Assembly: GCA_965285935.1 (NCBI GenBank)
Contig: OZ260663.1
Span: 63,736,001 to 63,800,000 of the forward strand
Direction of reading: 5' to 3'
Source: Ophelia neglecta
Taxonomy: Eukaryota
Length of the DNA: 64,000 nt
Positions 1 through 64,000 of this stretch are shown here, piece after piece. The notes under the pieces were generated by a model. It saw only the letters and a list, made by a program, of their open reading frames with translations, searched no databases and was not told the origin of the DNA. Made by a program: the position numbers and the translations under genes. Position 1 is the first letter of the stretch. The number at the start of each line of letters is the position of its first letter.

Positions 1-924
1 AGAAAATGAAACATTGAATTAAATAAACATACATTACACTCAATCATCAGTTTTTTAAAAATTAAAATCACATAATAGATTTATGCAATCAATCACATTT
101 ACAAATAAAATATATGCATTAAGGAATGTAAATTAATTTAAAGCATTATTTTTCAAATCAAGCATTGAACTGGAACCATCACAGATTGAAATACTTCACA
201 AGCAAAGTGGAAAAGCTCTTTATTCTACATTATAATTTTAGATGAACATATTACATATAGAAATTAAAAGTTTTCTCTTAAAACAATCTCTTACTTGAGT
301 CTTAATGCAGTACTACACTAATTGAAATGTAATTGGGGTGTCTTAAATTCATATTATGCAGACATGTCCATTACTTTTATCATACATTTTTTCTGCACCC
401 AGGTTTATACTGCATTCATAAATAACTAACATTATGATTTCATATTAAGGGGTCAATTTGGACAAACGACTACTTTAAATTAATCTAAAATCATGACAAA
501 ATTAAGTAAAGAAACAACTTCACAATATAGTCTGTAGTTTACACAATTCTAGCAGTAATATGGGCATTTTAGGTTTAGACAAGGTGTACATAATGTTTTG
601 CTTGTTTTTTTATAGACGGAAATGACTACTAATACTATTTTATCAAGTGCATGAATAGATATCCCTGTACGATTTTATGATGTTGGAATTTACCAAGAAC
701 AAACTGTTTTTTGCAAAAAAATTGATTGATCAACAGGTCAATGTACTGAGTTTTTTGGCCCCAAACATGAGAGTTGTGAATGAAAAGCTAGGCATGCATA
801 TCTTGATAGACACATACACCACACAAAGAAATTATAATCAAATTTAGTTTAATTATTTTGGTCACTTTGAAGATAAAAATGGATTTGATCTACTAGGCTA
901 ATTCAACGGCATATCTCCAACTAA

Positions 925-3900
925 TTACTTATCATATGACATTAAATAACCTTGCAATTTTGTAGGAAGGGGTAGCTTAGTCAATAGCCGGCTAATGCCA
1001 CCTCCATCATGTGAGCACAGACATTGTCTGATAGCTAGTCGACACAAATCCTGTAGAGATCTCACCCGAGACACAAAATCTACCATCCATCTAGTCAGCT
1101 CCTCATCCTTCATAGCAGTTATATTCTTAGGTAACTTCATAAGATCTCTCTTGCTGAACTGTGCTCCCACCACAAGCAGAAGTTTCAATGTTGCCAGACG
1201 GTTATTATATACGGACCAGTAAATTGGTGTGGTTTTCCTACAAAAATCAATTTTAAAGTTTATCTCTTTGTATTTTTTTTTATTCAATAGATATACAGAT
1301 AATACTGAGCCTATGATACAAACATTAATGTAATAAAAGGAAGTTGGAAAACAGGGATTTAGAACTACTGTAATGCTTCCAATAATTCGTCCAGCTAATT
1401 GTCATTGTATTAATTATTGATTGGTGAATTATTATGGCGAAAGAATTATTGACTCATGAATTACTAGATTTCCATAATAGGCTATCATGCAAGTGAGCTT
1501 ATTATTATATGAAAAATATAATTTAAGCTATGTGAAACTGAAGTAGGAGAATTAGTCTATTATTAGGGTCTTTTATTAGAGGTATAACCGAGAACATTTT
1601 TAGGCAGTTTAAAAGAGATAGAGATATTATTCCAAGAAGCTAAGAGGAAAGTAATAGCTGCGCTGTGTCTGTGCATGTGCCTACTTCCTGAGTAAATTTT
1701 ATACACTTAATAATAGTCAGTTTGTTGAAATATAAATTTAATAGAATTAATCGACTTGGAGAAGATAATATTTGAAGTTGTTTGTGCGTAATACCAGTTA
1801 AGGTAAGGTGACGATAATATTTGAAGTTGTTTGTGCGTAATGCCAGTTAAGGTAAGGTGACATGTAGGCACAGTGGCCTATTTTATACAAATATCAGAGG
1901 GACAGATGAAAAATGCATCCGTAGGCATGATGTTGATAGTCTAATGGTATCTGATGAGAAACTGAGCAAAGCAATTTGGGACAAAAAGACTGATTGACAT
2001 CCTGGGGATGCTTACATGATTTGATGAGCTCAGCTTTCTGAGCAAAAAATTGTCTAGTTCCAAAATTAGGGCATATAGATGCAATGTAATGTCTAACTAT
2101 TCCCCACTGCAATGTATAATGGCTATATTGCCAATAATTGGCAAAGCCACTATTTCATAATCTCATGCCTTTAAGCAACATTAAGCATAAAATTCCCGAT
2201 GAGAGAGTTATTTCTACCCGAAGTTCCATTTTCAATAACTATCTGCCTCCTTCATTTAATAGTGTGAACAAAAAAATGTGAGGGGCATTTCAATAGCAAA
2301 CTAACTAACTTACTACTATCAAAATGTCATGGAAGTGTTTTTTTTAAATTTATTTTCAGAAGGAACATTGTTATTAAGAATCATCAATCCACTTACCTCT
2401 TGTCAGCATGGTTTACATCTGCACCTTCTAATATCAAAAGTTTGGCATTTAATTCGAAACCAAAGTAGACACTAAGCAGCAGAGCTGTTTCCTGGTTCCT
2501 ATCCGTTTCATTTAGTTTAGCACCATGGTCTATTAGCACCTGACACACCTGTGAGGATTCCTGCCTTGATGCAATTATCAAGGGAGTTTCTCCCATCCCT
2601 GTCTTTCTGTCCAAAGGCAACTTTTTCTGCAGAATATGCTCAACAAGTTTATAGTTTTTAGACATGACTGCTAAGTGAAGCAGATTTTCTCTTTGATGCG
2701 TAAGCTGCCAAATATCTGCTCCAAGGTCTATAAGAATGTCAGTGAACATTAAATTGCCATTTTGAACAGCCAAGTGAAGAGGAGAGACAAATGGGTCATT
2801 TTTGCCATTGGCACTTGGTCCATCCACTTCTGCATTGGCTCTCAGTAAGAGTGATAAATTTTCTTCATTGTCCTGTAACACAGCATGATGCAGGGGGCCA
2901 TACTGTTGCTTGTCAACAATATCTAAATTAGCACCAAACTCAATAAGGAGGTTGACCAGCTCTGTACTCTTACATGCCACTGCTAGTATAAGTGGTGTTT
3001 CACCCTGACTATTTTGTGCATTAATTGTTATGGTACTGTCACATTCAGTATTGTTTTTATCACTTCCATTAAGCAAAAACTTGGCCATTTCTACACTTGT
3101 GTCATCTTGTGTGCATCTCAAAACTTGATGTAGTGGTGTTTCACCAATACTGTTCTTTTGATTAATCTTAGCACCTGAATTGATCAACATTTTAATAATT
3201 TCCAAGCTTCTTTTTGCCACAGCAAGATGCAGCATTGAACTTTTAGATGGCAGGGTGGCTCCTCTTATTCCAAATGTGTTTTGTATACCAGCAGAGCTCC
3301 AATCAAGTATAGCATTAGGGTCACTGCCTAATCTTAGAAGTAGACGAACAGCCTTGGCCAGGCCTCCTTTGATGGCAATGCTAAGGGGAGTTTGGGGAGC
3401 CCCGATGGTTGTGCCGCAATTGTTTACACTTGCCCCACTATTTAACAAGGCAATGCACATTCGCAAATCTTCATTATTAGCAGCCAACACTATAGGAGTT
3501 AGCCCATTATATTCCTTACTGACATTCCCGCCCAGATCAATGAGGTGATTGAGCATTTTGATGTTTTGTCGCTGAATGGCCATGATGATGTGTTCGGTCA
3601 AGTCCAAGCTGTTGGTCACAATTGATGACAAATCATTTTGTCCAGCTAATTTTACCAACTTTGATACAAGCTTGGGACAGTCATGTTTAACTGAAAACAA
3701 AAATTGTAATCATCTAATACCGGTATATGGAGATTAAAATGAAGTTATCAAGACAATACATCACATTTTTTTATAATAAAGATGGCAAAAATAACTATAG
3801 CTTGATAATTATACATCTCAAAGGTATGATTAAATGCAAACAAGGAGTTAAGAAACACAAGCCCCCACCAATTAAAGGGGATAGTAAACATTGTCTGTAG

Positions 3901-4975
3901 CAAATTACTCCTGGCAAGTCAAAGCAAGAGTGGGACTCCCTCCCCCCCCCCTCAAGATCCCCCAAAATATTTTGTTTGCTCAAAACACTGGAAATTGCAT
4001 GAAATGTTGAACAAGCAAAATCATTTTTTGACATTTTTTTTACAGATTGAATTTTATTGGTATTGCTTTGGCCTCTTATATTCAGATTTCTGCCAAAAGA
4101 TGACAAATTTATTTTGAGCCTATAACGTGTCCTCCCTGTCAATTTCAGCCCTGCAGCTGTGATACTTTTGCTTAATCTTGTTAATGAGCCTTTGTTACCA
4201 TATTGCTATAGAGGAAGTAGTATAGGCACTAGATTTACAGTTACCAGACTATGGCCAGACAGACGGACAGGGTCTAATACATATCCCCACTCTTTTTTCA
4301 AAAACAGGGTGGAGCACACAAATGCCATGTCACGCACTTACCAGCAATATGAATTAGTCCATTCACTCCACCACTGCACTGGTTAAAACTTGCCCTGTTA
4401 TCTATAAGGAGTTCAATAAGCTCTGTGTTCTGTAAACTGGCAGCTATTTGCAAAGGATATGCATTGGGAACACTGTGAGACAAGGTTTTCCTAAGCCATG
4501 GTATGGTTGCAGCTGCTTTATGTGACACAGGAATGTTTACACTAGCCCCTCTTTCTAGCAATACCTGGACAACCTTTGTCTTCTGGTTGTGGATTGCCCA
4601 CAAAAGTGGAGTTAGATCATTTGACAAAGTTTCATTCACAATGTCATTACAGTCCAGTATTTCCTTGACCAAGTCACAATCTCCTGCAGCAATGGCTTCC
4701 CAAATTGCCCCTGAAAAATATTTCTATGATGAATTTGCAAAACTGATGACAATCTTTTTTTTCATATTGGTCATCAGGTAATATTTGGGAGGCTAATTTT
4801 CTATAACTAAATCTGTTGAAACTTTACTGGGATAACAAAAGAAAAATTGTGGATATGTCTGCAACAATTCCCTTTAGGTTTCTTTCATAAAAATAAACTT
4901 ACAGTGGGGTGCGTCAATAGTTCTTCGTTCACTCATGTTACCTGTTCTCTCATGTTGCCTTGGCTGTACGATCAT
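925..4975 (-). CDS. Ankyrin-repeat and SOCS-box protein (ASB-like), ~682 aa, 4 coding exons
   Basis: Exons 4975-4903, 4710-4342, 3690-2397, 1237-925 join in frame (phases 1,1,2; GT-AG; 2049 nt). Many ankyrin repeats (GETPLHQV, GETPLILA, SPLHLAVQNGN, GETPLIIA). C-terminal SOCS box SLQDLCRLAIRQCL...LPLPTKLQGYL. The first coding exon is the least certain. Confidence 0.92.
1764..1861. repeat. 49-bp tandem duplication in the last ASB intron
   Basis: GATAATATTTGAAGTTGTTTGTGCGTAAT(A/G)CCAGTTAAGGTAAGGTGAC at 1764-1812 and 1813-1861, one mismatch. Confidence 0.95.
3860..4295. repeat. Interspersed repeat, copy 1 (second copy at ~26730-27260)
   Basis: Shares ordered blocks with 26730-27260: CAATTAAAGGG(G)ATAG, AAGTCAAAGCAAG, poly-C, AAACACTGGAAAT, GTCAATTTCAGCCC, CCATATTGCT(A/G)TAGAGGAAGTAGTATAGGCAC. 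Boundaries approximate. Confidence 0.8.
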
Positions 4976-7584
4976 TGCGTCCCTAGTTTTGCAGGATACC
5001 TGAAATATATAAAAAGGCTTCTTAAGATGGTTGCCTCTTGAAATCACTATCAAAATTTGTCACTAATGTGCTACAAGTCTATCAAGAACTCATCAGCTTC
5101 CTTTACCTGTGTCACTTTTCACAAGTAGAACTGACAGAATAAAGATGGTGTCGACTTGCCCAATTTTTACCTCATAATAAAAACACCAAGTCACAGGAAG
5201 TATTCATTGAAATTGCTATAAAAAGTTCTAATTAAAACCATTAAATAGTCAGTGTAACACAGAATACTTTTATGCATTCCATTACAGCAATGCAAAACTC
5301 AAGTGGCTGAATAAATTATTCCAAATAAATACGGAATAGTGCTGCAACTGGATGTTGTAGAACACGCCCCAGCATACGCATGCTGATTATAAACGGGTGG
5401 TAGTTATGATTTTATGACCTGCCAAAGGCATACAAAATACTACCCAACCCATCTTTATATTCACCCCCTAATTTAGAAAAAAATCAATGTCTATAATAAT
5501 AATATCCATTGCTATATAATGATACTTTATAATAAGCAGGTTACAATTATCAATGGAACCTTCAGTTTAGGGGATAAATGGTCTAAGAATGCTATGCTGG
5601 CAGGGTCCAGGATGTTTGATGCTTGTATAATTATTCCTTTAACCCTTTCACTACTATATCACACTGTGATTGCCCGTATAGGCCCCATTACCAAGTCACA
5701 TGACATATAATATACATGCCTCACTACCACATCGCCTGAGATCGCCAACGATTTTTTTTCAGTACAAAAGATATGAAAGATTTTCTAAATAAATACCAAA
5801 ACATATAAATTTCATGGTGGAATAAATCGGGTATCTGGTGGTGACCATACCATGAAACAATCTGGTACCTAAGGTTGGGGTGATCTGGGGCAATACGCCA
5901 GTGATAGATATTATTAAGGTGCTTGGCCCATCAATATATTTGTCCAAAATTGTCGGTTATGAACCTTATAGGTTTCACTGTTTTCTTAACAAAACATTGG
6001 TAAAAAATAGTTCTATTTACTTTCACTACTTTATAATATCTAGGGGGAGGGAATAGTTTTGAGCAGTTTTTTCTTCTTGGAACAGCTTGACTGGACAAGA
6101 CATTTTATCAAAATCACAAAAGGGTGCTTTTCTGCTGCTATGATGAACATTCTTTATGAAAATTCAGAGTTATTTGTCAGTTTACATAAAAACAACACCA
6201 TTTCTCCCCCCTCCCCCCCCCCCCCCCCCCCCCACATTATGTACTTATAACAAGGATTATTTTTGCAAAACGCCAATATGTTGTCAGTTGGAAACAAAGT
6301 AAGATTTGCCAGGATCGGAAGATATTGATAGAAATATATTCATTATCATCTGGTGCCATTAAGTCTCTATTCTAGGGGGATACATTTCAATAAAATTAGG
6401 TATGTTCATAAACTATTATGAGCTGCTGGCTATGATCCTATGGATAGGGGGAAATAGGGAGTACCCAGGCACCAGGGTCTCAAGTAATTTGTCTGGTCTG
6501 AGAATAATATTCTATGTAGCTCTCTGGTCTGGCTTATAAAAAGAGATATATTCAAAAACTTCAAAGTGAGAAAAAAGGTTATGCAAATATACAGCAGTGA
6601 TTGGGAAGAAAAAATTATGTGATTGGGGAGGTGCCCTTCCTAACTGAGTGTATCAAATGGACCTTTATTTCTAATGGGTACAGCAGTGAAAGCACTGCAT
6701 ATACATGTATGCTGGTGTGTTGTGTCCTACAGTTTGATATTGGGGGAGGGTGGGGGGGGGGTGTACATGTAGATATATTTTTGGAAGTCGATTTATAACA
6801 GGGAAGTGACCAGTGCTAACACTCAAATCAAACAGTTTGAGTATTCTTCCTCATCAAAATAAAGTAGGGGTAAATTGACAAATTCATTCCATGCATACCA
6901 CACTATATCTTAGCATGCCATTTTACACCAATCAGTACATTTGACTCAGACCCTGAAGCAAAGCGGCTTACAGAAATGATCAATTTTTTTATGAATTTCT
7001 GCTGGAGATTTGGATACAATGACACACCTGAGGGCAATTTACCTAGCCCATTTTACACGACGCCTACAACCGATCAGATGCTTTAGCAAACTAGGGGCTT
7101 AATCTGCTAGCAGACAGAATGAAACCTGTTATTTAAGTACCTCAGTGAATACCTGGGAAGTATGAGGCCTGACCAAATAGGCTGAGCCAAAAAAGGCTGG
7201 GACCAAAATAACATGAATCCCTGGGGCCAGAATTTCCAGTTCCAGGATAATACACTGCTACATGAACAGATATATAGAGCTACATGAATGTATGTATATG
7301 TATGTATAAGACGACGCCCACTGGTGTTGTCATCATACACATCTCTCAGCAGTCCAAAAACATCTAAACAGCAGTCCACTGAAAGGATGTCGCGTGACCA
7401 CCAACACTTGTCTCTTCATTTTTGTAGCTTATTGATTTAATCAAATTTTACACAGTAATAATTATTTACACTGAATTTAATATTATGGGCTATAAATCTA
7501 GCTGTAACCCCTGCCAAAAAAACTAAGTACATAACTTGCATGATATATTTAGCCTAACAAGCAATTTAAAACTAGAGTCTCTTA

Positions 7585-7898
7585 CATTAGAAGTATAAAC
7601 AGGTTAACAGGTAAATATGGTAAACAGGTAAACAGTTGCAAGTTGTACTTAGAGCTGAGCCACATAACATCCGGTTGCAAGTTCGGCCAAACTAGTGGAT
7701 AAAATACTGCAGTGTGCCTATCATTTTTACCGTGTTTATACCGCCTCGATTGTGTAATTATTTGCATATCTTTAAAAAGAGGGCTAAACAAATCACGACC
7801 TAAAGAATTATGGTAAAAATGATGAGCATAATATTTTCGAAAACAAAACATAACGTTTTAGGCGCCATTTTGAAAGATCGACTGCTACACAAATCAAA
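7585..7898. promoter_or_regulatory. Putative bidirectional promoter, ASB-like (-) / CETN3 (+)
   Basis: Head-to-head genes, a locally CpG-richer stretch, YY1-type GGCGCCATTTTG at 7861-7872 just upstream of the CETN3 ATG, and a candidate minus-strand donor near 7585. Confidence 0.5.
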
Positions 7899-10800
7899 AT
7901 GAGCCTTCCTCTGAGGTATTTTTTAGAAATTTAGTTTAACTTCGTACGGTTTTTTCTAAAAACTAGATTTGAAATCGTGGACCTTGAATTGAAAGGCCAT
8001 AAAATGTACTTTATTATAATATCTGACTGTACGTAAGTTGTGAACAGAACTCTCAAATGTTATCAGGTATGAACCTTACATGCACTGCACTGTGAATGGA
8101 CCTGCTGATGAATACAGACCTGTCTATGAACACAATTATGTTTTTCTTTGGTTTATAGCGACTCTGAGTTACTTTTTAATGTCATATAGCTATTATTAGT
8201 ATGTTGGCGACTGTGATCAATGGCTGCATTTAATTAATAATCATGCCTTGTTCTGATCAGTTTAGGAGACAGGCAGAGGCAAGTTAATACATGTATATTA
8301 AGTATGTACATGTGTGGGGGGGGGGAGGGGGGGGGCATTCCCGTACGCCAGAATTGGTGAATGTAATATTCCATAATCTATAACTTGTCCTGGTTTTCTT
8401 AAATGAAATTTTCAGGGGAACCCTTAAAATGGCCAGAGAAATGCCCATGTCCCAGTCCCCTACATGGAAATTGTCAGAAGAGCCCGAGGGACCATGGACT
8501 CGAAAAAGATGAAACCACAGGGATTTCCCCCACCTTTGCCTGGGAAAATCCCTGTAATTCCCCTAAAGACCTGGGGGCGTGGGGTTGGGGTTACAACTGA
8601 TTACTACGAATATGTCTTTTGTGTTTTTATTTTCCATAATCAATAAGTTGTTATCATTTCCTTTCACTTAATGCTTTTGTGTTTTTATTTTTCCCTTACT
8701 CACAAACAGTTGAAACTGGAATCTGGCCCTCTTGCCTAGCCCCTTATTAATGCCAGGCTCTGCATTTTAATTTTTTTGGGAATTAAGAAGCTGGTCACTT
8801 ACAATGGAAGGGGGTGGGAAGGCTGCAAATCTATCAGGGGGAGGGGGGGGGGGGGGGTCCCAAAGAATTATGACACCATTAGATGTGGAGGGACCCTCTT
8901 TTGGGTGGAGGGGTCATAAAAAAAGAACAAAACATCCAAATCAATATACATGTATTATACTTTGATATAAGGAAGAAGGTCCAAAAATATATCAGCTTTC
9001 ATGCAATAATCTTTATTCAGTTTATGTCCTTGGAATAGCATCATTCTAATGAACATTGAAGCTTTGAACATGTTGAATGCTATAAGTTTCTACAGTAAAA
9101 CCTCCCTAAATGAACCCCTCCATAAACCGAACACCTCAGTTGACTGCACAGTTTTTTCCGTCCCAAATTTTGTCCTATTTATTTGATGTTAGTTTTCCCT
9201 AGGTAAAGTGAACATTTCTGCTTTAGGTGAACACAAAACACTTTTGCCGGTCCCAAAGTGTAAAATGGTTTATAAATGAACCTGTTTTAATCGAACGCCA
9301 AGGCCCAGGAAACATCATAAATGAAGTTCCCTCAACCCTTTAACTTTGATTTGTATTTTTTATTCTTTCTATCACATTTCAGGAGAGTTTTAATCAAACG
9401 ATGAGATCCTATAATAAATATATATATATATATATATAAAGTTGCATTGAGCATGCATTTCAATCAAGTTTGGTTAAGTTAACACCTCTGTTAATTGAAC
9501 ACTTTTGCTGGTTTGGTTAACCAAGGTTTAACTGTATTTGTATAAATTCACCTTTCGCTTAAGCCATTAAGGCTGTAGTTCATTTGATTTCAGGTGTTTT
9601 TTTTTCAACAATAATAATCTTTGAAATCCACATGTATAAAAATTATCCATCAAATTTAAAAATGTGTCTTCAAAAAGAAGAATAAGGCATCTGGATGCTG
9701 CAAAAAGAAGTTTTGTTTGGAGCAAATTTGCTTTACATGCTAGTAGTATTAAGTGACATACTCGCTTACATGTCCTTGGATACATGATTATAAAGAAATT
9801 AATGTTTGCTCTGATAACTTTGAGGTTGCAGCAAAGTTTTTATGTTTAAGTTTTATTCTCCATGTAGACCAGATACAGCATACACTACAAATGACTAACA
9901 TGAAACATGAACATGATATTGACTTTGAAATATAGTTTGTCTTTCTTTGTGTCAATCTTTTAGTCATAAACCTATTGGACCTGTGGTTTATTTTTTTCAT
10001 TTAGAACAAATGATCACTTTATTCAGTGTCAGATGTAAAGTCATTATTATTTTTGGGCTTGCATGAAAATTTGTGAATAAATTCATTTGGTATGGAGAGT
10101 CTATATTTCAAATTGAATAGTGTATGCTCATGTTAGAAGCATATCTTTTCATTTTGACATGCAGTGTAAATATACTACTGTCTGATTATTTTTTATTTGC
10201 CATACACATGATACTGAAAGTCAATGCTAGGGAGGAGGGGGCATTGGGATGAAACATATTACAGAGCCTTTTGAACTAAAACTTTAAGTTTTTCATGTTG
10301 CTACTCTTGGAGCAAGATCATTAACAGAAAGTTAGACTTTTTACAGCACACCTATGCACATTTTAATTTACTTTGGGTCAGTATATAATCCGGTAAAACC
10401 ATTTAATATACCTGCCCATGATGTGTTTTTTTTGGGTGGGGCGGGGGGGGGGGGGGGGGGGTTGGATTACAGTTTTAGTCAACTTGTCAGACGGAGTACT
10501 TGCTTGAATAATGGAATATATTCAATCTGTCAAATAATCCAAATCTGCACCCTCTTGATTCTTGACTATTTAAAGGGGTGACTTGTCATCAGATCACAAA
10601 GGAAAGAGAAGAAAAAGAAGAGAGTTATCAGAAGAACAAAAGCAAGAAGTGAAAGAGTCATTTGAGTTGTTTGATACAGATAAGGACAGTGCCATAGACT
10701 ACCATGAGCTCAAAGTAAGGCAATATTTACAACAGTTATCTTCGATAGTTATGTGCTTGTTCTCACATATATTTTGTGAACCAGCCCACATAGAATAAGG

Positions 10801-13800
10801 AAGACTTTTAGTTTAGAACGTAATGTGCAGTTATTAATCTGAAATGTGTTGACTGACAAAGTCGAATATATGAATGCCCAATTGCAGCTTACTCCCTATA
10901 AAACTAACCTCATCACAAATATGAAATCACACTTTTGACTTGCCCTCTTGATGAAACTGACCAAATTGCAAGAACATGTTTGAATTTTTATTGGCAACAA
11001 GGTCAGTTTTATGTGGAGAACAAGTCACGTTTGTGCATTCCCAGTTGGGACTCAGCAGGTAAAGAAAAAATCAGTATTCTAAATCTAAACTGGTTACTGT
11101 ATATGTAGTCATCACAAATTATTCCGTGTGACTATAATAACACATTTATGAGTCTCTTTTTTGGCATATGTGGAAGCAATACAAGAATTGGGGTCAAAAA
11201 GACATTGGTTTTAGTGTTTAGTGCCCAAGGGGATTTGGGATGGCAGGCTGAGATGGAGCAGGGTCATTTGGGCGTGAAATAAACAGTCTAGTATTCCTGT
11301 ATAGTAAGTGGCCAGCGGGTCAGTCTAGAATTCTGATAAAACAAATATTGTGTGAATATACTCCATATAGAATTCATTACTGATCACTGATTCTAATTGC
11401 TTCAGGTTGCCATGAGGGCATTAGGTTTTGATGTGAAGAAAGCTGAAGTTCTGAAGGTATTAAAAGATTATGATCGAGATGGGACAGGAAAAATAACTTT
11501 TGAAGATTTCAATGAAGTTAGTAAGTAATGAGGTTAATATTATAATAGTTTCATCAGGGATAATTCTGGGTTGTGGCCAGAATGGGGGATTTGCACCCAT
11601 CTAGGACCTTATCAATGGGGCATTTTTTAAACCAAATTATAATTTGGGACTTTAATTGCCCATGTTCAGCTCTGTGGGTATGTATCCATATTGGATCCAT
11701 GCAATAAGCTACTTGATTAGTTCTTGATGAGACACTTTCCTGCCTGCAGTGAGTGACAGAATCTTAGAAAGAGACCCAATGGAGGAAATGATGAAGGCCT
11801 TCAAGCTATTTGATGATGATGATACAGGAAAGATTAGTGTCAGGAACCTGAGAAGGGTGGCCAGGTAAGCCAGCTTATTATTCTAAATGCACCTACTTGA
11901 TATAACAAATATGTCTCCTCTCCATTCATAACATTAAGCATTGAATTACACATTTAGTACTTTGCTGAAACTGTTAAAACATTATTGGTATGAGGGAGCC
12001 GGCATCATTTAAGTAGGAATTGCACATTAGAAGTGAGACACACTTGTTTGGTGTCACTTGGTCAAGTAAGGTTTCTTATCGAGAGGTTTGATTCTCTTGA
12101 GAAATCTTGACTATTCTGCAGGAAAGCCTCTGTAATTCTGCTCAGTGGAACATGCATGTGTCTTTACTGATTGAATAGTTAGTCCTTAATTAATACTAAT
12201 TCCAATCACCATCAGTTTTATTTTTACTGTGTCTTTACACTTCCATATAATCAGATTATGCTTCTTTTGTCAATTGCTTCTCTGCATAGGGAAACTTTAA
12301 AAACATCCATGTTGGCATGTTTTAAAACCTGTCAACAAACATATTCGCCATCATTTCTCAAAGAAACGATTGAATGTCAATAAAACTCTCAAACAGATAT
12401 ACTGGCAAAAATAAAAACTTGTAAAGATATTAATGTTTTTTACATTGAAACCCTTGCCAATAAACAATTTCTACTTTTTTTAAAGTATTTATATTATGGT
12501 ACTTGCATATAGCATAATTTAGGTGATTTTCTATGTAGCCCTACTTTTCAAACTGTGTGAAATCACTTTATCCTATCCTGGTCATCCTGCTTCTGTGCAA
12601 CTTGGATCATATAAATTATTTACTAAAGATCAACTTGCATTTACTGTAAATGTTTATTAACTGTCACCATTTGGTTATTTTTTCTCTAATAAAATAACTA
12701 GCCCACTGTCAACTTCTCAAAGGGAAAGGCCATGGTCAAGCATCCCCTAAAGTTAGTAACATGTTCAATCACTTATTCTGATGACCAGTAAAATTACCTG
12801 GTTTTCTGCCAATTCTGCTCCACTTGGCACAGTTGCTGCTCTGTGCATCACTTTGATGTTACTCTTAGAATTACAGCATGTCAAATGGCACATTATCATA
12901 GGCCATACCTGTATGTTTACTCATTCTCACTATGTGCCTTATCCTTCCCTGTCTACTGCCAATGATCTGATCCTCTATAACAGAATAGATACCAACTAAA
13001 AATACCATTAGTATTGATCACACTTGATAAGCATTATGAAAATATTGATTACTAACAATTAATAAGTGTAGGTACATATGTTAATGAGGCAGGCATTAAT
13101 TATATAGCTTTGTTTACCTCTTGTCTTCTGATTGTTGATATACATAATATATTTATATTTTAAGTCCTGGCCAGCTATTGATTAATTAGTGTATGCAAGA
13201 AGATGAATACACTGTCTCTTTCAAATAGACTCAGGTAATATTATATGGTATGGTCATCCACATAAGGATAGATCTAAGCTGATTCAGTTGATTAGAAAAT
13301 GAAGTCATGAACCTTACTTTATAGAGAGCTAGGTGAGGACATGTCTGAAGATGAACTGCGGGCCATGATTGAAGAATTTGACAAAGATAATGATGGTGAA
13401 AGTAAGTACCACAGCTAGCCTAATACTAAAACAGTGTATTGTATGTTTGAAGTAAATGTCAACATCAGACAAATCCTGAATAGTGCCGATATGTAATATG
13501 AGAAATTACAAGTAAAGGCACCTTGGCAACAGACAAATGTTGCCAATTATTGCCTCCTACCCTTTTTTGAAAAATAGGGATATGTATCTGTCTTCTATGC
13601 CCTAGAAGTGGCTATTACTCAGCAACCGTTAGAGCAACAGTTACTGTAGCATGTCTATTCCACACATATGAGGTAAAGTCTGGGTTTTTTTTCAGGGTAG
13701 GTGGTGCCATTCGAGTGCCAATACTGCACGTAGTTCTGTTTCAGCAATATGATGACAAAAGCTTGGGTTGAATTTGACAGGGAGGAAATGCTATATGCTT

Positions 13801-14478
13801 ATGATAAGCTGGTTAATTTTCTAAGTAACTCGGGATATATTTAGTTTTCTTAGCAACACCAAACAAAAATTTGATATGCAAAAATGGCAATTTTGTTTGT
13901 TTTTCTAGTCATTTCAGACCATTTCGAAAAAATGTTGAAAAAAGAGAATAACATAACATACTTAGTGAAAGCACATAAGGATGGGTGTTTATCAAAACAA
14001 AGTTGAGCACTTAACAGTCACAACAGGGCTTTTCAAAATAACCATTCTTTTTAAATTATAATAGACAACATCACTCTCATGGTAATCTTAGCTTTGAAAA
14101 GAGAGGACTGTCTGACAATTTTTTATTATTATTATTCCTTTCAATAGGTAGGGGGATTGAATTTCTAAAACTTTTGTTGGTCAAATATACTAAGATGCAT
14201 ATGGCTTTGTTTGCGGCAAAACATCATTCCAATTTATTTGCAAATGTTGTTGCAGTGCATAGTAACCCATTGGCATAATCTGTATCAAAGCCTGAATACA
14301 AATTAAGGAATCTGCACATGTGTATATTTATATAAGGATATACATTAATTTATAGCAGCAATACAATACAGTTGGTCTTAATGAAAATTAACAGGAATCG
14401 AAACTAGACTTATTTTCTATTGCAGTCAACACGCAGGAGTTCATGTCCATCATGACGGGAGATGCTCTGGATTATTGA
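7899..14478 (+). CDS. CETN3: Centrin-3 (EF-hand centriole protein), 171 aa, 6 exons
   Basis: Exons 7899-7915, 10576-10714, 11406-11520, 11750-11864, 13325-13401, 14426-14478 join in frame (516 nt): [64 protein letters not shown]...[13 protein letters not shown], closely matching centrin-3. Confidence 0.97.
9093..9534. mobile_element. Tc1/mariner-pogo-type MITE in CETN3 intron 1
   Basis: TA-flanked imperfect TIRs CAGTAAAACCT / AGGTTTAACTG, repeated internal GAACAC/GAACC motifs, no ORF. Confidence 0.65.
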
Positions 14479-15704
14479 TACCTGGCTATTTGAACATTCC
14501 AAAAACACCTCATTCTACTGTGATCCTAACTCAACATAGTACAATATCATATAAAATAAATTCTATTCTAGCCATATAATATTGAAGGAACAATTGGTTG
14601 TAACCTTCTGTAGGTAGCCATACACTAAAGCAGTAAGGGTATTATAGTTAGAAGGAAGTTGCATGTTCATGTATTTATGGGGAAAATGTAGCCCCTACCA
14701 TATTACCCTACACCTTGAACAATACCTACCTACGGTAGGCCTTACTTTTTTGTCCAATCTCCTATCATAATATAACCTTACCTGTAAAATATATATCATT
14801 TGCAGCACGAAATTTTTTCACAATAGGCAATATCAATTATTTTGCACATTATTTTTATGACCACTGAAATGGCTTCTGTGATGAAGACTAGGGCCTAGTT
14901 ATGCATGAAAATTTGTGTGCACTGATAATTTTTGAGTCAATGAGAAAAGCATGAAGATTCGATTATGTTTTATTTTACCCTAATCAAAGCACAACCTCAT
15001 ACATGTGAAAAGGGCCAACTGACAAAGGCTGTACACACTGCTATCTCATAGCATTAGCCTGGCACAGGACCGTGAAGACACAGTTTGTACAAGGTATGAT
15101 GTGATGCTGATGGCTGACCTTTTTCCTGTTTTGTACACCGTTTATTGATGTCCAACATCAAAGTAATAGCACTGATGCACTGTGACTACTATAAAGCACA
15201 GCATTTTTGCTAGAGAAAATGTTTTTGGTTTGGGTTTATTTCACAACATTTTAGTTTGAGGGTTTGAAGCAGGTGCCATGTTGGTAAATTAATAGATTTT
15301 CATATTCATCTTACTTCTGCGAATTTATGACACCACAAAAATGAAATTAAGGTTAATTTAATATGTTTTTTTAAGTACATGTAAATTCACTCTCTGCTTG
15401 ATTGACAAAGAAAAGTACAGTTCTGTGGTACGGCTTTAAAATGTTTTCCCTCAAAACTATGCCATGACAACCTGGAAATACAACTTAAATGTCTTAAATA
15501 TCTCTTTTTTGGAACCAAGAAAGTACTGCAATTTTTGTCTCATTCTTTTTATTAACAAGGGGATTCACTTCTAGACTCGGTAACTGTGTGAAGTGGGAAG
15601 CATTAGATCTATAGTGTAGAAGTGTTTTTTTTTTCCTGTGTAATTTGGGCCTATACAGTATTGAATCCTATATAATTATGTACTGCTATTTTTGTCTGTT
15701 GAAA

Positions 15705-15752
15705 GAAAGAATAAAAAAATAAAAGAACATAGGAAGTATTTATTTTTATTTG
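15705..15752. terminator. Opposed polyadenylation signals between convergent CETN3 and RFESD
   Basis: AATAAA on + at ~15710 and ~15718; TTTATT (minus-strand AATAAA) at ~15739 and ~15745. Confidence 0.5.
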
Positions 15753-15857
15753 CCAACAATACAAAGACATTGTGTTTGACATACAACAAGCACTAATACA
15801 TCATAAACAAAAATTTGGTCAAGTACTCATTAACTGCAGTCAGATATATATCAGCCA

Positions 15858-18752
15858 TTAGAGATACGGGTGCAGAGAAAGTTCACATTTATATTTCACA
15901 TACACCTTGCAATCTTCTATTTTAGTCTCAAAGGTCTGTTGCTGAAAAATGAAGAAGATTATTTTATTGCAAAACATGAAATGTCTGTGGCATTAAAGCA
16001 TCTAATTTTCATGGCATGATTTAAGTGACATGTTTGATTGGGTCCTATGACAAAACATCAAGACTTACAACAGCCAATTGGATCACAGTGGTGCAATGAC
16101 TGTGCATCTAGCTTTTATGCTTCCATTATTTCTGTGTATGTATTTGCAAAAATGTCCTGTTTGACAGTGTTAGTTCATGATGTTCAAGAAGAAAGTAACA
16201 AACAGGTGTTAATGACATGTCTAAAGTGTCTCCCACCATTTGCTTTGATTTTCAGGGAGCCTGGGAACACCTCCATTTCTAAGGTGTCAATTTGTGATAA
16301 GTACCCTGCATCATGGATGTTTATATTATATCAAATTCTATTTAATATATCGTACATCCATGCTTATTGTTAAATGTTTAAGATTTACCCTCCAAACAGC
16401 TATTAGTTATGACTGACATAGGAGCCTGCTTGTACTACGCTGAGTAGCAATGTTACCAGTAAACACGCTGTGGCAGTAAAGGGCTTAAATTACTCTAGGG
16501 AGGGTACAGAAAATATGCTGCAATTCCAATGGTGTTGTCGGATTTGACCTACATTTTCAAGGTCATATTGACTTAATATGACAAAAACACCAAATAGACA
16601 ACCCCTTGCTGATCATTAATCATTTGTTATGATTGATGTCTGTGGCCTTCAGACTACTTTGGGAATACTTTTTAAGCACTTTACTACTGCTGATGTAATA
16701 TAAAGTTATTGACGCAGCTCATTAGGGTGATACAGCAAAACATATTACAGGTATGCTGCTATTCCCAGAGTGTTGTCAGATTTTGCCTTGAACTACGGCT
16801 GTAAATATGTCCTACCTTGACACACAACAACCATCTGTAGTATTGGTTTATGTTGCAGACTGGGAATTTTTTTGGCCCCCACTTCTTCCTAAGGAAAACT
16901 TTGGGGATACGGAAAGCCTAGTAATATAATTCTTGGTTTCTCCTTGGGTCAGGGGTAACAATAGCTGTCATCGGATGACAGACTTTACGGTCTAGGTGAA
17001 CTGTATATTTTGGCGTCCAGGAACTCTGGTAGTTCCGTCTTTGCCAGATAATTTGTTTCTCCATAACTAAGCAATGCCTTGGTGCACAGAATCCAGCTTG
17101 GCATCACTTAAGTGCTTGGGACTGTGAAAATAATTGGGGTTGCTCTTTACTGACCCAATACAACGCTGTTACTCAAGTTACAAAATTCTATGGGCCGTGA
17201 TACAGGAAAAGATATTATATAATAATGGCTTGACAATTGACAGGGATGATGTGGTTTAAAATAATTACTTGCTTATCAAATAATTATCTTTTGGATGAGA
17301 TCTGAAAATATTGGACTGCCATATAATGGAAAACAAAAAGGGTAATTTGCATAAAATTATGAACATTTATTTGCTTTTCACCCCATTTCGGACAATTCCA
17401 AATGTTTGAGAACATTTTTTTGTGAGGGGTGGGAGAGATATATGTATGGACTGTTTATGTTAAGACTCAAGAGTCAGAACATTAACTTCTATGGGGAGCC
17501 ATCCAATGCTTGCTAACACAGCAGCATTACATGTTCTGGGTGAGAGGTTTTGATGATGCAGGATAGAGCATCACTGTGCTTTTGTGCATGTGAACATATT
17601 GTTAGTTAATAGACCTACAGTCTCTCCAATGCTAAATGGCTTGATGTGCTAATCACCAAGGTGATGAAATAGGAGACTTGGTAACTGATGATAATTAATG
17701 TATGAATTAGTCTTATCTACACAGGAAATGAAGCTATTGCTATTGTGTAAATTAAATTAAACATATCCAGGAAACATATCCAGGAAAAAAAATATGTGTT
17801 AGTAGCTTACAATTAAACCAAGATCATTTTTTCCACTTTCCAAATCAAACATGTATCCATGCCATGGACACATAACATGAGCTGTTCCTTGGTAGTCTTC
17901 AATATCTCCCTGGTATAAAGGCCCTCCTAAAATAAGAATATTTTATTGAACAATATACATATATATGTATATATATTTATACTTACATACATACATACAT
18001 ACTGAGTTTGGTTATCAATTAGTTTATCCTACCAAGCAAAGCAGGCCTAATTAACACTTGTTCCTACCAGTAAGTAGCGAAAAGGGCAAGGTACAAAATT
18101 ATAGTTCTGGTCTGATCCTAAAAAAACAGTCCTATGTGGGATGTAAGATTATGAATGCCCTCAATTCTGTGCTCATGAGCATTCAAATCAAGTATATTAT
18201 GACATTGGTGACTGTAGCTAGAGTGACAAGAAACCAGTTCAGTTTCAGTTTTCCTACTCTTACATCGAAAATGTATCGAGAGTGCAAGTTTCCTAACAAT
18301 TTACAATTCCGTCAGTTCTCTTCCACTTTTCTTCATTTTAAATCAGTCTGATGTTTTAAAAAGATGCCAAAATGGAGGTTCACCAGCAACTGAGCTTACA
18401 GCATGAGCCGTGCTGGTGTCCCAGTAACTGTAAATCCTGATATAAATGTGATCATTAAAGTAATTGAACGTGTCGTGGAATAATCTGTGTTGAGGACAAA
18501 CCGACCCCTGTACCTCTCACTTTCATATCCAACAAACATGGAGGATTTTTTTTTTTTAAATTTTGAATGAAAGTTAAACTTACCCAAGTGTCCACACCAT
18601 GCTTCCATGGCATAAAACTTGTCTTTAGAAAACAGCAGTACCAAGTCATCTTTCTTCTTAGTTTTGGCAAATAGGTGCTGACATTTATGTTTCATCAGCT
18701 CAAATTCCACTCCTATATATTGCCATGATAAATCATCAACAACGGCACACAT
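15858..18752 (-). CDS. RFESD: Small Rieske [2Fe-2S] domain protein (RFESD-like), ~122 aa, 3 coding exons
   Basis: Exons 18752-18584, 17926-17811, 15941-15858 (phases 1,0): ...FYAMEAWCGHL-GGPLYQGDIEDYQGTAHVMCPWHGYMFDLESG...QQTFETKIEDCKVYVKY. Both Rieske boxes (CxH, CPWH) are present. Exons 2-3 are absent from the ORF track. Confidence 0.88.
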
Positions 18753-21700
18753 GGTTAAATCCTGAGAAGCACAATACAATATCTAAAGCTTTAAAAGGAG
18801 ATGTCTGCAGGCTATAATAGTGCCTCTGTCTGATGTCTGCTCTCTAATGTTTCCCGGCCGCTCACATTAGCAGCAGGCACAGCTAGCCGTTAGCTGCTTA
18901 GAGCATGCTCTGCAGTGTGTTGACCTGTAGATTCTGTCAGGGAGCACTGAGCCATCGAGGCTACCTGTCATTAATTAGACATGTGCTGACTGATGCCCAA
19001 GGAATGAATATATTGACACTGGTAAAGGGACTATAGTACTGTGTATGTTGTTAGATTTTTCTTATAATGATTCTAGTACTAATAGCCAATTTGTAATTCT
19101 CTGTAAATGTCTCATGTCACCACAATGGTGTTGTTACATTGTACCTGGTAGCAGATGTCAATTATAGGCAATATGTTTGTGATAAAATGATATAAACAGG
19201 ACTCCTATTGGAACCGGAGATTTCAACCTTCCAGGAATCCTGTAGGTCAGAAGTAGAAAAAAGGTATTTTCTGGACACTGCCATGGTGACTTACTTTTGC
19301 AAAGAATTTAAGACCTGTGGACAAGTCCCAAGTGACACTAATAAAATATTGTTAGTATTTTGTACTATATATTTGTAAACAAATTGAATAGCAAGAATTT
19401 ACTAGGATTAGAGCTCTGTAGGTTGAATTTAACCTATATATAAAGTTGTCTACAATACTATGTAAAACATTGCACAATTTACATCTAAAAATGTAGATGA
19501 ATACCTATTTTTGTATTTCCAAGCTGGTTGGAATGGCTTTGGTAGGTAGAAATTTCAGTGGAATAAATTTTGCAGCACTTTTTATTCAGACGACCAACAC
19601 TCAGTTTTAGACAATTTTCTTTTTATTCACCTACCGACTGAGCCATATTTTTTTATTTGAAAGTTTTCATAAACCAAGGAATCAAAGAAAGAATACCTTA
19701 ATTGTATCAAAATTAGGAATATATGAAGTATATATAGATCTAATACTAAATAAATTATTAACTTTCTGTTGTGTGAAGGTAATTTTAAAAATCTCAGCAC
19801 CAGGCTTGGTTTTTTTTAGTTATTATTTTATCTTTTTTTGCATCTTAGAAGTTTTGATCAAAAGCATTGGAAACTAACTAATAGAAAAACATGGCTTTCA
19901 TTAATAAGGAATATCATTAATTATCCTGATGTCAGCTGACTTGTACACTATAGTAGCCCCCAGTTATCAGCATACAGGAACAACAGGCCGCTAATAGCTT
20001 CCAATAATCCCTAGCACATGTCAGGCTTGCAGAGCCACTGGGTAGACTGTGACAACTAAAGCAATTAATAGGGTTGCTTTCATGATGCTGCACAACAAGT
20101 TCAATCAATGCTTACCTGTCAGACAAAGCATCAAATGTCAAAGAAATGGAAGTGGAAATAAGGGTGTCTAGGACAAATTACCAGGGTTGCTGTTGATCCT
20201 TATAATCAAGTGTGTACACCATGTCACTTATTACCAATACAAATGTTTGTACCTTTTGATTTATTTTTCCACAAGCATTCATGTGACAAATTAATACACA
20301 TGGTTGTTTCCCATACCTTTCATTATCGAAGGAAGACATTTGCTTTGAGAAAAAAACCCAAGCAGAGTGAGTTAGCACAAGGGGAGTGGCAAATAAGGAT
20401 ATGAAAATATTTGGGGGGTGGGGAAGAAGACCAAGTAAATTTTTGGGGCAGAAGAAACCAGCCACTTCCTGGCAAACTAGCAGGGAAAAAAGCTTGGTAC
20501 AGTCTTATATTAAATTGCAAGTGAAATGATTTCGACAGCCAAGTGAGCTATAGAGTTTATTTCATTTATTTCCCACTAATTTGAGCCATATTTGTGGCTG
20601 AAATTTCCAACTAGTTGGTTATTTATAAGACTGAAGGGCATTAGAAATTAGGAAACTTTATTTGGTAGTGTTTTTTCTACTGCAAATTAAATCAACATGT
20701 ATAACAAATGTCAGAAAATGCGTGCAATGAAAGCTTCTACATAATTCTGCTTTCTGACTGGTGAATTTTAGGCCAATTAGCTGATTGTTATTGCAAAATC
20801 AACAAGGCTTCTCATAATGCAGTTTTATTTGTTTCTGAAAGACAATACTGTAAAATGGTGTTTTAATTCATTATATTCTAAGCATGTAGTTACTCTTTCT
20901 GTTATACATGTGAACATATTACTCTCTCCAATACAATACCTCGTCCATCTCTTATACAAAATGCCAGACAAAGAAAACTAATGGTTGATATTTCAATATG
21001 TTTTATTCCCACACATTCTCAAAGCAAACATATCCATTTAAAATTCTTTAGTTTGACAGCAGAGATGTCTAACCAAAAAAATTCTTCTCCAGAAATAATT
21101 CTGATACCGTTTTTCATGTTTTGAACTATGATGTAATTCCACATATTATCTGTTGCAAAATTACCCCCTTAACAGATTTGCAGACAGGGCAGACATTACA
21201 GATTAATCAAAACATGAATGACTAAACAACCTGATTGAGCTTTTGAAAACAGAATTGCACCTGAACAAACCTTCAGGATGAGCAAAAATAAACGGTATTC
21301 CCTCATAAAGGCACTTTACAAAAACAACAATGACACTCAATAATGTTTTGACTTCAAGCTTTTATACTGCAAAATAAAAAGTGTGCATCTTTAATACAAA
21401 TGTACAGTTAGTCTTTCATTTTAATTATCTGCACTCTTGTGCAACATAATTTGTCAATTTGTTATGGCATTGCACAGCAGGACATCCTGTACTCAGCATG
21501 TTTTCCAGGTAGTACTGCAAGTAAATAAATCATGTTTGGTCTGCCTAAATTTAATTTACATAAGTTGTGCTGTCATTATTTACAGTGCTTTTATAATATA
21601 TCATAGTGGGTAGGAATAAAAATACTAGTAATGTCTTCAGATAAGTGTTAATAAATAATTTTAATAAAAACATAATACAATTAATTTATCATTGCCTTAC

Positions 21701-22041
21701 TGATTTTCTTATGCCCAACATATCAATTCAAAAAATGTTCCATGCTCACTATGATTTGCCTCTGTGTGGTGTTTTATTAAATTCCATATCTCTGTGCAAT
21801 GTCCTATATTCCTCATACATTAAATTTCAAACCTTCAAGGTATATACTATGTGCATAAAATGTTATTCTTTTTTACTTTTTTGTTAGCTATTGACAAAGT
21901 AATTATCAAAAGCTATTAAGATTTCTATTAAGGGCAAAGTGTATGCTTTCTTCCTAAATGCAATCATTGTTAATTCAAAAGAAATAAAAACAATTGTTTT
22001 ATAAGATCTATATGTACAATACCTAAGATGAATTCTACCAA

Positions 22042-25000
22042 TCATCTCATGTCTCTCAATATTAGAGACACAGCACTAGGAAAATCACTACAAATAAGAG
22101 GCCTGTTGACACCATCAGACAAAATCTTATCTTCATCCCCTTTGCGATACTTTCCTGGCAAATAAAATGGACACTATTGAGACTATGCCAAAGTTAGATT
22201 TTCTTTGTGAACTGGCAATAAAGAGTTTATAAATACAGTTGGCTGAGCAATGAAACAATGTGAACTTGAGGACACTTGTTTTAAGGGCCTGAAAGACCCC
22301 AAAGGCCCCCTGGCAAACCAGTCATAGCATTGGTTATCAAAAATGAACAGGGTAAACAAGCAAAATGGTGGAAACTTGGGTTTCCTGGGAAACACCAGCA
22401 GGTGAAAGGGAGGCATATCGTAAATCTTAAAATGTGGAAAATGAATTTTCCCCATTATTTAATATGGAGTTATATCCTGTAACTGTTAAAATGTTCATGA
22501 GGGATTAAATTTGAAAATGTTCACGAAAAAAAACTGCTTAGTCGCAAATATCTTCTTTGCCTGTACATGTATATACTTTATAAGGCCTACATATATCATT
22601 TTTGGTAAAAGCGCGATTATAACTTGTGCAAACATTTTTACTGTTACTGTTACCTATCTATCACTGTTCAGTGTCCTCTGTGCTCTTAATTTAATAATTA
22701 TATACAAAGGTTTGTGTTGAAAATACCCAAATTGTACAGACAAGTTCAGAAGTTTTTGCCTTAACTTTGAAGAAACAAGACAAAAGCCCCTGTGTAATCT
22801 CGCACTTAAGTCATGGGATTAGTTAAAGCGTTAAAACGTTTAAAGCGTTAGCAGTTTTGTAACATCACTAAACTACTGTTTCACTAGAGTAACTGAGGGA
22901 TGTTCAGACACACCGGGGAAGGTTAAGCGGCACAATTGCACGGCAAAATATACAAGTCACTTCTCCTGTACCACTTGACTGTTTCCAGTCAGACCATACT
23001 GCAGAGTGCTACAATGCCTATTGATTTGTAAGTGATATGGGTATGATTAAAGTTACTGGTAGTAGGGATATCACCTAGCCTTTACAATGAATGGATACCC
23101 CATTCACTTACTAGTATTCATAAAGTGACCATTTTTGAGACTGCTGAACATACTGTTAAAATAAGGCAAAATTTGGTCTTGTAACGCCATCCCATTCCAA
23201 GTTTATGCCTTTCTGCCTGTTTACCATAAACCAAACCAAAGGAGGTATCATTCATCATTTATCACAACAGCAACTTTCCAGATATTAAGGACTGTTTAAT
23301 TTTAAATTTCATTTGCATGAAAACGACACCAGGTCATTTAATTTGTGTAAGTGACGATTTTTTGTCAAAATATGAAGTGACACAAATAGGGAGTAGTACG
23401 TATGTATTTTTACACTACAAGTATTTACGCCCAGTGTATTAACACCAACCATAACCTGCCAATATTTTATCGATCAGCCTGTATCAGTGAATCCACCGTA
23501 TGTATGTCAGTATGTATAAGTCATGTATCTGCTGTTCGTCACTGTACGAAGCTGTGCAAAGGTTCGGATCACTTAGATTTGTTTGGATTGTTTGTTCTAC
23601 ATCTCCTGTTTTTAATTATGTGATATATTCCATTCTTATATAAGGGGTGAGAATGGAAATTTCGTAAAAATCTGAAAATGCAGGCGAGCAGGCATGGGTA
23701 CGCCAGGGGGGTGCCAGTGGCGTTTCAAAGGGGGAAAAAAACCTCAGGAATCAGCAAATCCGCGGAAATTTCTCATGCCTGTATTATAAATATATATAAT
23801 ATAGACTATGGCTCATGTCTGGGGATGTGAAATAGTGGGAAGAACTACAGTTCAGAATAATTACCTGTTTTGACCAGAATTCCCTTCATACCTGCATTGA
23901 TGGCACCTCCAACATCATCACAAGCATCCTAAATGAATTGATGATCCATTTACTACTACGTTCCATAATGTATATTTTGTTGAGGACTAGGGATCAATAC
24001 AGGGATATGGCAATCTGAAGTCAAAGCTAATAATCCTCGTAGTGACTTGTAGAGAATCAAATGCTTAAACACAATGAATTTTTTTAGAATCAAGAGAGAT
24101 ATCTGAAGTACTGACATCACCGATCATAATTGTTTTGGCCGGATCAACAGCTAAACTTTTTATTGCTTCATGGAAAAACCTTTTCTCTGGCTTTCCAACA
24201 ACCTCTGCTTTGGTGTCACAGGCAAATTCCAACCCTGTGACAAACGGACCTGCAAAGAAAACTAATTATAATATAAACTGGATATTTTGTTGTGGACAAT
24301 AAATAGCATCTTTGTCAACCCCAAACTATACACAATGATTTGATAGAAAACATGCCATCTACCTTTTTAAATGAAAGTTCCGATACACATGTTTGACAGA
24401 AGGTTCATACCTTCGAAAAAAGTGTGGGTTGGGAAGGGGAAGGGGGGGGAGGGTTACTGGAGAATAGTGCCATACTTCAGTACCAGTGTATTAATGCCTA
24501 ACACATACCTGGTCCTAAATAAAGTCCATCCTTCTGCTTGTAGTATCTAGCTTTGTGAATTGCAATGAGGCAAGCGCCATCAAGAAGTAAATGGAAAGCT
24601 TTATTCATGGGTTCATAGTTGAAATGACTTGGTGCTAAACCTACAACAACTGCATTGGGATTTTCCGTATCAATTCCTGTAATGAAAGATGATGTGATCA
24701 GAACTATTAAGAGCTTGTTGCCACTTTCTCAATATTGATGAAACCCATTCACTGTTTATACCATGAATATATACATGTGCATGTGTATATAGCATTAAAC
24801 AATCAATTTGCAAGTCAATTGGTGATCATAGTGTGTCTTTTTCGTCATGAATTACACTGATGTATACCTTCAGGGTGATACATGACTGGGTACTGAATGA
24901 CTGTTCTGAATATGACTTTAAAAAGACAATGTTATTTAGCAGCTTATGGAACACTTGATGGCCACTTAAAGCATATTGTCATCACATTACTACTTGGACT

Positions 25001-27544
25001 TTTGTTTTACATTCACAAGGCATTACATTTATACTACTTCACCATTTTTACCCATTGAGAATTTTTCCAGTCATTACAGGTTGCAAAAGAGTACAGTACT
25101 ATTGTTATTAACTTTGTGCTAAAAATCAACCAAACAGATCTAGGAAAACATGTGTTCTTACATCATAGACAAAACAACCCACAACTATTCAATCGTAGAG
25201 AACTATAAATCTAATCCAAAATATACATGGCTTCTCAACCAATCAATGCTAAATATCAGTATGTATAAGACTTATGGCATGGCCCTGTAGCAAATGTTCC
25301 GAAGTCATAAGAGACCATCATCAGAACCACACACCTCTCTCATACATTGACACTGAGTTGTTTAAGTAAGTTATGTAGAATAATCTTACAGCAAATCATT
25401 AAACGTAGCTGGATGATTTCAACATTATATGTAAATTGATTTATTATAAGATCTGAAAAGCGGTGACCCATGTCACTGTGATAAACAGGTGCTTTATTCC
25501 ATTTCTGGGTATTTCAATGTATTTTACAATGGTACAATGGTAAGCAGATGACGGGTAAAAACATTAATCGAGTCAATGTTTATGGCGTGACCCACTGGTG
25601 ACCAGGGCTACTGCGTTTTAGATCATAAGGAAGCACTTTATAACTAGGAAAGACTTTTACCTTGAAAATCTTCCTTTGCACTCTCTTCTAACATGAGGTA
25701 GGGTCTTACATTTTTTGCTTCTATTACATTTCTTGCAGCAGTCAAAGAAGTAAATATCTCTCCTTTCTCAATTACAAAACCCAGTTTTTTAAGCCTCTCA
25801 TGAAGCATTCTCAATGGTTCCTTTGTGGTGTTTGTAACAAACTTGATTTTAATTCCAGAATCTCTTAACCTATAAGTAAAAATTGTCAGGAATTATTTCT
25901 ACAATAACAAGTAAAATGGGCAACCAATAGAACTGAAATGTAAGGAAAACAAACAAAAAAAAACTTTCCTTTTTTTTGCTTATTATTTATTTCCTCAATT
26001 TGACCTGCAAAACAAGGCTTTTCCAGTCCTAGACTCTTAATCAGTTATTACTCATAAGATATATCAGACCAATCACGGGGCTGATGATTTTCTCACCCTC
26101 TGCTATAAACAAACAGCACCCCTTACTTTACCAGTACTCTTCCTGAATTCCTCAACAATTCCCATTGGTCCCAATTTTTGGGGATATCGCCTTACACAGG
26201 TAAACCCGGGTTAGATTCTTCAGTTTTACCTGCCCGGGAGTACCTGGCCAACCCTTGCACTGCTGACAGAGCAAATGAGGGGAGTGTCAGCCGGGAACCT
26301 ACAACAATGACTGTGGATGGGTGGGGAGGAGGCGGGAAGGTGAATGGACAGGGGAAAGATGGGATCGGTTGGGGGGTAAAGGGGCAGTATGTTGTTGCCT
26401 GTCAAACACAGGCTGGTAGGAGGCCAAAGTTGCAGAAAGTGAGGGCAGCGAACAGGTCTTTCTAGTTCATCCAAACTTAAAATTCCCATTTCAATTAAGG
26501 CCTATATATATGGAACTAGAAAGTGCTTAAGACTTTTCAAACTCCTATCTTCACGCAATAACCTTTATTCATTTTTCTTCCATAGGGGCAATAATCTTGA
26601 TTCCTTTTTCTTACTTGTATCATACATGTATTTATCTTTCACTCTGAAATTTTCTTGTAAATTATATTACTATCTTGTACTATATATGTTTTACAGAGGG
26701 ACAAAACAATGCATTTAGGAATGCAAGCCTCCCACCAATTAAAGGGATAGTTAAATGTCTGCCGCCAAATCACTTTTGGAAAAGTCAAAGCAAGCATAGG
26801 ATCCCCCCCCCCCCCCAAAGACCTCCCATAATATTTTATTCACTCTAAACACTGGAAATCGCATAAAAAAATCAATGTTGAATTTTGTCCAGAAAGTCCC
26901 AGACCCCCCTCCCCCAAAATACTTCATTTGCTCAACACTAGAAATGGTGGGAGGCAAAAACCTGTCTAAACAGAACACCTCCAAAATTAGACTAATATTT
27001 CCAATCTCTAGGGGTGTCTCAATTCACAGGTTTTACCATATATATTTTCCTGGCACATTCGTTTGCCAATCACATTTTTTATTTTGCATTGTTATGGCAA
27101 CTAAATATATTAGGATGTCTACCTAAAGTTAATCAGTTCATAGTAGGCCTCAAATGCTTCCTCCTTGTCAATTTCAGCCCCGTAGCCCCAATAATTTTTG
27201 AGCAATATTGTTAACATATTTTTGTCGCCATATTGCTGTAGAGGAAGTAGTATAGGCACAAGGGTCATGCCATCTATCACAAGGAAATTTCCCAGGCTTT
27301 CGTACCATACCTGTAATATAATTACTGTGGGCCTAACGGTTGCCGATCCATAGCCAAAACAGATATGTAGTGTTCCCATTCATCCCATGTAAGATGTTTT
27401 TCTTAATGAAATAGGCTGTAAAACCATTGCTTCATAAATGCCCAAGCTTTACCTTGCCAGAGCATTTTGTGATCCTTCTATTGCAGTGTCTTCAATATGG
27501 ATGGTGCCGCTCAAATCAATCAGCGCAGATTCTACTTTGCCCAT
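22042..27544 (-). CDS. HDHD2: Haloacid dehalogenase-like hydrolase domain-containing protein 2, ~259 aa, 6 coding exons
   Basis: Exons 27544-27453, 25869-25661, 24676-24509, 24249-24116, 23928-23865, 22154-22042 join in frame. Motifs [61 protein letters not shown]. Confidence 0.96.
26730..27260. repeat. Interspersed repeat, copy 2 (related to 3860-4295), in an HDHD2 intron
   Basis: Same ordered blocks as the ASB-intron copy, same orientation. Confidence 0.8.
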
Positions 27545-28719
27545 CCTTCTTTTGTCACTTGAGAAAAAACATTTTTCTTGACTAAGAATTGTCTCTTTAT
27601 AACTTGCTCCTATAAGAAAACAAATGTTTTTTAAAATAATTGTCATAGTTCTTATGCATGATAGGGTATGAATTGCACCTGTAATCCTATCAAGGATTCC
27701 ATAGACCAAATTGACACACTTTTTACCCCTTTTCTTGTACATGCAGAACATAAATTCAACTCTGACAGACTGCAATTGAATAATGTAGAGAGTTTCAAAC
27801 TGCAATTGAATAATGTAGAGTTTCAGATTCCTCAGCAATAAAGAAATAATTTTCATAACCTTTTTTTTTTTAAATTGCATGAGTGCAGCATGGCTGGGCA
27901 GTCAAACAGATAGTGAGATATCCTTATTTGGGTGGTTGAAATTTGAACAGTTTGGTTGGAAAATAAATTAGTAACTATGCATATGACTGTTTAGAACACT
28001 TATTATTAGGCCCATGTGGAGTCTAGGATGTAATGTCATTGGAAAGTAGGTCTCAGGCAACATGCAGTTGGGCGGTTCTGATGCTAATTTTGTCAAAACA
28101 GCACCAAATATCTGAAAACTCACTACTGCTTGGTGTACACATACATACATACATACATACATATAGTCACTGTGAATTTACCTCTTAATTTGCTGTGAAT
28201 GTAGTATTTAGCTTGATAATGTTTTCTGCTTATAAATATTATAATGGACATATTGTTTGACTAAATAACTTTATCATACAAGATTATTTTGCGTGACATT
28301 TTCTGCCAGGACGTGCCCAAATATGCTCTTTCCTCAATATGTAGGCTACTCAGTAGTATAAGAGCATACATTGGCGGTATTCTACCGTGGAAATTTAAGC
28401 CGGTATTAGTTGTCAATGAAAAGTTACCATTGGAAAGACAACAAAAGAACTTCCACATCCAACTTGTTGCAGTGGTTTTAAAACCAAACCTATTTACATT
28501 ACTTAGGCTACAGAATATTGATATGCCTATCGGGGGGGGGGGGGGGGGTATAGACGGAGGGACTGTCAAAAGACCACTAGGCCACTCACTTGTTGACCCT
28601 CTTCTTTCGCGTACTGAACACAAATTCGAGTGTGAAAATTTACAATTGGAAAATCTAAAGAGTTTCAGATTCCTTAGCAATGAGGAATTCATACATATAG
28701 TTTTTTTTTAAACGCAATC

Positions 28720-30000
28720 ACCATATTTCGAACAGAAACGTAAACAGTTTAAGTCATCGGCTTTCGAACGGAAGTTGCAAAATAAAATGAAAGAAAATAA
28801 AAATAATTTCCCCCGATGAAAGCTGGTGTTAGATTTTATAGGAGTATTTTAATATAATGGCATTGTTCATAAAAAATAGCGATTGAGTCAAAAGGACTTC
28901 CGGAGAAGGTCCATCTGATATGAACTATTTGTATCTCTTAACAAAACATTATTCGAGTAGGGACATTCACACGTGTTAAAAAATTTCACAAGCTACACTT
29001 TATTTCCGGAAAGTTGTTTCTTGATTTAGGACTGTTTCATTTGTTACTTGGGGAGGGGGAGTGCGGCATATAATTTTATTGCTTTAAGAATACCCAAGTT
29101 GTTATGCACAAACATAATCTAAGACTTGACAGCGCATTTTTTGGCATTATTAGAAAATGGCCTTTGCAACTGTCAGAGCCTGGTGGCAAAGTTTGAGACA
29201 AAGCAATTGCAGTCAATTCAGCATGATAATATTTGCAATGGGTGCGCTGCCATAAATGCACAAATTGTCGACTTGATTGCGAAAGAATAACATTAACGTC
29301 AAAAAGGGCCAGTCGGATATGTTTCATACTGCTGACAACCAACCAATTTTCTCACCTCCAAAGCTGATTGCAATTAAAAGGCAGTGGTGAGGCTGGGATA
29401 TTAAAGTGGGGCTACTTTCAGCTGTTCATTTGGGAATTTAACATGGGAATGATGTTGCCCTTACTTAGTGCTTGTTGAAGTAATCAAAACAAAACTTTCA
29501 GGGATGATTAACATTTAAGAGGGCTTTCCATTCAGGTAAATTTCACATTTGTGTGATAGCTACAGGTTTCGCAATGAATATGGAACCGCTGCAAATCTGT
29601 ACAGTCTAGCCCCACATTCAAGTGCAGACTATTGGTATGCAGTGCTGTCACCTCCTTGCTAGCAGGCTGAACTAGAATTATTACATCATCCCCGACTGAC
29701 CCTATTGTTTTGCCCACCACACCTTCTGAAATTGTATGGAGATTCCCTGGAGCAACAATTTGCTACCCCCCCCCCCCCACCCTCCTTCGTAGTAAATGAC
29801 CACTCCCTGAATTAAATTCCCGAAAGAATTATACAAGGCATGACCTGATTGGCCGACTGGTATATCTGACCAATCATGACGCCTATACTACACGTGACGA
29901 TCTCTAATATGATACTGATGATGCTCTAAACAAGAGGCTCAACAAGAAATACAAAATTACAAGGTTTAGACACTAGAGAAGACTATTCCAGTGTTTCAAG
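28720..30000. promoter_or_regulatory. Putative divergent promoter region, HDHD2 (-) / exonuclease (+), with likely non-coding exon ending at 30000
   Basis: ETS-type CGGAAG/CTTCCGG at ~28769 and ~28897, CCAAT boxes at 29848-29852 (reverse) and 29870-29874, E-box CACGTG at 29891-29896, strong donor AAG|GTAAGA at 30000/30001. Confidence 0.5.
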
Positions 30001-32018
30001 GTAAGAATGTTAATAGGATATTCAATTACTTGTAATACTCCCGACAGGCATAGAGTATTCAAGGAAATATCAGTGCAGCTAGCTAGCGGCAGATAGAAAA
30101 ACCGTGTGCACGTGTGTAGGACTACAGGAACTACACCTTGCGCAATCTTTTCTTGTAATGTTTGACCGGTTGACTGAACAAAGACTATCTTTTGAGCCAG
30201 CTCATGTTACAAAGAAAGTGTAGAAGACCTTGTATTCAAAAAAAGTAGTATGTGGCTAGAAACAAAAGCATAATACCAGGATTTCAACATAAATTTGGGC
30301 TCAGCGTCGCGGATCGAGGCTCATCTAGTGACATGTGTGCATAGGCCTATACATAAATGGAGTTTGTAAAGGTAGCTTTTATCGGAACATTATATGTCAC
30401 TGTCATTTAGGCCTATCCCACTGATCATCTTCGAGTTAACTGCTTCCCTACATGCATGCAAGATACAGAGAGCTAGAATAGACAATCAGAGCCGGGTGGA
30501 AAGGGCAATTTTGAATATTCTCTTCTGTGATATATTCCTGATTCTCAAAGCACATTAGTACCTACTACCTAATCCCATTATAAGTCTTATAAAAGCCCTA
30601 GTTAAGAGCAGAAAATACAAGGATGTGACAGGCGAGTTTAAATGCGAAGGGGAAGGAGAGGGCCTAATTAACTCTATTTTTGACAAGAGTGTCCAACACA
30701 TATGTTTTCCATTTCATACATAAGTTGAAAAATAGGTACTGATAGTTCCCCTGCCAGGCGCCTGGTATTTCGGGGGTAGTATCAGGACCGGTCAGTATAA
30801 TGTGACTGGGTGGGGTTCCCTGTCTGGTGTCTACGGCAGTTACTCCAGTGAGGCAGCACTGAGCATTGAGCCCACTGTCACAAGTAGGCACTGTGATGAT
30901 ATGACCGATGGTGAAACCCACATAAAACCCCAAACAACAACTTATGTGACTTTATCTGCATCCAGGGACACAATCAACACTTTGTTAGACTAGCTGACAA
31001 CAGAGGTGATAGTAACAACCAATTAGTCCTTATGATTGTCTGAGGAAGTCAGACTCTAGTAGCCAGTCTGGTGCTAATGCCTTAGTCTGGTTAAATCCAA
31101 TTGACACAGTACACTATTGTTTAAGGGCTATAAAACAAACACAGACCACTGATAGAATAAATAGATTCAGTCAGCCTAATGGCCAGACAGTTATTGTTTA
31201 AACAGTCTGGTTAACGCCATGAAGGAGAAAGTCCCTTGTAACAATTTGGTGATTCATACATCCCCACCCGAGTCCTTTAACTCACAATTTTCCAATGATT
31301 CACCAAATTTGAACATGATGGCCTTTAAAAGCCAAATGCTATTACTATTAGACCAAGTCTGTTTCAACCTTCTTTTAGGTATACATACATATTAAATATC
31401 ATATTCTTCCATTTACTGTGAAGTCCCAAAATAAGCTATAGATAAAACTTAAGGTGGGTTCTCTATTAGATATGTGTCTTTGATTAGATCATTTAAGGTA
31501 GGAATAATTTTTGTGTTGATATCATTTCAAATCAAACAGTATGCAACCCATACATCACAGCAAGTTATCCAGATAAAATTGTGTTTTACATGTTCAAAGA
31601 TCTTCCAAATAGCTAAACTTGATGTGAGCCTTTATGCACAAAAATGTACTATTTTATCCAATCTGACATTGGTAATATTTATCCTGACCAGTCCTTCTTG
31701 TTGTAAGCATTTAGTTTTAAACTAATATATTATAAATTATAAGATATCAATATTATTAATTGCTGTTCCCAAAATATACTTTCTTTAGGATAATCGTACC
31801 TAAAGTTAGGCATGCAAAAACATAAAATAACAGTTCTAGCTTTTCCTTGTCCTAGTTTGTTTTTTTCATGTGAATTGGACCATCTTACCACCTAAGTTTA
31901 ATATATAGTTCAAGTGTTGTGTTTCAGTATTTTCCAAAAACTGTATTACCAAATATATGAAACATAATTAAAACATAATTTGAACTATCAGTGTGTTTTT
32001 ATTTCAGAAATCAGAACT

Positions 32019-34017
32019 ATGGAGTTGACAATGCAGGCCACACAGAGTGAGAAGCATGGAGAACTAAGAACACTGAGTACAGACAACTCAGGTATAAAGG
32101 GCATGAAAAGAACATTGGGGGAAGAAAATGAAATTGTACCATCAACAAAGAAGGCCAAAATATCCACTGATGAGGATGGAATATCCGAAAAGTCAAAACC
32201 TTGCTCTAGTAAAACCCTTGAACAAAACAAGAATGGTTCTTCATTGGTATCTTTAGCAAGTCAGCCAGTTAAGAATGCCAATAATCAACCTGCAAATCTG
32301 ATCTCCAAAAGTACTAACAGAAAAGGCTGCCTGAAGCCTAAAAACAAGAAACAAAGTAACATAAATCAGGATTGCCCTAAAAATGATGCGCTAGTTCAGG
32401 GTAGAATGTCTTGCTTGGTTTGTCAAGGAAAATATAAAGGAACAATGTGCTATAAGGAGAATTATGTTGCTATGGACTGTGAATTTGTTGGAGTTGGCCC
32501 TCAAAGGATAAGTGCATTAGGTATGTGTGATGAAAATTTCTTAAGTTTCTAAGGTGTAAATAATGTATAACATGAAACTAAATGTTATTCGAGATATTTG
32601 CTGTATTTGGAAAGGGATGCGAATTAACCAGTGACTAATGATGTTGAGCTAAACAGACTGAAAGCCCAGCCAACTAATGACTCTTGATATCCCCTCATTG
32701 GATTCCAGTATTGTTTGGTCTGTGCTTGCTCTACATATAAGAAAAAAAATTGGAGCAACAAGGTGTCATTTCAAAATATTCCAGCAGGCTTTGAATTATA
32801 CTTTGACAAAGAATAGAGCCTAGCAGCTTTTCTGTTGGATCACTGTAGGAAGCTGTAGCTTCATAGGTGGCTGCCTTAGATTTTTTATCAGAATTATTTT
32901 GCAAGCGACAATATTTTGATATATTCTTTTCAGCCCGCTGCAGTATAGTTGACTGGGATGGCTATGTTGTGTGTGATTTGTATGTGTACCCTGAGAAGAA
33001 AATCACCGACTACAGAACTAGGTGGAGCGGCATCCGTCCTTATCACATGAACCAGGCTATTAGCCATCAGCATGCTTGTGAAATTATAAGAGGACATATA
33101 AAGGTGACCATTACATGATTTAAAAACTTTGCAATAAAAATGTTGAAAAGGTATCTAAATATAACAGGCTGGGAAACAAAAACTTTTTGTTGCAAAGTAA
33201 TGAAGTAGATTGGCTTATCAGCCTCATTTTACTATGTATAAGTTCATAATTAATATATGAAATATTAGTCCTAACAATATCTGCTACTTAGGTTCCCATA
33301 TTGCAGTATTTGTTAGGGCTTTGACCACGTCTATCTAGCAGCCATCGTAGTTTAATTACTGTCAATTTAATATAGGGTGGGATATGCATTGAGAAGTGCT
33401 GGTAACTAATATTGTTGCATTGTATACGTCTACATGTAGATGCTTTGGTTTTCAGGATAAGTTTGTCATAGGCCATGCAGTACACAATGATTTCAATGTA
33501 ATGCAGATCCAACACTCATTGGATTATGTGATTGACACTTCAAAATGTCGTGTCCTTCAACACATGTTTGGTTGTGATAATGGACAACCAGTTGGACTGA
33601 AACGTTTGACCAACAAACTTCTTGGTAAGTTATCAGTAGCACAAGAAAATTAAAATTAAATTAAAAAAAAATGAATGTTGCTTGGACTTTCTGATTATTG
33701 ATAGGTATTTCACCCATTGATTTTTGGTCCTTTTTGTTTTAATTTATTTAATACAATTTTTTTTATTAAGTTCAATGATACTTTCAGGAAGGACAATCCA
33801 GAAACGTCAACACTGCTCTGTTGAAGATTCCAGGGCGACTATGGACCTATTCAAACTGGCAACATGTTCTCATGATAGAAGGTATGCTAGTCACTCACTG
33901 CCTTTCCATGCTAGAAATGTACCTGGAAACTATGGACAATGGAATCCTCGAAAAAGGCAAGATTCAGGTTCCTATATGGCAGACCATTATTGGTCTCATT
34001 GTCTGCAGGACTACTAA
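32019..34017 (+). CDS. DEDDh 3'-5' exonuclease, AEN/ISG20L2/REX4-like, ~356 aa, 4 coding exons
   Basis: Exons 32019-32520, 32934-33103, 33456-33624, 33788-34017 (phases 1,0,1). ExoI YVAMDCEFVGVG, ITDYRTRWSGI, ExoII VIGHAVHNDF, ExoIII HCSVEDSRATMDL. Basic, low-complexity N-terminus. Confidence 0.93.
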
Positions 34018-35026
34018 TAAGACATTTATGTCTTCTATGAGTTATAGAAGAAAATTAATTACCAATGCAATGTTCTCTGGATACAAAAAACACTGCAGAG
34101 GACTGCAGAGGACTTGTAGGATGTTCTGTTATCATTTCCATAGGCCAGGTCATGCTGAATGATGATATGGTTTGTTAAACTGTTTGTTCACCGTTAAAGT
34201 TTTGTTTTAATTGCCTCAAGGTATGAAGGCTTGCTTATTAAATTTTGTTTTGTTGAAGAACAGTTTCTATATCTGTCAATACATGTAACAATGAAGTGGT
34301 GCTTCAAGCACTTTCTGTAATAATGCTTTGCATATTGCAAACCCTGGACCCTAATCAGTGTTCTCTCCCAGTCAGGCATCTGGCTAACCATTCTTGGAAC
34401 AAAGCTGTTTTAACCTGGCATGGTCATTTTAATCAGCAGGTAATATGTGGTCACATATTAAGATCTAGGTTTAACTAGTATTAATTTTCTATTAAATTGC
34501 CCTGTGGGCTTTACGATTAAGGAGAGGATGCAATGTACACATACATGTATCTGATATTGTAGAGAGTATGTCATCAGTTTGAATTGTTATAATCTGTAGA
34601 ACTCCTATTTCACCTGCTGATTTCTATTTAAGAGTTACATGTGAAAACCTGCTAACTGGCTCTAGACTTTGTTTGTCAGGCATTGTGTTTCAAATATCTG
34701 GTACAATTGTTAATCAGCAATAGATTACATTAGTTTCTTTTCACATACTGTGGAAATGTATGATAACCTCAAGAAAGCTTGTATATCTCTGGCTGGACAG
34801 GATTCATTACTTCAACAGCTTCTTCTTACCTTGGTAGTAAATTAGTAATTGTTAACTTGCTAATTCACCCATGTTTTGTCATGTTCACCCTATTACATCT
34901 GCATTCTATTTAAAATGCTAGGTAATTGTAATATTGGAAACTTATATCAGATTGAATTTATTGTAATATGTATGACTGAATAAACTATTCAAATTTATCA
35001 GTATGTTTTTGAAGAATAAAGGGATA

Positions 35027-35164
35027 CAGTAAAACCAGAGAGGTCTGCTTAACAAAAGGGAAACTAACAATAAATATATGTAGTACACATTTTGGGATTG
35101 TCGAAACTGTCCCATAGCAGAGGCGTTCGGTTTACGGAGGTGTTAATTTAGGGAGATTTTACTG
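35027..35164. mobile_element. Short Tc1/mariner-pogo-type MITE remnant
   Basis: TA|CAGTAAAA ... TTTTACTG|TA. Confidence 0.55.
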
Positions 35165-38100
35165 TATTGCAAAGAAATATAAATTGGTTTTTGATCAAAA
35201 AAAATTTATCCCTCATTCAACCAGCCTTGCAAGAGCATTCTCAGATACCTGCAGAGCATACAGCCAGGTTCCACATGCACCACTGATGGGTGTGGCAAAC
35301 AGTCTATAAGAGCCATGGCTGTCCTAGTCGGTTGGAGGGCTAGAATCTAGGAAGTCAAAAGTTGCCGCAGCAGTAATTAAACCCACACTCTATAACATGT
35401 GAAGCTAGCCAGTATCCATGCAGCAATAGAAGCACAATTGGTGTATTGGACCAGGGGCTCTGGCAATCAGCACACCTGGAACTTTTTGACTAAAATATGC
35501 TAGCTTTTCCATTATGTATGGAATAAAGACTCCTATCATATCACCATATTTTGAATGAAAAGATCCGTGGGATTCTTGTATATCAACTGTTTTATGCTTT
35601 TCAACAGCAAGCTCTTTGGTTTTACCAAAACAGTGTTATTTCCTTTGTAATGAAAAACTATCAAAAATAGGAAAATGACATCATGCAATTAACTGAACTG
35701 GCAAAATACTTGTGTGGATATAATGTTCAAAACTTGTTTCGCCTTTGCCGCACCAAACTTGTGTGATCCATTTCATCTGCTTATCAATTAGTTCATTTTT
35801 AAAAATTATTCTAAACTGCACAACAAAACGGAAAGAGAAAAAACATGTATACTTTTTCCATGCATTCTAAATAAGGTTCAGCTGTTAATTTTGTTTCAAA
35901 ACTGCTATATATATTTTAAGTTTATTGTTTTCGTCTGCACTGTCAAACCAAATAAATTCATAAAATTCTGAAACCCTTTCTTTCACATCTTTGAAAAGTC
36001 AAGAGTGCCATGGATGCTTTGATTATTCCATACATTTTCAAACACCTATCTAAATAGTCTAACATGCATTTTATAATAACTATTTCTCAAGGACTCTGAA
36101 TCAGAGGTGAAAAGTTTACCTAATATTTTACCTCTCTACATAGGGTTTTCAACCTTTAAACTGTGTGGTCTATACCATCAGAAATTACTCTTCTTTTGAG
36201 CTGCTAATTATTATAAACAAGACTCGATAAGTCGGTCAAATAAGAACAGATATTTTTTTTTTTACAAAACTTATTTGTAATTGAAAAATAACAAACAAAT
36301 AGATATTTTAGTTTATTGGACTTTTGGGCCATATTTACATTTTAGCCGTTTGGGACCGCTGACTATTTTGGGGCGTGTTTCTGCTAACTGAAATTCTTGT
36401 GCTATCTACCTGTTAAAGTCCATAATCTCGCACCGTAGAACCAAACCAAAGGAAAATAGCCAGTGATCACGATTTGTGTTTGAAATTTCGGTCTCTTAGC
36501 CATATCGAGGAGTGTCTTGTCGACTCCTTAGCCATAAAATGTATGCCTAACGAAAAAGAAAAGGTACCCCGCAGAGCATCCAGCTAGCATCCGCCTTAAC
36601 ACCCATCCCCATGGTGACATGGGCTGGTTATTATAATTAGTTGGGATTAAAGAATGAATCTTCGTTCCTAGGTCTCCGTCATGGTTAAAACCACGCAATT
36701 TAGAACTCTTGGCTTAACTGGTTCTTGGTAAAGGAGGCAGTCGTTATTATCGATGGTAGTCACACAAAGAATCCGCAGCCAAGCATTTATTACCGGTGAA
36801 AACATTAAGCATAAGCTATTATACCGGTGAAGGAGGATTTTCGATATACAAATTCGTATGGCCTTTTAATACTGGTTTATGACCAGACCTAATCTATACT
36901 GGTTTAATTGTGTATGTTCTTAGGTCACAATGCAAAGCCTTGGTAAACCTTTAACACCGAAAGTTAATTGTTCTTTATAGCAACTACTGGATTAAAATGT
37001 TTTACATAATATAAATGTATTAAGGCCGTACGATTTATATTTGTTGGTTTATAATACCGCCCTCACTTTGATTTGGGAAAAGAACAATATAAAATTAAAA
37101 TGGGAAAAAACATCTTTTTCCGCGTGTTTAATATTGCAGGCTACTCACGTTAGTATACATGTACTAGCTTATTTTACAATGATGTCTTGATACACCTAAT
37201 GTTACAAGGGAGTGTGTATGGTCAGGGAAATTCCAATATTCGTCCACTGAATAGCTTATAATTTAGTGTACCCTAATGCTGTATAAGCAGGAACACTAAA
37301 AAATCGACGACTAGGGATAATTTGGTCGTTTAATCTTAGTAAGGCAAACATCATCCTCTCAAAAAAAATCACTTTTTGTATCTTACTTCATTTAGAATAA
37401 ATATAACATGTTAAAAGCTATCAAACAACATGTTGTATAACAACATACAACCAAGATGTTAAAAAACAACATGAAAATGATATCCGTAAGTGTTGGACAA
37501 AAAGTGAAAGTCAACAGTCAACACCTTGAGTGTTTTATAATAATTTTCTATTTTATTTTCGCAAAATGCCTACTGCTATACCGTGTCTATGAATTCCCTG
37601 TATAACTCATGCTTTCATTTAACATATTGACAATTTCGTGACCCCGACCCTCCCCCACCCATTAAGATTTCGTTCCTTTTTCACGCTCGAGCTCCAAATG
37701 TGTGCTAATCACATGACTTTCACTTCCAAACTTACGGCCCCACCCCCACCCCCGCGCTCAGAGGGGATCTATAACGATGGATCACCCCCCTTGATATCAG
37801 TAAAAATAGAGGACTAGACCATATTGATATTTGCGCAAATCTAAGGCTAGAGGGGGGAGGAGGAAAAGGGTACCCACTTTGCACTGGCCGGAACCCTAGC
37901 TGATTCCTCCACTCAACTAACTTCTGTACTGACTGTCCTAAAAAAGTGTATTTTGAAAGCTAATAACTAAAAGTGTTCCTAAAGGTCTCCACTTATTTTT
38001 GAATCAATAAGAAGTTTAATTACTGAAAGTTGATAGGCACGCCCCAATAGAAATGACAAATATGCCCTCCCCCCCCCCCCCAACACCCGCCCCGATATTG

Positions 38101-38325
38101 TATGCAGGTACTTCAATTAAACACGCACCCTCACTACAAGGTAGGTGACTTTTACAACGCCGTGGTTTACTATTCTAATATGTTATCTTCAACTGATAAA
38201 ATCATATTGATAAGCTTTTCGAGTCCGATGTCCACGCTTGCTTTAAGATATTTCCTTACTTGATAGTACAGAGGTGACTTTGAACAGGACTAATCGACAG
38301 GTATAGCCAGGACACCTCTCCCAAT

Positions 38326-41300
38326 ATGAAGGCTTTCATCACTTTAGCTGTGTTTTTATCGGCATTAATGCTGGTTTCTGCACAAGAAAGTAAGTAGCGA
38401 TAGTTATTTTAATACTTTCTAGTTTATAAACATGTATATGGCTGAAACGCTTCATGCGCGACTTTTGATTTTAAGCTTATTTTTTAAATAAGAAATGTCT
38501 TTTAAGATACCCGTCATTCGCTTGTACACACGCCCGAATTCGTTAAAATTTGCTCACTAAACATGTGCGTTTAAACTATATTGAATGATCTTTTCTCGTT
38601 TTGTCCACTGCTTTGCTAAGTACTCTATTCCACACAAATTCTTCCCGAAAATGTGAAAAATTGTGAGCAATCGCGAGACAAGTCTACATATGTACAGGAA
38701 ATATTTGTATTTATAATCTTGGGAATAATATTAAATGGGATATCTGCAAAAGAGTTCATGAGTATGCATACCTTAAATTGATCCTATAGCACAACATTGG
38801 ACATATATTTCATATTGGCCTGTTCATTTGTATTATTGTTTTTCATGCAGGGTTTTAGGTACCATATATTATATCTATGTTATTATGTAAAACATAAAAC
38901 ATGCAGCAAGTTATAAAGACTTATTTTCGGATGGCTTCGCTTTATTGGGTTTAACTCTTCTCGAGACCTGTGAATGAAATAGGTCTATACCTGCATATAT
39001 TATATATATATATTTATGCAGCATGCTTGAAAGTAAAAAATGGCTGTATTCAAAGGTGTGTTACATTATTAAAAATAATCGATTTTTATAATATTGATGT
39101 CCAATATCTGACAAATTGTGCCGAAAAACTTCACAGTATACAAAAGCACAGAAAACAAAAATTCAAGTGTTAAAGGCCTAGACGGTTTTCTTTTAGCCCA
39201 TAATGGTATATAACGTAGGTATAACAAATTCATACTTAATAATAAACTGAGTTAAAACATCATATGTTTTGATCCATGTTACCACCTCAAAAATCGGGCC
39301 TCTAACCTATATATATTTTATATTTTATTAGTGTTTAGTAAAGCTGATTTATATTCATTCAGTTTAAAATCTTATCAATTAAATTCAAATAATATTTATT
39401 GCCGTGAAAGACAAAGTAAACTTGTACATTAGCTATTATATCTAAATATGATACCAAACGTCACATAACAATGAGAGTTGGCCAGGAGCTGCTGTGAAAA
39501 TGAAAAATGAATTTCATTTTTTCTTCTTTAAGTGGTAAAATCAAGCTACGGGTTACGGGCAACTTGTTTTATCATACGACTTCTTCCGTATACAATTAAT
39601 CCATATGCTACTAATCCATATCTAACTAATAACTTACTAGTATTCAAAATTGAAATATTGGCAGTGTACTGTTTGTTGCGTTTAGACAATTAATGTCACA
39701 CCTAAGTGCTTGTTAATTCTCAGTACGTAAATCCAATATGTGCATTGATGTATCATGCTTCAACTGTACATGCGTTAATTAATGCAAATAATATAGTAAA
39801 GCCATGTATACATAGGCAAATGAAATCAGGGAAAATAAACTAAGGCCATTGTTTGTTAGAACTGTGGTTTGCGTCACCAATAATGATGAATGTATATACA
39901 TTATACATGCATGTACAAGGCAGGCAAGGAAAAAATAACACGCACAGAGAAGGCATACATTTTAATACAAATTACCCGTGATAAAATTTCGAATATTTCG
40001 AAAGTCTAATGGGGCTACTTGACCAATTGTTTTGTGTGTGTTAGAACATTTTACACCAAGTGCACTGGAGTACAGAAGCGCGTTTAATGCAAACCCCATT
40101 TTTAACAAACATTGGCCTAAGCTGACTAATTAAACAAAGCACACGATACAGGTAGGCCACATTGACATGCATACACATTTCTCAAGTACTGACTTGCCTT
40201 GTTCGCTTTGTCCTTGGGAAGGACTTGAATGGATATTTGTTACCGGTGAAGGGTATATGAGACATATGTATCGAGTGCCTGTTTAAATTTCGCAACATGT
40301 GTTTGTCCATTCAACCTTTAACTTTGAAACTCTAGGCAAATACGCATCATCATGATATGATATATATCTTGCCAAGAGTATATTTTCAGAGTACATTTGA
40401 TTAATCTTGAGAACACCCGTGCATAAAATGAATCCCAATGGTGATTTATTGCTTTAAAAACATTAACCGGAACTGCCAAAGCACGGCGTATTGTTTTAAA
40501 AACATTAACATAATTTCCAAGCAAAGAAAGGCGAAGTGATTTTTTTTACGGCAGTTCCATGTTCTTTTATTTCGTGTTTTCTGAAGGGCGCAAGAAGGGG
40601 GAGGTGAAGCCTATTTCTTGTCAATTAACATGCCCATGCAGTGAACAATGATATTATCGACATACCTTTCAGTCATTAAATTCCATGATTTTTTTAAACA
40701 ATTTATGGATTTACAAAATATTGAGCATTTGCCTAAACTGACAAGCGACCGATGGTGCAAACGTCTTTCTCCAAAAAGAGAACTTCATGAAGAAACAGAG
40801 CTCCTGGTCCGTTTATTTCAGTCACACTACCGATATAGACACCAAACACATGTGTAGCCTATGTCACAGCTGTAGAATATTGTAGCAATATTGTAAAAGT
40901 AAAGTGGAACGTGTTCGGATAAAGGCTCAAAGACAACGGACGTTGAGAAGGTTAACTTAGCAATGCAAGTAGATGAAACCGAGAATAATATAGAAATATT
41001 GGCTACAGAAGGTATTGCAGTCATATTAGCCTGTAGCTAGTAGTGATATGTTCCAAAGGCTTAGTTCAAGGAATAAATCATTTTTTGAACATCAACATAG
41101 TTCATATTGTTTATGTAAAGCAAGCCAATATTGGTTTTATTGCGTTTTTTTCTGATAGGTTTGATTAAACCCTTTATATTTGGATCTCGAACACACTGTG
41201 CATCTCGGCCACGTTGGTGTTGATTTGAGTATTTATAATATATTCTGGTAAGCGCAAGCAATGAGAAATTCCTACTACTCCATTAAATAAAATAGTCTTC

Positions 41301-42047
41301 CTTGCTTCAGTATAGTTGTCAAGAACTTCAAAATGTGCATAGTAATGCGCATTAGATATTGGCCATAATATTTATCAAGAAAACATCATATTCGTCTTAG
41401 ACAATAAGAAGAATATCCTACTGAAGTGTGATTCTTGTTACTACTGACCACACTAGTCGCGGCGAGAATAACATCAGCTCAAGCTATAGACGACTGCCAT
41501 GGAATGGGTGAGAATAAACCGATAATGCAGGTGCTACCTTTCTGAAACCAATGAAAAGTCAAAAACCAATGAACGAAGCGAGCATAATATGAAAAATCGA
41601 TGAAGGAAGGAAATATAATTTTTATTCGGCTTATCACGTGAAAGGGGTTGACCAATCACACCATTGTCTCATTTGTACATACGTAATAAACTAGTAACGT
41701 AACACTGAGAAGCGACAAAAGCCATTTATTATACCAATACTTACGGCTAGATCTGTGTTTACATATAAATGTATAATAGTAGGCCCTTAATTCAGCGCTT
41801 TTATATACACTAAATCGCGATGGCAATTGCTTAAAGCTAATATTGAGCTTACTTGCACATTCTTTTCTTGCTTAGGTCTTGCCAAAATGCTACAATTGCT
41901 TTTTTGCTTGTAGGTATCAGGGCGAGGGAAGGCATGAATATAGGTTTGCACATTGGTATATCCCTGTTGCTGTGCTTCTCAATTCTGACCATATGTGTTT
42001 TGGGAGTCAACTTTATCAAGAAAAGATTTGTCAAAGGGCAGCCTTAG
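38326..42047 (+). CDS. Small signal-peptide single-pass membrane protein, copy A (family unassigned)
   Basis: Signal exon 38326-38389 MKAFITLAVFLSALMLVSAQE+A|gtaagt (64 nt, phase 1). Candidate phase 1-1 mini-exons at 41478-41507 (or 41457-41507) and 40961-41011. TM exon 41914-42047 (G)IRAREGMNIGLHIGISLLLCFSILTICVLGVNFIKKRFVKGQP*. The middle exons are uncertain. Confidence 0.7.
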
Positions 42048-42834
42048 GAGAAGTTCTTAAAGATGGAATCAGCAATAACATATGGACCACAAACTATCTA
42101 CACAGGATGTAAATATGCAAAGCAAGACTGCCCTAGTGTTTGCTAAGAAACACCAAAGACATTCTATATTTAAAAGCAGTTTGCTCTCGTTCATCCGATG
42201 CATGCTTCTGCAATAAGGCTACATGTTTTTGTTTTTTTTGTTCCTTTGCCTCACGTGGTTCCAGTGGATGTGAATTTTGGATGGCAATTTAGAAGTATTT
42301 TCTGCGGTTATTGCGGAAGTCATCACATTTCACACTTAGTAGAATGAATATAATACTCAAAAGCTGAATGTTTTCTAGGCCTATATATCTCGAGAATAAA
42401 TCTTACAATGTTATTTCAGAATAGTAATACATCTAGAGAGCAGTCCCACTACGAAAGAATAACATGTAATAAAGTCAGTTATAAGAAAATAATGACGGAC
42501 CCATGATTATTATTCACATGGCTACATATTAAATTATACAATTTTTCTCATGACAAACTGTATGTCTGTGGTTCGTGTCTATAAACAGAATTTACACCAA
42601 ACTATTTCATTATTAACTTCTACTAAAATTTGCAATAAATGACAGTTATATTCGAAATGCCAGTTCTCCTCTCTTTATTACCCAACTGGTAAATTACAAT
42701 TGCCAGGCACTACAAGTACGGGTAGGTGTATTTTTCTAAGATGTATGTGCGCTTTGTGCCTATAATTTTTGTCTGGAGTAGCTTTGCTTTGTGGTTTAAG
42801 CTGTTAAAATTGAATGCCGCTTTTTGTGTTTGAG

Positions 42835-43357
42835 CTGAAAATGCACCACAAAGGAGTCTACACAATGGTAAGTCATTTTTGCTTGTTGAGTAGGACTCGA
42901 ATACTATTTTTCAACATCACTGTAACGGTGAAAATCTTTGTGCAGGTTTAAAAAACTAAAACCGATGAAAATGTTTTGTTTAATTCATAAATATAATGTA
43001 GATCTACAGTCAGAAATGATTGGCGGAATTGTTTTTTGCTAGATCTAATTTTGCTTTTTTTTAGTCATGGGAAAAGATCTTTCTGCAGATATGAAAAATT
43101 GCTCTAGATCCTGTACTGGTTGTAGAAACTGCATTTTTAAATTTAACTACACCTTTGAAAAAAAAGTATTAATGGAGAACTTCCTTTTAGGTCATGACCC
43201 TAGAGCGGGCTGGCCAGTTTGGCAGAACCTTGCCATTGCTTTGGGAATGTGTTATGGCATACTGGCAACCTGTGTAATTGGAGTAAACTGCATTACCAAA
43301 AACTGTGTGAAAGAAGAAATGAGAGCTGCTTATATGAGGGCCCCGATCAGTGACTAA
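42835..43357 (+). CDS. Paralogous TM module, copy B (mini-exon plus TM exon; no own signal exon found)
   Basis: Candidate mini-exon 42835-42867 (xENAPQRSLHN G|gtaagt; unusual GAG acceptor). TM exon 43191-43357 (G)HDPRAGWPVWQNLAIALGMCYGILATCVIGVNCITKNCVKEEMRAAYMRAPISD*, aligning without gaps to copies A and C. Confidence 0.65.
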
Positions 43358-44949
43358 ATACAAGAATATCAACATTGTCTTCTAGGAGCTACATTTTTAA
43401 GTGCTACAGCTGTGATCAGCCAATATCATGAAAATAGATCATCAACTCTAATTCCCATCTAAGGATTATGGACTGTGCCCTCACAACTCCAGAAAATCCG
43501 AGTTCCCCAGTGGACACCCATGGTTATGTATGCAGCTTTCTATATAATACAATAGAGCAACTGTGGTAAACCAACACTTTTTTGGGGGAAATTGGACAGT
43601 CTGAACTGTAACACATCTGTTGCCAAAACTACAACACAGGAGAAATTAATCCCAGAAAAACAAAGACATGATAATAATATGTAATCCAGTGTTTTTTATT
43701 TCAGTAATTAATACCTTTGGCAATGTAAGACAAAACATGTGACTTAAAGATCATTTTACAATACTACAAATTGCTTTGTGCCACTATTATGGAATTTTGT
43801 TCAGATTACATACTGTAAAATGGAGAATTAACACAAATCTCATATTGAATTGAAAATTACAACAAATCTCATTTTGTATGATTCCAATAGGCCATGATGT
43901 TAAAAAAAAGGTTGTTATAATGCCTTGTAACATGTATTAACAATTTCATCATAACTTTAACATAAAAACACAAAACATTTTGCCAAGTATCATTTGTTGA
44001 TTGTTCATATCAGAGGCTGATCATATTTTCATTGCTGCAGCCTTAGCTGATAATGTACAGTATAACTTTTTGTTCATAACTGATGACACTGTCGCTTAAT
44101 TAACAATAGAGTAAATAGGGATTAGTGTACCAGTGCTATGTATTTAATAGTGACAGTACTGGTGATATGAATTTATACACCTCATTTTGAACAGTTCTTC
44201 CCCAATAATGTAAACATTGTAAATATAAAAGAACACTGACAAATAACTATACAATCTACAGTTAATGAATGAATTAAACATTAATTTAATAAAATCTGAC
44301 AAAAAATTAAAACTACTAGAAAACCTGTGCCAATGGATGAGTATTGCTGTTGCTGGCCATCTTAAAATTGCATTTTTGTTTTTCAACTTAACACTGCCTA
44401 ATATGACCAAAAGTTTGAAAGAAGTACATATAACAGCAAACATAAAATGCAGCTGGGAGACGCAACAAAATATTGAAAAATTTCAATATTGAATTTACAG
44501 AACATTTTTCGAGCAGCAACGACAGCTGTGTTAGATAAAACAAATATGAGATAACTGTTGACGATTGGGTGAGCATTGGTACAAGAAACAGCTGTGTGAT
44601 TAAACAGATCTTCTTCTAATATAATGAAAGTTCAGAGATTCCTATATTAATTAGTAGCCAATGTTTGACAAAAAACATATAAACTTGTTGATAATTCCTA
44701 GATTGGAAGTGGTTTAAACATTCCTTTGAGTGCAAGTCCTTATAGCTAAAGTTCTGAAAGTTGATGTTTTCTTTATTCTGCATCTTTGCCCGTACGTACA
44801 ATGACTTCCTGTTTTTCCATTATTGTCGGTCGAAGGTTCCAGGACTTATTCAAGTAGGACTCCCTCATGGTATCTTTCAACAATCTATTTTTCTATTATT
44901 TCTTTGAAATCTATGTAGATCATGCACCCTGATGTGAATGGGAGTAGAG

Positions 44950-46958
44950 TTAATGAAGGCCTAGTTTTTTAGCACACATCCTTGTGATAACATTTACACC
45001 TATGGCGCATGTAGCTAGGATTCCAAAACATATCACAAGAGAAATGCCAGCATGCATTCCCACATTCATTCCTTTGTGGACATCTATGCCTGAAAAAAAA
45101 AGTTAATTATAACTGTCAATTAACTAGCCTTGACTATCAAAAAGTAGTCTGTTAAGATTCAATTTTCACAAGGGTGTTTAAACCTCAAGCATTACTGTGT
45201 AAAAGGTTCTAATTAATTATCATATTTCTACTGATTTGTAAAAAAGCACCCCCAAATTTAATCTTCAACTTCCAACAAGACAAGATTTTGTATCCAATGT
45301 CAGTGAGTTGTGCATTTGCACAGGGTCGCATCCCAGAGCTGGATAATCGCCGAAATGGCAGCACACTAGATGCAGTTGTAATGCATTAAATATGAAAAGG
45401 AAAAGCCAATTTTCAAGTCTTGACACCAGACTACATCACAATGAGGTGTTTAAATATGATTTGGAATAATTTAGCCAAACAAATGGGTGAGTTATAGTTG
45501 TTTAGAGCGGTTTGGTTGAGCAAAACAAAATTTGTTTGAAATGGTCAACCACCCATTTCATGCACTAGTATAGAAAACAGCAAAATACGGGCACCACTGG
45601 CAGATACCACAAAGCTTGGGGTACACTATCTCAAATTTAGACCAGACATTGCACATCTCTAAAAAGAAAGGCTGGTGGGATGCTCTACAAGATTAATTAT
45701 TGCTGCGCAAAAACCTAGTGTAACTTGATCTAGCAATAAACAACATCGACATTAGATCAACCTTCAGCCAAATACCAATATAGATTATCCACATGTATTA
45801 CCTCACCTTAATTAAGAAATATTGGTTAGGTGTGATAATATAGGGGAAGTGTCCATCTTACCTTTACCCCAATAAATTTCTAGTAGCTTTATATAGACTA
45901 AATACTTGGCTCAGGCTGCAGACATTAAATTAGGAATTTAGAATACTTCAAATAGAATATTTGTCAAAGATCATTGTAAACTATCTATTGTAAACAACAA
46001 TTATAAGTTTAAAGACGATAACTGTGGTAATTTTGGCAAACATTCTCTCCCTGTATAGCTTTTCTACTACGACCCTCAACCAGATATGGCTTGACAGAAA
46101 AAATATGATTCAAGTTCCCCAACACCTTCATGATCATGCGGGTGTATTTAAAAGGGGCAACCACGGCAAATCAAGGGCAACCACGGCTAAACCACTGGAT
46201 ATTAACCAAAAACAGCAAGGTATTAGGGCGAAATGCTTCAGGATTGTAGCTGAAGTTATTTTTGAATAACTTGCTGAGCAATCGGGCCATTTAGTAGCAA
46301 AAAATCGAGCTAACTTGTTCTCCGTTGTTTACGGTTGATCGCGGCCATGACACCTGCACATCCGGGGCAATCATCACCAGAGGGCGTGTGATGTCGTGTC
46401 ATGGCCGCGATCTAACGTAAACACCGGAGAACGGGCGAACAAGTTAGCTCTTTTTTTTGCTACTAAGTGGCCAGCAAGTTATTCAAAAATAACTTTAGCT
46501 ACAATCCTGAAGCATTTCGCCCTAATACCTTGCTGTTTTTGGTTAATATCCAGTGGTTTAGCCGTGGTTGCCCTTGATTTGCCGTGGTTGCCCCTTTTAA
46601 ATCCACCGTGATCATGCATCTACAGGTAACATCATGCCCTATATCGAGTGAAAACGTAAACCAAAACTTCTTTTCACGTTTTCTCATCTACAATTCGTGC
46701 ACTTCATGACCTTGTGAAATATACCGTTGTGAGCACTCAAATCAAAAGTATTTACAGATCTAAATTAAACATTATAAACAGGTATGCTTACTTAACAGAC
46801 TTTCAAGATAAAACCCCCAACTAACATCGAACCAACCCAATTCACGACTGCAGTCATGGGTATGCATCTTTTCGGGCAACATTTGAACACTTACTCTCCT
46901 GTCCGAAGACGCAAATTAAGCCAGCAAGGAAAATGAGGACACGGCAAACAGACTCCAT
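44950..46958 (-). CDS. Small signal-peptide single-pass membrane protein, copy C
   Basis: Signal exon 46958-46895 MESVCRVLIFLAGLICVFGQE+A|gtaagt (64 nt, phase 1). Possible mini-exon ending at 45862. TM exon 45089-44950 xIDVHKGMNVGMHAGISLVICFGILATCAIGVNVITRMCAKKLGLH*. Not in the ORF track. Confidence 0.75.
46139..46608. mobile_element. Foldback MITE, 470 bp, 8-bp target-site duplication (hAT-like)
   Basis: Arms of ~210 bp are near-perfect inverted repeats around a ~45-bp spacer. Flanked by direct repeat TGATCATG (46131-46138, 46609-46616). Subterminal GGCAACCACGGC occurs twice per arm. Confidence 0.9.
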
Positions 46959-47039
46959 CTTTTATAATACCAAAAGCTGCTGCTAAAAGTGTTGTATATG
47001 AGTATTACACTGGTGTTAGCAGAAACCCTCTTACTACTG

Positions 47040-47260
47040 TTCCAATATGGCTGCTGCTGTGACCTTCGTAAGGGAACGTTTAGATGTGACGTCACACCAA
47101 ACTAGTCGATAACAAACCCTGCTTGCCCGCGCACCTGTCCAGGCACATGACCCTGCATTTGCAAAGTTACGTCACCTGAGAGGGGCGGAATGCGGTGGCA
47201 CAGTCATTACTGAATTGTGGGATGTGGGTGAAAAAGGGCGGGGGTTCCTTTGATTTCACA
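47040..47260. promoter_or_regulatory. Putative promoter with CRE and GC boxes between copy C (-) and HYPK (+)
   Basis: Perfect CRE TGACGTCA at 47087-47094 (inside palindrome TGTGACGTCACA), variant TTACGTCA at ~47167, GGGGCGG at ~47183, GGGCGGGG at ~47236. Confidence 0.55.
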
Positions 47261-48187
47261 GACAAGAATCTACTGTCCATCTCTAGAGGGGCAGTAGTTG
47301 GTGGAAAAGAAAACGAATGGCCAATAGCCTTTTTAAAATAGTAATCGTAAATGATAAAGTAGTAATATCAAACATTTGCAATAGGTGATTGAATGTACAG
47401 AATCATAAGAGAGCTTCCACTGAGCGAATTCCCCCCCCCCCCTGCAGAACAGGTAGACTATGTTGGTAGAGAAAAATAATTCAATGTAAAACCTTTGATT
47501 CTTCTTTAATAGGCACTGATAACTAAAAATTATCAATAATTAGATTCTATCATAATTCGATTAACTTGAAAACTTCAGTTTAATCCTCGGCCAAAAGGAT
47601 CGAGCTTAAGATGAATATTCACATAAAAAGGCACACCACAGTTTTCTTTATTTCTTAATTTTATAAATGTTTGAACAAGATATATCAATTTTGAGTGGAA
47701 ATTTTCACCCCCTCCCCCCCCCCCCCTCTCGTGGGAGAATGTCGATCACAGCCATATGGGACGCTCCATATTTGTAATTAACCTGTTAACTGAATTGCCC
47801 GATTTCAGTGGGTTTAATAAAATAGGCCTATACATAGTAAATTTCTAGGCCATATATCTAGTAGCGTTTGATAGAAAGATCTATCCCATTATTTTTCCTT
47901 AACTTATTGTCGAATAGTAAAATATGCAAAATAGACGACATAATGTTCAGCAGGAAATAAAAATGTTTGGAGGAACCTAAAACCTATGTTATAGCCCAAT
48001 AGCCCACTAAGTAGTAATTAAGGTGATATAAATTATAAATTGCGGTGATTTCACAAAAGCAGTTGATCTTAAGCACGCAGGGTAAACAGACAGATTCCGA
48101 CAAATGATACGAAACTAACCTAAATGATGATGGCAAGATTTTTAAGCGCCCTCACCTGGGAGTATAGAGAACTAATAATAGCCGAAC

Positions 48188-49093
48188 ATGGCAACAGAAG
48201 ACGAAGTTGACGTTGATGAAAATGTCACCGAACAGAAAGGAAAAAAGGTAGCAAAGCACGACTCGGGGGCAGCGGACCTCGAAAAGGTGACTGATTACGT
48301 TGAAGAAGAAGAAATATCACCACACACCATCGGAGATGTAAGTACAGAAGATAATATATCTTGTACCCCCTTTATCGCCCACAGTTTCCGACATGTGCTA
48401 GGTACTTGTATTTATAAAGCCCAGCGAGCAAGTGACTAAGATCTTTTGTTGTCTGCAGGCTATTAAAGTTGTGAGTGAGAAGCAATCCTTAGAAGCTGCT
48501 GCAAAACAACAGCGAGAAAAGGAATTATCCAAAGTTAAAATCAATAAAGAAGATGTTGATTTGATAGTAAGTCATATACAGTGAAACCTGCCCATAAAGA
48601 CCACCTCTATGATCAGACCACCTGCCAATTCAGACCATTAATAGAAGGACCATAATGTATACTTTCAATGTTAAATAACCTTTCTAAACAGACTACCTCC
48701 AAAATCAGACCACTATTGTTCAGTCCCTTGGGTGGTCTTAACGCACAGGTTTCACTGTAGCTAATAATCTGTACCTGTACCTGTGCTGAACAAGATCCCT
48801 ATGATGTGACATTTGCATTGACAAAAATAGTTTTTTGTCAAATTTCATAAGAAGAAATAAGAAATTCATGTATCAGAGTGTCAGTTAAACATGTAAAAAA
48901 AACATATATATAATAACAATATCTGTATTCGATACCAGTTACTTCCTAGTTTCCTTGCAGAATTAATACAAGTACTTTCTGCTTTCAACTGTTTCAGGTG
49001 CAAGAGATGGAAATACACCCAACATTAGCAGAGAGAAAATTACAAGAACACAAAGGAAATGTTGTAGAAGCATTAATAGAACTAACCAATTAG
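48188..49093 (+). CDS. HYPK: Huntingtin-interacting protein K, 117 aa, 3 exons
   Basis: Exons 48188-48337, 48459-48566, 48998-49093 (phases 0,0): KHDSGAADLEKVTDYVEEEEI...REKELSKVKINKEDVDLIVQEMEI...HKGNVVEALIELTN*. Confidence 0.96.
48579..48757. mobile_element. Tc1/mariner-pogo-type MITE in HYPK intron 2
   Basis: TA|CAGTGAAACCTG ... CAGGTTTCACTG|TA, with internal AGACCAC repeats. Confidence 0.85.
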
Positions 49094-49412
49094 AAGTTGT
49101 TATGTGATCCATTTTCATTATCATCTCAATATATTTCGATATTTCATCATGAACAAAGTAATTTATCCTGGGACTTGAATTGCCTTTCTTATTTGTAAGT
49201 GTAAATTGTGGCGGTATACAGACAAATAAACCAGATCAAGATACTGAATTTTGTGCTTTTGTATGAAATGGGATAATAAACTGGGATAATGAAAAAAATA
49301 CAGCTTAAAGGTGCAAGATAAGGATGACTATTATGTTGATCACTAATATGATCTGGTATCAAGAAATCAAATGGTGACTTTGTTTTTGACTGTGTCCTGT
49401 TATTTACTTATA

Positions 49413-49589
49413 CAGTGGTCCCTGTGATGTAGGGACACCTCTAAATCCAAGCAAAAGTGTCCCTACATAGCAGGTATCCATTCAGCAGAGGGATACAACA
49501 TAGAAAATATATGACATGGGCATTGAAAAATGTCCTGTGGTCAGTAGGAGCCCCTTAATCGGAGGGTCCCTTCATCACAGGGACCACTG
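49413..49589. mobile_element. Tc1/mariner-pogo-type MITE downstream of HYPK
   Basis: Perfect 17-bp TIRs CAGTGGTCCCTGTGATG / CATCACAGGGACCACTG flanked by TA. Confidence 0.88.
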
Positions 49590-49879
49590 TACATATTTGT
49601 TTAGGTTCCTTCTAATATATAAAGCTCTTCATAAGAGGTCACCAGTCTGAATTGTACACTCAAACATGTTTATGATTTGTGAATATCAGAAATATTTTCA
49701 ATATCAATTGATCAGTGAATATTCAGAATAATAAATCTAGGTAATAACATGAAAATATTAATGACTTCCCAATGATTATATATACAGGTCATACATTTGA
49801 AGCATCAGATTTTAGTACATGTTGAATTAATAAAATGTATGTGGATCTGTATGAATTCAAACATTAAAGGCTTTAAAAT

Positions 49880-50040
49880 CTGTGGTCAAAGCCTGTTTAT
49901 CGGTAAGCAGAGATATACAAAGGTATTACTTGAAGATCGCACATGTAAAAGATGCAAAACGCAAAAAAGTATATTTATGATGAGTTTCGCTTATTTATAT
50001 GCCCAAGTTTAAAAAGAATTAAGGATAAAATACAATGTAA
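49880..50040 (+). mobile_element. Degenerate 3' fragment of a non-LTR retrotransposon ORF2
   Basis: QRYTKVLLEDRTCKRCK then, after a frameshift, YDEFRLFICP. This resembles the GRY..ER.C..C...EDE.H...CP C-terminal motif of invertebrate LINE reverse transcriptases. Confidence 0.55.
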
Positions 50041-51393
50041 AGGTTTAAGGCAAAATGGTTTTTGTCAATGCAATGAGAAAGTCAAGTGAGGAAACAATTA
50101 TGTATGTTGCTAAATGTTAAGGCACAGTTTAATACACCCTCCTGGTACTAGTTTGGGATTTGGTAATAGATTTAAAATTATACTAAATTGAACTTGGTAT
50201 TAAGTATAGTCTATATCAGTAGTATTATGAAGATGATGGTTGTATTATGTTGAATTTCCTTTCCAGTATTTTGAATATTGCCTCAAGGACATATAAGCTC
50301 TCTTCAAATTTAGAGACCAATACATAAATTATCCAATAAACGGGTCCCATGTATACAGTGCCCAGCGCTACTGTACTTTATACATGGCCCTGCCTTCACC
50401 AGCAGCAGCTTGCAACCAGAGTCAGTTAAAGGGTATTCCCTTTTTCAACTGCAGTGCGGACAACACAGTTCTTGGTACAGCGACTCAATAAACACAAGAC
50501 AAGGAAAGGATGTAAAAGGTCACTGCATATTAAAGATGAAAAGGGTCTTGCATATTCTCGATAGAGCAGTAAGATTAAAAATATTTAAAGTGAACCAGTA
50601 ACGCTTTTATTGTGACTGAACACGTTCACCTATAACATTGAATCTTACTAGAATTCGCATGGCCCCTAGCCCTAGATGAGCGGAATATCATTCAAAGCCA
50701 TCGCAGTCTTTTAGTACATATGTGTTAAAGCAATGGCACCTAGAACATACACAAGAGCAGTCTAAAGGAGTCACCGATCGTATTTAAACTCTCCTCCAAC
50801 CATTAATCTTTATTGGATTCCACCAGTCGTCAATGTAAGTGTTATATTTGGATAAATTATTTGAAATATATATTGGTGAATTTGAAAAATGCCCGTTCTA
50901 ACCTGCAGAGTTCGTATCCCTCGGACAGCAATTGAAGTTTGGTTCCTTTTAAGTTGATTTAGTAATTCTGTGTAATTTTATGTACTTTCCTTTCCGACAG
51001 TTACTGCTATAACTGGTTTTCCATACCTGTTGTGGCAAATCAGGTATTATGGATTTATTCGTGATTGATACCCGGTTCTTGGCTCCGTCATACATTCTAG
51101 TTGTCTTTTTATCAAAAACTATATTCTCCAGTTCTCTCCAGTTCTTCCTTTCGTACAAATAATGTGACTGAAATAGTCCCGTTCTACCTTGATTATTTGA
51201 AACGACAAATATGAGTAAGAGAATCATAAATATTCTTAAAGAATAGTCTATTAAATCTGTGCCAAATCATCTGGATCCGCCAGTTCCCCAAAGGTAATTA
51301 ACGTTTTAAAGAAAAAAATATATATGCAAAGAGCAAACGAGTCAGTTGTCAACGTAGGAGAGAGATGAAATATGCCCTAGGAGTGTCAATATG

Positions 51394-51448
51394 CTGGACT
51401 AAAATCTCTCGTAATTTTGTGGTGGACTAAAATCTCTCGTAATTTTGG
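51394..51448. repeat. Short tandem duplication
   Basis: TGGACTAAAATCTCTCGTAATTTTG occurs twice, period ~28 bp. Confidence 0.9.
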
Positions 51449-53907
51449 AACTAGAAACACGTATGCCATCCCAAACATTCTTGGTTCAAAGGCAAGGACT
51501 GCAAGGAAAAAAAAAAAACCTTCTGGCCCTGATACATTGTACCTTTCCATTACATCGCTGTCAGACACAGTCGCCGTATAAGATCTGTGTCCTGGCGCTA
51601 CTTGGGATGTGTGGTAGACCATGTGGATGATGGAATTCCATCAAAGCAAATTCAGGCCTCCGCTAAAAGGAACCATGGGGGTGTCAACAACCTCGCTTGT
51701 GAATGATGTTTCGGTTTAAACTGTAACAAATGAATCAATCCTAAAGTTTTCTAAATAACCATCAGAGCTCCCTAAATTTCTAGGGATGTTTTATATTATG
51801 CTACGCTGAATCACAGAGAAACAACCGCCACGGACAATGGCAAATTTATTCTACAGGCTTTGAGAACTTCGAACTCAAAATCTGCTTCTATTATGCAGAA
51901 TCTTGATAGTTTCTCATTTCCCATGTTTGTTTTTTCTACCGATGCTCTTCCCCGCATTGTGGGGAAAACACGTGACTTAATGAAACCCACGATCCATTCA
52001 CAAACTGCGCACCTGGGATGCTATGAAAGCCAGTTGGTCTTAATCCATACTTAACTTTATTGTTATTATATATATACTTAGGAAGCGCTGGTTTAAGAAA
52101 AACCTTCGGGTTAGGCAGCCATGTAGAGGAATGAACACTTCTGGCCATGATAAGTTCAATTTTCTTTGCCCCATGAGTGTTTGAAGACATGGCAATCCGA
52201 GCATGCTCAGAACTGTTATTGTACATATTCGTTTGGTTTAAACATATTAATTTACATAATTGGGATTTCATATAAGTCTCGGACCTAAAAAGGGTAATTT
52301 CCAAAATAAGCATTAAGATAATATTTACAAATATGCTTGAGATAAAATGCGCTGATAAGGAAAGGTGAGAGATGAACCATATTGTAATTAGATGCGATAA
52401 GCTGTCTAACTTAATTAATAATTATAATAAGCAAGAAACTGGTTTGTAGGAGGCAGAAAACGGAGAGACAAGTCTGCTTAAGTAATAAAAACAAAAGAAA
52501 TATTAGAGAATGACAGACCTAGCGTTATAAAATAGTTGTGCGTGTGCGTATTCGATTGGAAAGTTCTGTATCGCTTTAACTCAAATCCGATGGGCTACCT
52601 CTAGCTGTAAATTCTTCTTATTGCTGCTGTGAGTCCAGAGATCAAAACAGAAAAGTACTATATGCTGGAGTATAGTTTTCGCGAGACTGGAACCGACAAT
52701 TCTGTCGGGTGCGTTCCAAGCCAAACCAGCGATACAAGGCCTCTTCATAGTTTTCAGCACGCAACTTTGTCTTATGGTCGTGATTGTGAGGTGTCTAGTA
52801 TAACACCTACGTGCGACTCCTCGGTTGCAGTAGCCCCTTTGCAGTTACATGTAGCTACGAAAAAGGCAATTGAGGGAGCCATAGTAACATCGAGCATTTT
52901 TGTTTCTGCCTGCAGTTTGACATTTACGACCACTGGTTGGAGGTTTCTACCTTCTTACTGACACATTATGCGGCCTCTTTTCAAGTGCGAGCCGACTTAG
53001 ACTCGTTATCAGTATAAGAAACACGATTTTCAGCATTTAATCAAGCGCTTATTCTAAAGTCATAAAAGAAGTTCAATAATATGTATTACATGTAACGTAT
53101 TTTGCCGGGGGGGGGGGGGGGGGACTCAATGTCAACTGTTAATGGAGTTGAAATCCTTATTCACAATATTAGGGCATAATAAGCGGTATAATCCTATCGT
53201 TGCTAAAAGTATGATTGGGATATTGAATTTTGAGATGGACAATATATTTTGCGATATATAGGACTATATACATTTGGTTTTAAAACCGGTGTCGAGAGAA
53301 TAAAACACAAGGATGATGCATTTTATAATTATGACCTCATGTTACTTTTGACGTTAGTCGGCCCATTGATAAGTACACTTGCAGGTGGATTCCCTCATTA
53401 TTATATCAGAATGGCCATAAAAAGCAGCTCGTATTCATTGTGTTGCTCATCAGTCTGAGTCTAGATAATAATATATACAACAGGTGCCTAGATCAGGAGT
53501 TTGATTATAATCGGGTTCATTCTCGGTAAATTGATTAGCAGCTTTACTATGAAAACCGGGACTTCTCTGTATACGTACAAAGGCAGCTGAAATATTTATT
53601 CAGCCCTGCCACAGCTGTCACAAACACGTGATTTTATAAAACGGATAACTAGATATGTACTGCTCTTATATGACAAGCCGCGCATGCATGAGCCTACAGC
53701 TGGGTTACAGCAAGGAGTTGGATATTAATTAAAATTTAGTAATTTGTTCATTGAAATTGAGCGAAGAGGCGTTGTTCAGTGCTTGACGTACAAACGGGAT
53801 ACCTGTACTTAGTGCGCGTACGCGTACCATGTGATTGTTTCATTCGTTACTTCTTTATCAAATGGATCGGATTAGGCAGCGTGCGTGATACTTGATTATC
53901 AACTACC

Positions 53908-56900
53908 ATGGAACCCGAAGAAATAGGTAAATAAATAAAAAGTTCTCTAAATTGTAAATAAAAAGTTCTCTCGGCTTAAATACGATCAGTAGGTTGGTAT
54001 AGCATATGCATGGTTACTAATGGCTACTATTCAAGACGCAAGTCCTTCTCCTGATATAATCAGTAGATTAGTATAGCATGTGATAGTAACTAGCTGTTAA
54101 ACTAGCTTGTTACTACCCTATCTAAAATGACAATTACATGTACTAAAGGGAGTAACTAATAGAAACTTCTAAAGAATAATAAAGAAATAGAGCAAAATTG
54201 TGGACAAATCAACAAGGCAGACACCCTACGCTGTTCCTGTATTATATATAATATATCTGATTATCGCAGTAAATATTATTTCATGTTTAATATACCATGT
54301 TATTAAACTCCCTATACCTTGTTCCAGATGTGCTGTCCGATCCAGCTATAAAACCTATGCGCAATGTACTATCTCGTCTGCCATGTGCTTCCCTGGTGGC
54401 TTTCATAATGTGTGTAGGAGGAATTGTAGTCTTTTCCGCTTGTCTCTATGAGGCCGTCGATTACCTCGTCACCAGATTTGAAATCGGAATGTGGGTAAAC
54501 TAGCACTATTGCTTACAAATTATCAGACCTTTCTAGGTAATAATAGTCAATGCAACAATATGATTGTCTGGTTTCTCATTCTAGAGTTGGTCAGATAGTG
54601 TGGTTGGTAATGGTGGTGCACATTGTCCTTGCTCTGTTCTTTCTGGTAGTGGCCACACTGTCGACTGGTAGGACGAGACGACAGACGTGTGGTCAGTGTC
54701 TAGCCTTTAATCTAATCGGGAGATGCTGCCACATTTTGGTGAGGAGCAAGAGTTACGCTATTTTAATAGACCATCCTAAATCGGCACTAACGTACATGTA
54801 CAACAGATAATATTTAACATCAGATTGTATTGATCAACGCAGTAAAATTGCAATTTCTTTAATTAAAAATAAAAGGTTTCTAGATCAGATTAAATTTGAG
54901 AGCATATAGTTCTTATATATCAGTCTCGCTTTTACTGAAACTGAGCCAATTATTATTGACCTGAACACTGAAGATATCTGAAGTGAGTTAAGCTAAATTA
55001 ATTACGAATAGAGCAAAGATGTCGTAATGCATATTTTTTGTTATTTAATAACAAGGGATACTGTAGCATATGCATGATGGCAGCGTCAAGGTTGAATCAT
55101 CAGCATTTATTACATTTGTTTCTCACGTACGTTTTGAATGCAATGACACTATTGAATTTACTCTTTATGAATGTGAATCAACTGTACTGGTCGTATCAAT
55201 ATTTCATATAAAAAGTTTGTCTGCACATTAACCAATTATACGTGTTATTATTGTGCAACAGGTGCTAGTGACAAATTAATACCAATTGTCTTCGATGTTT
55301 GTTTCAGTGCATAGTGCTCGCCTATATATTACACCTGGTCTGGTTTTTCTTGCCTGCCATACTGATTCTTCCCGTAGCCCTGCTAACAGCGTTTGTCATT
55401 CTCTGCCAGATAGTTCCAGACTGCATCAACCTCTCTGACTATGGTTGGTTAAGCTAATCTTCTTAGTAATTGAAAAAACTTAGATAAAATGAAAAGGTCA
55501 TTATAATTTATATTTTAGGATGTACTAAATTAACAACAGTGAAATGGGGCTTTTTATGTTTTCAGGTTATTTTTCTTCTTTTCCTTTTTGTTTTTATTTC
55601 TTTTATTAATAATTTACATAACTATCAAGCTTACAGATGCAAATAGCTTTCATGTAATGGCCTTTTGTCACTGTGCTAATACCAATATGAACATGTCCAC
55701 ATACGCCTAACAAGTTGAGCCGGAAGGCCATGTGCAGCATCCACATCATTCCATGCACTATAATCGTTCAATTTTTTTTAATCTTTGTTCTAACTTATAC
55801 TTTTCTTTGACTTCGGGTCTATTAATATTGTATTTAGCCTGGTTAATTAATAGTGTGCACAATAGTTTTTTGGTTGGTAATTTATTTTGTATTCACTACT
55901 GATAGGACATACACGCCATCTGGTGTCCGTCCTTCTTGTTGTGTAATATGTTGATACTTTTCTTTGGTTGTAATTTCATTTTACATTAACTTTTTATGAG
56001 AGATATCCATGCATATCTATCTACTCTATATCTACTGCTATTTGTGCAATTGTACTGTCATGCAAAAATCAACTTAAACTTAAGTATTATATAGTCATTT
56101 CCCTGCATCTTTACACCGCCAAACAATTGTCGCGACTGTCGAAATGGCAAATGAGCTTAAGTAGCATAACTAGATTTATGGCACGAAACAACCAAAGGGT
56201 TATGTTCACAAATATCAAAATATGAATCACTAATCCCAAATATGTACACAAGTATACAATTTGCAGTCACATCTATATAGCGGAACTGTACATAAATATA
56301 TAGGAATCGAAAAAAGATTTTGAATGAAAGGGTAACTGCTGCCTTTGATTAACTTTCTGACTTCTTTTCGCAGGTCTACCCCCTGACATTGCTGACAAAG
56401 TTAACCCTAATGACATCATACAAACTCTGAAAGGTTTAAACAAGTCTGAGATAGAGAAATACATATCAAAAGCGGAAGTCGTTTTAGATAGTGCCATTGA
56501 TGCCGCTGAAAACAGTCCTTTCCTAGAAAACATTCTTAGTACCATAGAAACAAATGTGCCGGAAGAGTCTGAAATAAATAAATTCGTGAACAACATTGTG
56601 AACAGAATCGATGTTGACAAAATTTCTCAAGTTATAGACCAGATACAAGGAGGCGTGGATAAAACCTCGGACAAGCTTAACCTGGCCCTGGACCAACTAG
56701 CTGAAAGAGCTGATGGCTTGCACTTCAACCTGGACAATCTGGACACCCACAATGACACTTTTGAAAAACTGTCGTACAAAGTCGACAACGGAACAAGGGA
56801 ATTTAATTTAACAAATCCTTTATTGCCATTTGAAGAGACGAGCCAAAACAAGACACTGCAAGAAATGAGAGATATCAACGAAACTAACAATGGGGAAACT

Positions 56901-59172
56901 ATTGCAAATGTCTCTTCAGGAAACATAGGCCGGTTCATCAAGAAAAGGGACGCACGCTCGAACGGTTCAGGGGTCACTAATAACGCCGACACTCCAGATG
57001 GAGCAGACAAAAATATAGACAAAAGAAACGAGTTAATAACAAACACAATGCTCGCTGGAAATAATTCCCTGGCAGATATTGAGGAGGAGCTACTGGCAGT
57101 GCAGAGGGCTATTCAGGCGGCGGGCGAATCAGTGGATAGAGCCAGAAATGACACACAAATAACCATTGAAGCAGCAAAGGCGGAGGCTGAGGAAATTATT
57201 AGAAATGTAACCGAGGAAGCAACGAAATCCGTGGTATCGATACAAAGAGAGGCACGTGAACTTGTAGAAACAACGAAACAGAGTGGAGCTATGACATTGA
57301 ATGAAGTGAATGACACTGCCCGGGTTAGTGTTGATGCCGCTAAGAGGGAAGTCCAGCAAGCAATGGAGAGAGTAGAAACAGCCAAAGCGGAAGCTCAACA
57401 AATGTTAAATGACGTAAAAGACAAGGAAGAAGACACGATTGAAGCAGTGCGAAAGGAAGCAAAGCGGTTAGTGGATAGCGCTATATCCACAGCAAACAAA
57501 GCAAAAGAAAATGCAAAATCTGTTCAAGCTGAAGCCGAGAAATTGGTTCGTGAAACTCAGGCTCAAGTTGCTAATGACGTAGAAAAAGCAAAAGAAAAGG
57601 CAAATAAAACCATCGAAGACGCAAAAGAATTGGCGAAAGAGACCATAACGGTATCCAAAGAGAAAGCACAAGAACTTATTCAATTTTATAATAAACGGGC
57701 AACAAAGGCGGTGGAAAATGCTAAACTGGAAGCGGATAAGATAATTGCCCATTCTAAGAGAAAAGTTAAAAATATCGCAGAGAGTGTGCAAAGTAAAATA
57801 GAAGAACTTGGACAACATGGCAGAAATATGACGGAAGACGCAAATAAATTAGCAGTACAAGTAGCTGAAGATATTAAACGCCGCATTGGCATACTAAAAA
57901 ATGACATAGACACTGTCAAAACTAACGTTGAACAAACAGCGCGGGATGCAGCTGAGAAGGTCAAGAAATTTAGTGAAAATACGATCAAGGAACTCTCCGA
58001 AATGACGAAAGAGCTGATTGAAAAGAGTAATCGATATATCAACCAGCTCACAAAAACTGCTGGCCAGATTAAGCAAGATGCTGAACTTCTGGTCAGGGAA
58101 ATTGTCAAAGATGCACAAATTATGGCAGACAAAGCACAATTGGTCGCGAAGGTAGCCGCAAAAGAGGCCGAATCAGCTCTCAAAAAGGCTACAGAGGCCG
58201 CAAAGGCTGTTGCAAGGGAATTAGATAAAAATGCCAAAGCACTTGCTGTCCAGGCCGAGAAGGAGGCGCGAAGAGCGGCTGAAATTGCCCAGCGGGCCGC
58301 TACGATGGCCCTGCAAAGAGCAAAGGAAGCAGTAAAGAATGTACGTTCAGTTATATCTGCCGCCGCTAACGGCACCACAAAGGCCATTCTGGAAGCAGCC
58401 TCCAACGTGAGGTATTATTCACAAGAGGCGTTTAAAGTTGCCCGAGTTGCTGCGAATGAGGCCGCTAAAGGTATTCGTAAAGCTGCGGCGATCTTCGATG
58501 TAGCCCGGGTCGAGATAATTAAAGGGTTTGAAATGATGTCGATTGTTGCTGACAAGCTAGGAATAGAGAGAACAGGACAGGACCAATTTTGCTCCGAAGC
58601 AAAAGTAGTTTATTGCCAAGAGGTGTGAGCTCATTCTCGTTTTTTATTTATGGAAAACTAGGCATGTCGTGGAAACATGCTTGAATTTGTTTATAGTATA
58701 TAGATGATAAAGTCATATATAATTTATGTGATAACTCCATTAATATAAACCGCACACTCTTCGTTTCAGATAGCCAAAGCACATTATCACATGATATTTG
58801 TCTTTATATCATCGGTCTTCATCAACTTGAGCATGGTGAGTGTTGCTCATTATAATAAATGGCACATACATATAGTTTGTAAGTTATTACGTTTGATATT
58901 AGCTAGATAGGTGGCATACGCTAGATATATTTATATAAATTCGCATTAAAGTAAAACTTGAAATGGTTGCAATTCAGGTCCATTTCTTAATGGCAATGAC
59001 GGCCAACTATGTTCATGTGAAGCGGGAGTTGCGCGCCAGTGCCAGACGACAGCAGCTTAAAGACTATGCATTGGAAGAAGCCACCGCAATCAAAGAGGAC
59101 GAGCAACAGCCAAACTTGCCCAAATATGACTTCACAATGTCTGAAACAGGGTCTTTTATATCAAAAGTGTGA
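53908..59172 (+). CDS. Proteolipid protein family (PLP/DM20/M6) tetraspan with a giant second extracellular loop, ~993 aa, 7 exons
   Basis: Exons 53908-53926, 54328-54490, 54585-54738, 55308-55443, 56374-58622, 58770-58835, 58978-59172 join in frame (phases 1,2,0,1,0,0; 2982 nt). Family motifs: LSRLPCASLVAFIMCVGGIVVFSACLYEAV (TM1), TLSTGRTR (after TM2), LAYILHLVW (TM3), CINLSDYGLP, HFLMAMTANYVHVK (end of TM4). Confidence 0.88.
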
Positions 59173-60197
59173 GGAATATCTATTGGAATTTAATACAAAT
59201 TCATGACTTTTGTATTGAACTTTTGGTTCAAATATGCCTATAAGTGTGTCCATTATGTTTTCCATGTTTTTCCTAAATAACGTTAGACCTCCAAGGGGCA
59301 AATGCACATCTGCCCCGCTATATGTTTTCATACAATTACTATTTTTATATCCGGGTCAGCAACATACATTGCTGCATAACATATATTCTTTATCGTCATT
59401 TGCATTATAGATAATTATATGCACATTATCCCCATAAATACAAACAGAGCAATCCTACTATATAGGCCTATACTAATAAAATAACGAGCACTAATTTTAT
59501 TGTGATATAGCTGACATCTTATACGTGTGCAGTTCTCTATTTGACCTTCAACGGGTCTCGAAAAAGAGCAAAAATTAGACAAAAAGACGTAGGTTTCAGA
59601 AGAGAAGGGGTATCATGATCTGCAGGCACCAGGTAATTTGTTGCCAGATATTTTGAAGGTGTTGGTAGGAGACCCAGCGGTTTGAATTGAGTGAGCGAAG
59701 GGAAAGAGTCTGTCTATAGTAGAGGTTAAAGAAAAAAGGAAATGTTTTATATAAATCTCTTGCATCTTTGCCTACAGCCATTAACATTAAATGTTATAGT
59801 CTTATTGCAAAATTAAAACCTTTCATACTTGTCTATATATTTTTATTGAAAAAGTGCTCGTTAAGGCCTATTCGAAAATGAGATTTGTCTAGTTGTGTCT
59901 GCCTCATTAAACTTGTACATTAATTCAAATTACAAGCGACAATTGGGGTGTCTTTATATAAATATATTTAACAGTTTGACAAAAGTCCACATTAGGCCTA
60001 AGCCAAGTAAATTTCATGTTAGTAAGGTGTGTTTTCCATATAGGTCAGACAGATGTGTGTCTGGGTTAACAATCCCGTTGATATTTTGTCAAAGAATATA
60101 TTATATATGCCGGTAAAAAAAAACAACTCGCAGAACAATGTAGCCTGCCCACCACCATGATTCTTGTCTCAAATAGGTTTCGCTAACAATCTTGTGA

Positions 60198-62036
60198 TTA
60201 AGTTATAGGCTGGTTAATATCCTGAAACGAGTCAATTTTTGGTTTTTGTGTTGACACCACCTGAATGGTTTTGACGCGTTTGATAGGCGATGGAGTTTCA
60301 GAAACATCATCCCCGTTACGTATCTTGTTGTCATCATCCGATTTTCGGTCCAAGCAGTAATGAAATAGACAAATGATGAATTCGATCATCTCTACCAGAG
60401 TTATGATAGAGACGCCAACCCAGAGACTGAGCTGTCCTCCAACGTCGCTGGCAAGCTGCGTAAGGCTATAACCCTCTGTTTCAATAATCTTGAAAATGCT
60501 CGTATCGGATACGTAGACACTCAAACGTAGAAAATTCTTGTCTTTGACAAATTTCTCGTAATGTTCAAAAGAAGGACGGGTGTTGTCGGGAGTGTGGACG
60601 CTACTGAAATATCTATGTGCTTTGTCCTCCGGAAAATTATTCAGAAAACTTTGGCCATGCAGGATTTCCTTCACGAGATCTCGCGACTGCTCTTCCATGG
60701 GCCAATCGGAGAGACTGTAAACAAAATTATACTCGTCCTCCCGGCAACTAGGTGTGCAGTCGCATGATTCCCAAGCCGAGAGGTTTTTAGAAATGTTATT
60801 TCTTGTGGTTCGCATACAACTTATGCGTTTAAACCATTTCTCCAAAATCGGACGACAAGATTCCAGGTTTGCTTCCACCTGGTTCCTACCAATACAATGT
60901 TCGGGAAGTTGGTCAAATGCCGCACAGAATGTAAAGTTTTCGGTGCCAGGTATTGGTAGACTTGGGTCGGCACAGCCACACGACTCGGTCACCAGATCCT
61001 GAAGACACATCTTTTTACAGGAGGTCATGGTGTAGGTGTAGTTAAGAAAGCTTCCCAGCTTCTGACGATGCGTGCAGTTACCATGAGGGGGTCCAAGACG
61101 CTCTTGTTGGGTGAGTTGGACCCCGAGGTACACAGCCATCCCACGAGGGATATTAATGCCATCGGTTAGGGGAAAAGGGATGGTGTTTGGCCGGTGTATT
61201 ACAACTCTCACACCTTCCCCTCCTATAGTCAGCTCTTGATTAACTGACAACAATCCCTTTGCATCGCCAGAGTAGTTCATAATCCCTATTGTGGGTACAA
61301 ACAAGACCAATGACAAACCATAATCCGGGCCCTCGTATATAGTCGCATGGGAATTCGACAAGGAAGTGTCAAAAGTGAAACAGTTGAAATAAGCAGGGTC
61401 CAGAAACTGAGTGAAGTTATGGTGAGAACAATACGCTCCAGCGTACTCACAGAACGCTACGAACTCGGCTTTTTGGATTCCTCCTTCCTTTGCTGCGGTA
61501 ACATTCATATTGGCGGCAACGGTCATTCGAGACAGCATGTCCTTTTCGGCGTTCCAAGAAAACAAGGAGTCGTTCAATTCCCGCGAAAGAATTTCAGCGA
61601 ATGCAGAGTACGACTGTTTCAGGTTTACAAACTGAATGACACTTGACTCAAAGGCTGGAAAGTTTGAATTTTCTTTGCCGGTATAGTTAAGGTCAACGCC
61701 AAATTTCCACCTTGGCATATCACTTCCGTTGTAAACAATTTCACCAAGGCTATGTATGTCCATTGATCGTATGTTACAAATGGACACTGCTGGGAAAGGC
61801 ACTGCCTCATTTGAAATATCCAATCGAACCGATTTTGGATAAGAATTGTATCGATTTAACAATATAATTCCTTGAGTAATAAGCATGCTTAGCGCACAAA
61901 TGCAAGTGCATGTCCAGAAGATCTTTCCCGTGACTGATTGAGAATGCGCAAGCCTGGGTATTCCGTGTGCCGATGATTGTTTCGCAAACTTCTTTGCAAT
62001 GTCCTTCATTTTTCCCAATAGGTTTGGGTATTTCAT
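60198..62036 (-). CDS. DEG/ENaC family channel subunit, FaNaC-like, 612 aa, intronless CDS
   Basis: SSAHGIPRL (HG motif), TM1, FPAVSICN, YFNCFTF, GPDYGLSL, GVRVVIH, Cys-rich thumb CKKMCLQ..CGCADPSLP and CDCTPSC, TM2 SDVGGQLSLWVGVSIITLVE. In-frame stop just upstream of the ATG. Confidence 0.95.
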   Translation of the reverse strand: MKYPNLLGKMKDIAKKFAKQSSAHGIPRLAHSQSVTGKIFWTCTCICALSMLITQGIILLNRYNSYPKSVRLDISNEAVPFPAVSICNIRSMDIHSLGEIVYNGSDMPRWKFGVDLNYTGKENSNFPAFESSVIQFVNLKQSYSAFAEILSRELNDSLFSWNAEKDMLSRMTVAANMNVTAAKEGGIQKAEFVAFCEYAGAYCSHHNFTQFLDPAYFNCFTFDTSLSNSHATIYEGPDYGLSLVLFVPTIGIMNYSGDAKGLLSVNQELTIGGEGVRVVIHRPNTIPFPLTDGINIPRGMAVYLGVQLTQQERLGPPHGNCTHRQKLGSFLNYTYTMTSCKKMCLQDLVTESCGCADPSLPIPGTENFTFCAAFDQLPEHCIGRNQVEANLESCRPILEKWFKRISCMRTTRNNISKNLSAWESCDCTPSCREDEYNFVYSLSDWPMEEQSRDLVKEILHGQSFLNNFPEDKAHRYFSSVHTPDNTRPSFEHYEKFVKDKNFLRLSVYVSDTSIFKIIETEGYSLTQLASDVGGQLSLWVGVSIITLVEMIEFIICLFHYCLDRKSDDDNKIRNGDDVSETPSPIKRVKTIQVVSTQKPKIDSFQDINQPIT

Positions 62037-63499
62037 ATCGGCTTTTCAATGGTCCAGGACCAAATGCATGGCTTTTACCATCCGGATAAACCCATATCCT
62101 GGCGCCAAACGAAGCAGGAAGTTGATGTCATTGAGTTTGCTCAAAACTGCGTTGCTGAGCTTAACTGTTTATGGTGCTGACTTCGGTCGATTTAACTTCG
62201 CACAAACTTGTCAGAATCACTAAATCCCACCATCATAATAACGCACTTCACTTGGAGTATAAGATCAATTTGCCAATTTTTGGATTTCAATGAAGCTTAC
62301 CTTGCGAAAGGACATGGTTCCTTTGTTAACGCTATAGCCTAGCGACTGAATTAATCAGTTAATGTACTGTAGTTAAGCCATGAGCAGGCGAGCCGTGAGT
62401 TCAGCTGCATCTTTCTGGCTAACACATAGGCCCATACGGTGTTATTGATTACATATACTGAAGATGACGTCAAACATTCAAAACACCTTTCTTTGCTTTA
62501 TTTATGTTATCGTAAATAAATTTACCATCCCACTTTGAGGCCGTTCAAGGATCGTTGAGAAGATGAGTTTGGCCAGTCTCAATTTCCTTCGGGCTACATA
62601 ACCTGAAAGAAAACGACCCTGCCATGTGCTCAATCCCATGGTGATCGACCGCGGAGAGCCTTGAATGGTGCTTTACCACGCAGGGAAGGGCTTTCCGCTT
62701 ATCAGAAAAGTCAGCTTCCCTCGGTGAGTTACCGTAAGGTACTCTAGTGAATAAATTTGCCTACATATTAATGATCAACCACATATTATCAATAGACAAG
62801 GTATATTAACCAATTGTCAAGCTGTCCAAATAGAAACACAATACAGTGGCACCTTCATTATCCCGCTTCTAGGGATTGCCAAATCAATGAACAAGTTGAC
62901 ATTACCCTTAAATTATTAAGACTGGATCTTTTGATAGCCATGGGAGGGAGGGGAAGGTTTAAAGGGTCTTTTCTATGTCATAAAGCATCTTACACATTTT
63001 AAAAAGTTGGTCATTTTTGTTTTGGCTCAAATATAAATTTTAAATCTTTTTTTTTTTTGCATAGTTTGGTAACATGTAAGTTAGGTTTACTCTTCATTAT
63101 TAAAATGTAAGGAATATTAAAACAGGCATGCTTTAGCGTTTTTTTTTTTTTTTTTTTTTCTTGCAGTCGTATTCAATTAACAATGAATATGAAATAAATG
63201 CCAGTATTTTTTGCTTAGTAATATCTATAATATTTATAATTATTATATTCAATACGTTCAATATATGTATATTCAAAACTAAATGGATTATGGGTCTCAA
63301 CTGAAAAAGTTCTAAAAGCTCATATTAATTGTTAACATATATAAACAAATCCAGTCTGGGTACAAGGTGAACCCGGACTAGGATTTTACCGGAGGCCCAA
63401 ATTAAATCTGTCACTGCTTCTTTAATACATACCAGGAACATACCACTCTCATACAGCTTGTCTAGAACAGGTAAAGGAATCTGATAATACTAAATTGCA

Positions 63500-63740
63500 T
63501 AGACCACCCTTTAGACCACCCTTTAGACCACCGCATTTCGCGGATATAATTAATGAATTATTATTAATATTAGTACAAAGGTCAAAATCAATATGGATCA
63601 TCCTCAGTGGGTAGGTGATCCATAAAAATATAGATCTATATATACAAAATATAATCTCAAGTTATCGCACTATCAGCTAAAATCTGCGGCAGCAACGGTA
63701 AGACCAATTCCATAATATCCGCATTTTGCGGATATAATCT
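63500..63740. repeat. Short tandem and dispersed repeats
   Basis: TAGACCACC(CTT) three times at ~63500-63532; CGCATTT(C/T)GCGGATATAAT at ~63532 and ~63720. Confidence 0.7.
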
Positions 63741-64000
63741 AATTAACACTCAGCCAAATTGTTTCATATGTCAATGGATATATTTAAAACACAAGGATGT
63801 CTTCAATTCAAGGGAATGTTCATTTTGCAGATTGCAAATTGTATAACAAACTGTCCTCCAAATTACACTATGCAACCTTCAGAAGTACTAACAAAGCTCT
63901 AAGGAAAGGTAAGGATATAGCTCTATTGGCTGTTAAAAGCAGCATCTACGCATGCCTACTTTAATTTCACTCATTCCATCATTCCCATTAAAAGATATAA

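Follow-up and report, generated by a model that had tools for sequence, protein, structure and literature searches.

The 64,000-nucleotide stretch of Ophelia neglecta DNA analysed here (the window) probably carries, with a likelihood that we put at about 0.75, a conserved cluster whose members belong to a spiralian family, so far unnamed, of very small type I single-pass membrane proteins. In particular, two members, A and C, are read from the sequence as complete two-exon genes, with splice junctions supported by mRNA contigs of relatives, and a third terminal exon, B, lies between them. Databases already list members of the family as uncharacterised proteins, and the family as such is undescribed.

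Genes A and C and their neighbourhood

Gene A (38326-42047, forward strand) and gene C (46958-44950, reverse strand) consist of two exons each, and their predicted products of 65 and 67 aa, respectively, are shorter than the approximately 70-95 aa estimated by the sequence-only reading. The features of the region are the following:

38326..38389, + strand: gene A exon 1, signal-peptide exon of 64 nt, encoding MKAFITLAVFLSALMLVSAQE and the first base of a Ser codon; phase-1 donor gtaagt
41914..42047, + strand: gene A exon 2, terminal exon, (S)IRAREG...VKGQP plus stop; ectodomain stub, predicted transmembrane helix, basic tail
42741..42867, + strand: candidate remnant of a first exon specific to B; hydrophobic ORF start and strong donor (ATG followed by gtaagt), phase-1 compatible
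43191..43357, + strand: B terminal exon, (x)HDPRAGWPVWQN...PISD plus stop; B-type subfamily
44950..45089, - strand: gene C exon 2, terminal exon, (S)IDVHKGMNVGMHAG...KKLGLH plus stop
46895..46958, - strand: gene C exon 1, signal-peptide exon of 64 nt, encoding MESVCRVLIFLAGLICVFGQE plus one base, then gtaagt
48188..49093, + strand: HYPK gene, in head-to-head orientation to gene C; exon parts matched at 48260-48340, 48456-48572 and 48992-49093

Both 64-nt signal exons, with their gtaagt donors, were reproduced, and a scan of the window with the pattern CARGARAGTRAG returned perfect matches in these two exons only. The three paralogous terminal exons were also found as first described, each directly behind an AG acceptor and in phase 1. 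Their leading 'G', however, is a read-through of the acceptor, as the split codon (A joined to GT or GC) becomes Ser once spliced; the remaining translation stands. The stop codon of the gene C coding exon ends at 44950, which corrects the earlier description.

In the searches, the spliced products of the window were represented by natural full-length orthologues. Intron-less mRNA-like contigs of a relative, from four samples (L005-L008), join 46895 to 45089 exactly (blastn), and the 67-aa orthologue P0001 corresponds to the gene C protein in spliced form. The A-type mRNA L016 reads ...CAG GAA AGT ATC..., that is QESI, over the equivalent of the gene A splice junction, and its signal part (L016/P0037) is 62% identical to the signal exon of gene A. 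The proposal of small type I proteins built from one signal and one transmembrane exon is thus borne out, for C and for A, by matching full-length orthologues and mRNA contigs.

When the family profile is run against the 762-Mb whole genome, C is recovered with E 4.5e-23, B with 2.3e-16 and A with 3.4e-16. No fourth copy is detected by this search, A, B and C being the only ones, and weak matches on two further contigs (C7 and C9; E 0.3-0.4) contain stops and were dismissed as noise.

Compared among themselves, A, B and C show pS of ~0.9 and pN of 0.31-0.37. Against orthologous sequences, pS and pN are 0.77 and 0.06 for C (third-position excess p=2e-7), 0.88 and 0.28 for A versus L016 (p=4e-4), and 0.84 and 0.26 for B versus the orthologous exon on L005 (p=1e-3), with differences in this last comparison distributed 12/12/29 by codon position. 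In other words, pN is well below pS in copies and orthologues alike, and saturated synonymous sites together with few replacement differences indicate purifying selection on A, B and C.

The gene order of the cluster is conserved across annelids. Gene C converges on the A-type gene in the window and stands head-to-head with HYPK, whose three exons are 81%, 64% and 76% identical to L010 (tblastx) and which gives a partial Pfam match. In Paralvinella the same arrangement is found, with HYPK head-to-head with a C-type gene and a convergent A-like gene, and the neighbour gene carries PF19026 UBA_HYPK; a convergent pair is present in Ridgeia too. The idea that A, B and C are AT-rich non-coding DNA in which frames happen to be open could appeal to the shortness of the ORFs, but it is already refuted by profile E-values down to 4.5e-23, known orthologous mRNAs, the codon-position pattern of substitutions and conserved gene order, and its probability is negligible.

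Family, subfamilies and topology

Word and profile searches bring the family to 33 proteins and at least 86 clusters at 50% identity, with the profile reaching relatives in annelids and flatworms, nearly all of them 43-110 aa long and of the same build. Named members are found in the annelids Paralvinella (LSH36_1234g00008), Dimorphilus (DgyrCDS9006) and Ridgeia (NP493_1060g00019) and in the flatworms Clonorchis (CLF_107517) and Fasciolopsis (FBUS_01419), with additional entries from Rodentolepis, Mesocestoides and Echinostoma; all named members are annotated "hypothetical", and none bears a name or domain. The flatworm members differ by an ectodomain insert of ~15 residues. The earlier statement that no known family could be assigned holds: a Pfam scan of the three exons and the 33 members gave only noise, a PDB search with the family profile 0 matches at E 10, the protein atlas nothing at 0.85 or above, and a literature search by accession numbers of members no paper.

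In the tree, gene A falls in an A-type subfamily with P0036, P0037, P0043 and P0050, and the B exon in a B-type clade with P0075, P0106 and P0056 (SH-aLRT 97). A, B and C represent three old subfamilies, all of which have orthologues elsewhere and which differ at the membrane-border motif and in the tail; the B type carries a W-P-V-W motif in place of the glycine motif. Among the terminal-exon positions, G6, N8, G14, L24, V31 and N32 are better conserved, as is QES at the predicted mature N-terminus. The exon structure is shared as well, since a 64-nt signal exon with phase-1 donor also occurs in Paralvinella (twice), L012 and L013. A signal exon of ~64 nt ending in QE, followed by a phase-1 intron that interrupts the Ser codon, is present in A, C, L010, L012 and L013 and was not found for B.

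With regard to topology, the family alignment outlines a putative signal peptide with a variable hydrophobic core, small residues at -3 and -1 and a fixed QES. The N-terminal segment begins with a short charged stretch, is 18-21 residues long and has residues of V/A/G type at -3/-1. Mean K+R content is 0.5 in the outer segment versus 3.7 in the tail, a charge bias that fits the positive-inside rule, and the AlphaFold2 model (pLDDT 83) consists of a helix at 2-18, a loop at 19-30 and one long helix at 31-64. Conservation pattern, charge bias and model support the predicted type I, N-out/C-in arrangement with a single helix that had been proposed from the sequence. The two membrane Cys put forward as a hallmark did not prove to be one, as they occur in only 61% and 29% of weighted family sequences. 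Periodicity of conservation, at 95-100 degrees, is marginal (permutation p=0.05).

If the N-terminal hydrophobic segment were left uncleaved, the product would be a two-helix hairpin membrane protein, and AlphaFold2 does model this segment as a helix. Such an outcome is quite improbable, however, given that the segment is free to vary next to a nearly fixed QES and that its length, short charged start and -3/-1 residues are classic traits of a cleaved signal peptide.

Among known small membrane proteins, the FXYD regulators of the Na,K-ATPase (PF02038), which work by packing alongside a helix of the pump, share several traits with the family. They too are small, type I and single-pass; their ectodomain is short, the membrane border carries a motif, the helix contains small residues, and the tail is basic and includes a juxtamembrane Cys. 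In contrast to FXYD proteins, the border motif of the new family is GxNVGMHAG, without the FXYD motif in the alignment. Membership was rejected, as 0 of the 33 members match PF02038 even at E 10 and no PDB chain is found by profile. MAP17/PDZK1IP1, SMIM24 (PF15807), TMEM213, SMIM3 and DAP10 emerge from the protein atlas as look-alikes by their features, all being type I microproteins that have a signal peptide and a single helix. The tails of the new family are much shorter than those of this group, and atlas scores of 0.75-0.84 lie below the kinship level; for MAP17/SMIM24 in particular the score is 0.75, with no Pfam match to PF15807. The schistosome tegument antigen Sm13/Sh13 is also a flatworm protein with signal peptide, one helix and no assigned function. 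Sh13 has 104 aa, with an ectodomain of ~60 residues, a helix at 80-101 and 3 cytosolic residues (PMC1523344). Sm13 was set apart on the basis of this described architecture, which differs from that of family members, and its primer-derived ends (QSGPSPIN... and ...VYYHLQKS) are at odds with the flatworm members identified here.

The B exon and its 5′ partner

B is best regarded, from its pattern of substitutions and its place in the tree, as a third, old paralogue type still under coding constraint. The exon is fully open, keeps the family core, and has an intact acceptor AG and pyrimidine tract. The three terminal exons are accompanied by only two signal exons, too few to establish three genes: pattern search, ORF-plus-donor scan and DNA alignment found no intact candidate for a signal exon of B's own in the window, where only that of A is available, and the same scan recovers the true signal exons at every other locus examined. 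Our tentative reading, for which the odds fall somewhat short of even, is that B serves as an alternative last exon spliced to the signal exon of A, the A-to-B splice itself being conjectural.

Transcript searches bear on this question as follows. B alone gave no match as a query in the word search, nor did the B-type alignment when scanned over metagenome contigs. B-type database entries are all unspliced ORF calls, and no spliced B-type transcript occurs in the databases searched. The B-like exon on L005 retains its acceptor AG, which implies that it is transcribed there only as antisense of the 3′ UTR of C.

It is rather unlikely that B is an orphaned exon, namely what is left of a formerly independent two-exon gene whose signal exon was lost in this lineage, with B now either in decay or no longer translated. 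The B-type genes of two other species (L012 and L013) carry their own 64-nt signal exon, so its absence here could mean gene loss, and the missing signal exon and missing spliced transcripts would agree with it. The region 42741-42867 resembles a disrupted first exon, since it is broken by an in-frame TGA at 42831-42833 and is without the QE ending; at the DNA level it shows no significant resemblance to the B-type signal exon of L013 (score 23 versus a shuffle maximum of 24). Against loss stand the open frame with its family core (E 2.3e-16) and the concentration at third codon positions of the differences from the orthologous exon (pN 0.26, pS 0.84). Furthermore, a search for RNA runs of this species yielded only three runs of DNA, from one sample, and in these all 40 variant sites listed (21 more are unlisted) fall outside the B exon, despite a variant-rich bubble just upstream with 6 differences in 139 nt; the listed sites also spare the TGA. 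In view of this constraint and of the lack of listed variants in the exon, any loss would have to be recent.

Less likely still, B might be a stand-alone unspliced gene, starting at the ATG at 43172 (61 aa, N-out, without signal peptide) or at 43067 (96 aa). The frame does remain open for ~46 codons upstream of the acceptor, with a chance estimate of ~0.03 from base composition, and the relative, like this genome, has in-frame ATGs a short way upstream. The intact acceptor AG and pyrimidine tract argue against this, as do the splicing of other B-type genes to a signal exon, the highly polymorphic 139 nt upstream of the exon and, for the 96-aa form, 7 K/R ahead of the helix, contrary to the N-out topology of the family.

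Proposed mode of action and significance

In the mechanism that we infer, the 64-nt exon would encode a cleavable signal peptide ending in [AG]-Q-E and the terminal exon all the remaining protein. Following targeting to the ER, the signal peptide would be cut before Gln, which could then cyclise. The mature protein would expose an outside stub of ~10 residues (QESINVHxG) and continue into one uninterrupted helix of ~34 residues, starting at the membrane border with a GxxxGxxxG motif, displaying a stripe of conserved residues (L17, F21, L24, V31 and N32) and running out into a basic tail in the cytosol that has a juxtamembrane Cys. Such a helix may pack against helices of a larger membrane protein, of which the family member would be a small auxiliary or regulatory subunit, or against further copies of itself in a homo-oligomer. 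The auxiliary-subunit role is possible, at odds of roughly one in three.

Glycine zippers are common among homo-oligomeric channel formers. The GxxxGxxxG at the start of the helix and the conserved Asn near its end could point to homo-oligomeric pores or membrane-perturbing glycine-zipper bundles rather than to subunits of another protein. This is unlikely, since the B type is conserved though lacking the second and third Gly and the helical periodicity of conservation is only marginal.

A joint reading would bring these elements together. The proteins would form a spiralian-specific glycine-zipper family of auxiliary subunits that a conserved membrane machine cannot do without, with three ancient subtypes held as a convergent cluster. 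One signal exon would feed terminal exon A or B, giving one leader and two membrane helices, and the 3′ UTR of C, antisense over B, would couple their expression. As a whole, this scenario is improbable.

Gene finders routinely overlook membrane proteins of this size, and the present family is represented in databases mostly by plain ORF calls or unnamed transcripts. The family has long been conserved under selection, with three old subtypes and a gene order shared across annelids, and it is transcribed in marine plankton samples. Its definition would give annotators a model and offers residues for testing, namely QES, GxxxGxxxG and the Asn at the helix end. In addition, the family reaches parasitic flatworms, organisms in which surface membrane proteins are of practical interest.

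Gene structures in the window

Translation of the window DNA, which is AT-rich, eukaryotic and about 36% G+C (source assembly of 762 Mb in 223 contigs), reproduced the exons proposed by the sequence-only reading, namely two 64-nt signal exons with gtaagt donors and three phase-1 terminal exons:

38326-38389, plus strand: gene A signal exon, 64 nt; encodes MKAFITLAVFLSALMLVSAQE plus one base, then gtaagt
46958-46895, minus strand: gene C signal exon, 64 nt; encodes MESVCRVLIFLAGLICVFGQE plus one base, then gtaagt
41914-42047, plus strand: terminal exon A, IRAREG...GQP; AG acceptor, phase 1
43191-43357, plus strand: terminal exon B, HDPRAGWPVWQN...PISD; AG acceptor, phase 1
45089-44950, minus strand: terminal exon C, IDVHKGMNVGMHAG...LGLH; AG acceptor, phase 1

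The split codon reads A|GT or A|GC and codes for Ser; the leading Gly formerly assigned to the terminal exons is acceptor read-through. With terminal exon C alone as query, proteins of 67-71 aa were retrieved, the top match being the C orthologue P0001, which reads MESVLRVVVFLAGLISVFGQE-S-IDVHKD..., i.e. signal exon, Ser and terminal exon. P0001 is represented by contigs of four samples, namely three JGI records and one Logan run, which we take to be Tara Oceans metatranscriptomes. These contigs match 46962-46894 and carry straight on at 45089-44950, so that the 1.8-kb intron is missing exactly at the predicted junction. One of these samples also contains an A-type transcript (L016, encoding P0037) that reads MKSWVGLAVFLQAVLLVAAQE-S-INPREG...CVKVIP, with CAG GAA AGT ATC at the junction. 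Judged by comparison with these spliced transcripts of a relative, gene A (65 aa) and gene C (67 aa) have the two-exon structure originally proposed. Protein and profile searches of the whole genome returned just A, B and C, with no credible fourth copy. Among the variant sites listed for the three DNA runs used, all from one sample, one falls in the C exon, at 44989, and is synonymous as read.

Within the intron of gene C, 46141-46607 is an almost perfect foldback element: its 136-nt arms are 99% complementary, and it has inner arms as well. Contig depth summed over the element in the DNA runs reaches about 50,000, versus about 25 in the flanks, and contigs join 46139 to 46626 across it, which suggests an insertion-free allele; by its appearance this is a MITE-like repeat that is very abundant and still polymorphic.

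A family of annelids and flatworms

An alignment-based search returned 33 family proteins, and a full profile search against 1.84 billion representatives found 86 clusters with E no greater than 0.001, of which 34 had E no greater than 1e-10. Nearly all members measure 43-110 aa and show a signal peptide, QES[IV][ND]xxEGxNVGMHAGIAL.ICF.IL......VN and a basic tail. Many are bare genomic ORF calls starting at G[IV][ND], i.e. the same acceptor read through, and the intron position is thus widely conserved. The named members, all uncharacterised, belong to annelids (Paralvinella palmiformis, Ridgeia piscesae, Dimorphilus gyrociliatus) and flatworms (Clonorchis, Fasciolopsis, Echinostoma, Rodentolepis, Mesocestoides). 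A C-like member (P0019, 64 aa) has an intron-less copy at 240-434 of L022, a 12.7-kb genomic contig, where it adjoins fibrinogen-domain ORFs; this is either a retrocopy or an intron loss.

A Pfam scan of the three exons and 33 members reached no family, a PDB search with the family profile gave no chain at E 10, and the protein atlas offered sub-threshold look-alikes only (e.g. TMEM213, SMIM3, DAP10, MAP17/SMIM24), which upholds the earlier failure to assign a known family. A literature search by member accessions retrieved no paper citing any of them. The schistosome antigen Sm13, considered as a lead, was rejected on architecture. The genes are real, the initial observation is confirmed and its interpretation supported. 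Their family, whose general architecture is a known one, is visible in databases though undescribed.

In a tree built on 44 shared columns, so few that resolution is weak, each of A, B and C groups with orthologues from other species: C with P0001-P0010 (SH-aLRT 92), A with P0036, P0037, P0043 and P0050 (85), and B with P0075, P0106 and P0056 (97). The A-type group shares the ending IK[KR][KR]CVK..P and the B-type group the motif [WIV][PA]VWQ. Among A, B and C themselves synonymous change has reached saturation (pS about 0.9), while pN is 0.31-0.37.

Differences from the relative (pS, pN: synonymous and replacement differences per site)
C: pS 0.77, pN 0.06; by codon position 4/2/24; third-position excess p=2e-7
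A: pS 0.88, pN 0.28; by codon position 13/10/30; third-position excess p=4e-4
B: pS 0.84, pN 0.26; by codon position 12/12/29; third-position excess p=1e-3

By these figures all three are coding exons under purifying selection, A and B changing some four to five times faster than C. A, B and C belong to three old subtypes.

Gene C and HYPK are arranged head-to-head, and three HYPK exons at 48260-49093 are 64-81% identical to the Paralvinella gene. The Paralvinella order (HYPK, C-type gene, convergent second paralogue) mirrors that of the window, and the signal exon of the second paralogue, MKAVLYLLVVLQSLLMVSCQE, is 64 nt long and resembles that of A. Ridgeia, too, has a convergent pair of family genes; its second member (P0108-like; 13607-13476 and 15681-15609 of contig L021) shows a possible 73-nt first exon, MICIAILLSVLLFVQEWQVALTQR, without the QE ending, which may be a variant leader.

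The B exon and its putative 5' partner

In two other species, B-type genes carry a 64-nt signal exon of their own that ends CAAGAAA|gtaag; their introns are 0.47 kb and 3.2 kb long. A signal-exon scan that found the true signal exons and nothing else in comparison loci returned just those of A and C in the window, none of B's own, and looser scans between A and B gave no candidate ending in QE. At 42741-42867 a hydrophobic start is followed by a strong donor compatible with phase 1, but a TGA interrupts the frame, and the stretch shows no significant similarity to a real B-type signal exon. On the C mRNA contig L005 of the relative, the 3' end holds the B-like exon in opposite orientation, with the acceptor AG kept; there it is seen only within C's long 3' UTR. 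On these grounds B is tentatively best read as an alternative last exon fed by the signal exon of A. That it is a recently orphaned exon is somewhat less likely: the signal exon owned by B-type genes elsewhere and the broken 42741-42867 speak for it, but the B exon is under coding constraint (pN 0.26 versus pS 0.84), and the variant sites listed in the DNA runs include none within it, despite a variant-rich stretch just upstream, a 139-nt heterozygous bubble (43054-43192; two contig versions, 6 differing positions) that ends at the B acceptor. A stand-alone gene with an unspliced start is less likely still, B-type genes elsewhere being spliced to their own signal exon.

At L005:1723-1881 (minus strand) the relative's C-type 3' UTR, at least 1.57 kb long, runs antisense across the B-type exon, so that the convergent genes overlap at the transcript level.

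Proposed topology and mode of action

In the family alignment the leader's hydrophobic core is free to vary, but small residues occupy -3 and -1 and the QES after them hardly changes, a pattern typical of cleaved signal peptides; the predicted cleavage would leave a Gln exposed. Mean K+R is 0.5 in the outer 12 residues versus 3.7 in the tail, a bias that fits an N-out, C-in orientation. AlphaFold2, given P0001 and the family alignment, predicts a helix at 2-18, a loop at 19-30 and one helix at 31-64 (mean pLDDT 83). Leader pattern, charge bias and the single helix after the signal helix agree with the initial assignment of a signal exon and a transmembrane exon.

The best-conserved positions are G6, N8, G14, L24, V31 and N32; G6, G10 and G14 make up a GxxxGxxxG motif where the helix starts, and conservation has a marginal period of 95-100 degrees (permutation p=0.05). 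The family is alike in build to FXYD-like subunits, and checks for membership of those families were negative. By this resemblance in build, not kinship, its members would be helix-packing proteins, either as homo-oligomers, which seems improbable, or, with a probability of roughly 0.35, as auxiliary subunits of a larger membrane protein.

What the first reader, a model, noticed from the sequence alone, without database searches (positions are those of the whole stretch)
53908..59172. PLP/M6-family tetraspan with a ~725-aa insertion in its second extracellular loop
Seen: seven exons splice in frame to ~993 aa with four hydrophobic segments carrying PLP/M6 motifs. Two Cys lie in exon 4 (LCQIVPDCINL) and two at the end of exon 5 (QFCSEAKVVYCQE), with no Cys between them. 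Exon 5 is 2249 nt. Known (from memory): PLP1/DM20/GPM6 proteins are ~250-280 aa with four loop-2 cysteines; PLP1 has intron phases 1,2,0,1,0,0, a 74-nt exon 5 and a 66-nt exon 6. This gene has the same phase series and a 66-nt exon 6. Inference: one exon expanded ~30-fold inside the disulfide-closed loop, giving a proteolipid with a very large ectodomain. I know of no described family member like this. The ORF track shows it only as an orphan coiled coil.
Basis: partly seen in the sequence, partly recalled or inferred. Interest (0 to 1): 0.9.

Follow-up and report, generated by a model that had tools for sequence, protein, structure and literature searches.

The report
M6/PLP proteolipid with giant outer loop
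This is a real, conserved invertebrate gene of the myelin proteolipid (PLP/M6) family whose second outer loop, about 65 residues in known members, has grown into a sugar-coated helical domain of 500 to 770 residues; I found no annotation or paper describing this build.

Summary
Seven GT/AG exons (53908-59172, + strand) join in frame with phases 1,2,0,1,0,0 to 993 codons. Exons 2 and 4 hit Pfam Myelin_PLP. Exon 5 is a 2249-nt open frame with only two cysteines, both at its end.

The same genome holds a normal M6 gene on another chromosome. It has the same intron phases, an 80-nt exon 5 and a 66-nt exon 6. Five other unannotated invertebrate assemblies carry the same exon order around a 500-670-codon loop region. 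One has an extra frame-preserving intron inside it; one splits it into at least three exons. Between two diverged copies in one assembly the loop exon shows dN/dS 0.11.

N-glycosylation sites are 2.5-5 times over chance. About 520 residues form an amphipathic helix with a hydrophobic period of 3.63 residues. The last 230 residues are predicted as a four-helix arrangement.

Most likely this is a tetraspan proteolipid with a projecting, glycosylated helical-bundle ectodomain, stapled at its base by the family's two disulfides. What it does is only inferred. I rate it a new variant of a known kind.

The scan noted this stretch before only as the same first-reader notes.

The parts
53908..53926 (+). 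Exon 1: start codon plus 5 codons, ends in phase 1. This is the least certain exon.
   Evidence: ATG in a good context (acc ATG G) followed by a GT donor. It is too short to test by homology. In the orthologues exon 2 also begins in phase 1.
54328..54490 (+). Exon 2: cytoplasmic N-end and TM1, ends in phase 2.
   Evidence: Pfam Myelin_PLP 29.9 bits, E 5.9e-7, profile positions 6-38. 34% identical to exon 2 of the canonical paralogue, E 1e-7. Hydropathy 2.48.
54585..54738 (+). Exon 3: TM2 and the Arg/Cys-rich cytoplasmic loop, ends in phase 0.
   Evidence: Hydropathy 3.09. 47-66% identical to the orthologous exons.
55308..55443 (+). Exon 4: TM3 and the start of outer loop 2, with the cysteine pair C-x5-C and an N-L-S site. 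Ends in phase 1, inside a Gly codon.
   Evidence: Pfam Myelin_PLP E 0.004, profile positions 115-148. 55-73% identical in five other assemblies, all with a 'g|gt' phase-1 donor.
56374..56750 (+). Exon 5, part 1 (residues 1-125 of the exon): conserved helical N-terminal module of the loop.
   Evidence: phmmer hits P0004, P0005 and P0012 (E 4e-17 to 5e-6). 54% identical to L011. Aligned in A1. Predicted as short helices, at low confidence. No second copy in this genome.
56751..56990 (+). Exon 5, part 2 (residues 126-205): variable, disordered linker rich in Asn-x-Ser/Thr sites.
   Evidence: pLDDT 25-40 and no secondary structure. 7 of the 15 sequons lie here. The region varies in length and does not align between species.
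56994..58556 (+). Exon 5, part 3 (residues 207-727): Ala/Lys/Glu-rich amphipathic helix region. Its last 210 or so residues are conserved.
   Evidence: Hydrophobic period 3.62-3.64 with power 569, against a shuffle 95% level of 63. The phase is constant over about 500 residues and the same period appears in all orthologues. AF2 predicts all helix. phmmer hits P0001-P0003, E 1e-42 to 8e-35.
58572..58622 (+). Exon 5, end: G-x-D-x-[FYI]-Cys-x7-Cys-x-Glu, the third and fourth loop cysteines. The donor is in phase 0.
   Evidence: G, D, both Cys and one Lys are invariant in 12 sequences. The canonical paralogue ends its 80-nt exon 5 with the same G-x-D...Cys-Cys pattern, with one more residue between the two Cys (C-x8-C).
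58770..58835 (+). Exon 6, 66 nt: end of the loop and first part of TM4.
   Evidence: 66 nt in all five orthologues and in the canonical paralogue. 45-73% identical.
58978..59172 (+). Exon 7: rest of TM4, basic cytoplasmic tail, stop codon.
   Evidence: BLASTP against the last exon of the canonical paralogue, E 2e-5. Orthologous exons in L006 and L009.

Best explanation
The gene encodes a four-pass membrane protein of the PLP/M6 proteolipid family. The usual short second outer loop is replaced by a domain of about 770 residues. The domain leaves the membrane after loop cysteine 2 and returns just before cysteine 3. By homology with PLP, where the two cysteine pairs form two disulfides, its base is stapled shut. 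From start to end it consists of four parts: a conserved helical module of about 125 residues, a variable N-glycosylated disordered linker, about 520 residues of amphipathic helix, and a small hairpin carrying the last two cysteines. The amphipathic helix has a 120-degree, Ala/Val/Ile/Leu-rich apolar stripe.

Shown:
- the gene structure and family membership of the membrane core;
- conservation of the build in six assemblies;
- purifying selection on the loop;
- excess of glycosylation sites;
- the helical periodicity.

Inferred:
- The helices fold back on themselves into an elongated antiparallel bundle. The last 230 residues are predicted as four helices of 40-60 residues.
- The bundle stands many nanometres above the membrane, where PLP loops rise about 1.5 nm.
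- The M6 core supplies membrane-domain targeting and cis-dimerisation.
- The outer domain acts as a glycosylated spacer or binding arm on the cell surface. I give this functional reading about 35%; the architecture itself about 80%.
For: - Gene model and phases.
- Pfam Myelin_PLP on exons 2 and 4 here, and on exon 2 above the cut-off in three orthologues.
- Canonical paralogue in the same genome with identical phases, an 80-nt exon 5 and a 66-nt exon 6.
- Exhaustive phmmer with exon 5 found seven related ORF calls. Their contigs carry the M6 exons in the same order and phase around the big exon: L006, L007, L011, L009, L014.
- L011 has a 565-nt GT..AG intron inside the loop that keeps the frame.
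- dN/dS: 0.11 (39.5 synonymous against 16.5 non-synonymous changes, no indel in 483 codons, binomial p 1.5e-14) for L009 against L018, and 0.14 for L007 against L017.
- In this species exon 5 has 5.3 SNPs per kb and no indel, against 11.9 per kb and 4 indels in the introns (Fisher p 0.022).
- Skipping exon 5 would shift the frame (phase 1 into phase 0).
- Sequons are 2.5-5 times the shuffle mean in all six sequences, and each big exon holds only two Cys.
- Periodicity and face make-up.
- AF2 of the C-terminal module: pTM 0.57, four helices plus a hairpin.
- DNA contigs chain across 53800-59300, so there is no sign of a chimera.
- EC2 of rat M6a is residues 149-213 (PMC7396582). PLP forms parallel cis dimers and its outer loops rise about 1.5 nm (PMC9279222).
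Against: - There is no RNA evidence of any kind; the three runs that hold the stretch are DNA.
- Exon 1 is a guess.
- The joined protein was not scanned or folded, so the family hit rests on single exons. Exons 3, 6 and 7 give no Pfam hit on their own, and the L006 exons give none.
- The whole-exon AF2 model is poor (pLDDT 54.5, pTM 0.29), and the fold search gave only generic helical bundles.
- The charge pattern has acidic residues on one flank of the stripe and basic residues on the other, in both halves. That fits parallel pairing between subunits better than a simple two-helix hairpin.
- No annotated protein of this build turned up in the libraries searched, so no outside gene model confirms the splicing.
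Confidence: 0.8

Rival explanations
1. The same gene, but the loop works as a tethered apolipoprotein/LEA-like lipid binder. The amphipathic helices lie flat on a lipid surface (the cell's own outer leaflet, a lipoprotein particle or an apposed membrane) instead of packing into a free-standing bundle.
For: Weak Pfam hits to Apolipoprotein A1/A4/E (E 3e-4, 20.9 bits) and ApoLp-III (E 0.11). The apolar stripe is near-straight, with period 3.63 and lags of 11, 18 and 22. The composition is Ala/Lys/Glu-rich. PLP-family proteins are lipid-organising proteins (PMC9279222).
Against: The Apolipoprotein score is far below the cut-off of 90 bits. The apolar face is only about 120 degrees wide and 40% Ala, with almost no aromatic residues. 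Basic residues lie on one flank only, not on both as in class A lipid-binding helices. The C-terminal module is predicted to fold on itself (pTM 0.57). The Atlas feature search gave nothing.
Confidence: 0.2
2. The long form is a minor or conditional isoform. Most transcripts use an internal in-phase acceptor near the 3' end of exon 5 and make a normal-sized M6 protein.
For: No RNA data exclude it. In-phase AG sites that would give exons of 62-77 nt exist in the window (my reading; this site was not among the top-ranked sites), in L011 and in L014.
Against: Those sites have poor pyrimidine tracts (0.50-0.55, against 0.75-0.80 at the real acceptors of the window and L014) and are not at a conserved place. 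The whole loop is under purifying selection with no indels. A normal M6 gene already exists in the genome.
Confidence: 0.1
3. The big frame is a separate nested gene, or a non-functional open stretch, lying in an intron of an M6-like gene or pseudogene.
For: ORF callers list it as a stand-alone helical protein without family.
Against: Homology between species starts at the acceptor and stops at the donor. There is no conserved start codon and no signal peptide. The family's third and fourth loop cysteines are coded at the end of this same frame, and no other exon 5 exists. Phases are conserved in six assemblies. dN/dS is 0.11. There is no second copy of either conserved module in the genome.
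Confidence: 0.03

Closest known systems
Glycoprotein M6 / GPM6A, GPM6B, PLP1/DM20 (Pfam PF01275 Myelin_PLP), including the single Drosophila M6
   Same: Four membrane helices. Pfam hit on exons 2 and 4. Two plus two cysteines in outer loop 2. An N-glycosylation site beside cysteine 2. A Cys-rich basic inner loop. The same intron positions and phases as the canonical M6 gene of this genome. A 66-nt exon 6. A similar start of the last exon.
   Different: Outer loop 2 is about 770 residues, against 65 in rat M6a (residues 149-213, PMC7396582) and about 60 in the paralogue here. The stretch between cysteines 1 and 2 is shortened to five residues. The loop contains two conserved modules with no detectable relatives outside this subfamily.
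Canonical M6 paralogue of the same genome (G000 C7:60046345-60053889, loci L005/L012)
   Same: Phases 1,2,0,1,0. Exon 4 ends in 'g|gt' inside a Gly codon after N-L-S-x-[YF]. Exon 5 ends two codons after the second Cys of a G-x-D...Cys-Cys motif. Exon 6 is 66 nt.
   Different: Its exon 5 is 80 nt, not 2249 nt, with C-x8-C instead of C-x7-C. Identity in exon 2 is only 34%.
Exchangeable apolipoproteins and group 3 LEA proteins (11-residue amphipathic helix repeats)
   Same: Long Ala/Lys/Glu-rich helices with a non-heptad hydrophobic period close to 11/3. Weak Pfam similarity.
   Different: The score is far below the family cut-off. The period is 3.63, not 3.67. The apolar face is narrow and Ala-rich, and the charges are one-sided. 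The domain is membrane-tethered at both ends and glycosylated. This is a likeness in design, not in descent.
Elongated helical-bundle surface proteins (trypanosome haptoglobin-haemoglobin and factor H receptors, Borrelia PFam12 proteins)
   Same: Best, though non-significant, structural neighbours of the C-terminal module: long antiparallel helices on a cell surface.
   Different: Foldseek E is 0.01 or worse, TM-score 0.3-0.5, and there is no sequence relation. Those proteins are lipid- or GPI-anchored at one end, not inserted in a tetraspan loop.

Membership tests
PLP/M6 proteolipid family (Pfam PF01275 Myelin_PLP) | Match to the family HMM above the curated cut-off | tested here: met
Exon 2 alone scores 29.9 bits against a cut-off of 23.8 (E 5.9e-7). 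Exon 4 scores 17.3 bits (E 0.004) at the right profile positions. Exon 2 of L011, L014 and L009 scores 26-29 bits.
PLP/M6 proteolipid family (Pfam PF01275 Myelin_PLP) | Four hydrophobic membrane segments, with both ends and the middle loop on the cytoplasmic side | tested here: met
   Hydropathy peaks lie in exons 2, 3 and 4 and across exons 6/7, with none in exon 5. Basic, Cys-rich stretches follow TM2 and TM4. The sidedness is inferred from homology and from the excess of sequons in the loop; it was not measured.
PLP/M6 proteolipid family (Pfam PF01275 Myelin_PLP) | Four conserved cysteines (two pairs) in outer loop 2 | tested here: met
   C-x5-C in exon 4 and C-x7-C at the end of exon 5. 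The last two are invariant in 12 sequences. The disulfide bonds themselves cannot be tested with these tools.
PLP/M6 proteolipid family (Pfam PF01275 Myelin_PLP) | Family gene structure (shared intron positions and phases) | tested here: met
   Phases 1,2,0,1,0 and a 66-nt exon 6 are shared with the canonical paralogue of the same genome.
PLP/M6 proteolipid family (Pfam PF01275 Myelin_PLP) | Short outer loop 2 (about 60-65 residues) and a total length of about 250-350 residues | tested here: not met
   The loop is about 770 residues and the protein 993. This is the point of difference. It is a size trait, not a criterion of descent.
Apolipoprotein A1/A4/E (Pfam PF01442) | Match to the family HMM above the curated cut-off | tested here: not met
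   20.9 bits against a cut-off of 90.
Left-handed heptad coiled coil | Hydrophobic period of 3.5 residues | tested here: not met
   Power at period 3.50 is 0.7, against 569 at 3.64.

The most novel reading that the evidence does not exclude
The long-loop M6 proteins form a separate, old branch of the proteolipid family. Their cis-dimerising tetraspan core carries a rigid, tens-of-nanometres helical arm that sets the distance between wrapped or apposed cell membranes. One possible setting is the loose glial sheaths around invertebrate giant axons. In that case the family known for gluing myelin membranes 1.5 nm apart would also have a member built to hold them far apart.
Probability: 0.1. Interest if true: 0.8.

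Novelty: new variant of a known kind. Interest (0 to 1): 0.62.

Why it matters
PLP, DM20 and M6 are studied as compact proteolipids whose small outer loops mediate close membrane apposition and partner binding. A conserved branch whose loop has become a 500-770-residue glycosylated helical domain shows that the tetraspan core tolerates, and can present, a large ectodomain between its two disulfides. This gives a natural test case for what the core itself contributes (targeting, dimerisation, lipid organisation). It also adds a gene family that current annotation misses: in the libraries searched its members occur only as nameless ORF fragments.

Tried and rejected
- RNA evidence. Laid on 53800-59300 they cover the introns and are therefore DNA. 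No expression or junction data could be had.
- The search for homologous proteins, three times: whole exon 5, the profile A1, and residues 1-120. All were blank. The word index is swamped by Ala/Lys/Glu-rich proteins, or shares no 5-residue words, and did not even return P0001-P0003. These blanks mean nothing.
- ESM Atlas feature search: no usable hit.
- Complex prediction of loop residues 207-481 against 486-727, a test of a two-arm hairpin: no verdict (score 0.00, controls not run). This is no evidence either way.
- AF2 of the whole exon 5: pLDDT 54.5. I used it only for secondary structure.
- Foldseek against the PDB with the C-terminal module: only generic bundles, E 0.01 or worse.
- Naming the species from its genome size in genome notes: no paper found.
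- The 2008 review of proteolipid phylogeny (PubMed id 19497142) is not held, so I could not check whether it mentions long-loop forms.
- Cluster look-up: none of the related proteins has a name or accession.
- DNA for P0002 and P0017 could not be fetched.
- Considered and rejected: assembly chimera, nested gene, and exon skipping (which would shift the frame).
Full report
**1. The observation**

The stretch 53908-59172 was read directly, and the exon borders were checked by script.
- The seven exons are 53908-53926, 54328-54490, 54585-54738, 55308-55443, 56374-58622, 58770-58835 and 58978-59172.
- All have AG acceptors behind pyrimidine tracts, and GT donors.
- Cumulative lengths give phases 1,2,0,1,0,0 and 2982 nt, which is 993 codons plus a stop.
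- Exon 5 is 2249 nt. Its 749 whole codons are open and hold two cysteines only, at residues 739 and 747.
- Exon 4 ends with the loop pair C-x5-C followed by N-L-S-D-Y and a split Gly codon.
- Hydropathy peaks lie in exons 2, 3 and 4 and across the exon 6/7 junction. There is none in exon 5.

Every search was done exon by exon, by reference.

**2. Family of the membrane core**

- Pfam Myelin_PLP hits exon 2 alone at 29.9 bits (cut-off 23.8, E 5.9e-7, profile positions 6-38) and exon 4 at E 0.004 (profile positions 115-148).
- A six-frame scan of the whole assembly (762 Mb; the window is C5:63736001-63800000) with the same HMM finds this locus and one other, on C7.

I annotated the C7 gene by hand from L005 and L012:

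| Exon (C7 gene) | Locus and place | Length | Phase |
|---|---|---|---|
| 2 | L005:6345-6495 | 151 nt | in 1, out 2 |
| 3 | L005:8202-8364 | 163 nt | out 0 |
| 4 | L005:9460-9625 | 166 nt | out 1 |
| 5 | L012:28-107 | 80 nt | out 0 |
| 6 | L012:1085-1150 | 66 nt | - |
| last | from L012:3767 | - | - |

- Exon 4 of both genes ends with Cys-[IL]-N-L-S-x-[YF] and 'g|gt' inside a Gly codon.
- Exon 5 of both ends with G-x-D, then two cysteines 7 or 8 residues apart, two more codons, and then the donor.
- In the normal gene seven residues lie between the split Gly and the G-x-D motif. Here about 730 do.
- Exon 2 is 34% identical between the two genes (E 1e-7).
- The starts of the last exons align at E 2e-5.

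**3. Is the big exon part of the gene?**

No RNA was available. The single run search returned three runs of one sample, and their contigs cover the introns, so they are DNA.

They are still useful.
- Contigs chain without a break across 53800-59300. The only difference is a 117-nt indel polymorphism in intron 4.
- Exon 5 has 12 SNPs and no indel in 2249 nt. The introns have 26 SNPs and 4 indels in about 2190 nt (Fisher p 0.022; pN/pS 0.40).

The main evidence is comparative. An exhaustive phmmer search of 1.84 billion representatives with exon 5 gave seven relevant hits:
- three ORF calls of 509-574 residues that match both ends of the exon (E 1e-42 to 8e-35);
- short pieces that match either the first 70-140 residues or the last 45-105 residues.

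All come from unannotated ENA or Logan assemblies, and none has a name.

I fetched their contigs and searched them with the single exons. Five assemblies show exons 2, 3, 4, the big loop region, a 66-nt exon 6 and, where the contig reaches far enough, exon 7, in the same order and on the same strand:
- L006 (ENA ERZ25767047);
- L007 (Logan ERR14368249);
- L011 (ERZ25084518);
- L009 (ERZ25069853);
- L014 (ERZ25072724).

The splice sites agree.
- Exon 4 always ends 'g|gt' in phase 1.
- The next exon always completes a Gly codon.
- The loop region always ends in phase 0 after the cysteine motif. L009 uses a GC donor there.

The loop region is about 510 codons in L006 and L007, 555 in L011, about 665 in L014, and at least 670 in L009.
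- In L011 it is interrupted by a 565-nt GT..AG intron in phase 2 that restores the frame exactly where the alignment with the window continues.
- In L009 it is spread over at least three exons, separated by repeat-rich introns.
- In L014 there is one in-frame TAA, in an assembly of 3.2-fold depth. A close relative (P0004) reads Glu at that place.

Two pairs of close copies allow a codon test.
- L009 against L018, two contigs of one assembly: 39.5 synonymous and 16.5 non-synonymous differences in 483 codons without an indel. dS is 0.13, dN 0.015, and the ratio 0.11. The binomial p against neutrality is 1.5e-14.
- L007 against L017: 6 synonymous and 3 non-synonymous differences, ratio 0.14.

Three further points bear on the rivals.
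- Skipping exon 5 would join phase 1 to phase 0 and shift the frame.
- No conserved, well-formed in-phase acceptor near the 3' end would give a normal-sized exon.
- Neither conserved module of the loop occurs anywhere else in this genome.

Taken together, the big frame is a translated, selected part of this gene. The nested-gene and chimera readings are very unlikely. A minor short isoform cannot be excluded without RNA.

**4. Anatomy of the loop**

Alignment A1 and the models give four parts.

(a) Residues 1-125 are a conserved module of short helices, about 50% identical to the nearest orthologue.

(b) Residues 126-205 are a variable, disordered stretch with 7 of the 15 Asn-x-Ser/Thr sites. 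In other species this part is longer and Ser/Thr/Pro-rich.

(c) Residues 207-727 are predicted as helix throughout, with breaks near 303-307, 482-485, 616-617 and 666-667.

(d) The end carries G-x-D-x-[FYI]-Cys-x7-Cys-x-Glu, with G, D, both Cys and one Lys invariant in 12 sequences.

Sequons are 2.5-5 times the shuffle mean in all six sequences (p 0.016 or less). This fits an extracellular loop, as the family topology predicts.

Helix periodicity:
- The helix region has a hydrophobic period of 3.62-3.64 residues, with power 569 against a shuffle 95% level of 63.
- There is no power at 3.50.
- Autocorrelation peaks fall at lags 7, 11, 18, 22, 29, 33 and 40.
- The same period recurs in every orthologue.

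Make-up of the helix faces:
- The phase stays within about 35 degrees over roughly 500 residues.
- The apolar face is about 120 degrees wide and 75-83% apolar, with 40% Ala and almost no charged residues.
- Acidic residues gather on one flank and basic residues on the other.

Structure prediction:
- The whole-exon AF2 model is weak (pLDDT 54.5).
- The conserved last 230 residues, folded with alignment A2, reach pLDDT 67 and pTM 0.57. They come out as four helices of 40, 51, 48 and 60 residues plus a small hairpin before the cysteines.
- Foldseek against the PDB gives only generic long helical bundles: designed bundles, Borrelia surface proteins and trypanosome surface proteins, all at E 0.01 or worse.
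- A complex test of the two halves of the helix region gave no verdict.

**5. How it most likely works**

Established for the family (from the literature):
- four membrane helices, with both ends in the cytoplasm;
- a large outer loop EC2 of 65 residues in rat M6a, whose cysteines are needed for folding and function, and which is taken to determine partner binding (PMC7396582);
- PLP and DM20 form parallel cis dimers, and their outer loops rise only about 1.5 nm above the membrane (PMC9279222).

Shown here: the core and the four cysteines are kept, and the insert lies between cysteines 2 and 3.

Inferred:
- The two disulfides close the base of the insert, so the chain must leave and return at one point. 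The 520-residue helix must therefore fold back at least once.
- The 80-residue linker is too short to return from the tip of a single 78-nm rod.
- The likeliest form is an elongated antiparallel bundle made of 40-170-residue helices, possibly paired between the subunits of a cis dimer. The acid-against-base flanks fit parallel neighbours best.
- Such a domain would make the protein a glycosylated spacer or binding arm, rather than a close-contact adhesive.

A tethered, apolipoprotein-like lipid-surface binder is the main functional rival (about 20%). Its weak points are the narrow Ala-rich face, the one-sided basic residues, and the Pfam score far below the cut-off.

**6. Comparison and novelty**

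The membrane core passes the membership tests for PLP/M6: the HMM match, four segments, four loop cysteines and the family gene structure. It fails only the size trait.

The loop has no detectable relatives outside this subfamily.

Literature:
- I found no paper describing a PLP/M6 member with a large EC2.
- The key review of proteolipid phylogeny is not held, so the literature check is incomplete.

In the libraries searched the family appears only as nameless ORF fragments.

Earlier notes of this scan call the genome an annelid's. I did not test that, and the species of the other assemblies are unknown, so the taxonomic range is open.

**Verdict:** a real gene; a new variant of a known kind; interest 0.62. 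It is held back by the missing RNA evidence and the unknown function.

Noticed in passing
window 60198-62036 (- strand): A 612-codon single open frame with the look of a DEG/ENaC-type channel subunit (two membrane segments and a Cys-rich outer domain) lies 1 kb downstream, convergent with the M6-like gene.
   Followed up: no
window 925-4672 (- strand): Several long open frames made of ankyrin-type repeats, probably exons of one gene.
   Followed up: no
window 55986-56104: A 117-nt stretch in intron 4 is replaced by five other letters in contigs of all three DNA runs: an indel polymorphism, next to a stretch of raised depth at 55824-56007 that looks like a repeat.
   Followed up: partly
L012:1864-1992 and L012:3767-3889 (G000 C7): The canonical M6 paralogue seems to have two alternative last exons. 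Both begin with a [VM]-x-F-L-[IM]-x-[MI]-[TS]-S-[NS]-Y-like TM4 end and have different tails.
   Followed up: no
L009 and L018 (both ENA ERZ25069853): Two contigs of one assembly carry the long-loop gene with 13% synonymous divergence. They may be very divergent haplotypes, a recent duplicate, or two related animals in one sample.
   Followed up: partly
P0008 (4271 aa): A giant protein matches residues 101-172 of exon 5 in 16 separate stretches (36% identity, E 2e-9). This is probably a shared Asn/Asp/Leu-rich repeat rather than homology.
   Followed up: no
L014:9985-13383 (- strand): A Ty3/gypsy-type retroelement polyprotein frame (RT, RNase H, integrase) lies 1.4 kb downstream of the orthologous gene.
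   Followed up: no
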